Assembly: GCA_017499595.2 (NCBI GenBank) | Contig: CM038998.1 | Location: 2,914,001 to 2,978,000 of the forward strand | Origin: Psilocybe cubensis | Taxonomy: Eukaryota | Length of the DNA: 64,000 nucleotides | Direction of reading: 5' to 3' | Part shown: piece after piece, positions 1 to 64,000 of the stretch | How positions within the stretch are numbered: position 1 is the first letter of the stretch | How the letters are laid out: each line of letters opens with the position of its first letter | Position numbers and translations under genes: made by a program | The notes under the pieces: model-generated | Database searches by the model: none | The model's input: only the letters and a program-made list of their open reading frames with translations | Told to the model about the DNA's origin: nothing

Positions 1-1011
1 TTTCAATGTTCCTGCTCTTTTCACTTCCGTTCAAGCCGTCTTGTCATTGTAAGTATTCAAGCTTTCACCATTTGTGCGTCTTTTATACTACAATTCATAG
101 GTACTCGTCAGGGAGAACCACAGGCATCGTCCTAGATTCCGGAGATGGTGTGACGCATGCCGTCCCTGTGTTCGAAGGATTCTCTATGCCTCATGCTATC
201 CGTCGTGTTGATGTGGCTGGAAGGTAAACAACTACTCTTATTAACTTTTTCTAATCTCAAAGTGGCGTAGAGACGTGACCGATTATCTTCAACTCCTTCT
301 TCGGAAATCTGGACACCATCTTCACACAACTGCAGAGCGCGAAGTTGTCAGAACTATCAAAGAGAAATGTTGCTATATTGCCTTAAATCCTGCGAAGGAG
401 GAAAAGGATGCTGCAGGACGTGTCGAAGAGTTCCGATTGCCTGACGGGAACGTTGTCCAAGTACGTTTAATCTCATACGTCATCAACGCTTTAAATCTAA
501 CATGTTGCCTTCGTATCCAGCTTGGTGTTGAACGATTCCGTGCCCCTGAAATTCTTTTTAATCCCGAATTAATTGGTCAGGAATACGCTGGCGTGCACCA
601 AGTCGTCGTTGATTCCATTGTTCGGGTGGATTTGGACCTTCGAAAGAGTTTATTCTCAAATATTGTACTAAGCGGAGGAAGTACGCTTTGTAAAGGTACC
701 TTATACCGTTTAAGTTTCCAATCGGTTTGATATGGCTCATTCATCACTTTAAGGGTTCGGAGACCGATTGCTCAACGAAGTAAAGAAAGTGGCCGTCAAA
801 GATGTTAGGATCAAGATATATGCACCGCCGGAGCGCAAGTACTCCACCTGGATCGGTGGCTCAATCTTAGCTGGCCTAAATACCTTTAAAAAGGTGGGCA
901 AACTGATTTTCTTTCTAGTCATTTTGACTCACCGACTTTTGGTAGATGTGGGTGTCTGCCGAGGAGTATCAAGAGGATCCAGATATTATACACAAGAAGT
1001 CGGGTTTCTGA
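1..1011 (+). CDS. ARP1: Actin-related protein 1 (centractin, dynactin filament subunit), 5'-truncated by the window edge, multi-exon
   Basis: Spliced exons give [53 protein letters not shown]...[63 protein letters not shown] and KYSTWIGGS are Arp1-type rather than conventional actin. Stop TGA at 1009-1011. Confidence 0.9.
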
Positions 1012-1248
1012 TTTGGTAACCTTGGATCTTTGCATTTCATCTTATGATACCCATATACGACTTATTAATCCATATTCCACCATTATCATCATTGAGACGA
1101 GGCCAGCTTATGCAATGAAATTGTTCGACTGAGGACATGCTGCAGAACAGAGACCAAAAAAGGTATGGAGGGGCACATGCATAATATTGGTGAAAGACGA
1201 TATATGCATACAAAGTAAAGCCAGATACTGGAAGGCGGCGGACAACCT

Positions 1249-1919
1249 CTACTTCTTCTTGGGAGCCTCTGAGGCCTTGGATTTTTTGGTGCCGCGGAGC
1301 TGAGGACATATTGTCAGATAACAACATTGAGATAATTAAAATGAACCATTCACCTTCTTAGCGCGGTTCTTGCGTTCCTTCCGTAGCTTACGGGAGGGTT
1401 TGTCAACCTTGGCCTCAAGACCCGACTAATGATTGGTTAGGCAGAATTACCAAAGCATGCAAACGTGCTACGTACTCGCACTAGACGATACTTGGGCTCG
1501 AATTTCTTCTGCGACGCCTCATCGTCGTAAATCAAAGCAAAGCCAGTGCTGCGTCCTCCTCCGAATTGTGTTCGCAGACCAAAGGTAACAACACGGTTCT
1601 TGTCTGTCTTGTACAGAGCGGCGAGTTTCTCAGAGAGTTCGGCTCTTGAGACGTTGGGGCGGGAAGGGTGGAGGATGTCCACGACGAATTGGCGTCTAGC
1701 CAAGAGGCGGTTCGTGATGAACTTTCGCGTGCGGAGAGTGACAGGGGCTGAGTTGTCGGCCTATAGACAAGCAAAAAAAAACAGTTAGCACGGTTCTTTC
1801 GCCGGTTTCCATCCTCCTCGACATGTATCCTGCGTTTCGATCCCGCTCTCCCATCACAACTTCTCCCACCAGTCGATGTTCATAGCACGATCATAGGTTC
1901 ACCATATAAAACTCACCAT
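1249..1919 (-). CDS. RPS24: 40S ribosomal protein S24 (eS24), 4 exons
   Basis: ATG-only first exon (1917-1919) followed by a GTGAGT intron. Then [32 protein letters not shown]...[14 protein letters not shown]...[48 protein letters not shown]. Confidence 0.97.
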
Positions 1920-3337
1920 TTTGATGCCTGCGTCCAGTTCTAGTGCAGCATGTCAACAAACGGCTCTGCGACATAGCGGACGGCCATTCTTACCTTGCTT
2001 GAGGTCGTCGCCTTTGCCGAATAGCACACTATTCTGATAGAGCGCCCCATGGTGGCTTGGTAAAACTGCATAGTAGCTCGGATATCACCGACCGATGCCG
2101 ATTATGTATATGCCATTTTTGTAGTACTTACGGGGTTGTCTGTTATGTCAGCGTAGTAGTCTGGGATGACGACACACCTTGGCACTGTTTATTGCTCAAC
2201 TTACGCTTGTCTGTTGTCTCCGCATTGAGTACCTCGGCGCCTGTTTACCATCTCTATGCTAGATGAGCGCCTCTCAATTCGCTTCTTTTGCTGCATATGT
2301 AAGTTTTCTTGAACTGGCGTCCTCTTCGCCACAGTCCTCCTAGTACTAGCTTTCCGAACATCGACAGACACCACCACCGGATGAACATGAACAGCTCTCG
2401 GTTCCCAGTGGAACAACCAAAGCTTCTAGCTCTTGGCTACATTCTGATCCTCCAGAAAACTCGTATCAGTCGGGTATCATCCCAACTCTGCATTCCGATG
2501 CATTCACTGGATCTACCCTTGTTCCTGCGCGACAATTAATTCAAAGTCAATGGGAAACTCGCTATGGCTGGAGAGTGGATATACTGGCGGCCTGTTCATA
2601 TATCCTTGGTCCCATATCAGGTGGGTTCAATTATTTTTTTTTCATTACCAATGCTTAGTGCAGTGAAGCTCTCCTTCTTCTCATCGTTGAGACGCACAAT
2701 GATTATGTCCGCTTCCACGGTCTGTATATGGTGTTATAGGTGTAGCATTGCTTCACTGCTAAACTTTCATACAGCTTACCAGTCAGCTTTATTGACGACG
2801 CCTCTGTTGACCTTCAGGGTTGTTCTATCCCTGGTCCAGTTTCCCCGATGGTTACAAAGTTTGTGCACTGTGTTTATTTTGTCCCTTCAATGCTATATGA
2901 GGTGAGAGTATCTTTCTTGCCACCGTTAGTCTAACTGAATTATCAAAGTTTACGGGCCTACCGTGACGCATCTGATCATAATTTATCCATATTTTATGTT
3001 CCGTTTGTTGGACATTTGGCAGAAACATGGTTAGCAGAAGAATGATGTGGAGTATTGATATCACATCAAGCGCGAACCGTGAACTGCGAACCGCGAAGGG
3101 CGATCAATGTAGTCAACCCCTACATTTAATCATTGGCAGTCTCATGGATAACCGGATGGCCGGTTTGATGGTGTTTAGTGTAAAAGAAACATTGTGTAAT
3201 GCATGTATTACAAAACAGGCCTAGGCGGTGTAGGATAGTAGGTGGACGTCGATAGTGGATACAAATGTATGCGCGAATGCGAGGCATAATAGATAGGTGT
3301 GATAAACATGTTTCATCAGTTCAGAAATAGCCGGAAT

Positions 3338-4189
3338 CTAGACACATAAACCAGCCACTTCTGCTCCGGATTTGCACACAGCCTCAGAAGCTTGACCAAG
3401 TAGTGCTCGCAGAGATGGACCCAGAGCGTTGACTATGGCATCGGTGAGATCTTCTGTGGCGTCCAAAAGACCATCGACCAGGCACTTAACATCGTAAACA
3501 ACTGAGAAACTTGATGAGATTTCTCTGCGGCCTAAAAGAATAGTTGAATGACTTACTAGGACCAAGAACAGGTCCAATTCCTGGGATGTTGTAAACAACT
3601 GTCGTGGTTGAGCTCAGGACATCTTTGTTGGCGTTTACAACTTTTTTGAGCAGGGTTTCGACATCATTCTGACGATCATAGTTGGCTAGACCTTTGTCCG
3701 AAGCGGCTTCGGCCAGAGCACTTTGGAAGATAGACATGTTATCGCTAAAGCTAGTGAGCCCAGTGACATACTGCTTCTGGAAGTCATAGTCATCTTCGTC
3801 GACGCCAGCAGAAGAGGCGGCCAGATCCCCTGTAACTGGTAAGCATACTGCGAGGTAACCAAGCTAACACCACACTTACTGAGTTCTTCGGCGTTTAAAT
3901 TGGCAGCGTCGTAAGACTGAGTCAGAGCATCTAAATCAAGATTTCGCTTGCTGCTTGTTGCCCCGTGGTCATGAGAGAAGACAGAGAGACCCATGGGCAA
4001 AGATTGCAGTCTGCGGGGCGAAATTGAACTACTGGAGCGATTGACAGATAACAGATTGACGGTATAATCCGCGGCCATCAGAGGAAGAGGCAAAGGTATA
4101 GGCGTTGCAGAAACTGTAATCGCAAGACACAGCAGACTAAAAAGACCAACGGCGTGCAACACTACGCTTGACGATACCCTGGGTGACAT
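3338..4189 (-). CDS. Uncharacterised secreted protein, 3 exons, helical C-terminal domain with Cys
   Basis: Signal-peptide-like N-terminus MSPRVSSSVVLHAVGLFSLLCLAITVSATP and a KR (kexin-like) site. Spliced C-terminal part ANYDRQNDVETLLKKVVNANKDVL...NIPGIGPVLGP/VYDVKCLVDGLLDATEDLTDAIVN...CKSGAEVAGLCV*. GT-AG introns near 3831-3879 and 3504-3556. Confidence 0.75.
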
Positions 4190-4767
4190 AACTGAACGTA
4201 TAAAACTGGCGAAGTTCAACTCGGCGGTTTTCCAAAAGGGCGACTAGCGCTAAATGTTGAACTAAAGAACGGTGAGTCCAAGCGACGGAAAGAGGTGAAA
4301 TGAGCGTGTGTGTTACTGTAAGCAAGGTTTCGGGGCGTTCTTGCTTATAACGGGCATACCATGTTTGTGTCTCTTTGCTCTTAGTTAACCATAACATGTC
4401 GTAACAGGGGCGTGAGAGTATTTATTTATAGATCAACTTGCTATCAACCATGCTACTTATGTTCTTCCATCAGACAAACTCTGGGTGTGTGAAGATCATA
4501 CCGTTCACTCACAAAGATCGAGAGGTGAATAGTGCGGAACATTTTCGGAGAGTTTAAGTGGAGACGAATCGTCAACGTCAATAAAAATAGCCTCCAAAAT
4601 ATCTAAAAAGTAGGTATAGCCATCGTACGGCTTTAGTGTAAAGAACAAAGACAAAAGGTGAAGAGAAGTCCGTAGATTTATATATCGATCTATGTCCGTT
4701 AGACAACTGTAAAGAATTGGATGATATAGGAGTAGATCCAATGTGGTGTCCATGTACTGTATTATAA

Positions 4768-5555
4768 TTAAAGGGGTATGCAAGATTTACCGTCAGCGCC
4801 GATTCGGAATCCACCCGCACAGGTCAAGACTACACTCATAATCAGTCTAACTGTCGGGATAATATGCCTTTTGGTACATACCAACGCAGCTTCCTCGTTC
4901 GCAGCCAACATTCCAAGCACCAGTAATCTTGGTGCAATCTTGTCCCTGTCCGACACTTGTGCATCCACCGCAGGATTCGAGTTCGCTCGAAGTATCGAGG
5001 CATTCATAATCACCGGACAGGCCGGAAATGGGGCATGCGTCAAGATCAGATGGGCAAAGAGATGCTCTAGATTTGACAGAGCGTTTGTGGCCTCCAAAGA
5101 ATTGTCCCGGTCCCTTGCCGTTGTGTTGGCTCTTTCCATTGTTGTAATTGTAATTTGAAGGTTGGCTAGGGGGAGTCACGGGAGGGGTAGGAGTCTTAGA
5201 ACAACGACTCAGTGCAGGGTACCATGTCCAACCCTTAGGGCACTGGGGTGGGGGAGGATTTGAAGGAGGGGGGTTACGAGGAACACAACAGCCTTGCTTT
5301 TCGCCCCAGTAGTAACTAGTGGGTGGGCAGTTGGTATCCTTGGGTGGCGTAGGAGGCTTTGGGGGTCCTCCCTTTTCCAGGCAGCAGTTTTTAGCTCCCC
5401 ACCTTGTGGAAATGCGTTAAACAAAACTGATTTTAGAAGAATCACTATTGCACACACCAAAACTCATTGCTCTTGCAGTTTTTAGGACCAACAGATGTAG
5501 AGACAGCAAGGGGGATCAAAGCGGCGACGACAGTAGCGATATATTTAAGTTGCAT
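4768..5555 (-). CDS. priA: PriA-like secreted Cys/Pro-rich protein (CPL1-like C-terminal domain)
   Basis: Signal peptide [19 protein letters not shown]; Cys/Pro-rich segments ([24 protein letters not shown]); C-terminus [11 protein letters not shown]...[16 protein letters not shown]...[41 protein letters not shown]. This matches the Lentinula PriA/CPL1-like pattern as I recall it. Confidence 0.85.
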
Positions 5556-6649
5556 GGCTGCGGTAGGTCACGTCGATTCGTGAATGTGAGTAGAAATGAA
5601 TGACTCGGACAGAAAGAACGAGAAAGGGCACAGTAAGATGGCCTTAGAACTTGAAGATACGGGGATAAAAAGGGAAGAAAAAGCCTGACAACCGGGGCCA
5701 CAGTTGGACACTTTATACTGCCGGAGAATGAATCGCGATCAGAACAAGATCATGGGAGAACTAAGAGGACAAAAATACGTCAACGAGCAGATCCAAAGAC
5801 AAAGGTATCAAATTCTTGTCCTTCATCGTGCTCAAATACAACACAACTTGGGACGTGAAATAAATTGCATCGAGAGAAGAAGGAGTTGTATTATGAAACA
5901 ACCATAGTGGGTTTACTCCTAGATTCAGTTGGTGAAGCTCAGAGGACTCGAATGGGAGCATTGATTTGACGGACTCGACCATTATCTTCCCACGTGTCCG
6001 CCTAATTGACAGATTTTGGAGCCAAAACCACATGATGCATAGTGATCCGAGGTCGCGAGGGACGGCAAACGAAAATAGATTTGCAAATATCCAGGCCGGT
6101 GCCGATGGTCGCATTTTTCCAGGGCGAATTATATGAGACTACACAAGAATGTTAACTGTGCAAAGAGCCCAACAAATCTCTCTCCAATACCGAGGTATTT
6201 ACATCTATGGGAGCAGGTTGAGTTGCTTATGCATAAGAGCAATTGCTTGCGAGAGTGTTTACCAGTTATGTAGCATATGTAGCCTTGTTCTCGGAAAGGC
6301 TACTCAGGCACGATGACAAAATGAAAACAAGTCATCAACCATCGATAGGAGCTGTTGCTAGCAAACAAGTACGGAGTTGAGAGATTAATTCAGTGGAAAT
6401 TCGCAGGACAACGGTATGATCGAAAAAGTTGCGTTGAATTGCTTTGAAATCTTTGTATTAAAACATCAATCATGTCTGTCGATTATCGAATTGAGATGGT
6501 ATGTAGCGGAGAGTATGGAGAATGAATCAAATATAACGCGGCCTCAACTCCTAACATCAAAACTTGTGCTTCACTTTACACAGAAAGAAGGACGCACTAT
6601 TTCGTAAGTCCTGACATCCTTCTACATAGCTATGCCCACAACATGACAT

Positions 6650-8812
6650 TTAGGAATCGTTGGGGATCGTCTTTTGGAGAGCTCGAGACGCAAAATATCG
6701 AACATCTGCGTCTCCATCGCTCTGCTGGCGTTCTAGTGTTGGCTTAATCCAATCTCGAATGAATACACGGCCTTCAGGAGCATCCGCGAAGGAAACGGCC
6801 ATGACCTCAAGAGCCTTTGCGACATTGAAACGAATGTTTGGTATAGGATCTTTGGACAGCTCCAACAGGGGCCCTATAACATCTGAACGGATGATTTCTA
6901 AATTCAATGACGGGGCAATAGTCTAAGAAGTTATTTGAGCAACGAATTATCACAGATAAAATAAGAAACCAAACCGTGATCGCCTGAACAGTGGTCATTC
7001 TGAACAAATAATTTGGGTGTGAACCCATGCCCATTACTTTGGGCACAATGGAGACTTTTGCCCATTCAACACCGAAAACTTCAGTCAATTTTTTTAGATT
7101 GACGGTTGCAGCTTCACGAATGCTATAGACGGTGTCGCCTAACCATGACATGCACAGATTTCCAAGTTGTTCGTCGAAGAAAGGTTTTCCAAGTTGGTTG
7201 GACAGAAGGGGTATATATTCGATGATTGCTTGGCGCACACGCCATGACTTGTCTTCAGCCAACTCAACGATAGCAGGCAGTAGACTTTCGGAGAGTAATT
7301 CGATGCCAATAACTGTTGATATTGGTAAGGATAAAGCAATGATGCTTTGCGATGATTAAAACGCACCAGTGTTGACTGTTTCCAACTTGCTGATGATGTT
7401 TAATCTGACTTCAGGGAAATCGTCTTTTAGAAGATGGAGGAACAGAGGCAACAAGTGCTCAATTGTAGGTTCTTTGCCTAGCAGAGGAGCCAGGCCACTA
7501 ATCTGGTTTGCAAGCGCTGCTCTAACATGCTGTGAAGTATCTGTTGACAAATCTCTGACACATGGGACAATGCGAGCGAGGATGACTTCTTTATCAAGCA
7601 GTTTCGAGAAACCTAAAAAGAAATCGGTTATTTGATGATAGCATATGTTATGATCTAAAATTACCAGGAATTTGGGTGGCTGCAGCTGAACGAACCTCTG
7701 CTTCATTGTCTTTCAGAAGTTGTACATACTGTCCGATCAGTTCCTCCCGTACAAGTTCTACCCCAAGCGCTTCGGACAACTTGAAAAAAATAAATAAATG
7801 AAAAGAATCAAGCAAAAAAAATTTTCAAACATACCTCGTTAAAGTGAGTCGCTGCCATATAACGCACACGCCAGCCCTTATCCCCAATGGTCTGTTTAAT
7901 CTGACGCAACAATTGCTCCTTGATCTCTGCAGGGGAGAGCCTTTTAGCAATGACAATTAAGTCCTCGACTGTCAACAATCGAACGGAATCCTGTTCATCT
8001 TGCTGAAGCTTGCGGTATATAGGTAGGCCATCAGAAATAATATGTGGTTGCGAGAAATGAGTTAAAAGTGGCTGATTAGGAAGGATTAGTATAGGGTACG
8101 AAAAATAGAAGAAAACAACTAACCCCAAGCCATTTTGCGGCGGCACGTCTAACCATGGGAGTGTCGTCAGAGCCAAGAGACGTGAAACCTTTCCGAAGAT
8201 CATCTTGAATCCCCGGTGATACTTTGGCGTATACTGCAGGGTATAGGGCTGCTGACGAGGTTCGGGACGTGAACCACTCTCCTTGCGATAAGCGCTTAAG
8301 CAATGGGATATAGTATTGTTCGATTTGTTGCTGGGAAAGTACGTTGGCGACTTTGGTGATGGATTCTGCGGCCTATGTTGCGTCATGAAATTGCCCACAA
8401 ATCATAGCCAGCAGAAGAAAGGGAGTACCTTCTCGCGCACGAGCGTCTCCTCAACGGCAGATAGATTTTCCAGAGGACCCAAGATTAGATGGGCATGCTC
8501 CTTTCCACCAATGTACTCCTCAAAGTTCCGACCTAGTTCTTCTGCCAATGCGAGAAGGACTTCGTCCTCATCATCGACTGAATCTTGGAGAAAAGGGATG
8601 AGTTCTTCTCGGGCACGGTCTGCGCCGAGTGCCAGCGCAATGGTCGGAATGCTATGAATGGCATTCAGCCGTAGTTGAACATCCTCAGAACGAAGCTCGT
8701 CCATGAGAATGGCGATCGGCGCTATCTAATAGATCGAGTATAATGTCAGTAAGTTCCACACATATTCATGATAAAGAAGACTAGCATCTTCTAACGGAAA
8801 ACTCCCATCCAT
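6650..8812 (-). CDS. TPD3: Protein phosphatase 2A scaffold (A) subunit, HEAT repeats, multi-exon
   Basis: [80 protein letters not shown] and [10 protein letters not shown] are hallmark PP2A-A HEAT motifs. Confidence 0.96.
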
Positions 8813-11216
8813 GGTTTATGTATAGTAGAAGTTGAAGTGGTATGTCGTCACAGGGCGAGCGATGAACTTTTAAAAAGTTTCAAGTCAAAGGATTAACAGA
8901 TCGCAAAGAGACCAGTGTTATGCTGCGTTTGGCGTTTCACTCGCTCAACACCTGTACTAGGGTGCGTGAGAAATATTTTCTATTCTTAGAACACGCTATA
9001 TGAAGCTCTGCGCGTGAAGCTATTGAATTACGCATCGAACATCCATCCCAATTGTCCTGACTGTATTTTTCAACGAGAAGGTCAAACCCCACGAATACAT
9101 GTATGTTTTTAATATACAATGTTTTTGAATCCAGTAGGTGATACATCAATTGCACAACGACCTAATAAGTGTTGTGTTATGACTTAGAGACCGTACTTGA
9201 ACAAGACTGACAGTTCCACTGGGGTGGGCTGGAAAAATATATCGCACATAACAAAGGGGAAGTTGAGTTTTGCAGTGTATGTGCTATGATCATGCATGGA
9301 CAAGAATATCGTAGCAGTGATTAAAGTACACCAAGGTTGCATACCTTTTCAATGAATATAAGACCCGATTGACTGAAGGTTTTCAGGAATTGGGAAATCG
9401 GCAGCGTAGCAATTACTAATATTTTCTAATCTATGTAAAGAGTGAGGGTGGTAAACCATTGAAGAACAGCTTCGCGATCAGTTGCAGTTAAATATATGAA
9501 GGCTGTAAACAATTCCTGAACGTCGATGAAGTAGGACGCAACTACTTCTACAGGGAAATAGTCTGTTAGCTTCTCAGAGAAACCAAGTCAAATGACACCC
9601 TCTAACCAATCCTAACAGCCTGCAAATGCTTTTGATTGATCTCGAAGATAATGATGTTTCTGGATCCACAAATGGACTCAAATGGGCAGGATTGATCAAG
9701 GCTTGGTGATGTGAGAGTTAGCCAGTTGGCACACCAAAAAATTGTTGAGAAACTCGAAGAGGACCTATTGCATGGAGGCTGGCGCAGGAGATTGGAACGG
9801 AAACCATAGATCAACTTCCGATAATAACAGGAAAGACCTTCGGACGTGGTGATACATCAACATATTTTCAAATTTTGAGTATACCTGTTTTTTAGGGTTT
9901 ATTTCTGAGACACTCCATCAAAATCTAGGTGTAGAATTCTCCGCATTCAAAAGATTGAAGATCTTACAGTGATGTAACATCTTCAGTACTTTAATTAGTT
10001 AAGCACAAGTTGAGCATATTGTGCGGACACCTACGTACCATAGTAACCTGATTTGGAATTATCTAATCTCCCCACAACTACGTCATCGATTGATTTAAAA
10101 GTGTAAGGCTGAGAGCCTTGTCTCAGGACTCATCGATAACCTCAAAACACGTTGAACGCATATAACATAATATCATGCCCACTGAAACTACAGAAAGGGG
10201 TATAATTCTAAAGCATCCTTCTGTAAGCGTTTCTTTCTTCGTGTATAAATAGAGCGACCTGTTTAAAGTGGTGACGTGCGTCGTTATCCTTCCTCCAGGG
10301 ATCCATTGCCGAAGTACTCTTTTACGGTTCGACCGTTATTTCGTGGAAAGTACCAAATGCCTCTGGCGAGCTGGAAGAACGCCTTTTTGTCTCGTCCAAA
10401 GCTTCTTTAGATGGTTCAAAACCTGTCAGAGGAGGGATACCGATCGTGTTCCCATGCTTTGGTCAACCAACTCATCCAGACCACTTGAAATTAGCGCAAC
10501 ACGGGTTTGCTCGAAACCAAATGTGGACCTTCGACGGAGCTGTTATGGATAATCAAGCCGGAGTCTGCGTTAAATTCGGTAAGACAAACATTGTTGCAGG
10601 GGTCAAGTGTCTCTCAGCTGACAATCTTTCGACTAGTGCTCGATCCAAGAGGCAATGAGGCGCTTTCTGCTATATACACAACTCCTTTCAAATTGGAATA
10701 TGTTGTAACGCTAGCGGCGCATCAGCTTAGCACTGATCTTCATATTAAAAATCCTTCCGCATCCCACACACTCGAATTCCAGGCCTTGTTGCATAGCTAT
10801 ATCCGGGCCCCAGCTGACGAAGTAACTGTCACACCTTTGAAAGGACTGCAATATTATGATAAAACAGAAACGACGGAAGAAGCCCGAACGACTCCCAAAG
10901 TGGAGAGCAGAGCTGAGGTTGATGTGAAGAAATACACAGACGCTGTGTACGAAAATGCACCAATGAAATATACTGTTTCATGGCCTAGTGGAGGTGTCGA
11001 CATCAAGGCTCAAAACTTTAAGGACGTTGTAATCTGGAATCCTCAAGAGGAGGGACGTAAGATCGGTGACATGGAATCTGATGGATGGTAAGTCACGCAT
11101 AGAATCTTCAAATTATCAAATTGTCACTAAAGAATAAAACCAGGAAAAATTATATCTGTGTAGAACCAGGATATGTCAGAGGTTTTGAGAGGCTGGCTCC
11201 TCAGAAGACTTGGATC

Positions 11217-11389
11217 TGTTAGAGTTCCCTCTAACGTAGACACACACACGTGCCTGTAGTCACATATCACACAGTATTTGTAGACACACCCGTAGCTACG
11301 TAGCCTCAGTTCCTTCTTTGTTAGCACACCCAACACGTTCTGGTCCTTCGTCTCTCTCTCCCGCCTCGTCTCCGGGTCTCCTCCTAACA
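11217..11389 (+). repeat. 5' LTR (173 bp)
   Basis: Starts TGTTAG and ends CTAACA (6-bp terminal inverted repeat). Identical to 17470-17642 on manual comparison. Confidence 0.98.
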
Positions 11390-11391
11390 TC

Positions 11392-11402
11392 AAGAAGGAA
11401 CT
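11392..11402 (+). promoter_or_regulatory. Self-priming-type primer binding site (AAGAAGGAACT)
   Basis: Lies 2 nt after the 5' LTR and does not start with TGG, so it is not a canonical tRNA-CCA complement. It is the exact reverse complement of AGTTCCTTCTT at 11308-11318 inside the LTR. Confidence 0.85.
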
Positions 11403-11465
11403 CTAACACATTCAAAACATCCTCTCTCATCGCCTTTTGGCATTTCAATACCACCGTTTCCCAAA

Positions 11466-11936
11466 CTGCCTGGACTACCTCGTTCCCCTTCGATCCTGCC
11501 CATCCAGCAGGATATCGAAGCCTGTACCGACACTTGTGACCGCTACTCTTGGCAATTATTTTTTTTGCAAAGAGACCTCTTGTTGCACGAAGAAACCCTG
11601 CGTATTGCTTCCAACCAGGGTGCATCTTTTGATACCCTTCGGCGACTTACTGCTGCTGTTATAGACTGTCAACGGTCAATCTCACATACCAGAGACCTTC
11701 TCGCTTCCGCTGAAAGACAGTTGCGTTACCTACACGACCAGGCTGATCGCGTTCGCGACCTACAAGATTGTCTGGCTACTCTGTCTCGCCGCATTGATAA
11801 TCTGGCTTTTACCACCTCTCTTAGCCCTGCTATTTTGTCTGGACTTCACGCCCGCCTTGACGATATTCTCAGCTCTCCTCTCTTCTCCAGGTCCTCTACC
11901 CCAGACAGCTTACCTGACCTTGAACCCTCCGATTAG
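11466..11936 (+). CDS. Putative extra retrotransposon ORF (ORF0), coiled-coil-like, non-AUG start (CTG 11466 proposed)
   Basis: The frame is open from 11388 to the TAG at 11934-11936 and contains no ATG. The CTG is in AAA-CTG context. The product has a Leu-rich heptad pattern (TLRRLTAAVIDCQRSISHTRDLLASAERQLRYLHDQADRVRDLQDCLATLSRRIDNL). Confidence 0.55.
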   Translation: MPGLPRSPSILPIQQDIEACTDTCDRYSWQLFFLQRDLLLHEETLRIASNQGASFDTLRRLTAAVIDCQRSISHTRDLLASAERQLRYLHDQADRVRDLQDCLATLSRRIDNLAFTTSLSPAILSGLHARLDDILSSPLFSRSSTPDSLPDLEPSD

Positions 11937-12032
11937 AAGCGCATATATTCACCCTTTTGGCGCATACACCCACCCTCTCTGTTTTTTTCTCTTTCCTTTT
12001 TTTAATTCGCTTCTCGCTTATCGTTTGCACTC

Positions 12033-13217
12033 ATGCCTCCCGGAAAAAGTAAAGGTCGTTCGGTCTCCCCCCGTCGTGGTCGTGACGGTAGTGATGACGA
12101 CACTGTGTCCCGAATTGACCCTGCCATTATCGCTCTCATTAAGGCTAGCCAGGAATCCAATAAAGAAACTATGAAAGATATTCTCGAACTGTCGCGTATA
12201 CAAGCCGAAACTATGTTCAAATCATTCCTCGCGTTACCCCAACTCCAAACCTCTACCCACTCCTCTGCGACTACCTCTACCGCCCGCTCTGGTGATTCAC
12301 GCGCTTATAAGGTGCCCTTTCCAGGTGCCTTCGACGGCTCCTCTGATACTGTCGAAGACTTGCTGGCCTCATGGCGTAACTTTTTTCACTCCGACCCCGA
12401 AGCATACAAAACCACTGATTCCAAAGTACGCACCGCTCTCAGTTCTTTCAAGACCGGCACGCCCGCTGTCTGGCGTAACCAGCTCATTGAAGAGCTAGAG
12501 TCTGGGCAATGCGTCTTAACCAACTGGTCCGACTTTGAGGAGCGCGTGAAAGACTCCTTCCTGTTCCATTTCTCGCAACAACGCGCGGCACGCGAGATCA
12601 TGTGCATCCGTCAGAACTCCACGCCCACTCAAGAGTTCATTATTATCTTCGAGAACCTTGCCTTTCGCTCCAAGTTTAACGACGAAGCGTTGATCCAATG
12701 CTTCAAAATGGCCTTGGATAAGCGTATTATGGAGGAGATTGGACGAACACACCGTGAGATGCCCACATTCGCGGAATGGAAGAGTGCCGCAATCTTGATG
12801 GCTCACAGACTGCGTGAGACTGATGCCACGGTGACTCCGGTCGTCAACACCACCGCCACCTGGCGTCCTCCCCCTTCTTTCACCTCCACCCCTTCCACTG
12901 TTCAAAAGTCTAGCAACCCCCGCCCCGCTGCTCCTGCCCCCAACGCGACTCTACCTGCAAACATCTCCGCTGCTCCGAATCGACGTGCCGCCCTGCCCTG
13001 CTTTAACTGCGGCGTATTTGGCCACTTCATGCGAGTCTGCCCCAAACCCAAAGATCTCGAATTCCAACGCAAATCACGCGCAAAACTGGAACGAGCTCGG
13101 GCCGTCCTCGAGTGCTTTGATGCTTTGCCTGATGACGACAAGCATGAGATTCGATGCGTTGATGTTGACGAAAGTGCCTTGTTTGATGATTCGGATTTTG
13201 TTTCTTGCGTCGAGTGA
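12033..13217 (+). CDS. gag: Retrotransposon Gag (capsid-like region plus CCHC zinc knuckle)
   Basis: 394-aa ORF from the first ATG of the element. Contains PGAFDG...W...WSDFEERVKDSF...IRQ...FIIIFENL (retrotrans_gag pattern) and the CFNCGVFGHFMRVC knuckle. Confidence 0.95.
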   Translation: MPPGKSKGRSVSPRRGRDGSDDDTVSRIDPAIIALIKASQESNKETMKDILELSRIQAETMFKSFLALPQLQTSTHSSATTSTARSGDSRAYKVPFPGAFDGSSDTVEDLLASWRNFFHSDPEAYKTTDSKVRTALSSFKTGTPAVWRNQLIEELESGQCVLTNWSDFEERVKDSFLFHFSQQRAAREIMCIRQNSTPTQEFIIIFENLAFRSKFNDEALIQCFKMALDKRIMEEIGRTHREMPTFAEWKSAAILMAHRLRETDATVTPVVNTTATWRPPPSFTSTPSTVQKSSNPRPAAPAPNATLPANISAAPNRRAALPCFNCGVFGHFMRVCPKPKDLEFQRKSRAKLERARAVLECFDALPDDDKHEIRCVDVDESALFDDSDFVSCVE

Positions 13218-16200
13218 GTAGTACGTCCTCGCCGCTTCTGTACAACAACCCTGTAATTACTCCCAAATTGCATGTTGCATTGTCTCCAAAATCCGTACCT
13301 CTGCCCGTGTTACCTGTTTACGCGACCCCTCAACCTTCATTATCCAATTCTGTATTGACTCCTGACAAGCCCTCTTCTTCAACAACATCACCCAACTCCG
13401 ACTACCCGACACCAACACTCCTGCCCGCGCACCCACAACCTCCAACTATGGCACCCGATTGCATTCCATATTCAGACCTCTTTTTATCCTGTCCTGAGGA
13501 TGATCCACCAGAGCTGCAAGCCCCAGATGCCTCTGATGATTCGGATGAAGATTCGCCAACCAAGCCTGCTCAACAAACCTCCGCCCACGATGATGCATCT
13601 GTCTCTATGACACACGATGCAAGTCCACCACCGGCCCCACGCGACTCTCTACTTTGCAGCCCGCCCGTCGCTGACCACACAGACTGCCCGCCTTCAATCC
13701 CTACACCTGTCCGCACCGTCCTGTGCAACTTGCGCCGATTACGCAGCACGCCTTGGCGAACCGAGAGCCTGCTCAAATCCTGGGCCCCAAAGGAGCGTTG
13801 GGACGACATTGACGATGATCTGATTGCTGCTCTTTGCGATCTCCCCTGGACCGACGCCGCCAAAGTCCTCCAGCAGCTCAAGAAGCCCCGCGACTACATC
13901 TCCCGCATGGGGAGTAAATGCCTTGACATTCCAATGTCGGCTGCACCCCCAGGCTCGACCTCTTTGGTGTCGCTGAAAGCGCTCTTAGACAGCGGTGCCA
14001 CTGGTTGTTACGTGCACTCCGATTTTGTCAAACTCAATGGATGGGTGACTGAGCGGCTGCCCCACCCCGTTAGCGTTTACAATGCAGACGGAACTCGCAA
14101 TGCCAACGGTGCTATCACAGATGTTGTTTACCTTGTCATCCGCATTGAAAACCATGTTGAGCGACTCCGCCTTTCAGTCACCAACACGGGATCATCTTCC
14201 CTCATCCTCGGGCACTCCTGGCTCTGGTTCCATAATCCGCTTGTTGACTGGCGAGAGGCCAAGCTCTGCTTTGCACGCTGCCCCACGTCCTGTGGTGCTG
14301 ACGTGCTGCCGACTTCGCACCCTGATGGCGAAACCGTGAATGTTTGCCGCGAAGGACCCCAGCTCCGTGAAGACGACATCTTTGATGACAGCCCGGGCCC
14401 CTTCACGCCGGTCTCTGCTGCGGAATGGGCTGACGCCTTTGCTGGTGAACTTGCCGATGGTGAATCGATGTGCGCGGTTGACCTCAATGAGTTCACGTCC
14501 GAACAAGTCCATGGCTCATGCGACCACCGCATTTCTCACTTTTTGCGAACTCAACGTGAAGCAGCTTCATATCCCGACCGCTACCTGAAGGAATTTGCAC
14601 CTGTTTTCTCCAAAGAGGAGTTTGACGAGCTCCCACCCCGTCGCCCATGGGATCATGCTATTAACCTGAAACCAGATGCAAAGTCGTTCAAAGCAAAGCC
14701 GTACCGTCTGTCGCCCGCTGAAACCTCGAAGGTCAAGGAATGGATAGAAGAGGAAAAACGCACTGGCCGTATACGGGACTCCATCTCTCCCTATGCCGCC
14801 CCTTTCTTCTTCATCCAGAAAAAGGATGGCTCACTGCGCCCTGTGCAAGACTACCGACGCCTGAACGATATCACGATCAAGAACCGCTATCCATTGCCGC
14901 TCATCTCTGACCTCATGGACAAGCTTAAAGGCGCGAAAGTATTCACCAAACTTGACGTCCGCTGGGGTTTCAATAACATTCGTATCAGGGAAGGCGATGA
15001 GCACAAGGCTGCCTTTATCACGGAGTTTGGACTTTTTGAGCCTCTTGTAATGTTCTTTGGATTGACAAACTCACCAGCTACCTTCCAGAATATGATGAAC
15101 GATCTGTTCAAGGATCTCATTGCTGGCGGCCATGTCGTGATATATATGGATGACATCCTCATCTTCACTGATGATGTCCAGTCCCATCGACATCTTGTCC
15201 GCAATGTCTTGCAGATTCTGGAGGACAACAAGCTTTATCTGCGGCCAGAAAAGTGCTGTTTTGAGCAGGACCGTGTGGAATACTTGGGCGTCATTGTCGG
15301 CCACGGGAAAATGTCCATGGATCCCAAGAAAGTTGACGCTATCACCTCTTGGCCAATCCCGCGCTGTCGTAAGGACGTCCAACAGTTCCTCGGTTTCGTC
15401 AACTTCTACCGTAGGTTTATCAAGAACTTCTCCCGCATTGCCGCTCCCCTGCATGCCCTGGGTGGTTCGGCGCCTTGGGTATGGGACAATTTGTCAACAT
15501 CCGCCTTCAACGAGCTCAAATCCGCCTGCGCTTCACACCCGGTGCTACTTCTTCCCCGCGACGGTGCCCCATTCCGCATAGAGGCAGACAGCTCTGGATA
15601 CGCAACCGGCGCGGTGCTCAGCCAATTTGTTGACAATTCCTGGCAACCGGTCGCGTTTGCTTCAAAAGCCCTCAGTCCCGTTGAGCGCAACTACGAGATA
15701 CATGACCGCGAACTACTGTCAATCATGAGGTCTCTCGATGACTGGCGACGCTACCTCCACGGCTCCGATTCTCCTGTTGAGATCCACACCGATCACAAGA
15801 ACCTTCAGTATTTCATGACCGCTCAGAAATTGAACCGTCGTCAGGCTCGCTGGTCCCTGCAGCTCGCTGAATTCGATTTCGTACTCGTCCACAAGCCAGG
15901 CCCGACCATGATCTGCGCAGACTCGTTGTCCCGCCGCCCCGACTACGATAAAGGTGTTGGCGACAACGAAAACGTCACCTTACTGCGCCCAGAACACATT
16001 CGACGTACTGCTGAATGCTCAATTGGGGATGACCCCGTCCTGGCTGACATTCGAACTCACCAGCACCAAATCACTGAAATGTGGGAAAAGCACAAGAACC
16101 TGCCTGGCTGGTCCCTCCACGACGGCTTGCTTTCATGGCATAACCGAATCTTTGTGCCAAACAAAGGCAACTTGCGTCAACGAATACTCGCCGACTGTCA

Positions 16201-17458
16201 TGATCACCAATCCGTAGGCCACCCTGGCCGGATGAAGACCATGGAACTCGTCCTGCGCGACTATTGGTGGCCGTCACTATCAAAAGACGCGAAGCGTTAC
16301 GTTGATGGATGCCCCACCTGTCAATCAACTAAGCCTCTGAGGATGGCGCCCGCGGGCCTACTGACCCCCAACGAAATCCCTTCCTCCAATTGGGAGATCA
16401 TTTCCTGTGATCTCATCGTGGACTTACCTAAATCTCGCGGCTTCGATTCGATCTTTGTCGTCGTCGATAGACTCTCAAAAATGGTTCGTATCATCCCATG
16501 CAAAAAGTCAATCACTTCTGAGGGTCTCGCGCGCCTCTTCCGCGACCATGTCTGGAAAGACTTCGGACTGCCACGACGCATCATCTCCGACCGTGGTTCA
16601 ATCTTCCTGTCAAACTTTACTCGGGCCCTCAACGACCTGCTAGGCATTTCACAGAACGCGTCCACCGCATTTCGACCTCAAACAGACGGACAAACTGAGC
16701 GCGTCAATCAAGAAATCGAACAATACCTACGGATCTTTGTGAATAACAGGCAAAATGATTGGGTGGAATGGCTTGCATGCGCCGAATTTGCTATCAACAA
16801 TAAGATTCACTCGTCCACTGGCTTCTCGCCCTTCTTCCTAAACTATGGCTCCAACCCCCGCCGAACCCTGCAACCCGCACGCCTCTCGGACGACCGTGTC
16901 CCCAAAGCTCTTGAATTCGCCTCTCAAATGGATTCCCTCGCGAAGGAATCCGCTTCAGCGCTAAACCTCGCCGCTGATGCAATGAAGCGATCCTATGACA
17001 CCTCTCACCGCGCTCCACCCGTCTTCAATGTTGGCGACATGGTGATGCTCAGCGCCTCCGACATCAAGTCCTCACGTCCGTCTAAAAAGCTCGATGTTAA
17101 GCGTCACGGACCTTTTCCTGTGACGAAACGCGTTGGCATCCAGTCTTACACCCTCGACCTACCGGCCTCGTGGTCGATCCACCCTACTTTCCATGTCTCT
17201 AAACTCTCCCGTTTCATACCAGCAGAATTCGATTCCCAAACTTCACCCGCGACACCAACACCTCCCCCCGCGTTACCACCCCCAGACATTGCAAGTGTGC
17301 TCGGCCACAGGGCCCTGCGCAGTGGAACACAGTTCCTCGTGCTGCTCGATGGCTGCACAGAGGAAGACGCTTCGTGGTCAAGCCACTCATCCTTCCCTAA
17401 CTCTGAAGTACTAAACAATTACATACGCCTCCACAACATCCCGGACGCCCACCTTTAA
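13193..17458 (+). CDS. pol: Retrotransposon Pol polyprotein (protease, RT, RNase H, integrase, degenerate chromodomain), -1 frame relative to gag
   Basis: ALLDSGATG (PR); KKDGSLRPVQDYRRLN, MFFGLTNSPATFQ, YMDDILIF (RT); EADSSGYATGAVL, NYEIHDRELL, TDHKNL (RH); H-x4-GHPG...CPTCQ, ISDRGS, PQTDGQTERVNQEIE, GPF (IN). No internal stops. Confidence 0.98.
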   Translation, partial: GFCFLRRVSSTSSPLLYNNPVITPKLHVALSPKSVPLPVLPVYATPQPSLSNSVLTPDKPSSSTTSPNSDYPTPTLLPAHPQPPTMAPDCIPYSDLFLSCPEDDPPELQAPDASDDSDEDSPTKPAQQTSAHDDASVSMTHDASPPPAPRDSLLCSPPVADHTDCPPSIPTPVRTVLCNLRRLRSTPWRTESLLKSWAPKERWDDIDDDLIAALCDLPWTDAAKVLQQLKKPRDYISRMGSKCLDIPMSAAPPGSTSLVSLKALLDSGATGCYVHSDFVKLNGWVTERLPHPVSVYNADGTRNANGAITDVVYLVIRIENHVERLRLSVTNTGSSSLILGHSWLWFHNPLVDWREAKLCFARCPTSCGADVLPTSHPDGETVNVCREGPQLREDDIFDDSPGPFTPVSAAEWADAFAGELADGESMCAVDLNEFTSEQVHGSCDHRISHFLRTQREAASYPDRYLKEFAPVFSKEEFDELPPRRPWDHAINLKPDAKSFKAKPYRLSPAETSKVKEWIEEEKRTGRIRDSISPYAAPFFFIQKKDGSLRPVQDYRRLNDITIKNRYPLPLISDLMDKLKGAKVFTKLDVRWGFNNIRIREGDEHKAAFITEFGLFEPLVMFFGLTNSPATFQNMMNDLFKDLIAGGHVVIYMDDILIFTDDVQSHRHLVRNVLQILEDNKLYLRPEKCCFEQDRVEYLGVIVGHGKMSMDPKKVDAITSWPIPRCRKDVQQFLGFVNFYRRFIKNFSRIAAPLHALGGSAPWVWDNLSTSAFNELKSACASHPVLLLPRDGAPFRIEADSSGYATGAVLSQFVDNSWQPVAFASKALSPVERNYEIHDRELLSIMRSLDDWRRYLHGSDSPVEIHTDHKNLQYFMTAQKLNRRQARWSLQLAEFDFVLVHKPGPTMICADSLSRRPDYDKGVGDNENVTLLRPEHIRRTAECSIGDDPVLADIRTHQHQITEMWEKHKNLPGWSLHDGLLSWHNRIFVPNKGNLRQRILADCHDHQSVGHPGRMKTMELVLRDYWWPSLSKDAKRYVDGCPTCQSTKPLRMAPAGLLTPNEIPSSNWEIISCDLIVDLPKSRGFDSIFVVVDRLSKMVRIIPCKKSITSEGLARLFRDHVWKDFGLPRRIISDRGSIFLSNFTRALNDLLGISQNASTAFRPQTDGQTERVNQEIEQYLRIFVNNRQNDWVEWLACAEFAINNKIHSSTGFSPFFLNYGSNPRRTLQPARLSDDRVPKALEFASQMDSLAKESASALNLAADAMKRSYDTSHRAPPVFNVGDMVMLSASDIKSSRPSKKLDVKRHGPFPVTKRVGIQSYTLDLPASWSIHPTFHVSKLSRFIPAEFDSQTSPATPTPPPALPPPDIASVLGHRALRSGTQFLVLLDGCTEEDASWSSHSSFPNSEVLNNYIRLHNIPDAHL

Positions 17459-17466
17459 GAGGGGGG
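17457..17466 (+). promoter_or_regulatory. Polypurine tract
   Basis: AAGAGGGGGG, 3 nt before the 3' LTR and overlapping the pol stop codon. Confidence 0.9.
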
Positions 17467-17469
17467 TGA

Positions 17470-17642
17470 TGTTAGAGTTCCCTCTAACGTAGACACACAC
17501 ACGTGCCTGTAGTCACATATCACACAGTATTTGTAGACACACCCGTAGCTACGTAGCCTCAGTTCCTTCTTTGTTAGCACACCCAACACGTTCTGGTCCT
17601 TCGTCTCTCTCTCCCGCCTCGTCTCCGGGTCTCCTCCTAACA
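17470..17642 (+). repeat. 3' LTR (173 bp)
   Basis: Identical to the 5' LTR and followed by the TSD GGATC. Confidence 0.98.
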
Positions 17643-18031
17643 GGATCGGACAACAGGTTCTTACGGTGATTCAAAAGTGACAACTTCATTTGAGGACTGG
17701 AGTAGGTACCAGCTTTAAGACAGTATCAATCATGTCAAATTGTTGTAGTAAACGCCGATCTCGTTATTCACAAAATGTAATCAAAATTGGCTCTTTGTTC
17801 TAAGGGCAATAAATAATATTGTGGAGATGTATGCTTTACCCTGCTTTCCCAGAGTCCAAGCGCCTTCCCCTAATGGTTTACGGAGTCAGTCGGGCCGGTC
17901 AAATGGACAAGACAACGTTTGAAAATGCAAGTTACTTTTGTTCTTGAGCCACGCAAGGTTCACAAGCGTTTTGCAGCTACTTCGATAAAGACCCAAGAGC
18001 TAGTATTTTCCTGGTATAGATTTGTTTCAAG

Positions 18032-21000
18032 ATGCAGGAACACCATAGTGTTCAGGCCAATCCCAGTAAAATACCGAAGTTGCAAGTTCGCATAAACCAA
18101 ATTGATTATGCTGTCATAACTCCAGGGCAACTTGATAACTCCACCCTCCCAAAAGTTCCAGTCCTGAGGATATTCGGTTCTTCCTCAACTGGCCAGAGTG
18201 CATGTGTTCATGTACACCAGGTGTATCCATATATCTTCATTCAATATTTAGATGATCTAAGTCCTCAGCATGGTGAGTGCTTCCCATGTTATGTATTCTC
18301 TTCTGACATTTTTGGTAGTAAAACAGTATATATCTAAATTATTCCGTTCCTTGAATCATGCCATAGCCCTTTCGCTCAAGAGAGACCCTTCGTCACGGAA
18401 ATCCCACTACATTCGAGCCATCTTGCTCGTTAAAGGCATTCATTTCTACGGATTTCATTCCTCATACTCGCCATTCCTCAAAATCTTAGTTTCAGACCCT
18501 GGCCTCATGACACGTGCTGTGACAATCCTGCAATCCGGATCTGTAATGGGTGCACGGTTTACTGTGTACGAGAGCCATCTAAGTTATGTCCTCCAATTCC
18601 TTGCCGACTTCGGTTTATATGGATGCGGTACAATAGATATCGAAGACGCGTTAGAACGCGGAATATCTGAAGATGATCCTCCAACTACGATAAGATTTGG
18701 CGCGTCACCCTACTTTCGAGAAGCCCGTGTTCCACTTGAGCTCGATGTTATTGCTCCCCACATTCTGAACAGGCACAATCTAGTTCCAAGAAACATACAC
18801 CATCAGCTGCAAATATTACCAGTGGCTGAGCCGCCACCGCCTGACCCTCTCATTCCCAGTGTAAGGGAGCTCTGGGAAGACGAAAGAAATCACCGCCGAA
18901 GTCTTGGCCTCAATCCCTCACCGGAGATTCCTGTTGACCCGAGCGACTCGTCGCGGTCAGGAAAAGGTGAATGGATATCGGAAGCCAGGTGGTGGGATGA
19001 GATTCGTAAGAGAATCCTAGAAGGCAAGGATGCCCCCCAACCTACTGAAGCTTTTCATGGTTGGGATGATCGCTTCGTTATGACTACGTTTGAAAGTATC
19101 GAAGCCTTGTGGGAAAAGCAGTATACAACTTGGAAACCACCGAAAAGATCAGCCGACCTACTTTATAAACCTGATGGTCTGGGACAGAATCGCCGAGACC
19201 AGGAGTATAACTTGGAAGACGGTGGATCTGGAGACGACAAGCACATCCAAATTGAAGTTGACATTTCTATGTTTTCGAACGAAGAATTTTATCAGGAAGA
19301 CGAACAAAACTGGAATCCAGAACAACTGAATGGAATCTCTGCGATAATAGACAACGAGGATATAATGGAAGAAAATGAATACGACGAAGTGCCAGACGAC
19401 GGCTCCGACACAATGGAAGAAATTGTCCGCGACGAAAGGTCGACTTTTTGTTTGGCTGCATATACCTTTAGAATTAAGTCTGTATTAGGTCAAACGATCC
19501 ATTTGTGGATGATCGTCCAGGGCAAGAAGGGATAACCGAGTATCGACTGGAGAGGTAACTACAATCCTCTTAATATTAATATGTTTTCATCCTCTGACTG
19601 ATAAAATGGCGGGCAGTCCCAGGCCTCCTCGAGAATCGTCGCCTCAAGCTCTGGCAGAGTCTCCTAGCTTTGTCAAGTAAGCTAAATATCGATTGCTCTT
19701 TCTGAAATAGATCAATCTCACAGAATGTAGCTCGGTACTAGAAGAAAATCTCTCCGTAAAGTACGCAGCGATTTGTTTTGGTGAAAAAATCCTCAAGTTT
19801 TTTACCAGACCTCAGAAATTCACTGAGGAACATGCTTCCCAAAATGAAGGCCTATTACCCGATTCTCTCGAGATTGCTGACCAACTCATAACCACTGTGA
19901 ACTCGAAAGGCTTGCCTGACGAGGATTGGAATCGTGGCATCAAGGGTGTCGACTCACCTAAGGAAATCATCTCTTTGGGTCCCGAAGAAACTTTGCCAGC
20001 AATACCCAGTGCCGAGGAACGATTTCTGTTGATTCATGCTCGAGCTGTCCAACTTTCAAAAATACATGACACATTCAAAAAAGCAAGCACGAATTCATAC
20101 GTTTATTCACTCCAGCCTCCCACATGGTCATATTTGCAGAGTGGTCTGCAGTCCCTCTGCTTGCCTGATAAAGTATATCAAGCTCCTTACTATTCTAACG
20201 ACTTCGATATTCCGGAACATAGTAGGGAATATGCAGGTCTCACTTACCGTCTCAAAGGGGGTCAAGGCATTGCAACACTGGAGGACTGGTCATCAACTGA
20301 ACCTCACAATGAACTTGTTTCAAATGCGGCTTCAGGTCTCGTTGCAGCTGGAGTTGGTGGATGGGAATATGCTAGTCATCCCCCTAGCACAAAGGAAATA
20401 CGGCAATCCATCAAATTGGTTCCTAAATTCATAGGTATTGCAGCTAACTCTAGGTCTCAGGTGAGATAGTAACTCCCTGGAACACGTTTGTTTGTTGGAT
20501 GACCACTTCTTTAATTAGATTGAAGGACCCACTCAAGCCAATATCTTTGGGTTTAAAAACTCTCCACTCGTTACTACATCATTACTACGAAAAAGTTCAG
20601 ATTTGTCGATCATGTCAGTTGAGGTGTTCGGTGAGCCTTTATCATGTACCTCGTATTCGTGCAGGTACTCACATCCATGCAGTTCCTACAGTCGACGATA
20701 AGATACCCAATGCGGATCATGATAAAGTTGTCGCCATTTTCTACTCTTATCACATATCTGGATCAGAAAGTATACAGAATGGTGTGATGGTTCTCCAGAA
20801 TCCTCAGATCAACCCAGCTCGACTTCGTCATGTAAAATACGAGGTTCTGGACACGGAACTCGATCTTCTCAATAAGCTAATAGATCTTGTCATTGAACTT
20901 GATCCAGACATTCTTACGGGGTGGGAGTTACAACTAAGTTCCTGGGGTTATTTACAAATGCGCGCTGATACTTACGGTTAGTTTTCACGCTTGGAATCGT

Positions 21001-23988
21001 CTGCTATCGTCTAAAAGAAATGCGCAGGCTTAACCTTTTCGGAACTCATTTCTCGTGCCCCTCCGCGGGAACCAGGTGCTTCTCTCGACCAATGGAGTCT
21101 TAGAAAAACATCGACTTTCAAAGTTGCTGGTCGACACGTGTTAAATTTATGGAGGATTATGCGTTCAGAAAATAATTTAACAAGCTACACCTTCGAAAAC
21201 GTGGCGTTCGAAGTATTGGGGAAACGGTAAATATTTCCATTAAATGCTAAACATCCATTAATCATCGTATGTGAGACAGGGTGCCGAAGTATAGCTACAA
21301 AACTCTTACGGAGTGGTATCAAAGCCCTGTTCCTTCGCATACATCTCTCCTAGTCAACCATTTTTCTATGAGAGCCTATACCAACCTGGAACTTTTGGAA
21401 AGGACGGAAACTGTTACGAAGACCGCGTAAGCCATGGGCACTTTCGTCCCAGTATTTGGCGAAATCAAACTAATTTGACAATTTAGCGAGTTTGCTAGGG
21501 TGTTTGGAGTGGATTTTTTTTCAGTCTTGAGCAGAGGCTCTCAATTCAAAGTAGAGTCATTCATGTTTCGGATAGCCAAACCTGAGAGTTTTGTTTTAAT
21601 TTCACCAAGCAAAACCGATGTGGGTATCATTCTTTATTATACTTCATAATGTTAACCATTGTTATATAATTAGGTCGGTAAACAAAATGCGGCTGAATGC
21701 ATGCCCTTGATTTTGGAGCCGGCCTCCGCATTCTACTCTAGCCCTCTCCTAGTGCTTGATTTTCAATCGCTTTATCCTTCCGTCATGATTGCCTACAACT
21801 ATTGCTATTCAACTTGTCTTGGTCGAATCACCAGCTTCCAGGGTACCTATAAATTTGGTGTGGTAAACAACTTGGATATACCCGCGGAATTGATTGAAAA
21901 ATTACAAGACCATATCAATGGTAACTATCCATCCCACTATATTGACTAGTAGGCGGCTCTAACCTTCTCCTGCATTCAGTGGCTCCTAATGGTATGATGT
22001 ACGTTAAACCCAATGTCAGGAAAGGTCTCCTCGGAAGAATGCTTGTGGAGTTGTTGGATACACGAGTCATGGTGAAGCAGGCCATGAAGCTCGTTGGTGG
22101 CGACAAAGTACGTTGCCTTAATCTTGACGCCGTTACAAGACCCATGTAGATTACTCCCAAACTTCAGGCTCGAAAAAGGATCTTGGACGCCCGTCAATTG
22201 AGTCTGAAGTATATTGCTAACGTTACCTATGGGTATACGAGTGCGTCTTTTTCGGGCAGAATGCCAGCTGTTGAGATCGCCGACAGTATTGTCCAAAGCG
22301 GAAGAGAAACGTTAGAAAAAGTGGGTAGAAAGGTCTATCAATCGCAAAGCAGGAAGTTGAGATATTGTTTTAAAGGCGATCGATATCATTGACGGTACCT
22401 CAAGATGGGGAGCAAAGGTATGCGAATAAACCACTGTCTCATTTTGGATCTGACTTAAACTTCTCGAGCAGGTGGTTTATGGCGATACGGATAGCGTTTT
22501 CGTGTAGGAGATATTGTGTTCATATAGTGCTTCATACTCATGCAGTTTCAGATACCTTCCTGGCAAGACCAAGGAACAAGCATTTGCCATAGGGAATGAA
22601 ATAGCTGAAACGATCACGTCCATGAACCCTGTACCAATAAAACTGAAGTTTGAGAAGGCATCTTGAAACACCTCCATAACACACTCCCGGAAGCTGACTA
22701 TCCTATAGGTTTACCTTCCGTGTGTCCTCATGGCTAAAAAACGTTATGTGGGCTTTAAGTATGAAAATATCGACGACGCCGAGCCAACTTTCGATGCAAA
22801 AGGCATCGAGACAGTCCGACGTGATAGCGTTAATGCTCAACGAAAGATGGTCGAAACATGCTTGAAGTAAGGGGACTAGAAGCATTCCGTTAATTTTTTA
22901 CTCACTTTTACAACTCAGAATTCTGTTTCGAACGCAGGATTTAAGCAAAGTAAAAGATTACTGTTGTCGCTCATGGACAAAATTATTGGAGAACAAGGCA
23001 TCTGTTTACGATTTCATTTTCGCAAAAGAGGTGAAAATGGGGACATACAGGTGGAATCTAGTCCTCTTTCAGAGTCCATCGATGCTCATAGATGTAAACT
23101 CACAGTGATAGAGGGCCCCCTCCACCAGGTGCCGTGGTTGCTGCTCGCAGAATGGTTTTCGATTCAAGTAATGAACCACAATATGGCGACCGAATCCCCT
23201 ACGTTATAGTGCAAAACATGCAACACGGACCCAGATTGGTCGATAAAGCAATGGATCCTTTAGAATTTATGAACCATAGGTATCGTTTCATTTTATTTAC
23301 GATGCCTGAGCGTGAATTTACACCTATTCAACTAGCGAACTCCGTCTCGACGCAATGTACTATATTAACAGGGTTCTCATCCCCCCTTTGGAACGAATAT
23401 TCAACCTTGTTGGTGCGGATGTCAAGCAATGGTTCAACGAAATGCCCAAACACGCTACATTGGAATTGGTTTCGCCTCGAAAGCCCAGAGCTGGGACGAC
23501 ATCACAACCCGAGACGATAGAAAGGATTAACATTGACGCTCATTTTTTTAATAATCAATGCCTTTCCTGCGGAGACCCTGCTGATCAAAGTAGGTTAAAT
23601 TATACTTTGATTTGCAGTTCATGACATGAGGACAACAGGTCTTTGCCACAGTTGTTACTTTTCGACAGAGACAACCATTGCAAACTTAAACTATCGTATC
23701 AGGTCCAGAGAAGAGCGACTGACAAACACTCATCTCATTTGTTCCACTTGCACAGGCTCTGCACCCCCCGAACCAATACATTGCGAATCTTTGGACTGTC
23801 CGTGGTTCTATGCCAGACGTAAATCAGAAGCCGCGATGGAGCTTATTCCCCTGTTTATAAATCTGATTGAAGAAATTGAGGAGAGAGACAAAGAAAGTGA
23901 CAATGGAAGACAAAGCGAAAGTCTAGTTTATGACCTTGAGGAATCTTCGGCTTCAGATTTCTACGTGGAAGATTCAATGGAAGAATAA
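18032..23988 (+). CDS. REV3: DNA polymerase zeta catalytic subunit, multi-exon
   Basis: N-terminal VPVLRIFG...CVHVHQVYPY and KGIHFYGFH; SRGSQFKVES; VLDFQSLYPSVMIAYNYCYSTC; LKYIANVTYGYTSASFSGRMP; YGDTDS; KKRYVG; AKGIETVRRD; C-terminal CysA/CysB clusters (CLSC..CHSC, CSTC..CESLDC). Confidence 0.97.
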
Positions 23989-24138
23989 ATTATATTTCGA
24001 GAGCAGTCTTTGAGGATCGTCCAACTGTAGTTTAGCAAGAACTGCATAGTGGTTACAAGTTTGGCACGACTGAGATTGACGGCACCATGTCATTGAACAT
24101 CTTGATCACCTTAGAAAGAAACAAGATATCAGAGTCCA

Positions 24139-24910
24139 TTATACAGATTGATATGCACCTGGTGCTGCAGGAGCCTCCGCGGATTGGGCAGATTTATGCG
24201 GCACAGACGGAGCAGTGCGAATATTGCGGACAAATGTATCATCATCCACGGTTTGGTAGCCTTCTCTGCCGTTTGAGGTGAAGCCACCGGGCATCGACCA
24301 TACTATGTGACCAGTCAGACGAGAACAAGATGACATTCTAAAGACATTTATACCAGTAGGACCTCCCAAATTGGCAGCACCCAGACCACTGAATTGTCCT
24401 CCACGTTGACGAAGAGCGTTGGCAAAGGCAAAGAACGTGGGCAACTGGTAGATGCGAAGGTTTACAAAGTGCAACATGCAAGGGAGGTAAGTACAACTCA
24501 CTTTGAGTAAGAGGAGAACAACGGTGAGGAATTTGAAGAAACCAGCTTGCTCGTTCTTGATCATCCACACTACGTCAAAGATAGTCGAGACACCAAGGAG
24601 TCCCGTAAACTGTTAAGCAGGTATTTAGTTATTCGGATGGCCCGTGGTGGCATTTTGGTGTGACTAACTGTTTGCAACGACTGAGATCCCTCGGCAGCTT
24701 CTTGAGCATAGCATCCAAAGAGGAATATCGCAAGATTGTAGGGTGGGGTTGCGGCGATGGAAAGAACGAAGGAAAGACCCTGAAGATGATTGGTTTAGGT
24801 GTAACGCATAACGGCTAAATGGGAACCAATGTGGTAATATTTCATGCTGACGAACTCACGGTTCCTGCCAATACAAGTTTGGATGGGTCCAGTGTCTGAA
24901 CAAAGTCCAT
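24139..24910 (-). CDS. Small multi-pass membrane protein (possibly AGTRAP-like), 5 exons
   Basis: MDFVQTLDPSKLVLAGT/...LSFVLSIAATPPYNLAIFLFGCYA.../FTGLLGVSTIFDVVWMI...FLTVVLLLLK/LPTFFAFANALRQRGG.../WSMPGGF...YQTVDD...GAYQSV*. Several hydrophobic segments. The family assignment is by resemblance only. Confidence 0.7.
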
Positions 24911-25114
24911 TGCAGAGGTATAGGAAACGAATGACTACTAGGGTATGACAATTTTTACAAGCGGTGGAGGCAAAGCGCAGTTGGAGTAAGGTACAAGCTG
25001 GTTCAAGTTACTGACACCCAATCCACCTAGAACGGCAATCACGGGCCGTTCCCAAAGATCAACTCTTTTTGCGTCGTTCACTCTACGACTCAACTCCCAA
25101 GTTGATGATTTAAC

Positions 25115-26612
25115 ATGGTTTCCTTCGACACTATTTGGCCAGCAGACAGTCTAGAGTTTTGTCCCGCACCTGGTTTCCAGGACATTTTTGTGTGTGGTAC
25201 CTATAAGCTTCTTGAAGACCCTGCCCAGGCCTTAACTGAACCGAGCGCTGAGGCCAATGGAAAGTCAAAAATCTCTCAAAGTCGGCGAGGGCAATGTCTA
25301 GCGTTCAGAGTAATACCAGAAGCTAAAAACGGTTACTCTTTGTGCGTTTTGGTTTAGTTGTGCACTGATAGATTCTTATATCTTGGCAGCCAACAGGTCC
25401 AATCGTTTGACCTCCCCGCGATTTTGGACATGAAATGGCATGTTATTCTCTCATTATCTGCATGTTGTATATTTACTTTTATACAGGTCTCATGGATCAA
25501 ACGAAGATGGTCCTATACTAGGAATCAGTGATTCAGAAGGACATATCACCCTTCATTCGTGGAGAGAGGTCAAATACCGGCATGGCCAACCCTCCTTCCT
25601 GCAGACATCTTTATGATTCGTTCTTCTGCAGCAATCGTTCAAAAAAATTGCATCGATTCAGTGCGCATCTGAAGACACACTTTGTCTGTCCATGGACTGG
25701 TCAGATCGACGAACGAGTGTAACGTATGTTATAATGGAACCTCTGTGTGTTGTTTTGAATGAAAAATATTCAACTAATTTTTCAGTGGCCATGGTAATTT
25801 GGTGGTCTCGTTGTCGAATGGAAATCTTTGCCTTCTTTCCCCCACCGAAGGATCAAATCTGGAGGTCACAGAAACATGGCATGCCCATGATTATGAACCA
25901 TGGATCGCAGCTTGGAACTATTTTGATACGAATGTAATCTACTCAGGTTCGTCAGATGTTAAGCAACTGACGTCAATGAAATATATTCAACGCGTTCGAT
26001 TTGGTCACCAGGCGGAGATGACCTGAAGTTGAAGGGTTGGGACATCCGACAAGGATTCGCACAACCCGCAGTCGTTAATAAAAGGTGCATGCGGAACTTT
26101 TGTGTGTGGTTATTAATCCCACTAAATTGGATGCCAGGTTTGATGCAGGAGTCACTTCAATACAGAGCCATCCACATATTCAACATCTCCTTGCAGTTGG
26201 AAGGTTTCTATATTTCTCTGGCATTTATGTTCCTTGCTTCTAATGAGCGTATTTCCATACAAACAGTTACAACAATACAGTGCAACTATTCGACGCCCGT
26301 AAATTAACAGCGTCTGTGGCGGAAGTGGATGTTGGAGGAGGAGCGTGGCGAGTCAAGTGGCATCCGTCCGAAACACGCAAACACGATCTCCTTGTGGCGT
26401 GTATGCATGACGGATTCAAGGTCATCCGCTTCGATTCCGCTAGCGATAACGACTGGATTTCTGGACCTTCTCAGATCATCAACCACTTCGATGAACACGA
26501 ATCCATGGCATACGGTGTTGATTGGTCCTACGATGATTCTCTTGCTGGGGAGGAAACATTAGTCGGAGGATGCTCTTTTTATGACCACAAGATGAGCCTG
26601 TGGTCGACTTAA
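25115..26612 (+). CDS. DPH7: Diphthine methyl ester hydrolase (WD40; Dph7/Rrt2/WDR85)
   Basis: PADSLEFCP, VCGTY, ILDMKW, AHDYEPWIAAW, GGDDLKLKGWDIR, VGGGAWRVKWHP, LLVACMHDGF, HESMAYGVDWS, CSFYDH. Confidence 0.93.
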
Positions 26613-26772
26613 GGGGCAGGGGAATCTATTAATTTCAGAGAGAATGTAATCATTATCTGCGGTAATAGAAAATTCGTCTATGATACATGACGGGCTGTAG
26701 TAAAGAAACATCTTGAAAAGAATCCGGGAGAAGACATCAGTAATATAGGGTATAGGGTATACATACGCGCAA

Positions 26773-28900
26773 TCAAATGCGCGGGGTATCAGCACGAAAG
26801 TTTTCATCAACACGAGTGTTAGTGGACATAGACGGCGTAGGCGCTACACTAGGCGTTGAAGGTACACTTGGGTCGCGTCTTTTGCGTTTCCAGAATCCGG
26901 TGCTGGGTCCGTTGGTAACGAACGCCAGCGTCCATCGAGATAAACCTCGCAGAGAATCTGGGCGGTGAGTGGCTGCAGTAAGCAGCGTTGAGATCGAGAG
27001 AACAAAGGCGATGCTACAAATTCCAAGTCAGTAAAATCATTTATCAACTTATATATAACTTTGTAGATATACCGTTCGGCGAATTTGAAACTTTGATTTC
27101 CACTTTTTGTCCATGCATCGGGGAGGATCGCTCTTATAGCTCGTGGAAGGACATACAACGCCATTTCTCCTCGCCTCCTACCATTTTCGATCCATATGCT
27201 GCCACCGCAAGCGAGACATCCAGCAAAAATACAGCCAAGCGGACCGTCCCAAAAGTCGTGCGATATAGATGGGAATAATCGTGCCAGAACAAGCGTCCGG
27301 GTGAAACAGACAGTATACCAATAGAGACCAATGAAAGAAGAAAGGAATGTCGCACTACGAACGGCGCCGAACAAGGATTCGAACAGACGATGTGGCCGCA
27401 GGAGAATTTGTGGCCGGGTCAACAGGACAGGAAGTATGTGGACCTTGAAAAGGGCAAATTAGTTACCATGTCCGCATACAAAGATATTTAAGCAGTTACT
27501 AACAGGGAGGTAAATGGCAAGCGCCTCACTGAAACCCTTGAGCATTCTCAGACTTGCATTGGCTGTGCAGCTTCCTGTAAGTCCCAGGCTGGAACCAACC
27601 CTGCCATGAAGGACTTCACATGGTATACCTCCAACACCTGCTCGCGACTTGACACCCATCTTCTTCCATGCAGCGGTGGCAGCTGGACCCCCATATGCAG
27701 GTATCGAGACTGGGTCACCCCATGAAGCAGGAAGACCCAACTCTCGCGCACTAGCTTGCAGAAGGGAGGCGTGCGCTGGAGAACCGGTGATATATGACCA
27801 AGTTCCTGCTCGTATATACTGTAGGACGTCGACTATGCGACCATCTAAATTCGCAAGGGTGTTAATCCATCTAACATATGATCGAGGAAGCCTATTAGTA
27901 ATGACTGTGTTAGTGAGAATGTTTAACGACAAATTGCATAAATACCTCTGTGGTTCATAGAAAAAGCACCACATGATTCTGATACCGACGATGAGTGAGT
28001 TACACATATTAAAGTGGCAGGGACAACATACCTGGCACTGCATGCCCAAAAGACAAACGCATCTACTTGTGATGTCCATTTCTGGCGAATTCTATTCTCT
28101 CTTTTAATCCTCTCCTTCTCCAATTTTTCTTGCACGAGTTTTGGGTCGGCGGCATTTGATGGATGTTGGCGGTCCAGAGTATCATGGTGCACAGACCTAG
28201 GAATAGGCTTTTGCAATATAAAGGCCTGGACGAGGGAGTCAATGGCGCGAACTATGAGCAGCAATGTGAGGTCGAGAGTGGGCGATGTGCGATTGGCAGT
28301 AGCACGAAGCGCCGGGTGAGCAAGTGTGGATACAATACTGGGACCACTGGCGGTAGCCTCTGCAGCGCGTCGAGCAAGCTGCAAACGGGCCGTTCGCTCC
28401 CTGCCTGCCTGTATGAGGAGAATCCCAACAGACGAAGAAAGAACATAAGACAGAAAGCTCTGCTCGCCGGGCGACAGCGCCAGAATCCATCTCTTCAGGC
28501 GGATCAAGAAGCGCGCTGCGGCGTCGATGGCATGTACGCCTGTCGATGCCGGCGAGGCGTCTTTTGCGTGGAGATCCGTTAGCTTGGAGAAGCGTTGGAT
28601 AGATTGCTTAAGCGCCGCGCCACCGGCGACGCAGAGGGTAAACGCAAACGCCAGACCATCGTGCCCCAGCTCGCGCCGCAGGACGCGTCTGAGCGCAGGG
28701 CCATTGACCGTCTTCTTTGGGGACAGAGCCTGAACTATGAACGGCACGAGGGATGGACCAAGGGAAAGAGAAAGGGCGAGTGCGTATGTGCGCAGGGCAA
28801 TCTGGGCGGGGTGTGTGGGGTCATCTGATAGAGACGGGATGCGGTCGAGCCAGGAGGTGGAGTTGGCAGCGGTGGAAGGCTTTTTTTTGGTGGTGGACAT
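26773..28900 (-). CDS. TMEM135-like integral membrane protein, multi-exon
   Basis: TLDLTLLLIVRA, IMWCFFYEPQRLPRSYVRWI, IPCEVLHG...SC, ALAIYLPVH, GAVRSATFLSSFI, IENGRRRGEMALYVLPRA fit the TMEM135/PMP52 family pattern. Confidence 0.8.
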
Positions 28901-29100
28901 GACAAGACACGTCTGGCAAACTTGCAGTGGGCAGTTGGAGATATCATACCATAACTACAGCACGAACATCCGGGTGGACTCAGGTCGGGTACAAGTCTTA
29001 CTCTTAGGGAACTCGCTTAGGCATGTGATATCATCACCAACACTTGCCTCTCAGGGCAATTCTACTTTCTACATAGATTCAAATAGAAATGTCCCACAAA

Positions 29101-30560
29101 TTACTCCAATGTAGATGTCTTTTCGTTCTGCGGAACAGAACCTTTATCCTTGGGCGTACTTCCAACGGATTCGCCCAATCCACTTGCATAACTCCAGAAA
29201 TCTATCTCTGTGGATCCAAACCCTATCCCAAGTCCCACGTTCAGCTCAGACAAAAGATCTGCCTGCGCCAGTAGTTTAAGAAATTGGACACGCGATTCTG
29301 GAAATATAAAGAGGTGAAGTAGCTCTTGACCCTGAAGACAACAGTTTCAAAGTTAGTCATTTGTACTTTCAGCTAGAAATGAAACACACATGGACACGGA
29401 GCAGCGCAATAACCAGTTCCCTTGGGGCAATAGCAACGTATTCTCGAGAGAGAATATCGGCTGCTGCGATTTCAGAAGGTAGAGGTTCGTCGTCTTCAGT
29501 CCACTGCTTCTCTCGCCTCTTGCCTTTATCATCAGGCTCAAGGAACTTTTGCTTGTGCTCTGGATGATGACATCCAAGCCACAATTTCCATAGTTCGAGT
29601 TTCCGTCCATCACGTCCAAACTGTTTCATAAGCTGGCGACAGCGCAGCCAATCCATAGCCGTGTCGCCCATCCAAACCTCGTCAGGGTCTATTTTGGCCC
29701 ACGCATCTGTCATGTCTGTGCGCTGTGTGAAAACAGAAGGAGGAAACGAAGAGGCAATAGAGTGGCGGTGGCGTCGTTTATCTGAGCTTCTGGAACTGGC
29801 GGCTGTCGATGGTGTCAAAACCGAGATATCGGTGTCGTCTTTCCTTGGCTTTGCTGGACGAACCATGAGACGTATCCAGCGGCGTCTTCTGACCCAGCCG
29901 CCGGCGTTGAAAGAGCCGATTTGTGCACGCCAGTTGTGACGTCTAAACATCCAGTTGTATTCGAAACCATCATGCTGCACTTCGCCAGAGTCAGTGCGCA
30001 TGTCGATCATCCAGCAGCGAGACACCCAGTGCCAATTGCCGTCTGGCAAGGGATAGCTATCCAAGGTGATAGGGGGTTGTTTGGAGCGTTTGAGAGACGC
30101 ACTTGGAAGAGTGAATGGGGAAGGGTCGGAGGGCAGAAGGGACAGACTTGAATAGTATGGTATTGAGAAAATGGTTATGCTGGAAAGACAGCGGTCAAGG
30201 AGAGGAAGATAGATAATGACGAAGAACATACCCTCTTTGGTTCTCATACAAGACTGCCCATTCATATCTATCGGTATAGACGTCCTCGGCGGCAAGAGCT
30301 GTATTGTCTAGATGGATAGGAGTGTTGTCTGTGTCAAAGACTTGGAGGCCTGGAGTGTCCTGGAGGGAGTCATCTGACTGCTGGGGACGAAGACGGGATG
30401 AGGAACGGCGGGAGAAGAGGCGGGAAAAGCGAGATTTCTTGTGGAGTCTCTTTCGTGCCTGGTCAAGGACGTGGGGGTCGTCCTGAAGAAGAGCAAGGGG
30501 AGGCGGGGGAGGAGAGGGAGGACACTGGTCAGAGGGGGAGGCGACTAGAGGGGTATCCAT
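29101..30560 (-). CDS. Dysferlin (DysF/Pex24p-like) domain protein, Spo73/Mug65-like
   Basis: YEWAVLYENQRG, LPDGNWHWVSRCWMIDM, DGFEY and WVRRRRWIRLM are DysF motifs. The last exon reads GQELLHLFIFPESRVQFL...KTSTLE*. Confidence 0.8.
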
Positions 30561-30668
30561 GAGAGATCAGGACATGGTGGTGGTAAGAGTGGCTAAATAA
30601 ACCGTGATCGACCGTGACCGATATGTATATGCCGTGGCTGGGCACATTACGTCATATCAACCAACAAT

Positions 30669-31459
30669 ATGCGCTCTCTCCTCCGCCCACTGCAGTCCCG
30701 GGTGCTTGCCAGCCCCAGAACGGCGTCCCAGTCTGCCCATCGTCGCCTCCAGTCGTCCCTCGCCGCCTGTCCCTCGTGCCATACACCGTTCCGCACCCAC
30801 ATACCCGCATGCACCTCGTGCTGGTCCATCCACCCGCTGCCCCCGAACATGACCCACCATGACCTGCTCGATGTCCCCTACGAGCCCAATCCATTCCATG
30901 TTGACCCTCGCAGACTAAAGGCGCAGTTTAGAAAGGCACAGGCACAGTGTCACCCCGACTCATGGGCCTCTAAATCTCCGGTGTGTAGCCCTGCCCAACT
31001 TGCATGCCTGTCTCTTATTCTCTCCGCAGAAACAGCTTGACCTGGCGCACACCCTTTCTTCGCGGATCAACGAAGCCTACCAGTGTCTCCTGGACCCACT
31101 GGCCCGTGCAGAGTACATCCTGAAGCGCAACGGGGTGGTCATGTCGGAAACGGACCAAACGGACGACATGGAGCTGTTGGAAAAGGTGATGGATGCCAAC
31201 GAGGCTATTGCGATGATGGGACCCGAGGACGCGGACCAGATCAGTGAGCTACGCAGCAAAAACCAAGGTATGTATGGCTTCGTTGCGGGCGAGCAGACAC
31301 TGAGCTATGCGGGCAGACGACATGAAGAGGGTGAGCGACGTGCTAGAGGGGCTTATTAGGGAACAGCGGTGGCAAGAGGCGAAAGGAGAGGCGATCCGAC
31401 TGCGGTATCTGCAGGGCATAGAGCGTTCGTACAGAAAATGGCAGGAGGAGCAGACATAG
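30669..31459 (+). CDS. JAC1: Mitochondrial Fe-S cluster co-chaperone HscB/Jac1 (J-domain), 3 exons
   Basis: Arg/Ser/Leu-rich presequence; CPSC...CTSC module; J-domain with HPD (AQCHPDSW); SSRINEAYQCLLDPLARAEYIL; C-terminal AIRLRYLQGI. Confidence 0.93.
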
Positions 31460-31606
31460 TGGGAGCGGCAATTGCCGGGGAGCAACAAATTTGCAAATAG
31501 TCAGTAGTTGTATGCAGCAGTGTTGGGTCAAGTTAGACGCTAGACACAAGAACGCGATGCTTTTTCGTCATTTTCTTTTTTGAGCCATCACCAGTCACCA
31601 TTTTCT

Positions 31607-34600
31607 ATGAGACTTGCTTTCCTTCTTCGCTCAAGGCGGCGCCTCCTCATGCAACTCGACCCCGCAATAACTCGCCCGACCTCCTCTGACCCTCATCCCC
31701 CAGTCAAGCGTCCCTTTTCCCACCAAGCTGTCCTGCCTCAGCCCAGGGCCTCCTTCCCCACTGCTCCTCCAGCCAAGAAACCCCGCTCTGCTTCTCCCCT
31801 TCATCAAAAATTTATGCCTTCCTTCCCCAACCGCCATCGCCCCTCAGATGCAGGTCCTTCTTCCCAGTCTCGCCGTAAGCCACCCCGCAATCAGCCAAAG
31901 TCAAAGGCCAGGCCTCTTCCCAGCAATCTTCTCGACGGTCCATTCCACGACGAGGATTACATCGAGCGAGAGCACAAAAAATCTCCCATTCCGCTCAAGC
32001 CTGTATACAAGAATACTCCCAAGAGCGCCGTTAACAACTTTTATTCTACTGCCAAAAATCTCATTCCAGAGTATGTCTCCGTGCAGCGCCCAATATTAGT
32101 CGGCGATGAGCTGCAGCAGATTTGGAGGTCAGTCGTTCTGTATCTTTCTACCTATTCAATCCACTTGACCCCATTTGCAGGACAACTGTCACTTTGGACA
32201 TTGAGCCCCAAATAGTGGGCATTGGGGATAGCAAAGATAAGAAACAGTCTACTCATCTTGCAGCTCTCTCTGCGGTGTATCAATTGCAAGAACTTGGAAT
32301 TGTGAGTCCGCCTTTTGCTATTTGTGACACGTACCGTATCTTTATTTTTTTCCCTTAGCTTGACCCTAAAAAGCTCGTACCAGCCCAATCCTCCACCGAG
32401 ACCACATTATCGGATGGGTCTGTTCTTGCCTACTCCCAAGCACGCAGTTTCATGGACTATTACTGCCGCCAGTTCAATTTTGACAGACCCGATATCGAAT
32501 ACCTGGAGACAAAGGGCGCTTGGGAAGCTATCATGACAGTCGGTGGCCGGAGGATTGGTCTTGGTGCCGGTGCAAACAAAAAGACGGCTTTGACGACATG
32601 CTATCTCGACGTTACCAAATATCTCGAAAGCTGTGACCCAGAGCTATGGAAAACATACGTAGAAGCTGCAAAGACCGGCAAAGATCTTGGCATGGGTCCT
32701 AGAGTATCTTTCAATGTCAGCCATGGCCTTGGAGATGCTATCGGAGACGTTTGCTATGATATTAGGAAGACCGCTCTGTATCGTAACAGGCCTTCCCGAG
32801 AAGCTATTGCAGTACCCGAACCAGACCCTAATCGTAATTCAAGGCTAAGACGACCTAATCTCAATGCACTCGAGGCTAGATCAAGACAGCTATGGGACAG
32901 GCGGCAAGCCTACCTTGTAGACAAGAACATGGCAAAGATGCGCCAGACGCGGATGGCACTGCCGGTGTATGGTAAAGCCAAGGAGGTTTTGCAGCATATC
33001 GAGAACAATGAAGTCACTATCTTGATGGCTGCGACCGGTTCAGGCAAAACGACACAAATCCCGCAAATTATCCTGGATGAATACATCGAGCGTCAAGAAG
33101 GATCTTCATGCAATATCATTTGTACTCAACCTCGTCGGCTGGCGGCCATCAGTGTTGCTGATCGGATTGCAAAAGAGAGAGGGGAAGTTTTGGGTCAGTC
33201 GATCGGTTACCAAGTGCGATTCGATGCCAAATTGCCTGAACGTGGTGGTGGCTCTGTTACTTTTTGTACTACCGGTATTTTCTTGAAACGTCTACAGTCG
33301 GCGCTTTCAGGAGGGCGTTCTGATCCTTTAGCGGGGAACTTTGACGATGTCACACACATCATTGTAGATGAAGTACACGAACGAGACATCGACACTGATC
33401 TACTTCTCGTGGTTCTCAAACAACTTATGGCACAAAAGAAGGCGAAGAAACAGTCGTTTAAAATCATCTTGATGAGTGCTACCATCGACCCTACACTTTT
33501 CCAGGAATACTTCAAAGATGAAACTGGCACACCAGCCAAAGTAATCAGCATCCCTGGTCGCTCGTTCCCTGTCACAAAGTATTTCATGGACGATTATCTA
33601 CCAAAGCTGTTGTCAGGGCCCATGAAGTGGATGGCCAACGAAGAAAATGTTGCACAATATATCCACAGGGAACTAGGTCCTGTTGTGGCCAGGCAAATTG
33701 GTGCTTCTCCTCCAAGAAATGAAAGCCGTACAGAGGACATTGAACTTCCGTATCCCCTCATTGCCGCTACTGTCTCTAATGTGTTACAGACTTCAGACGA
33801 CGGCCACGTATTGGTATTCCTCCCTGGTTGGGATGAGATTATTGCTACTCAGAAAGCCTTGCTTTCGCCTCTTGGACCTTTACCAATAAATTTCAACTCG
33901 CAGAAGTACTCTATCCATTTGTTGCATTCGACCATTCCCTTGGCAGAACAACAGGCCATTTTTGAACCACCTCCGCCCGGCGTCCGTCGTGTCATCTTGG
34001 CCACCAACATCGCAGAGACATCCGTTACTATCCCTGACGTCGTCTATGTTATTGATACAGCCAAGGTCAAAGAGCAGCGTTATGATCCCGACAGGCACAT
34101 GTCGTCTCTTGTTTCTGCATGGGTCGGGTCTTCCAATCTGAATCAACGTGCCGGACGCGCTGGTCGACACAGGTCGGGTGAATACTTTGGAATTTTGAGT
34201 AAACAACATGCTGAAGCGCTGCATCCTCATCAAACTGTGGAGATGAAGCGAGTCGATCTGAGTAACGTCGTCATGCACGTGAAAGCGCTGAACTTCCCTG
34301 GAATGTCTGTTGAAGACGTCTTGGCTGCTGCCATCGAACCACCAGATTCTGGGCGGGTCGAGGCTGCGATGAAAAATCTCCAGATGGTTGGTGCTCTCGA
34401 TTCGGGGAAGAATCTGACTTCTCTTGGGCGGGTACTCCTGCAAATTCCCGTGGATGCACAAATGGGTCGTCTAGTTTTGTATGGCAGCTTCTTCCGGTGC
34501 TTGGATCCTGCTCTAACATTGGCAGCTATTTTGACGAATCGGGACCCATTCATGACACCTATGCATTTGAAAGAACAGGCGAGGAAAGCGAAGAACTCGT

Positions 34601-35751
34601 GGGTTACGGAAGAATTTAGGTCGGATCCTCTAACAACATTGAAGGCCTTTGATGCGTGGTGGGCCATGCAATCCCGAGGCGAATATGTCAGCGCCAACCG
34701 TTTCTGCATCGACAACTTCCTCTCGAAACCAACTTTGCTTATGATTCAAAAGATCAAGACACATCTTCTTCAATCTCTGTATCGTGCAGGTGTTATTGCG
34801 GTGTCAGCTGGAGGAGCCATCAATAAGGATGAAGTTTATAACCTTGGTACCCGGGGTCTCTCGGTCCCGGCGGCTTTGAATACCAACAAGGATTCATACC
34901 CACTTTTGACTGCGTTGATTACCATTGCCTCTCAACCTAAATTTGCTGTCCGTGTGACAGAAAGAAGTTTCCGAACAATAACTGACAAGGTGTGTATTTG
35001 CTGCAAATCATTTCCATTGATGCAAACTTATATTATCCTCTATTAGACGACTAGTATCCACCCCTCGAGCGTCAATCACTCAAGGAAAGAGCGTACGGTG
35101 GAGACAGAATCAACATCATCAGTTCCTCGTAGTGAGAAACAACTATTTGCCTTCTCAGAGAAGCGTAGAAATGACACGTCGGGAGCAAATGCTCAGACGT
35201 TCTTGGTTGGGACCACGCGTCTCGATCCTTTGACCTATATTCTATTCGGTGCATATAATGTGGATGTTGTCGAACGTGGATTGGAGTGCGATGGTTGGCT
35301 ACCTATTGTTGGCGATGTCAGAGTTCTGGATGAGATTCAGCGCTTGAAGAAATCCATGGAGTCCTGCATGTTGCGTGTTTTCGAGGGTATCACGATGAGC
35401 CGACAGCGTCCTGGTCAACAATTGCCCATTATTGCCCGAGAGGATACAGAAGAAGAGTTCGACCCCAACGATGACAATGGGAACATAGATTATTCCCTGT
35501 CCAGCGAAGAAGTTCGAGATTTGGATCTGATGACGAGGGATATTGTCAGTCTCCTTAATCGCCACAGCGATGAAAGGATAGCTAGCCAATCTCGGCAAAC
35601 GTCAAGAGCTCCTACTCCATTGTTTGGCTCTCCCCTTCCGTTTAATGCCAAACTTCCTGGTGCAGGGTCGATTTCAGGTTACTCGACACCGGCTGGTCAT
35701 AATATGTTCCAATCTCGGCCAGGAACTCCTAGTCGTTTCCGAAGGATGTAA
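31607..35751 (+). CDS. DEAH/RHA-family RNA helicase with N-terminal dsRBD-like domains (DHX30/DHX9/DHX36 group)
   Basis: AATGSGKTTQIPQ, TQPRRLAAIS, DEVHER, MSAT, VFLPGW, LATNIAETSVTIPDV, QRAGRAGR and an HA2 region. dsRBD-like segments IVGIGDSKDKKQSTHLAAL and RIGLGAGANKKTA. Confidence 0.93.
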
Positions 35752-36198
35752 CTTCCAAGTACTAGATACTGTTTAGATATTGCACGATTTTTCTATGAAA
35801 ATCAGGATGTATAATATATTATCTCACCTACTTAATTTCTACCTACACACAAATTATATGCTGTATTGGACCCCACTCTCAAAAAATATGCATTACCCAT
35901 CTCTTGGCGCAATGACCTTCAGCACTCTTCAGTTTTACTGTGGCGCCTTGGTAAGGCCCTTCCCCTGAATTGCTCCCGTTACTTCACGTGCGCTTCATCA
36001 TCATCAAGCGAACACGATCAAAGTGCTGCTACTTACAAGGCGTTAATAGCTTAGGCAAGCTTCAACCCCTCCGTGCATTTAATTACAGTAATCCATACGG
36101 GCAGGCTCCTGGCTCAACATACACTGGATACAATTTATCCTACGCTTCATCACGAATCATTTTGTCCAAACCTTTCTGTCTAACAATAGTTTACCACG

Positions 36199-39100
36199 AT
36201 GGCGACCAGCATGCGCGGACTGACCCAGGTGTGATCATTCTCCTCTGCAGCTATGACTGCTATTCTGAAGAGAATATCCAGTTCATCGCGGATATTCGCG
36301 GGGCTAGGGTCAAGGAACTTGAGGAAAAAAGGATCAATAAAGAGATGGCCAATATCCGTAAAAAGTTCAAAGGTATGGCTGCTTGTCCCAGTTCTACCAT
36401 GTCAATAATACTGACGTGAGTTTCATGTAGACGGTAACTTGGACGGGTACCAGAAGAAAAAGTAGGCCTGTGTTTAGTTTCATCATTCGACTTTCAAACA
36501 ATTCTCTTAGATATGTGGCCAAGATTATCTTCACATATATCCTGGGGTACAAGGTCGATGTGGGGCATATGGAGGCTATCAATCTTATTTCCAGTTCCAA
36601 ATACAGTGAAAAGCAGATAGTGAGTATTTTTCTGTCAATCAGTACGACCTTAACTCATAAATTCCAGGGATACCTTGCCGTAACACTCCTAATGCACGAA
36701 AACTCTGATTTCTTGCGACTTGTCGTCAATTCGATTCGGAAAGATCTTGATTCAAATCATGAAGTTGACAATTGTCTCGCTCTGCACGCCATTGCAAATG
36801 TCGGTGGGAGTGAAATGGCCGAAGCTCTGGTAGAAGACGTGCATCGTCTACTCATTTCCCCGTACGTAAATGGTTCCTCTCTTCATGTTTAGCACTTACA
36901 CAATTGATAGCACTTCTCAGAATTTTGTGAAGAAGAAAGCGGCATTAACACTCCTGAGACTGTATCGCAAACACCCAGAGGTCATTCCCGCTGCTGAATG
37001 GGCCGCCAGAATTGTCTCTATCATGGATGATCAAGACCTGGTGTGTGGTTACGTTTTTCTATTCTTCCACACGCTAATTTCCCCTTTGATAATCAAGGGC
37101 GTCGTGATATGCGTCACTAGCTTGGTTATGGCGTTAGCCCAGGACCATCTAGACGCGTATGCTGTGTGCTATACGAAAGCCGTTGATCGACTCCATCGTG
37201 TAAGTTATCCTGTTATCCGTTTATACTGTCTAATCATTGCCTTAGCTCGTCATTGATCGAGAATATGCCGCAACTTATGCGTACTATAAAGTGCCCTCTC
37301 CCTGGCTTCAGGTCAAACTCCTTCGATTACTTCAGTATTATCCCCCTTCTGGTCTGTTTGTGCATTAGATGTATAGAAACTTGTCGCTCACCTGTTTTGC
37401 AGAGGATCCCACCATCATTGCAGTACTACAACAGGTGCTCCAAACTATCATGAACAACTGTGCCGAACCATCTCGTAACGTTCAACATAATAATGCTCAA
37501 CATGCCGTGCTGTTTGAAGCTATCAGTCTTGCCATTCACTTGGATACAAACTCACCTCTGGTAGGAACCGCTGCAGTCCTTCTGGCCCGGTTTATTTCTT
37601 CAAAAGAAACCAACGTCAGGTACCTGGGACTTGACACCATGGCCCATCTTGCTGCTCGAGCTGAATCACTAGAACCTATAAAGAGACATCAGAACACCAT
37701 CATTCTATCCCTCCGCGATAAAGACATATCGGTTCGACGCCGCGCTTTGGACCTGTTGTATTCCATGTGTGATGTTGACAACTCGGAATTAATTGTAGGA
37801 GAACTCCTGCGATACCTCAGAGTGGCTGATTATGCATTAAGGGAAGAAATGGTCCTCAAAATTGCCATTCTGACAGAGAAATACGCCAACTCATATAAAT
37901 GGTACGTCGACATGATTCTTCAGCTGATCAGCACGGCTGGAGAACATGTTGGCGACGAAGTATGGTACAGAGTGGTGCAGATAGTCACGAACACCGAGGA
38001 CCTTCAGGAATATGCTGCTAAAGCCGTATTTGAGCATCTGAAGGCACCATCAACACATGAAAGTCTCGTCAAAGTTGGGGGTACGTTTTCTCAATTCCCT
38101 CGTTAATCTAATCAATTCTCACCAACGACAAGGCTATATTCTGGGTGAATACGGTCATCTCATTGCAAACGAACCGGGTTACAGTCCAATCGAACAATTT
38201 CAACTACTTCACTCAAAATCTCAATTCTGCGTTGCATCTACCCGTGCCCTGCTTCTATCTACCTATATCAAATGGGTAAATGTTTTCCCAGAAATAAAAC
38301 CTCAACTCTTGAACATTTTCGAACGTTACCGGCATGTGCTTGATGCAGAGCTACAGCAACGTGCATGTGAATTCTACGCTCTGGCCTCGCGGCCAGATGA
38401 AGACGAATTCCTACAGAATATTTGTGAAGAAATGCCTCCTTTCCCTCCTAGAGTCAGTGCATTACTTGGCAGTCTCAACCGAAAACATGGTGATACAGGC
38501 GACAAACGAATTTGGGTACACGGCGGAAAAGAAGCAAATTTAGATCGAGAAATTACAAAGCGTAAAACTTTAATGGTGGATGTCTCGGGCAATGACAACA
38601 CATCTTCAACTTCAGCAAATGGACAGGGTGAAATCCTGAATTCCTTGGCAGGCTTGGATCTATCAGCCTCACCCAATCCTTCATCATCATTGCCTTTGAT
38701 AGATAATATCGAGAAGGGGCCCCGGTTGACTGTTGGACCGAATGTGGAGCGATGGTTCGAGAAGCTCACATATGTAGCTGAAGGTGTCCTCTACGAAGAC
38801 GTACAGATTCAGGTCGGCATCAAATCGCGTTATCAAGGACACATAGGCCAACTAGCTGTATACCTTGGCAACAAAGTTGATGCACCGCTCACTTCTTTTA
38901 CTGCAACTTTACATGTTCCCGATTCAGAAGCCCTCTCTGTGTCTTTTGCAAAAATACCTCCAACCACTATCGGACAGAGGAGCCAGTCACAACAACTCCT
39001 TCACGTAGAGTGCAAAAAGGTCTTCACTGCACCGCCAATCCTCACAGTCTCTTATCTAGCGGGATCACACCAAAGTATTTCGGTGCGACTTCCAATAGTC

Positions 39101-39528
39101 CTCAGCAAATTTTTTGAGCATGTGAAACTCGGTCAAACGGATTTCTTCGAGCGATGGAAGCTTATTGGGGGCGAACGCGAGGCCCAGAGCATCTTTCCTA
39201 TTGGCTTGACTTCAGCTGGCCAATTAGACCTAACAAGAAACCGACAAGTAGTATCGGGTTATGGTTTGAATATTCTGGAGGATATTGACCCAAACCCAAA
39301 CAATCTGGTTGCTGCGGGTGTACTTCACATGTCTGTCGAAGGGAAGGTTGGTTGTCTCCTGAGGTTGGAACCTAACAAAGATGCAAAGGTATGTCCGACT
39401 CTTTAAAAAAGTTAAAATTGCTCAATGAATTTACATAGCTTTGTCGATTGACGGTACGCAGTACTTCTGGAGACGTAGCCACGGAAGTACAAAAACTAGT
39501 ACAAAAACCACTACAAGTAGCACCATGA
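36199..39528 (+). CDS. APL3: AP-2 adaptor complex alpha subunit (alpha-adaptin)
   Basis: MATSMRGLTQ/FIADIRGARVKELEEKRINKEMANIRKKFK, KYSEKQIGYLAV, FVKKKAALTLLRL, SLRDKDISVRRRALDLLY, DAELQQRACEF and the appendage motif KVGCLLRLEPN. Confidence 0.97.
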
Positions 39529-39631
39529 ATAAATTATCATCAGCACCTGGATATAACATTCTAAATAATATAAGCATCCAATGTCCCGATATAAATGTTC
39601 TTAGATATAAAAAAGAATCCCTACAAGTTCG

Positions 39632-42600
39632 TTACCTTCGAAGAATGCCTCTGAGCAAGCCTTTCTTGCGCTTTCCTGGATCGTCTGTTGAATCAGCAGA
39701 AGGTTCTGTTGATGGTAGTAGTCGGATAGGTATAGGTGAGTCTCGCTTGCCGAAAGCTGGCACTGAATCCGTAGAGGGTGCTTTGATATGAAGCTGGCGT
39801 GTGGTAGTTGAGATCCAACTTTCTTGTTCATCCGTAGCTGAGCTTGATCCCCAGCTGATAAGTGAACTTTCACCAGCAAGAATATGGCGACGCGTGGGAC
39901 TAGTGGGAGTTTGAGAAGGAGCCGTTGCTGGTCGAGAAGTCCTTCGTTGCCGATTGGGTGTAATGTTTGTCGACATGACTGTCCCTGAAACTTCAGTGAT
40001 GCGGATAGGTTGAGCTCCGTTAATAAGGAGTTCATTATCTGGAGAACTATCTTGGTTTGTTGGTCGTCCGCTCTCAGATGACAATTTGCTGGCTAATTGG
40101 CTGACCCTAAGTAGAGCTTCCTCTTCGACTTCGAAACATTTCGAACAGAATTCATCGATGGCATGATCAATCTCGTCTCCTATTCTCGGGCGAAAATTGA
40201 GGTCTCTCGAACCTCGAATCACTGCTGATGTTATAATAGCAAGATGTTTAGGTATGTCCAGAAGGTGTGGAAGAATGGGGACAGCTTCCTTATCCAAGAC
40301 TTTCATTTTCTTCGTCCGATGGCGCAAGGCGTTGACAACGTTAAGACGATCATGTCGATTCATAGCATCTCCCAGCATCGAAGATGGAGTGCCCTCAACA
40401 GGCGTCGAAACCGCATGAAGGTAATCTATCATGACCGGAACACTTTCTTCTAAAAATCCTTGAACTCTTTTCATAAAACTTTCTTTCTGCACATTCTATA
40501 ACAATACCATTAATGACGAAAGCTAAAAAGAACATCTTAGTAAAGCTCACAGGATTCAGATTCGCAAGACTCTGAATGACTTTTGCGATTAAAGTCAAAC
40601 TTCGTTGAACGGGAACACTTGGAAGACCTGCAACGAAGAGGAGTTAAAGACTGGTTCGAAGTGCATATCAAGGAATCAGACAGAAACGCGTACCTGGGCA
40701 AAGGCCAAACAGATGTGGGTTTAAGATAGCAGGAACGATGAATCTCAAAAAACAAAACGCGGAGACACTTTGCCATCGCAAATTCTTGTTATTGTCTAAT
40801 GAGGCAGGGTTTGGTTGGTAACGTTGCTCCACTAGAGTACGAATCGTTTTGAATAGAATTCTCATTTCACTAGAAAGTCGTGAGAGCATGTTACGCGAAT
40901 GAAAAAAAAATACACTTCACTAACTTGGGACACTCATTCCGAACAGAATATATTTGAGTCCAAAATTCTTGGCACCAATATTTAAGTTGTTCAACATTCC
41001 TTTCGACGTCTCTTGTACCCTTTCCGGACCGCATGGGGTCGACTTCGATCGCGACCTTCTCCGCGCAAAGTCTACGCAAAACAGTCCCGATGCTAGCTTC
41101 CAAGAATGTTTTACCATACCACGTCATACATAGCTCTAGAGTTTTTGTCAGAGTTGTATTGCCGCGGAACAGAGTTTGTTGAGCTGTATTGCGGTGTAAT
41201 TATGAGCATGGATGGGTACCAAACTCGATACATTAAGCAAGTGTGACTTACATGTCGACGTATTTTCAACTTCTTGAGCGGCGTATTGTTGTACTTGCTC
41301 AATAACAACATTTGTCGCAACGGCGATAGACATCAAATGGGAAGATATATTCTTTAATTTCAGTCGACTCTCCAAATCTGACATCCAGTCTAGAAAGTTT
41401 CGTGATTTGCATGTCTGATAGAATTAATTATTGAAGATAGTAACGTTGAATAAGAATACTTACTTTCATAAGGCCTTTATAACAAGAATAGGGCAGTATT
41501 ATTTCTCTAAAAGTGTATTAAGCACCAAAAGATAACTAATGATGGGGAAAACTCACTCGTCGACTCGGATCTTTAGACGCAGTTCACCGAACTGAACTTC
41601 TGTCCCTATAGAACCTGTCTGAAGCACAGGAAACCAGCCTTCCACTGTATCCCCTCTCCTGAAATTAGCCAATGCTATACGCGTGATTCCAAGGACGGCA
41701 GGTTTAGAAAGTTTTTTTTCCCGCCATACAACAATCTCCAGGTTCTCGAAAGGAGGTAGACCAGAAAATAGGAAACTTTCATGCCAGTCTAATGCCCCCA
41801 ATCCCCTCTTTGTTGTTGTACGGCTACAGAGAATATCATTTAGGTGGATTTCACATGAGACGTCGACGTCTGCACCATCATTTTCTGCGCCATAATCGTG
41901 TCCATTATATGAATTGACAGGGATACCAATATTTCGTCCTTGTGTAACCGTGAGTTCAACTTGACGCCACATTCGATACGATCCCCCGTCCATCGGAAAG
42001 AACCATCGTCCATATATCTCCGGGATCGCGTATGACTTAAGAAGGGCCTGCCAGGTAGAAGATGTATCGGCATTTGGGAATTGAATGTACAATGGCTCTG
42101 CTGTGTGTGATGATGTCCACCTTTGCCCTCTATGGCGCGTTGTAAGCCTACTAAGGGACGAAAATTGGGACGAGAAACTCACGCAATGCAAAATATCCCA
42201 ACACAATCCTTTCGATAGAACAGAGAATTATCGGCTTGCCTTATGTCAGTTTGGTTTAGAAGATGAACGTAGACAGTTTGGAAGAGAATGCTCTCCTGCG
42301 GTGCAATGAGATTTGAGAGGTCAAGTCCGGCATGTGAAGGATTGATCAACGCACGTCAAGATAGACATTTAGAAGACAGCGTTCGCCTTCCTCCAGTAAT
42401 CTGCATGTAGCAGGCCTCCATTGACCGGTACCATTCAATCCCTTTTGTAGCGAGAGCCAATTCGAACTGGCTCTCTCTGCCGAAGGTCTGTTTATTAGTT
42501 CATATAGCTAACAAAGATAATCATAAACCAACAGACCTTTCAGTTTAACATCGTCGCCTGCTGAATCGCGTTTATCGCCTTTCTTACGGGTTGTCGCTGG

Positions 42601-42766
42601 CTGTTGCAACTCGATATATCAGAGTGAATGAGAGTCACGCATTACTGGAGAAACCCACCTTGCGTAGCGTTGCGCCGGCCGCATTTGACACATATAGTTC
42701 AACAGAAACAAGGAATTCTCTCGGCGTTTCTGAAGAAGTTGGATAGTTGTCCCAGGTGCTGGACAT
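39632..42766 (-). CDS. Ras GTPase-activating protein with C2 domain (Bud2/Cla2-like), multi-exon
   Basis: C2 domain (WHESFLFSGLPPFENLEIVVW...VEGWFPV...ELRLKIRVDE); arginine-finger region TLFRGNT; RasGAP signature FCFLRFIVPAILNPHLFGL; LTLIAKVIQSLAN. The start ATG at 42764-42766 is inferred. Confidence 0.88.
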
Positions 42767-43353
42767 ACTGGTATGACGAAAAAGACCAACGTCGGCAAGG
42801 GAGGTTATAACGTGGCTCTGTTCGGAGTGGTTACTCTCATTTATCGAGTTGGAGAAATCAGACGCTCAAATTGGATTCATGTGGTGGTGCCCTGAGAAAA
42901 GCTATGTCTCTAAATGGAGGTATGTGTTGAAGCAAGTGAAGTGGCAGTGTTCGCTTTAGTCCTTATGTAGTGGGCTAGACTACCATCACCAATGCTAGCA
43001 ATGAATCATTGGTTGGGTCAGTATGGTTGATTGAAAGGCGGTTTGTAAAATGGTATATGTATATGACGATCTCAGCATAAATCACAGCCCGAATCTAGTC
43101 CACTCCAAGCCTCAATATTGACATTACTATGTAGAAAAACATATACAACACGTCTTCCTAACACAGATCATCAACTACTGTATCTCGAGGATGTCAAGAA
43201 AGCTCTATTATTAGTGCCATGTGTAATGTTCCAGAGAGGTATATAGGCGCATCGTATTAACTTAGTGGTCTCCCGTAACCAGTTCATTTAATCCTTGTGC
43301 CTAAACGGATATTGACGTTAGCATGAATATAACAACTTGAGGCAGAAAGGGTC

Positions 43354-44592
43354 TCACGAGGTCCCGTTGGCAATTCCATTAGCAGCACCGTTGGCCTTTC
43401 CGTTTGCGTGTCCATTTGCCGATCCATTAGAAGCGGGCTTGGAAGCAGGCTTCTTGTATGTTCGGAAGTAGAAGTCGATAAACAGGAAAAGGTAGCTAGT
43501 GAGGAGGAAGCAACCGAAAAGGGCAGCTTGTTCAGAGCCAGCGCAGTTACCGATATATGGAAGGCTTGGGTAGTACTTGAAGGCCATGCGCTCGTAAGCT
43601 GCACATGTCAGTTTAAAAGTTGAGCAGTACTTATACATGTAAATACTTACTTCCGAAATATACAACCAAGATGTCAATGACGAATTGGGTGATTTGCATG
43701 CTAGTGAGATATTTTTTCCACTGTTCAAGTCAAATGTTAATAATATAAATACTTGATAACAAGAACATATGCTTGCCCAGAATTTAGCTCCCCCGGCCGT
43801 GGCGTAGTAGTAGTAGTCTATGAATAAAAACAAAGGCTCGACACTAAATACCTGAAGTAACAATGTGAACTTACACATAATGACGTGAACGGCCAGATTG
43901 AGAGTGATCACGGACCAGGACTGTTGAGTCGGAGTTAAGGATAAGTTACAGAAGAACTAGTGTATGGAACGTACGATGCTGGTCCTTCCGTTAAGCTGCG
44001 TGAAGCAGAGCAGCGCGGTCGCAGAGTGATGGAACACATGAAGGAATTCTGACGTTTATTTAAAAGAAATAAGCAGGGAAACATATTGTGCTGGTGATAC
44101 GTGGAAGACATACGCAAGGGTTTCTTCTTGAGCGCGAGGAATACGGTGTCAAGTAATTCAATGTACTTGAAGTAATAATTAATCATATAGTAGAATTCCA
44201 TTCTCTGATAAGAAAATATCATGTTAGAAAGATAATAACGCGTCAGTACGCAATGAAACACGCACGGGTGTCCAAGATTCCGAGGCGCAAAGAGCGTGAT
44301 GAATGCCATTATTCCAGATGTTGGGTACGATTTCCTCAAGCATCAAAACAAGTAAAAGAAGACTTCCGGAGCTGAGGAGAACATTATGAATTTGGAAAAG
44401 GGTCGTGAGCTTGAGAGGTTTCTTGTCCTTCATGAGGGCCTGAATGCCGAAAATGATGACGAGGTATGAAATTAGGGTCGTAGTAACCGTTTTGGTGGTT
44501 GAAAGGGGGGTGGTTCCTTCAACATAAGAATAAAGATGAACCGGGAGACGGTAGGGTATTATGTCCAGGAGGAAACCTGCAAGGGAAGCCAT
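43354..44592 (-). CDS. Fatty acid elongase (GNS1/SUR4, ELO family), multi-exon
   Basis: [34 protein letters not shown], the FLHVFHH histidine box, [35 protein letters not shown]. Confidence 0.96.
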
Positions 44593-45236
44593 GGCAAACA
44601 GAGAGAATTAAGGAGCGAAGAAGCAACGGGTTCGAGAGATGCCAAAATTTGAAGCGATCAAACCTGGGGTGTGACACTGTTACAGTAACGCGCGTAATTC
44701 ACGTGTTTAACACCCGGAACCCATCCCACTGCTCAACCATATGGCCGGCTCAACCATTTCTCTCCCCATAAAATTGTCGTTTTTCAGAACTCACCCTCAA
44801 AGCCGCAAATATTCCCCAGCTCAAGCTCCGCAGGTCTGCGTATAGCCTGGAACCGTGCACGAGCTATGATCCCACTTTGCCAACTGGAATTTTCCCCACC
44901 TTGTCACAACTTGTCAGATTGGATTTATAATAATCTTCTGTCAGACCGGTCTATTCGGAATACTATTATGCTATATGATCTTCAGAGTACCCCGACGCAT
45001 ATCACTCGGGTTTTTAATCCTAAATGTATTTTTCTTCTGCGTTGAGCACCAGCTAAATCCGACAAGAGGCACATAGGGGTCAAAGGCATAAAATTAAATC
45101 TTGCAATTTTTCGATGGGCCAATTGGTTGTTTTCCATTATAATTACCCCAATGCCAAGCTAAATACAAGTCCGAAGTATACAATACAGTGATCAAAAAAG
45201 GTCCTCGATGAGCCTCGACGCCTGAAAGGGAACCCG

Positions 45237-47074
45237 CTATGTGATAATTAAACAAGAAACGCCATCCAGATCGACAAGGGCGACTTGCTCTCTGTTGACG
45301 CTGTTGTAAGATAAACCTAGACGAAGGAAGGGACACAAGGTGCATACCGTTTTAGCCTTCTACTGGATTCATCCAACTTGTCAAGCAATGCAGGAGTGTT
45401 GATAGGTTTTTGGGATACAAGACATAACGATGAATTAGATGGTGCCAGTGAATATGTGGCCGAGATCTGTTAAGAAATATAGATGTCGGTCACATTGACG
45501 GTGGTTCACCGACTCACTCCAGATGAACGTAGCGACTGCAATAAATCATGAACAAACGGAAGAAACCGTGAACGAAGCTCGTTCAGATCATGCAGATCCA
45601 GACCTTTCGTAGACCATTCAGTATATAAATCATGAATAGAGAATCCCAGGCCTACATGTATCCGTTGAATAACTGAAGGTCGGGACTGTACAGTATAGGC
45701 GCACAAAAGATGTTCCGGAATCAGCGGTCAACCTAAATAGGCAATGCGTTGGGATCCCGTTGGCTTAACAGTTGCTCTAGTACATAGATTCGTACTTTGT
45801 GAAGGATGATATAGCTTCACGAAGGCTCCCGAGCTGGCCAGAGCAATGAGCAAATATACACATTGCTAAGGGAAATCATCGGTACTTCACTGATTTGGGG
45901 CCTCTCCTGTTGGGGGAGGGACAGGGGCGATGTCTGTGGGTAAAGCGACAGCATGAGAGGCCAAACGAGGATAGGGAGATGAGGGCTGTGGTTCAAGATG
46001 GTTTCACGTAGATGCACACGACCATCGAAGGGTTGAACGATGAACTATTATATACTTCGTCGAAGGGGTCGTGTTCTAGGGTCTGTCACGAGGGATCGGA
46101 ATGGCACGGGAAAGGTCTCGGCTCATGGGAGGGACTAAGTGGCAATGAAATCAAAGTCAAGCTATTTTGGTTTCCAATACTCGCCGAACTGGGATGCCAA
46201 TGATTGCCCGATTGCTGCATCTAGACAGAGGCGAGAGAACATGGTGTTATTTTGTGTTGTTACTATCGATGAAGAACGAAAGCTTGAAGCCAGATCTAAC
46301 CCGGAACATAAATCTGCTGTGATCAGAAGACCTGTTTGTCTGTTTCGGGATTCAGGTGGAGCACATTGTGCGCGTCCTTATAAGCGGGACAAGACATTTG
46401 GTAGTTAGACGCCTTTGCTGCCTACTTCTTGGCCGAGATGTTGTCCTTGTCACAGATTTTGAGTTCTAGTCGACTTCTATGCCATATTCAAAACCACAGC
46501 AATTATCAGACCCGTGCATCTTCTGAACAGTGTGATACGTCATCGACATAGTTATGCAACAAGCCTTTAGAGTAGTTGCAATTGCGCCTCCGTGCGGATT
46601 GCCGTACGAGAGACACCTGTAGGCTACGGTCAAGGCACTTGTAGGGTCTGGGACAAAATCAGACACTATCAGATTGTCCAATGTATTCATGATATGGCCG
46701 CTGATCGTTTCATCAAGCCCCAGTTGCGTAACAAAAGAAACGAATAGAACTCTTTGAGTAGTCGCCGCAAGAACTTACGATTCAATATCGGTGAAAATAC
46801 CATTGGCCTCTCCCAGTCTTCCAGATATATACCAGATTGTAACCCTGAATAGAGTCCTAGATTCTTTCGCCGCTGGATGAGTCAAACTGTATTCTTTCGC
46901 AGAGGAAAAGCACCAAGAATAGACTATACATCGAAGATATATTGGCCGATTTTTACGCCAGTGCCGAATGCGGTTTAACTTTAAGTAGCTTGTATATGTC
47001 TTCATCCTACGCATCGAAGCCGAATGAAACGTTGTTGTTTTGATGATCAGGAACACAAGCAGAAAGAGTTGCAT
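45237..47074 (-). CDS. Putative orphan gene or pseudogene built of many short exons
   Basis: Series of GT...AG intervals of 45-70 nt. The last exons join in frame as SLRSSG/ISATYSLAPSNSSLCLVSQKPINTPALLDKLDESSRRLKR/VNREQVALVDLDGVSCLIIT*. The upstream exon structure is uncertain and no family is recognised. Confidence 0.4.
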
Positions 47075-47427
47075 TTAGGCCCGCGGGGGCAGCCCTTCAA
47101 CGTTCCCAAGGTACAATTGAATATAAAGGAAGTGGATGAATAAATAGTAAATGTTACCAAGAAAGTGCATATTCGGGGTGCCAATGACGGCCCAACGGAA
47201 CGCTAGCATTTACAAGAGAGTGTCGCAATTTTTGGTCGAATTCCCCTAAAATCGGACTGCAAGAAGGGATAGAAAGTAGAAAGCATAACTGCGCCACTTT
47301 GATATGACAGCGATCGACACCGTTCTTCGCTAAAACGTTTATGCTCAAGGTATACGAGTTTCTTGTTGGTGCTGGATAGGTGCTGTGATTCCAAATGTCC
47401 TTGTTGCTGTTGCAGATAACTGACTAG

Positions 47428-48362
47428 TCTATATAGAAAGAGAGGAAGGTCCCTTGCTTACCTAAATTATACATAAGCAAGTCTCTCCTGTCCCCGGGAC
47501 CGAGCAAGTCCGCCAACCAAACAAATACGCGCACGCCGCGCGTGGTCAGATGAGGCGCGCGCGGCGTGAATGAGGGGAACGGGTTCATTTTTTTTAATGC
47601 GTTAGTACTTTTCTTTGAACCAAGCAAATACGCGCACGCCGTGCAGAGTCAGATGTGGGAGGTGCAGTATTTTTGTTTGAACCAAACAAATACGCACGCC
47701 GCGCATGGTCAGATGCGGGAGGTAAGCGCGGCGTGAATGATCACAACTTGAGGTAAACGGGTTCGTTTGTTTTAGATACAATGTATTTGCAATGCATATC
47801 CGTGTACAAAATGGAAGTGTGAGCATTTTTTTGGGTGTTCTAAGGGCATCTCTGTGTTCCTGAAAGATTCAGCCTGACGGGTTCCCAGATGCTACAGCAC
47901 AGAGATGAACGGGTTCAAGAGAATAAATCTTTGGCAAAAATTTTGAGGTGTGCCTTTTCAAGTTGATATGATTTGCTATCAAGGACATTTGTGTACAAAA
48001 TAAAATATTGACAATTGAATATAAGTCTGTAAAAGCCTCAGAATACCTCCTGAAATGTTCAACTTGATGGGTTATCCAATGTGCTACACATGGTTTCCGA
48101 CTATTCCAATGGGTACTGGGTTTATAAATTTGGTGAAAATATCTATAAAATCCACGAGTCATATCTGACGGGTTGTGTATGGTACTACAGGGAAAGAATA
48201 CAAAGGGATAAAAAGATTAAATTGAAATAATGTATCAATGAGGAGGCGCGAAGCGCCGACGGGGTCGAGGGGCGCAGCCCCCGCGAGCTGTTGGCCCGTC
48301 AGCGAAGCAAGTGGGTGAGCGAAGCGAACCCCACGGCGCATAGCGACGGGTCATAAAGCTCG
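47428..48362 (+). mobile_element. Putative non-autonomous Helitron-like element (~935 bp)
   Basis: Begins TCTATATAGAAAG and ends with a GC-rich hairpin about 8 nt before CTCG|T (a CTRR-like variant). It has internal hairpin-forming repeats, no TSD and no coding capacity. Confidence 0.55.
47515..47740. repeat. Three imperfect ~38-nt direct repeats AACCAAACAAATACGCGCACGCCGCGC..GTCAGATG
   Basis: Copies start at 47515, 47618 and 47680. Copies 1 and 3 are followed by GCGCGGCGTG, the reverse complement of CACGCCGCGC. Confidence 0.9.
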
Positions 48363-48627
48363 TTTGACAGAAACGCAAGCGTTGTTGTAAATCATTCATT
48401 GATTACGTAACATGACGTTATTGCTCCTCAGTCTCTGCCATTCGTGCATCAAACTGAATGCCTTAAACAAACATCAATCTATGCTGTAATTGACCTCTGC
48501 GAGCAGCGTTCAGTTCCCTAATCTTACAACAACGGCTACCCCTTATTACAGTCTGAAATCTACATCAAGAAATTGAATATCTCATCTTACGCCTTAGCAC
48601 GGTCTCAGGCATCGACCACAGCGAAGA

Positions 48628-51600
48628 ATGTGGTGGCTAGATCCTGGCAAGGAGCTCCTCAATGTCGTGCGTATGGTTTGCCAACCTAATGGAATATGAT
48701 CATCTCAAGTATCCTTAATCCAGTTATTTAATCGTATTCTTGCTCCTTATGTCATGAATCTCGACTTGAATCAAGTAAACTATGGCATTGGACAAGGTGA
48801 CTTTCACTGAAGATGGGATGCGAACTCGTTATGTTAATTGTAAAATTAGGGCAACTTACCCTCAGGAATCTGAAATTAAAGAAGGGTGCGCTAGATAAAT
48901 TTCAACTTCCTGTTGATGTATTAGAAGGTAAGTATCTCCGGTGGATGCATGCATGCCCTTCAACGATATGACATTAATCCAGGTCATCTCGGCAAATTCA
49001 CCCTTTCGCTACATTGGATGAACTTGGGCAATCAACCCGTTGAAATTCTCGTGGAAGATGTTTATCTTCTTGTAGTTCCCTCTCCTCAAACGAGTACGGA
49101 TCCCGAAGAAGACGAGGCGCGAGCACAGGCTGCGAAATCAGAGCGTCTTGAAAATGCCGAACTACTACATGTTCAAAGTCAGGCAGCTGGGCAGTCAGGT
49201 AAGCAGTCTATTAAGCTTCAGGAAGGGAGGACGATACTTACGTTTGATTGTCTATGTCTGCTCAAAGATGATTCCACTCAATCACAAGGCCTCGTGCAAT
49301 CCATCATAGCGAAGGTTATAAACAATGTTCAGGTTACCGTGAAAAATATTCATATACGATACGAGGACAACATGAGTGTTCCCGGGGTAAGCTTCTCCAT
49401 AACTGTATTCATGCAGCCATCTACCTAACAAATATCACAACCAGCACCCCTTTGCCGCTGGGCTTACATTGGCCGGGTTTACGGCTGTTTCCGTGAATAG
49501 CAATTGGGAAGCTGCATTCATTGAAAGTACTGCTGGAGCCATACATAAAGTAAGCATCGTGAATGACAAATGGTCGGCTTCCTAATTATTTTTTTCAGTT
49601 GGCAAAACTGCAATCATTGGCGCTCTACTTCGATACCGATTCGCCTAGCATGGCCGGCCTCCCGACTGTGGAGTCTATCAAAAAGTTTTCTTCGATGGTA
49701 TGCGAGCTCAATTAAATACCAGACTTAGCTGATAGAAGCGGTCAGATTTCGCATACAGATGATGATGGACAACATCAATACATTCTTAAACCGGTGTCGG
49801 GAGAGGGCAGGGTGAACCTAACAATAATGTCACAGACCTTTTTTCCCTAACATATCTCCTAGATTATCGTCAACCATAAAATTGATCCTCAAACACCTCG
49901 ATTCGACATTCAGCTTCTCTTTGAAGAAATTGGGGTTATCCTTGATGACAATCAATATCGAGACGCTATCTCTCTCGCTGACATGTATCACGTCTATCTG
50001 CGAAAACGTCAGGTACCTGGTCATTTCATTGCTTTATAAACCTATCACTTATGCTCAGCAGTATGGAAAATATCGCCCCGCAGAAACAGAATTTTCAAAA
50101 AACCCCGCCAAAGCCCGACTGCAGTATGCCGCAACCGCTATATTAGAGGGCGTCCGTGACAAGAAGAGGAAATGGACTTGGCAGTACTTTGCGGAACGCA
50201 GAGATGACCGTAATGCATATGTTGCCTTGTTTCAGAAAAAGCTTCTCAACCCAGCTTTGATTGGACCGGTGAGCTACGCGACTTGATTTCCCTATTATCC
50301 TTTCCATCTTTAACATATGATCATCAGGACCTTCAGAGTCTGCAAACCCTGGAAAAGAAGATGGCATATGAGGATATACGATTCTATCGATCTATTGCCC
50401 GTTCAAAGCTCAAGAAAGACGCAGCCTTGCGTAAAAGACTAGAGGCTGAGAAAAAGCAACAGCAGCCTCAGAAACAGGGATGGGGAGCATGGTTATGGGG
50501 CTCCTCATCAAATGATACCTCTCAGGAAGACCCTACTTTTGGCGGCCCCATGACGGAGGAACAACGTCAACAGCTATATGATGTACTGGACTACGACGAA
50601 AAGGCGGCACTGGTTGACTCACTCCAAGCATCCCGTGATTCCCTGAAGATGCGAGTGACAGCGAAACTCAATAAAGGATCCTTTGGCTTGAAGACGGATC
50701 CCCATGGCAAAAATACGGAAGTCATGTCTGTGGTATTCGACGTTTTCAGAGCAAACTTCATTCAAAGGCCCAATAATTTCGAATCATCCATATCATTAAA
50801 CTCGTTTAGAGTGTTTGACGGGACAACGGAGAGTTCTTTATATCCTCAAATTGTCCATGTTAAAACGGAACTTGTAGGAATGGATAATAAAGCCATTGCG
50901 GGCGAAGCCGACACATCAAATCCATTCTTTTTCGTCAAATTTGAGAATAATCCCCTCGACGAAAGAGCAGATAGTGCGCTGACGGTCCGCATGCGACACA
51001 TGGAAATAATATATCACAAAGGCTACGTGGAAGCTGTCTACAAGTTTTTCAAGCCGCCCTCCAGCCAATTGGAGTCTGTGGAAGCCCTTCTGGTAGGCTT
51101 TATCACTTGAGTTGACAAGCAATGCTAATTATTTTTTATCGCCATTAGAATGTAGCGAGTCAGACTTTGGAGGGTCTCCGCAGAGAAACTAGGGCGGGCC
51201 TTGAATATGCTCTGCAGACTCATAAAACCGTTGATATACAGATGGACCTGAATGCTCCTATAATCATTATTCCAGAAGAGTGCGTTGCGTTGAACTCAAA
51301 AATAACAAAACATGTCCCTAAGCGTTGTGCAGTGTTACGACGAACGCATGCAGGCACCTCATCATTGATGCCGGTCATATTTCAATCGAAAGTGACTTAG
51401 TCTCTAAAGAAGCTATCCACACCATTCATCAGAAACGTCACCAAAAATATACGGACGAAGATTACAAGAATCTGGAGTCACTAATGTATGATAAAATGTC
51501 GCTTCGGCTACAAGATGCTCAGGTTCGAAATAGCTTCGTCATGAAAGTGAACCAATGGTACTAATATTGGAGCTACAGTTTATCATAGGAGATAATCTTC

Positions 51601-54600
51601 ACTCTTGTCGAGCTGCACTCAGATCCGAGTCTCACGACACACTTCATCTCTTGGAGAGGATCACAGTGGATTTACAAATAGAGAAATCCATAGTACCTAC
51701 TGCATTGAATCTAGCTCAATTCAAAGTTGCTGGAACTTTGCCTTCACTGCAAGTCAACCTATCCGATGCAAAATACAAGTCTTTGATGAGGCTCGTTGAC
51801 GTGTGCATTCCTCATTTTGATGAAAACACAGACCCTTCTACACTTTCACCTCAAAGTCATTCACATACGTCGACATTCCCTCTTCCTCCCACATTGTTTG
51901 GGCAATCAGAAAATGAGTACAACGTTGATGATGACGATGACAATGACGAACAGCACCAGGAATCGGATTCTCGTACGGTGATGGAGGAACAATTTTTTGA
52001 AGCCGAAGATGGAACCTCAGAGGTGAGTTGATTGAACCATCATTTTGTTTGTATGCATAAATAATAAACAATCAGCATCCTGAATTGCGGCAACATATAT
52101 TCGAACTTCAATTCAAAGTCGACAAATTGAGGGCCGCGGTCTCGCGGTCGACTGCCGATGGCATTGACAAATCGCTCGGCAACCTGGACATGGAAGGATT
52201 TTCATTGTCATTTGCATTAACCAAATATGAAATGAATGTCGACATCAACCTCAGGTACTCTAATGTTCTTCATTATACCTCACATTTACTGATAGCTTGA
52301 TTATAAAAGCTCTGTTTCAATGGATGTTATACAACCGAGCGGTCAATACATGCAATTTATAACTACCCCTGAACTTGGACCTTCTATTGACAAGGATCTT
52401 CTCCGAATCTCATACCACCGAATACAAAAAGAATCGCCTGATTTCATGACCATAGCTGAAGGCATTGACCAAAGTGTTGATATCAAAATGTCTACTCTGG
52501 TTTTCCAGGCTGCACCGGAGCCTGTTCTTGACATTTATAATTTTATCATGTCAACCTTTGTCACGGATTCTCAACCAGTTGTGCAACCCAGTGCTGAATG
52601 GCAAGCAAGTGGTAGTAATGATGAAAAGGCTGTAGTTTTTGCAGAATCCGAAGGTAAAATCCGAGTTTTGATGAAATTTGAAGGAATTCGAGGTGTGTTC
52701 TAGTCCATTAGCAAAATGAATTATTGACTTATAGTTTGTAGTTACGTTGATCAACGAATCGATAACTCTGGCGACTCTGGCCCTTTCAATTGCAGATGTA
52801 GCCATACTTGTTCGTCCCAAAACACTTCGGGTATCCGGAAGACTAGGCAATTTGACCTTGACGAATGACAACAAAAAATATGCGATTTTAGGCGACTTTA
52901 ACCAACTAGTCTCCATTGATGGCAAAAATTTTGCAGATTTTAGATACCAGACTTTTGATCCAGAGGAAGATCATTATACTGGAGTTAAATCTTCTGTCCA
53001 TTTGGATGCCGCATCCATTAAGTTTCACTTTGTGGAACAACCCTTGCACGACTTATATCTATTCTTTTCCAAGCTGGCAAAATTGAAAGGGTTATATGAT
53101 GCTGCCACCCAAGTTGCTGTTCAACGAGCATCGGAAATTGAACGCATGCAATTTGAAGTTTCGATAAAATCGCCAATTGTAGTATTTCCTTCAAATTCGA
53201 CATCCTCCTCCGACACACTTGTTTTACGACTTGGCCAGATCAGCGCTCGGAATACGTCTGAGGCTCTTGTCAACCGCATCTTTGCCAGTTTGAACGGTAT
53301 CCAACTTGCATCCTATCTTGGCCAGGGAGATACCAACTCTTCCCTCAAAATCATTGATGATATTGATGTTTCGGCAGAAATTATTCAAACAAGTAATATA
53401 GACCGTAATCAAGATACCGCTTATCCAGATACCCAGGTAAACTTTTGCAATTTAGACTGGATATCTAACTAACTGATTTGTGATAGGTCGCTGTTAAAAT
53501 CTCTGATGTAAAGTTGCATCTGACCCAGACACAATACTGCCTACTAATGCAGTTGGCGACTGAAATACCTCGCGTCTTCATTGGTGCCCCTGAAGTAGAG
53601 TCGGAAACAGCAGAATCTATTCCCCCCTCCAAAATCAAGAAGCCTGAAGGAGCTTCAGCAGGCGTTGACCTTCAACCTGAATTACGATCCCAGTCTCAAC
53701 AAAACTGGACCACTGTCGATCTCGTCGTCTCCGTTAATACCGTCAAACTCCATCTCTATGACTCCCATGCACTGTCTGATGACCACCTCAAGGAACATGG
53801 CATTGCTCGATTTGCTTTGAACGACAACACACTTCGTTTTAAATTACTGTCTCACGGAGCTGGTGAAGCTCAAGTCGTTTTACGGTCTTTCACAATGAGC
53901 AACACAAGGCCCGGCAACAATAAATTCCGCGAAATCATACCAGCAGCGCAACACAACCGCAACCAATTCATGCTATTATATACTATGTCGGGAGGCCAGG
54001 ATTCATCGTCGTTGGCTGTATTGACTGTCGATTCTCCACAAGTTATTTTCGCAATCGACCCTGTGATATCATTGCTTGAGTTTTTTACGAGCACATTCAA
54101 TGGCAGTTCATCTCCATCGTCTCCCCCGGACCATGTTGAAAGCCAAAATGATATCCAAGTTGCACAAGAGGGGCAGGGTGGCCTAGAATTTCGGCTTGAT
54201 TTACACGACGTTTCTGTCAGCATCTTGGAAAATGATGCTGACCCAGAGTCTCGTGCAATCCGCCTGTACATCAACCAAATTTTGTTCTCGCAGCAGGTAA
54301 AAGCAAATTGCCACTTTGATGTCACATCTAACATTGTCTGCAGGGTATTATGGCGTTGTCTGTCAATCGTTTGGGAATGTCTCTCATGAGAATGGGCAGA
54401 AGTGCTGAAAGTGTGAGGTTCTTAGATGATGTGGACCTCACTTTTTCAGTAGATAGCAGATCGTCGTCGCAGCAGCAAATGATGAACATTGAACTCACCT
54501 CGAAACCTATAGTTTTCCGTGCTTCGTACAGAGACATAAATCTGATAACATCAATTGTCAACAAGGCTATAGAGAGATACGGCAACTCCCAAAAATCTTT

Positions 54601-57600
54601 CGCCAGCCAAAAGCAAGACACGATTGCAGATGGTGGTTCGTCTTCGCAAACAAATCGGATTGCAACTCCTTCCCGCAAGTCCGATGGCACTCGGCCTCAG
54701 CCCACAGGGAAAGCTCGAGTTTTAATGTCGAAAGAAGTGGTACGTTTCTCTACCCTAACTGAACAAACAAGCAAGATTCACTCATATTTGTCAATATTGT
54801 GCTAGTTAAAAGGATCTTTTGATGGGTTTAGGCTGGTCCTCATCGGTGACTTGCACGAGCATCCTATGCTTCATCTCAAAGTAAAACCTTTCATTATTGG
54901 CGCTCAGGATTGGTCTGGCCAGGTAATGTCACCTTTTCAATAAACACAGGGATTTGTTATTTATAATATCACTCATTCAGTTGCACGCGACAACTACAAT
55001 GACGACAACCATTACTTATTGGAATTTAACAAATTCGCACTGGGAACCTTGTTAGTTTTGCATCATATTACTAGACTTGCCACTTACCTCCGCCTGTTCA
55101 GTGATTGACCCATGGACTTTAACGATTACAGTAAGCATGCAATGACAACATCGAATAGAGTCTGAATTGTTCCTAGGCTGCAAAAGATAGCCCTGTTGGT
55201 GGGATTGACCTGAATCTCTCTGCTCGGGAGCGTCTTGATCTCAACATCAGTACCACATTTGTTGAACTTGCCTTGACAACATTCAATTCGTGGAGCCAAG
55301 AAGGTGAATCTCTCCTGCAGAAACCTCGTGGCACATATGCGCCATATCGCATCCGCAATCAAACCGGTGCACCCATTTTCATATGGTCAGATACAGACAG
55401 CACTACAAACACCAAAGACGTCGACGTCGTAAAAATTCTTCATGATCAATCAATAGATTGGAGGTTCGATGATTGGAAAACTATGCGTGAGGTAAGTATC
55501 TTATATTGCTTGCAGGTATGGCCTAACACCCTGTCCCAAGCATGTCTCGTCTGGACAGCATAATATAGGAATACAGTTTGTAGAAAAATCATGGGAGCAA
55601 TTGCGAGGCATTCCCGTGGATCGTGAAGGAGAGTTTGTATTTTCTCTTCGGCCTCGAACTGAGAAATATCCTAGTCGCCTCCTATGTGAAGTAAAGGTTG
55701 TAGAGAACACTAAGATCGTGACCATTCGTTCAACCTACAAAGTGGAGAATCTAACACTATATCCTATCGAGTTGATGTTGGTGGACGATTCTGGACACCC
55801 TGTGTACTCCTTGGAAAGAATTGTTCCAGGGACGGAGTTCTCACTTCCCATAGACGCTGTCACCAAAAATAGGGTCAGGCTCCAACCAGATCGTAAGCTG
55901 TTTTACAATGTTTTAGTTTCTATGCTCATTCTATCACAGAAGGACTAGGTTATAAATGGAGCGCCCCAATACGTTGGGAAGACCTAATATCGAGGAAAAG
56001 CTTTACTATAAAATGTCCTCATGGGGACCCTCGAGAAGCTGCCTTCAGGTTGCAAGCATGGGTGCATACCGATTCCACGGAAAGTTCTCCGTTGTAAGTG
56101 TTTCAAACACTCTTATTTAATTGCTTGCCAAAGGTTTTTTCTATGAACAGAAAATATCCCAAAATTAATCTGAAGCTTCGTGCCCCTCTGGAACTGGAAA
56201 ATTTGCTGCCATATAATTTGGAATACCGTATATATGACAAGAATACCAATCAAAACTGGAAAAGCTATCTTCGGCAAGGAGGGATCATGCCAGTTCACTC
56301 TGTAGAATTAGGCCATTTCATTCTACTCAATGTCAATCTGGAGGAATCAGGCAAGTCGTCCTGTTTAACGCTGAAAATAAATGGCCACTCTTCTTACCTT
56401 ACCTTAGTTTTCAAGCCTAGTGAATTTACTATCATAAACACAGACGGACATTCCGATTTCGACATCGAGAATACACTGACGTTACGTGACCAGTATGACA
56501 GGAAATTAGATTTGAAATTGAACTATGTGTCAGTAATTTTGTCCATACACATGCTATAAGTTTACCAACTTATTTTTCATTTTAGTCGTCATCCAGACTC
56601 TGGGGGGGCATTCAAAGTCCAGATCTATACACCATATATAATCGTCAATAAATCAGGGCTTCCTTTCGCGGTTAAATCGACCAGGTCGAATCGCACAGGT
56701 TCTCAAGATGTTGCAGGAGATACACGGCCGGGTACAGTAGTCCAAAACCTATTTGATTATTATTGTATTCAATGGTTTGAGCAGATGTTCTTTCCAAACC
56801 CATCCCCTTTCGTAAGTCTGCTTTATTGTTTTCGTTTATGAAATCAATTCATCGTTAGCATCTAGTCCTTTCTCATACTAATAAACATGGTCACGAATTT
56901 ATGTTTAAAATATCTGATTCACTTTGGTCAAAGGTAACTTATATATCTCCTGTCGATTTTTCTGTGTTCTAATAAAGTACAAGCCTATATCTTTGGAAGC
57001 CCCTTCAGCAGAAACGGAACTAGTGGTTGCCTCACAAAGACAAAAGGCTGACGAATACCACATAGGATTGTCTTGGTCAGAGGGCCTTGGGAAATACAAA
57101 TTGTCGAAAGTCGTTACTCTAACGCCCCGCTTCTTGATAAAAAACCAGCTACCTGATTCCATTGCCTTCCGACAGCATGGTGCTTCTCCCAGAGACCGTT
57201 CTTTAGCTGAACCAGGTCAGAAGTGTGCATTCCAGGTCCTTCGTTCCGGCGACGAGAAACTTTTGACAATAGCCTATCCAGGCCTAAATGCTCGATGGTA
57301 TAATCAATTTTATTCGTTACGTCGGTGTAACTAAAGTTTCAAATATAGGTCCCCCCCTATCAATATCGAAGACATAGGATCCGTACACTTTCGATTACCT
57401 CGTTTGGGTGACGCTGGTGGCCACGATCTTGTCCGAGCGGATATTCGAATAGAGGGTTCCACTATCTTCATTTTTATTAGCCTTGCATCAGGCGGGCCCC
57501 CTTTTGTCATAGAAAACGACAGCGACTATGATATCAGTTTTTCTCAACAAGTCAGCAATTCCGTTGTTTTAGAGTTTCTCATAACACTGACAATGTTTAG

Positions 57601-60366
57601 GATGCGGGACGTGATCAGCAACTTCGTGAACCACTCAGATATATTGCAAATGCTCACAGTGCCATACCTTATGCTTGGGACTTTCCGGCTGCCAGAGACA
57701 AGAAAATCCTCCTTGCCATCGGGTCTGCGCGGCGTATGGTGGATATCTTGGAAATTGGGGACTTAATGCCCTTCAAATTCAATGTACGAGCAATCATACA
57801 ACTTTAATTATATGATAAATGACTTTCTAGATAGGACCAGCAAAGGGTAAGGGCGGTATCTCTGGATGTTCGCGCAGATGGGGAGAAGCAAATTCTGCGC
57901 ATAACCAATTACAATCCCGATCGCAGTCTTTACAGACCGCGCCAAAGAAACAACTCATTGTCAGTCTCTAGGCAGGATACTATATCTAGCTCGGCGGAGG
58001 CATTCGAGGCAATAACAGAAGAGGTGTCTTCCGATCTCACAGTTGTGATTGATTTGGCAGGTGTTGGAATTTCGCTGATCAACAAGCGGATGGTCGAAGT
58101 CGTCTACATGGTTATGGACACAATCAAGTTTGAATATGCCAACAGTTCAGTTGCCCAATCAGTTAATTTAGCATGTGGGACTCTTCAAATCGACAATCAA
58201 CTCCATGAAGCAATATTTCCTGTCATACTACAACCAACACCAATAGCGAAAGAGTCTGCTGGCATCGGTGCTCTGCCAACTGTTCAAGCCTCAGTCATAT
58301 GGCTGAAGGATCAAGGTATTTCGTTTATTGCTTATTATTACCACATAAATCTCATAAAACTAGCCCATGGTGTCCTGTTCATCAAATACTGTTCAATTCT
58401 TCTACAAGCACTAACGATCGAGGCTGACGAAGATCTCCTTTTTGCCATTTACGATCTCACCCAGATCAAGGGTGCCTCTTGGGAACAAGGGACTGTAGAG
58501 TAAGCCCTTTCATTCTTTAAATCAGACTTCGATTACTCAAGATTTTATACAGCGTCTTGCTACAAAACATCAACAGTATACCGGAGCCGAGCACACAAAC
58601 TGTGGGACAAGATTTATATTTCGAAATCCTTGAGCTTCAACCCATAAAATTATCCCTGTCTTTTATGCGGACAGAAAGGGTGAATAGCGAAGAAAAGTGA
58701 GTTAATCACAACTATTATCTTAAATGGTTGCACTCAAACTATTCTTTAGATTAAGCATCAGAAACCCTCTTGCTGTTGTCGTCAATGCCTTAACGATGAC
58801 GGTTGGCAACATCAATGATGCCCCTCTTGAATTGAATGCCCTTGCAATCAAAGATATGCGACTGACAATGCCAGAGTTGCAGAGCCGAATCATGTACCAT
58901 TATAGGCAAGATGTTTTGCGGCAACTATATCGGATATTGGGTTCTGCCGATTTTATTGGCAATCCCATTGGCCTCTTTACGAATGTCAGTTCCGGAGTTG
59001 CAGATATTTTCTATGAACCTTTCCAGGGAGTCATAGTTCACGGTAACAAAGAATTAGGTATCGGAATAGCAAAGGTGCGTTACCCTTGGTTTCTTTTGGA
59101 CATATACCTAAGCTCTTTCTTTCTTCACAGGGAGCTGCCAGCTTCGTCAAGAAGACAGTCTTTGGCGTCAGTGACAGTTTCACTAAGTTTACTAGCAGTG
59201 TTGGCAAAGGTATAGAATCTGTTGAACATTAATTTCATCTTGTTCTCAGCTGTTCTATAGGTTTATCAGCAGCGACATTTGATTCGGAATATCAAGCACG
59301 CAGGCGTATGACACAAAGGCGCAACAAACCTCGACACGCTATGTACGCTTCTAAAGTCTCAGGAAAAATTAATTGACTCACGCAAAAGATTATTAGCTAT
59401 GGCGTAGCGGCAGGCGGAGAAGCATTTGCCAGCAGTGTCACTAGTGCTATGGAAGGAGTTTTTGTAAGATTTGGTTATCTACTTGCCTCGATTTTCTCTG
59501 AGACCAACTGTTTTAAAAAGATGAAACCCTTGGAAGGTGCTGAGTCAGAAGGGGCATTGGGCTTCTTCAAAGGTGTTGGGAAGGGTTTAGTTGGGTGAGA
59601 TCTTATATCTGTCATCATGTGCAGTTGATAATTGACTGTCAGCAGTGCGGTCACCAAACCTGTAGTCGGTGTATTCGACCTTGCCTCCAATGTCTCAGAA
59701 GGTTTGCCTTTGATTAATATAAATTCGTGAGATTTCTCTCAATCTTTGGCAGGTATACGAAATACGACGACGGTCTTCGACAACCCTGAGAGAGATCGTA
59801 TGAGATTGGTGAATATATCTTTTGAATTCAAACCTTCCAGTCTCTAATGTGACATGTGTAGCCACGATTGGTTCCATCAGATGGTGTTCTTCGGGTTTGT
59901 GGTCTGACTTATTTTATGCAATGATTTCTGAAAAGAGCATAGCCTTATTCATCGCGAGAGGCTTTGGGCCAGTCGTGGATGAAGGACCTGAACGACGGAG
60001 CTTATAGACGCGAGTTCTATGTAGCACACATAAGTCAGTGTTTTTATCTTTTCTACAAAACGACATTCTCAGTTAATCATTTTTTTTTTTTTGGCAGATT
60101 CGCCAGGTGCGGATAATGTCATTCTTCTCACAGCTTCCAGAGTTCTTTCTTTCTGGTCGAAGAAACTTCGTCTCGAGTGGGAACTACCTTTCACGCAAAT
60201 TCAAGGTGTTACCGTTGAGGACACTGGGATTCGGTTTGCACACAAGGCCGGCAAGGAGCAAGATAAATTTGCATTCATTCCAGATAAAGCTTCGCAGTCA
60301 TGGTTTTTCAATCAGGTGGCCTCAGTAGTCAAATCATTCAACGCCCGTAGAAGGATGGATGGCTAG
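48628..60366 (+). CDS. VPS13: Vacuolar protein sorting-associated protein 13 (bridge-like lipid transfer protein), many exons
   Basis: Chorein-N region (FNRILAPYVMNLD...LRNLKLKKGALDKFQLPV..GHLGKFTLSLHW; INNVQVTVKNIHIRYED); NSHWEP; APYRIRNQTG; LTPRFLIKN; LQIDNQL; ILGSADFIGNPIGLF; GFFKGVGKGLVGAVTKPVVG. Confidence 0.98.
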
Positions 60367-60472
60367 GGGTCACTTATGTAGTTGTAATAATAGTATTTCC
60401 ATACAGAAAACATAGCATTGTACTAAATAAAAAAGACATATTCAATGATTAGAATGATGTATCGAACAGGTA

Positions 60473-63400
60473 TTAGGCACGTTTGTCGATGTTGGCTACA
60501 CGCACTCGCACTGGAATAGGAGTTGTGGAGGAAGACGGCGCAGGGAGGGGTTCTGAAATCTCTTTAGTGGTGGATGTACTGGAGACTCGCTCTCTTCTGC
60601 TTTTCGGAGGCGCGGATAAGCGATCTTCGATATTTTCGGCAGACGAACCGTCAGGAAGAATGGTAGCCTCGATGTCAAGATTTTCAATACTAACGTAACT
60701 TTCACGAGGACTGGTAGAACGGGAGTAAGCGCTTTGGAAATCGGTATCCGAGTCATCTGTGAGTCCAATAGGCTGCGGGACAGGTGCCGCACTGACATTA
60801 GCCTTTTGCGCAATATCTTCATTTTCACCAGAAGGAACAAGTTCCGGGGTCTTTTCGCCAGATTCATCGAGGGTATCGTCAAAGAAGGTTTCGCGAGTAG
60901 GTGTCTTGCTCTCTGATTCAACCGGACTGCTCAAGGCGGGTTTGAGCTGCGGCAACGCAGCCTTCTTAAGTTCCTCTGGTTTGATAGTAGGGGTGCTTGT
61001 TTGTGTGGATGATGTTGTTCCGCTTCTTGTTCTGGGTTTGGACGAAGCTTTATTAGAACCATTTGTACGCCGGGTTCGAGAGTGGCGCGATCGAGTAGAT
61101 CCAACCTCAGAGTCTTCGCCACTTTCCTGAGTAGAAGAGTGAGATTTCCATCTGGTCGGTCGGCGGTCCGTTGAAAGCGCGGATTCAAGCTGAAACAAGG
61201 TCTCTTAGAAAAGGAACGCACATATGACAAAGAAGAAACCCACCTTTTGCTGAATCTCCAAAACCTTTTGTGCAATATTCTCACTCTTTTGGCTGATGCC
61301 TTCGTCGACGGCATTCATGCCATCTTGAGGTACTTCAACGTCAGAGGCAGAAAACCGTTTCTTCTTGCTCACAGAGAGCTCTTCTTCATCGTCCTCAAGA
61401 ATGGTCTCTGTCCCTCTCGGCTTGTCAGCAATGGTTTCTTCCTCTTCTACGGCTTCGATTCCGTAGGATTCGGCCAATGTTGATTCAGTGCCAAATGAGC
61501 GGAGATGCCTCGACTTAGCAGCATCGCTGGCGCGTCTTGAACGAGTACCAGAGATGTTTGAGAGGCGACTGTTAGGCCTTGAACTACCATAGTCCGAATC
61601 ATCCATCTCGACAGCCATTGAAGCCAAGGCTCGTTCGATTTGAGCCTCAACCTCAGCAACCATCTCAGCACGTTCCTGTTCCATCCGGTCCATGGTTTCC
61701 TTCATGCGTTCAAGTTCTAATATGGCCTCTTTATGAGCATTCTCAGTATCTCGCAATTCTGCAATTGATGTTAACGAAATCCATGTACATTTGATTGAAT
61801 TTTTTGGCTTACGATTCTGGAGCTTGGTCTTTTCCACAGCGGTCAACGTGACGAGACCAGAAAGGCGCTTGGTTTCTCTCTGCTCTTTGTTGATCTTTGT
61901 CCTCAATTGGTTCGCCTCTGCGCTCAACTTCTCAGCATACTGTTCGAAAGTAACGAATTTATCTCGCCACAAGTCAGACTCCGTCATGAGGAAATTAAGT
62001 CTGCGGGAGAGTCTCCCAATCTTCGTCTCAAGATCGTCACGAGCATCGACGAATGCGGTGGCACGTTTGCGAATCGAATGCTGGATGAGCTGTTCGGCAG
62101 CGGTCAACTGGGGTGGGCGCCTAGGGTTACCGAACATGCTGATTCTTTTGAGGAAGGAAGGCTTTTTGAACTAGAGCGGTAGGGTTGGTAACCTACTAAG
62201 ATGTTTAAAGAATAATCGCACACCTTGTCTGCAAGGACACTGTCAAAGGCTTGAATAATGCGGGTCGAATGCCACCATTCGGGAGGTTTAATTTGGTCCG
62301 CGACGGCAGCAGAGGACGCTCCACGCTTGGCTTGGATCTTACACACAGGCCTAAATCGTCCAGCTGGGAAAGCCTCTTTGAATTCACTGAGAACATAACA
62401 ATTCAGTAAGAAGTAAAGGCTTGAACAATATGCCAATACCTAGGTACAGAATGATCAGGGTGATAGTGAGTGTCAAAAGCAGCAAGGAGTTTTTGTCTAT
62501 ATTTCTCCCGTTGCTGTTTGGTAGACACCATGTTTGGTGGGGGCGAAGGGCAACTCCTATAAGTAAAGGAGAATTAGTTGTGAACATTTTAGTCATGCTC
62601 TTTCAACCTACAAGTAGTTGATATCCCTATTACAGATCATCAGAAAATACTGCAAAATTTACAATACGCAAATTACACTTACAGGTCGCATATGCACACC
62701 TCTGGAGCTGCTCTGACGCTATATCTTGCCTCCGTGGCGAGACCCATAATCCACGGGCCAGGGTCATCAATATAGATCTTTGCATCGCGAGAGTGGACGG
62801 CAGGCAGAGCAATACCATTCCATCCACGCAGTTCCACGAGATATTTAATGGTACACACAGCAATCTGCCAAAAAATCAGAGCCATAAAACGTAAATGGTA
62901 GTGAGTAACATACACCGAGCATAGCTGGATATCTGGAGAAGAAGATAACTCTTCCAGTGGGTGCCAGGGCGATCTAATAAACCCATTCAGATTGAACAGA
63001 AAATAAAATGATAAAATTGCGCTGCCGTAACTTACCTCACATACTGTTAGGATATTATCGATACTCAAACACTTGAAGAGAGGCCACATCGTGAAATTGA
63101 TGTCAACCAATCCTCGGCCGAAATCAAGTCCTCCAGGGAACCGAGCAACAACTTCCAAGTTGGAGTCGCTGCCATCATTCTTGGGACTGGCATCGAGCTT
63201 AATCAAATCTCCTGCGCGAGGTGCTGGGTGGGCAAGAATTTTGGATATTTGAAGGGTGTGAGATTGAACATCCTTTGAGAAGCGGGCCCATGATAGTGTC
63301 AGATAATCTCTCATTAAATCGTAGACAGGGTGGCGAGATACGAGAGCTAAAAATGGTAAACGGTAAACCTACAGGTGTAACCAAGGATAGGCGCGTTACT

Positions 63401-64000
63401 TACTGAGCGCATATGGAAGCCAGAAGACAGTGTCGCCTGGTAGGAATAAAGTGCTCTCACCAGGGCCGTGACCAATTGTGCTTGCGACTTCAAAGTCGCT
63501 CTCACTCATGGCACCGTCCGCCTCAGTTTCGCCGTCAGTCTCGACATCGGCCCAAGGTCCTCTGGAGTTTCTCTTGGCACTGCGTCGAGCTTGACTTGTG
63601 GGATCCTGAGTATCGCTCGCCGAACCTGATAAATCTGCCCTTAGATTTTTCAGGCGGGAGGCGACGGCAGATTGAGCAGATTCCTTTCGGGACCTCCCAG
63701 CTTCAAGGGTGCGTCGGATCGCGCTGCTGCGTTCGGCATCCGCGTGCGACCAGACGGTCAAGCAAACGCCGTAATACGCGATGGTATTGCTTGAAGATGG
63801 GTTTATATCACCAGCGTTGTTCCCAGAAACGCCTGCAGGGGCGCTGTGGGCGCCCCTTTCCAACAGGCTCGGAGGTCCGAGATAGGCGGATGATGGGCGG
63901 GCAAAGGGGTCGTCACTGTACGGATACGAAAAACTCGCAGCGGAAGAGCGATTGTCTGGATTTGCGAGAACGGAGGCGCGTAGCAGGTCGCCCGAAGGAG
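60473..64000 (-). CDS. DENN-domain protein (putative Rab GEF) with C-terminal coiled coil, 5'-truncated by the window edge
   Basis: YYGVCLTVW, VFWLPYAL, NFTMWPLFKCLSIDNILTVCE, ALAPTGRVIFFSRYPAML and YIDDPGPWIMGL fit the uDENN/cDENN pattern. A long coiled coil and a Ser-rich tail follow. Confidence 0.85.

Follow-up and report, generated by a model that had tools for sequence, protein, structure and literature searches.

A possible accessory gene in the AUG-free leader of a Ty3/gypsy retrotransposon from Psilocybe cubensis

Anatomy of the element

The window analysed here is a stretch of 64,000 nt from Psilocybe cubensis (GCA_017499595.2, contig CM038998.1, positions 2,914,001-2,978,000 of the forward strand), to which all coordinates refer. 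It contains an intact Ty3/gypsy LTR retrotransposon that spans 11217-17642 on the plus strand and comprises the following features:

11212-11216 (+), repeated at 17643-17647: TSD GGATC, 5 bp, read directly
11217-11389 (+): 5' LTR, 173 nt, TG...CA, with 100% identity to the 3' LTR
12033-13217 (+): gag, 394 aa, with Retrotrans_gag and a CCHC knuckle (Pfam)
13205-17458 (+): pol, in the -1 frame, with protease, RT, RNase H, integrase, a Tf2-type SH3 and a weak chromodomain-like C-terminus
17457-17469 (+): polypurine tract AAGAGGGGGGTGA, adjoining the 3' LTR
17470-17642 (+): 3' LTR, from the LTR comparison

The LTR termini read TGTTAG...CTAACA, and a host ORF is restored when both TSD flanks are joined. 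Pfam searches revealed Retrotrans_gag (E=1.1e-05) and zf-CCHC (1.8e-04) in gag, and RVT_1 (3.5e-35), RT_RNaseH (1.4e-33) and Integrase_H2C2 (1.1e-20) in pol, together with rve at 1.7e-07 and 31.9 bits, i.e. slightly below its cut-off of 32.6. The domain order PR-RT-RNaseH-INT is that of Ty3/gypsy elements (Metaviridae), and the solved structure nearest to pol is Ty3 Gag-Pol (7q5b, E=2e-122). The label of chromovirus, under which the element had been introduced in an earlier note on this DNA, is not secured: the match of the Pfam Chromo family to the last 80 residues of pol scores 13.2 bits (E=0.086), where the cut-off is 25.1, and it is not reported at E<=0.1 when the full pol is scanned. At the junction of gag and pol, a GTGAGT overlapping the gag stop could mark the 5' end of an intron; we rejected this, as there is no frame-compatible AG acceptor within ~40-400 nt.

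The element appears to be young, not decayed and recently active, because its LTRs are identical, gene models at three or more loci show identical ends of the reading frame upstream of gag that is described below (ORF0), and empty insertion sites are present in sequencing runs X6 and X13. The one run presumed to be of RNA shows the empty site only.

The leader and its lack of ATG

Between the 5' LTR and gag, and partly within the LTR itself, we distinguish the following:

11173-12032 (+): 860 nt without any ATG in the sense direction, by direct count
11308-11318 (+): putative self-primer and start of R, AGTTCCTTCTT, complementary to the PBS in 11/11 nt
11392-11402 (+): putative PBS of the self-priming (Tf1) type, beginning 2 nt past the LTR
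11388-11936 (+): ORF0, 182 open codons and a TAG stop, from the frame scan
11466-11468 (+): CTG proposed as a non-AUG start, A at -3, giving 156 codons
11488-11520 (+): predicted hairpin in the RNA, 19 nt past the CTG, in a region with z=-2.9
11937-12032 (+): spacer of 96 nt, rich in pyrimidines and predicted to be little structured, holding TAA 12003-12005

No tRNA-type TGG was seen after the 5' LTR. The 11-nt complementarity agrees with the operational rule for Tf1/sushi self-priming, according to which at least 10 nt inside the LTR are complementary to a sequence that starts 0-5 nt after it (as worded in passages of PMC6317226). In this mode of priming the 5' end of the RNA itself serves as primer, with transcription beginning at the complementary stretch and RNase H cutting behind it. 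A fold of 11310-11410 pairs both arms of the self-primer (z=-3.3), the 150-nt window 11308-11457 folds with z=-5.4, and a contig of a related element from run X8 (record 17) aligns with 11307-11402, exactly to the end of the PBS, and then skips to 12735. From the complementarity alone, this site places the RNA start more likely near 11308 than elsewhere, and the transcribed leader would then probably measure ~725 nt, from 11308 to the gag AUG at 12033. The interval from the PBS to gag is 643 nt long.

As the earlier note had claimed, the plus strand lacks ATG between the first base of the LTR and gag (0/816 positions in 11217-12032), and the ATG-free run reaches even further upstream, to 11173. 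It is the longest such run of the 64-kb window, followed by runs of 337 nt (+) and 317 nt (-), and the gag ATG at 12033 is the first of the element. The description of this stretch as an 816-nt leader needs correction, as the opening 173 nt are the 5' LTR (11217-11389). The expected number of ATGs is 8.3 from the base composition and 6.0 under a first-order model; in 5000 dinucleotide shuffles the mean was 5.98, with P(0)=0.0012, and the proposed depletion thus holds against a composition-matched null. Among all 64 trinucleotides ATG alone is missing from the stretch, while the five others made up of the same letters do occur (AGT 5, GAT 8, GTA 8, TAG 10 and TGA 8 times) and the antisense ATG (CAT) is found 12 times. 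The density of ATG averages 18.7/kb in the window, 17.8/kb in gag and 19.3/kb in pol. The absence of ATG is therefore non-random and strand-specific. ORF0 has no Met in 181 codons (3.3 expected, P=0.036), permutation of its synonymous codons yields on average 2.3 out-of-frame ATGs (P(0)=0.019), and a gene model from a second element family of P. cubensis (P0009, family 2; the present element represents family 1) lacks Met at residues 2-208 (3.8 expected, P=0.022).

ORF0 and its homologue

Stops at 11385, 11934 and 12003 interrupt frame 0, which is open between the first two, in agreement with the earlier report of an open frame from 11388 to 11936. ORF0 is in frame with gag (12033) and is followed by TAG 11934 and TAA 12003, which upholds the view that no readthrough fusion is formed. 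Its open length is only modestly unusual for such C/T-rich sequence, the longest frame in shuffles averaging 107 codons, with P(>=182)=0.02. The codon usage of ORF0 resembles that of coding sequence only weakly: frame 0 has a log-likelihood margin of 15.0, compared with a mean of 47.6 and a minimum of 11.0 for gag/pol windows; this margin is reached in some frame by 5.8% of shuffles (P=0.058), and a part of it is the mere absence of stops.

Codon listing bears out the 156 aa counted from CTG 11466 with A at -3. This is the first CTG past the PBS in any frame and it falls in the ORF0 frame; the alignment of families 1 and 2 shows Leu26 to be invariant. Candidate starts further upstream in the same frame are ATT 11442 and ATA 11448, and the segment 11388-11441 holds no near-cognate codon in the ORF0 frame. 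Conservation of P11-K25, upstream of CTG 11466, is unaccounted for if this CTG is the start. The predicted hairpin at 11488-11520 could pause scanning ribosomes, which is speculative.

When 1.84 billion representatives were searched exhaustively with phmmer, ORF0 matched a protein from P. cubensis (P0007, JR316_0012456) with E=1.2e-33. ORF0 and its family-2 homologue share 47% identity (81/174), with one in-frame gap of 4 residues; the conserved portion corresponds to about 11421 to 11924, and the homologue terminates within two residues of the ORF0 end point. Over ~520 nt ORF0 stays in one frame relative to family 2, whereas the N-terminus of P0009 can be matched to the R-U5/PBS region only via frame switches (2->1->0) within ~110 nt. 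When we simulated neutral evolution of ORF0 to 47% amino acid identity, with substitutions alone, the frame remained open in 1.9% of 3000 runs and the mean number of stops was 3.8. Identity between the two proteins peaks at a period of 3.4-3.5 residues (P=0.006 and 0.013), and hydrophobic residues are more often conserved (31/53) than the other residues (28/73). With its frame, its end point and a heptad phasing of the conservation all preserved in the homologue, ORF0 looks like a protein under selection, as judged from one comparison at the protein level. This comparison is the single independent one, both partners come from one species (P. cubensis), and as the homologues are gene models they represent open copies only. 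In family 2 the frame stays open further upstream, across the PBS and into the LTR, as far as an ATG, and family 2 might use this AUG if its transcripts begin further upstream.

The putative product is acidic (pI 5.6), comprises roughly 156-165 aa, and has a Pro-rich N-terminus and a conserved C-terminal motif S-T-P-D-S-L-P-x-L-E. AlphaFold2 run on the single ORF0 sequence gave a mean pLDDT of 74.5, and 74 residues reached at least 90; a control, the overlapping alternative frame, gave 55.1 and 17 residues. Helices are predicted at residues 36-75, 80-141 and 146-161, and the model confidently describes an antiparallel coiled-coil helical hairpin with a third helix. The hydropathy of helix 80-141 peaks at a period of 3.5 residues, a peak reached in 0/5000 permutations, and Leu makes up 29/181 residues, in line with the Leu-rich, heptad-like protein foreseen in the earlier note. 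Foldseek against the PDB, a check suggested in the earlier note, found nothing at E<=0.001, the best matches being ESCRT-III-like and other helical hairpins at E>=0.14. The wide VIA-align search gave a best Z of 11.4 (HlyD), below the ~13 that helical models reach through their common arrangement, and 50 tied hairpin or coiled-coil entries at Z ~10.0 or more. The predicted fold reveals no function. A predicted complex of ORF0 (residues 30-181) with Gag scored 0.08 against a mark of 0.34, in a prediction without controls.

Outside P. cubensis, single-sequence and profile searches over the near and longer length classes found no relatives of ORF0. The only Pfam match was DUF6468 with E=0.048, below its cut-off, and the ESM Atlas returned no usable match. 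A 738-aa repeat protein (P0008, E=1e-05) was rejected as a repeat/low-complexity match, since five of its stretches align with one 38-residue piece of ORF0. An ORF0 profile scan of metagenome contigs yielded 46 pattern matches and no relative, and three metagenome loci matching a 20-nt LTR/PBS pattern were dismissed as chance, being devoid of gag, pol or ORF0 similarity. Viral contigs searched with the ORF0 profile and gag gave nothing; a 17-nt pattern found 119 matching stretches in them, a 17-mer being too short to be informative, and the pol query detected three contigs with decayed, distant Ty3/gypsy elements (L123-L125) of 43-47% pol identity, in which gag similarity is barely detectable and no ORF0 homologue appears at E<=0.1. 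Alignment of sequencing runs X6, X7, X8 and X13 at 80% likeness uncovered no diverged copy of ORF0: X6 shows 1 difference over 11360-13135, a 218-nt contig from X8 (record 18) covers 11530-11747 inside ORF0 with 0 differences, X7 contains only gag/pol fragments, and X13 only the empty site.

Public gene models are contaminated by ORF0, with host genes fused to its 3' part, and one of these fusion models bears a misleading functional name.

At the RNA level, 11308-11682 is more structured than shuffles (z -2.1 to -5.4), whereas no excess structure is seen in 11608-11982 or in the 3' two-thirds of ORF0 (z -0.8 to +1.1), and therefore RNA folding does not explain the conservation of ORF0. Rfam gave no match at E<=1 for 11100-12200.

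Expression of ORF0: precedents and alternatives

In Tf1, gag and pol form one ORF, and the leader is short. The P. cubensis element resembles Tf1/sushi elements in the lack of a tRNA-type PBS, the 11-nt complementarity to the LTR and an integrase with a Tf2-type SH3, but it differs from Tf1 in its separate gag and pol frames, the long interval between the PBS and gag, and the extra ORF. For the arrangement of the leader, the closest likeness is to rice tungro bacilliform virus (RTBV), in which, according to passages of PMC5902531, ORF I starts at an AUU used by ~10% of ribosomes and ~900 nt without internal AUGs let the other ribosomes reach a downstream AUG. Both are reverse-transcribing and Ty3/gypsy-related; in the present element ~725-860 nt are AUG-free, with no AUG in any frame between the probable RNA 5' end and the gag AUG, a conserved AUG-less ORF is present, and gag has the first AUG. 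RTBV differs in having two upstream ORFs, in being an episomal virus of plants, and in that its ORF I is reached by ribosome shunting past a structured leader with many short uORFs. Translation has been demonstrated in RTBV, whereas in the P. cubensis element it is inferred, and Pfam and phmmer searches revealed no similarity of ORF0 to RTBV proteins. Glyco-gag (gPr80gag) of murine leukaemia virus starts at an upstream CUG in the leader of unspliced RNA, in frame with gag (PMC3042739, in part). It is a continuous N-terminal extension of Gag, whereas ORF0 is cut off by the stops at 11934 and 12003 and would therefore be a separate polypeptide, not one of the glyco-gag type; it also differs in having no signal peptide-like segment and no homology to glyco-gag.

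The earlier statement that gag and pol are all that canonical chromoviruses encode goes too far, as extra ORFs are common in other lineages of LTR retrotransposons, to judge from the main-text passages of PMC6317226. The eORF-5'F of plant Ogre/Tat/Athila elements described there are sense ORFs between the 5' LTR and gag, lineage-specific and mostly domainless, although plant mobile domain, Transposase_28 or Athila ORF-1 domains are present in some of them; they are defined at 250 codons or more and occur in non-chromovirus lineages with large non-coding regions. ORF0, with 182 codons, is shorter than this definition demands, belongs to a fungal element and has no detectable homology to them, and the same main-text passages of PMC6317226 make no mention of AUG-less starts or AUG-free leaders for the plant eORFs. 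We detected no homology of ORF0 to the proteins of Cer1, a Ty3/gypsy element of C. elegans. The accessory protein of Cer1, CERV, is made from spliced mRNA. As far as the relevant passages of PMC10309623 go, CERV has three structured domains including G and M, unlike ORF0, and Cer1 possesses an N-terminal coiled coil that belongs to Gag, unlike the separate ORF0.

ORF0 might be accidental and the whole region an untranslated long 5' UTR, in which the likeness to family 2 reflects a cis-acting RNA (for packaging, dimerisation or priming) and the absence of AUG merely serves cap-dependent scanning to gag. The modest rarity of the open frame (P=0.02) and of the codon-usage margin (P=0.058), the structured 5' part of the leader (11308-11682), the restriction of homologues to P. 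cubensis without any Pfam family, and the fact that protein databases can show open copies only all accord with this. We nevertheless regard it as unlikely: the frame is kept for ~520 nt with a single gap of 3n length, while the neighbouring non-coding LTR/PBS changes frame twice in ~110 nt; neutral substitution seldom leaves the frame open; RNA constraints do not predict 3.4-3.5-residue phasing and hydrophobic enrichment; the helical fold is confident, in contrast to the alternative-frame control; 11608-11982 is without excess structure; and a spacer of 643 nt between the PBS and gag would be purposeless.

A real ORF0 protein could also be made by another route, namely from an AUG created by splicing, from chimeric or read-through transcripts of host promoters, or as the N-terminal part of Gag, which needs removal or bypass of both stops. 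This seems less probable still. ORF0 does share the frame of gag, public gene predictions repeatedly connect host exons with acceptor-like sites inside ORF0, near 11573 and 11661, the family-2 LTR has an in-frame ATG, and the coiled coil of Cer1 Gag (PMC10309623, in part) offers a parallel; but TAG 11934 and TAA 12003 precede gag and the family-2 protein has the same end, inspection by eye shows no AG from ~11938 up to the start of gag, nor any good donor within the leader, the chimeric models vary by locus as prediction artefacts at insertion sites would, and host promoters cannot be relied on at each new site. We give the least credence to the idea that ORF0 formerly started at an AUG, perhaps still does so in family 2, and lost it very recently in family 1, to persist as an undecayed dead passenger. 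The closure of the family-1 frame by TAA 11385, 36 nt before the conserved part, and a 2-nt length difference from family 2 just past the PBS would suit such a loss, and the near-identity of the family-1 copies seen means that there was no time for decay. One lost start is, however, insufficient to account for 860 nt free of ATG in three frames, synonymous sites included (P=0.019); under the self-priming model the family-2 ATG would lie upstream of the RNA start, and family 2 too is without Met in 207 codons.

On balance we lean slightly towards ORF0 being an accessory protein translated from a non-AUG start, with leaky scanning to gag. In this model the genomic RNA would begin near 11308 and carry a leader of ~725 nt up to the gag AUG at 12033, and ORF0 would be the third gene of the element, between the PBS and gag. 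As no AUG precedes gag in the LTR or leader, ORF0 would have to start at a near-cognate codon, most likely CUG 11466, or else AUU 11442 or AUA 11448. A minor share of the 40S subunits would initiate there while scanning, and the remainder would pass through the AUG-free, G-poor leader to gag. As a guess made with low confidence, the product may be an oligomerising adaptor, present in a low amount relative to Gag, that acts on the RNA of the element or on particle assembly, or perhaps recruits a host factor via its C-terminal motif. We are evenly divided on whether an active fungal element of the Metaviridae makes, as its third and lineage-specific protein, a coiled coil from its genomic RNA, relying purely on non-AUG initiation and on leaky scanning of an AUG-purged leader.

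To our knowledge, among reverse-transcribing elements the AUG-purged leaky-scanning strategy has been demonstrated so far only for plant pararetroviruses. In mainly open-access main texts we found no description of such an ORF in fungal elements, and a prior description may exist. If ORF0 is translated, the pararetrovirus strategy extends to Metaviridae, accessory genes of LTR retrotransposons can lie hidden in regions annotated as 5' UTR and be expressed with no need for an AUG, and the strength of the start codon would set the ratio of accessory protein to Gag. The young, apparently active element of a cultivable mushroom would then provide a tractable system for studying non-AUG initiation and accessory functions. 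ATG-based annotation would overlook AUG-less accessory genes of this type, which many retrotransposon leaders may contain.

The element and its insertion site

A complete LTR retrotransposon spans 11217-17642 (6426 bp). The ATG-free region is at its 5' end, where ORF0, an open frame devoid of AUG, is situated between the 5' LTR and gag. No second element-like sequence was detected elsewhere in the 64-kb window.

Features of the LTR retrotransposon
11217-11389, + strand: 5' LTR, 173 nt, TG start and CA end, 100% identical to the 3' LTR
12033-13217, + strand: gag, 394 aa, matches Retrotrans_gag and CCHC
13205-17458, + strand: pol in the -1 frame, with protease, RT, RNase H, integrase and Tf2-type SH3 domain
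Directly adjoining the 3' LTR: polypurine tract AAGAGGGGGGTGA
17470-17642, + strand: 3' LTR, 173 nt, TG...CA, same sequence as the 5' LTR
Both flanks of the element: 5-bp target-site duplication, GGATC

The closest solved structure to pol is Ty3 Gag-Pol (E=2e-122). A chromodomain at the pol C-terminus is only hinted at by Pfam Chromo (E=0.086), and because its score of 13.2 bits is below the cut-off of 25.1, the "chromovirus" label is unproven. Pro, Ser and Thr are abundant in roughly the first 250 residues of the pol frame. Pol follows gag in the -1 frame with an overlap of only 13 nt (13205-13219 region), in which no canonical slippery heptamer can be recognised; a donor-like hexamer GTGAGT (13214-13219) overlaps the gag stop, and no frame-compatible AG acceptor for a gag-pol intron was found within ~40-400 nt of it. 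The gag ATG at 12033 has a weak-looking context (C at -3, C at +4), the next in-frame ATG is codon 47 (12171, A at -3), and an out-of-frame ATG is present at 12094.

The insertion interrupts the final exon of a glucose-6-phosphate 1-epimerase gene 10 codons ahead of its stop; the host reading of the empty site, which terminates in QKTWIGQQVLTVIQK and a stop, becomes ...QKTWIC and a stop after insertion (10175-11216 joined to 17643-17680). The insertion is polymorphic, since the empty site appears in contigs of sequencing runs X6 and X13. A copy at another site, differing at 1 position over 11360-13135 (1776 nt), is present in run X6, which comes from a different study and whose label names a different organism; very close kinship, the labelling itself or a recent spread could account for this. 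At least two further loci have chimeric gene models that finish with an identical ORF0 C-terminus, namely P0004/P0006 (a small EDRK-rich-like first exon joined to the ORF0 C-terminus) and P0010 (a "glycogen debranching enzyme" model), and the model P0005 may represent another ORF0-bearing locus. Identical LTRs, empty sites and copies at other loci together indicate that the family moved recently, and the ATG-less state is therefore a property of a working element, not of a wreck.

In the P. cubensis models P0004, P0005, P0006, P0010 and P0011, host exons are joined to the 3' portion of ORF0 (11574-11933, 11661-11933), an arrangement that suggests annotation errors where the element has inserted: one is named "BLOC-1-related complex subunit 5", others lengthen "glycogen debranching enzyme" or "glucose-6-phosphate 1-epimerase", the latter (P0011) mapping to 10175-11216 and then jumping to 11661-11933 inside ORF0. 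From this mapping, the window is either the annotated P. cubensis locus itself or its counterpart in a nearly identical strain. The IMG/VR "viral" contigs L123, L124 and L125 (5.5-5.7 kb) are decayed Ty3/gypsy retrotransposons with several pol stops and 43-47% pol identity to the window element; their terminal overlaps of 31-113 nt suggest circular or LTR-collapsed assemblies.

The ATG-free leader and its open frame

The earlier note had described the interval from the LTR start to the gag start as free of ATG, and indeed none occurs on the + strand in the 860 nt of 11173-12032, the next-longest ATG-free runs in the window being 337 nt (+ strand) and 317 nt (- strand). ATG density is 17.8/kb in gag, 19.3/kb in pol and 18.7/kb in the whole window. 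Local composition, against which the note had asked that the absence be checked, does not explain it: dinucleotide shuffles of 11217-12032 contain 5.98 ATGs on average (P(0)=0.0012). ATG is the sole trinucleotide missing from this interval, trinucleotides of the same composition occur 5-10 times each, and antisense ATG occurs 12 times in the ATG-free stretch; the absence is thus specific to strand and base order. Met is absent from the 181 codons of ORF0, against 3.3 expected from gag/pol usage (P=0.036). Permutation of synonymous codons yields 2.3 out-of-frame ATGs on average (P(0)=0.019), and synonymous resampling with gag/pol usage yields 1.9 (P(0)=0.11).

Also as previously described, the leader contains a frame open over 182 codons (11388-11933), in frame with gag and separated from it by two stops, TAG 11934 and TAA 12003. 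Its length by itself is only mildly unusual (longest open frame in shuffles, mean 107 codons; P(>=182)=0.02). The first in-frame near-cognate codons are, in order, ATT 11442, ATA 11448 and CTG 11466, the last being the start proposed earlier; it has A at -3, is the first CTG of any frame downstream of the primer-binding site (PBS), and is followed 19 nt downstream by a predicted hairpin (11488-11520), which is near, not at, the spacing described as favouring weak starts (PMC5902531). Another CTG, in R-U5 (G at -3, G at +4), opens a 15-codon frame (11340-11387) that ends at a TAA just before the PBS and might act, upstream of ORF0, as a short uORF with a non-AUG start. Frame 1 is open for 169 codons over the ORF0 end and gag start (11665-12171); its hydrophobic, membrane-helix-like translation is probably accidental.

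Evidence for and against a selected ORF0 protein

Searched exhaustively with HMMER against 1.84 billion representatives, ORF0 matched, beyond self-copies, P0007 (E=1.2e-33), the P. cubensis protein JR316_0012456 from a second element family, of which P0009 is an alternative gene model. In BLASTP the two families share 81/174 identities (47%) and 61% positives with one 4-residue gap, and both proteins end in ...STPDSLP(D/E)LE plus three residues, the motif S-R-x-S-T-P-D-S-L-P-x-L-E being invariant; this conservation represents one independent comparison, within one species, on gene models open by selection. The N-termini of the family-2 models read through the homologous LTR end and PBS (their GSPPNIKKEL corresponds to window 11374-11403, frame 1), and P0009 can be aligned to the window R-U5/PBS only via frame switches 2 to 1 to 0. 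Therefore, the adjoining non-coding part took frameshifting indels, while the ~520 nt of ORF0 took none. In substitution-only neutral simulation to 47% identity (~69% nt identity) the frame acquired 3.8 stops on average and was open in 1.9% of 3000 runs.

The earlier description of a Leu-rich, heptad-like helical protein agrees with our results. ORF0 is acidic (pI 5.6) and rich in Leu, Ser, Asp and Arg, and single-sequence AlphaFold2 predicts helices at 36-75, 80-141 and 146-161 (mean pLDDT 74.5, 74 residues >=90, vs 55.1 and 17 residues for P0012, the overlapping frame-1 translation used as control). The hydropathy period of helix 80-141 is 3.5, a result reached by 0/5000 permutations. In each of the two long helices, identity between the families recurs with a period of 3.4-3.5 (P=0.006, 0.013), and hydrophobic residues are conserved at 31/53 positions vs 28/73 for others, so that the conservation pattern itself reads as a coiled-coil signature. 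No excess RNA structure was found in 11608-11982. Against coding, the codon-usage margin of frame 0 is 15.0 nats, a value attained in some frame by 5.8% of shuffles, while gag/pol windows average 47.6 (minimum 11.0). The proposal of an extra protein is thus supported by the 47% homologue, the kept frame and the heptad-phased conservation, and weakened by codon usage that is only weakly coding-like; on balance, we consider it probable that ORF0 encodes a selected protein.

Priming, proposed expression and possible role

The LTR is not followed by a tRNA-type PBS. The segment 11392-11402 (AAGAAGGAACT), which begins 2 nt past the LTR, instead matches the complement of 11308-11318 within it at every position, and the predicted fold pairs these segments (z=-3.3) within the most structured portion of the leader (11308-11457, z=-5.4). 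Tf1 is the paradigm of LTR-retrotransposon self-priming. The pair found here has the arrangement by which self-priming is operationally recognised (PMC6317226). A related element in run X8 is alignable across R-U5 exactly up to 11402 and diverges beyond. Genomic RNA would accordingly begin at ~11308, giving a leader of ~725 nt. Residues 2-208 of P0009 contain no Met (P=0.022), and the single Met of this model stands ahead of VPSLF, the counterpart of the window self-primer; under the self-priming model this Met would fall in U3, outside the RNA. Conservation with family 2 begins at Pro11 (11421), upstream of all three candidate starts, which may reflect the nearby priming structure. A second inverted repeat pairs the first LTR bases with the PBS region (11217-11232 with 11393-11408, 15/16 nt, 94%), and the motif AGTTCC(C/T)TCT is found at both the LTR start and the putative RNA start.

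Since the family-1 5' LTR and leader lack ATG, ORF0 on element-promoted RNA needs a non-AUG start, unless splicing makes an AUG. Some ribosomes would start at ATT 11442, ATA 11448 or CTG 11466, and those passing these codons would meet the gag AUG as their first; over its final 200 nt the leader is rich in pyrimidines and has only weak structure. Both non-AUG initiation and leaky scanning through AUG-free sequence have precedents among retroviruses and pararetroviruses. In rice tungro bacilliform virus (RTBV), ORF I starts at AUU with ~10% of ribosomes, and scanning across 900 nt is enabled by the lack of internal AUGs (PMC5902531); the logic proposed here for the element is the same as that demonstrated in RTBV. 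MLV glyco-gag, which extends Gag from an in-frame CUG (PMC3042739), is a different case, since here two stops separate ORF0 from gag. We lean, by a small margin, towards ORF0 being an accessory protein with a non-AUG start and leaky scanning to gag.

Pfam returned for ORF0 only a sub-threshold DUF6468 match, Foldseek of its model against the PDB gave no match at E<=0.001, a wide structural search tied generic hairpins (Z<=11.4), and the Atlas search gave no match; a specific function cannot be read from the sequence or fold. In the portion of the literature that was searched, no LTR retrotransposon of a fungus was found to carry a conserved AUG-less ORF in its leader. Extra ORFs upstream of gag are already known in plant Ty3/gypsy lineages (PMC6317226), and Cer1, also Ty3/gypsy, carries a coiled coil at a comparable position, but there within the Gag N-terminus (PMC10309623). 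Our guess is that ORF0 may be an oligomerising adaptor acting with the RNA or particles of the element, or one that recruits a host factor.
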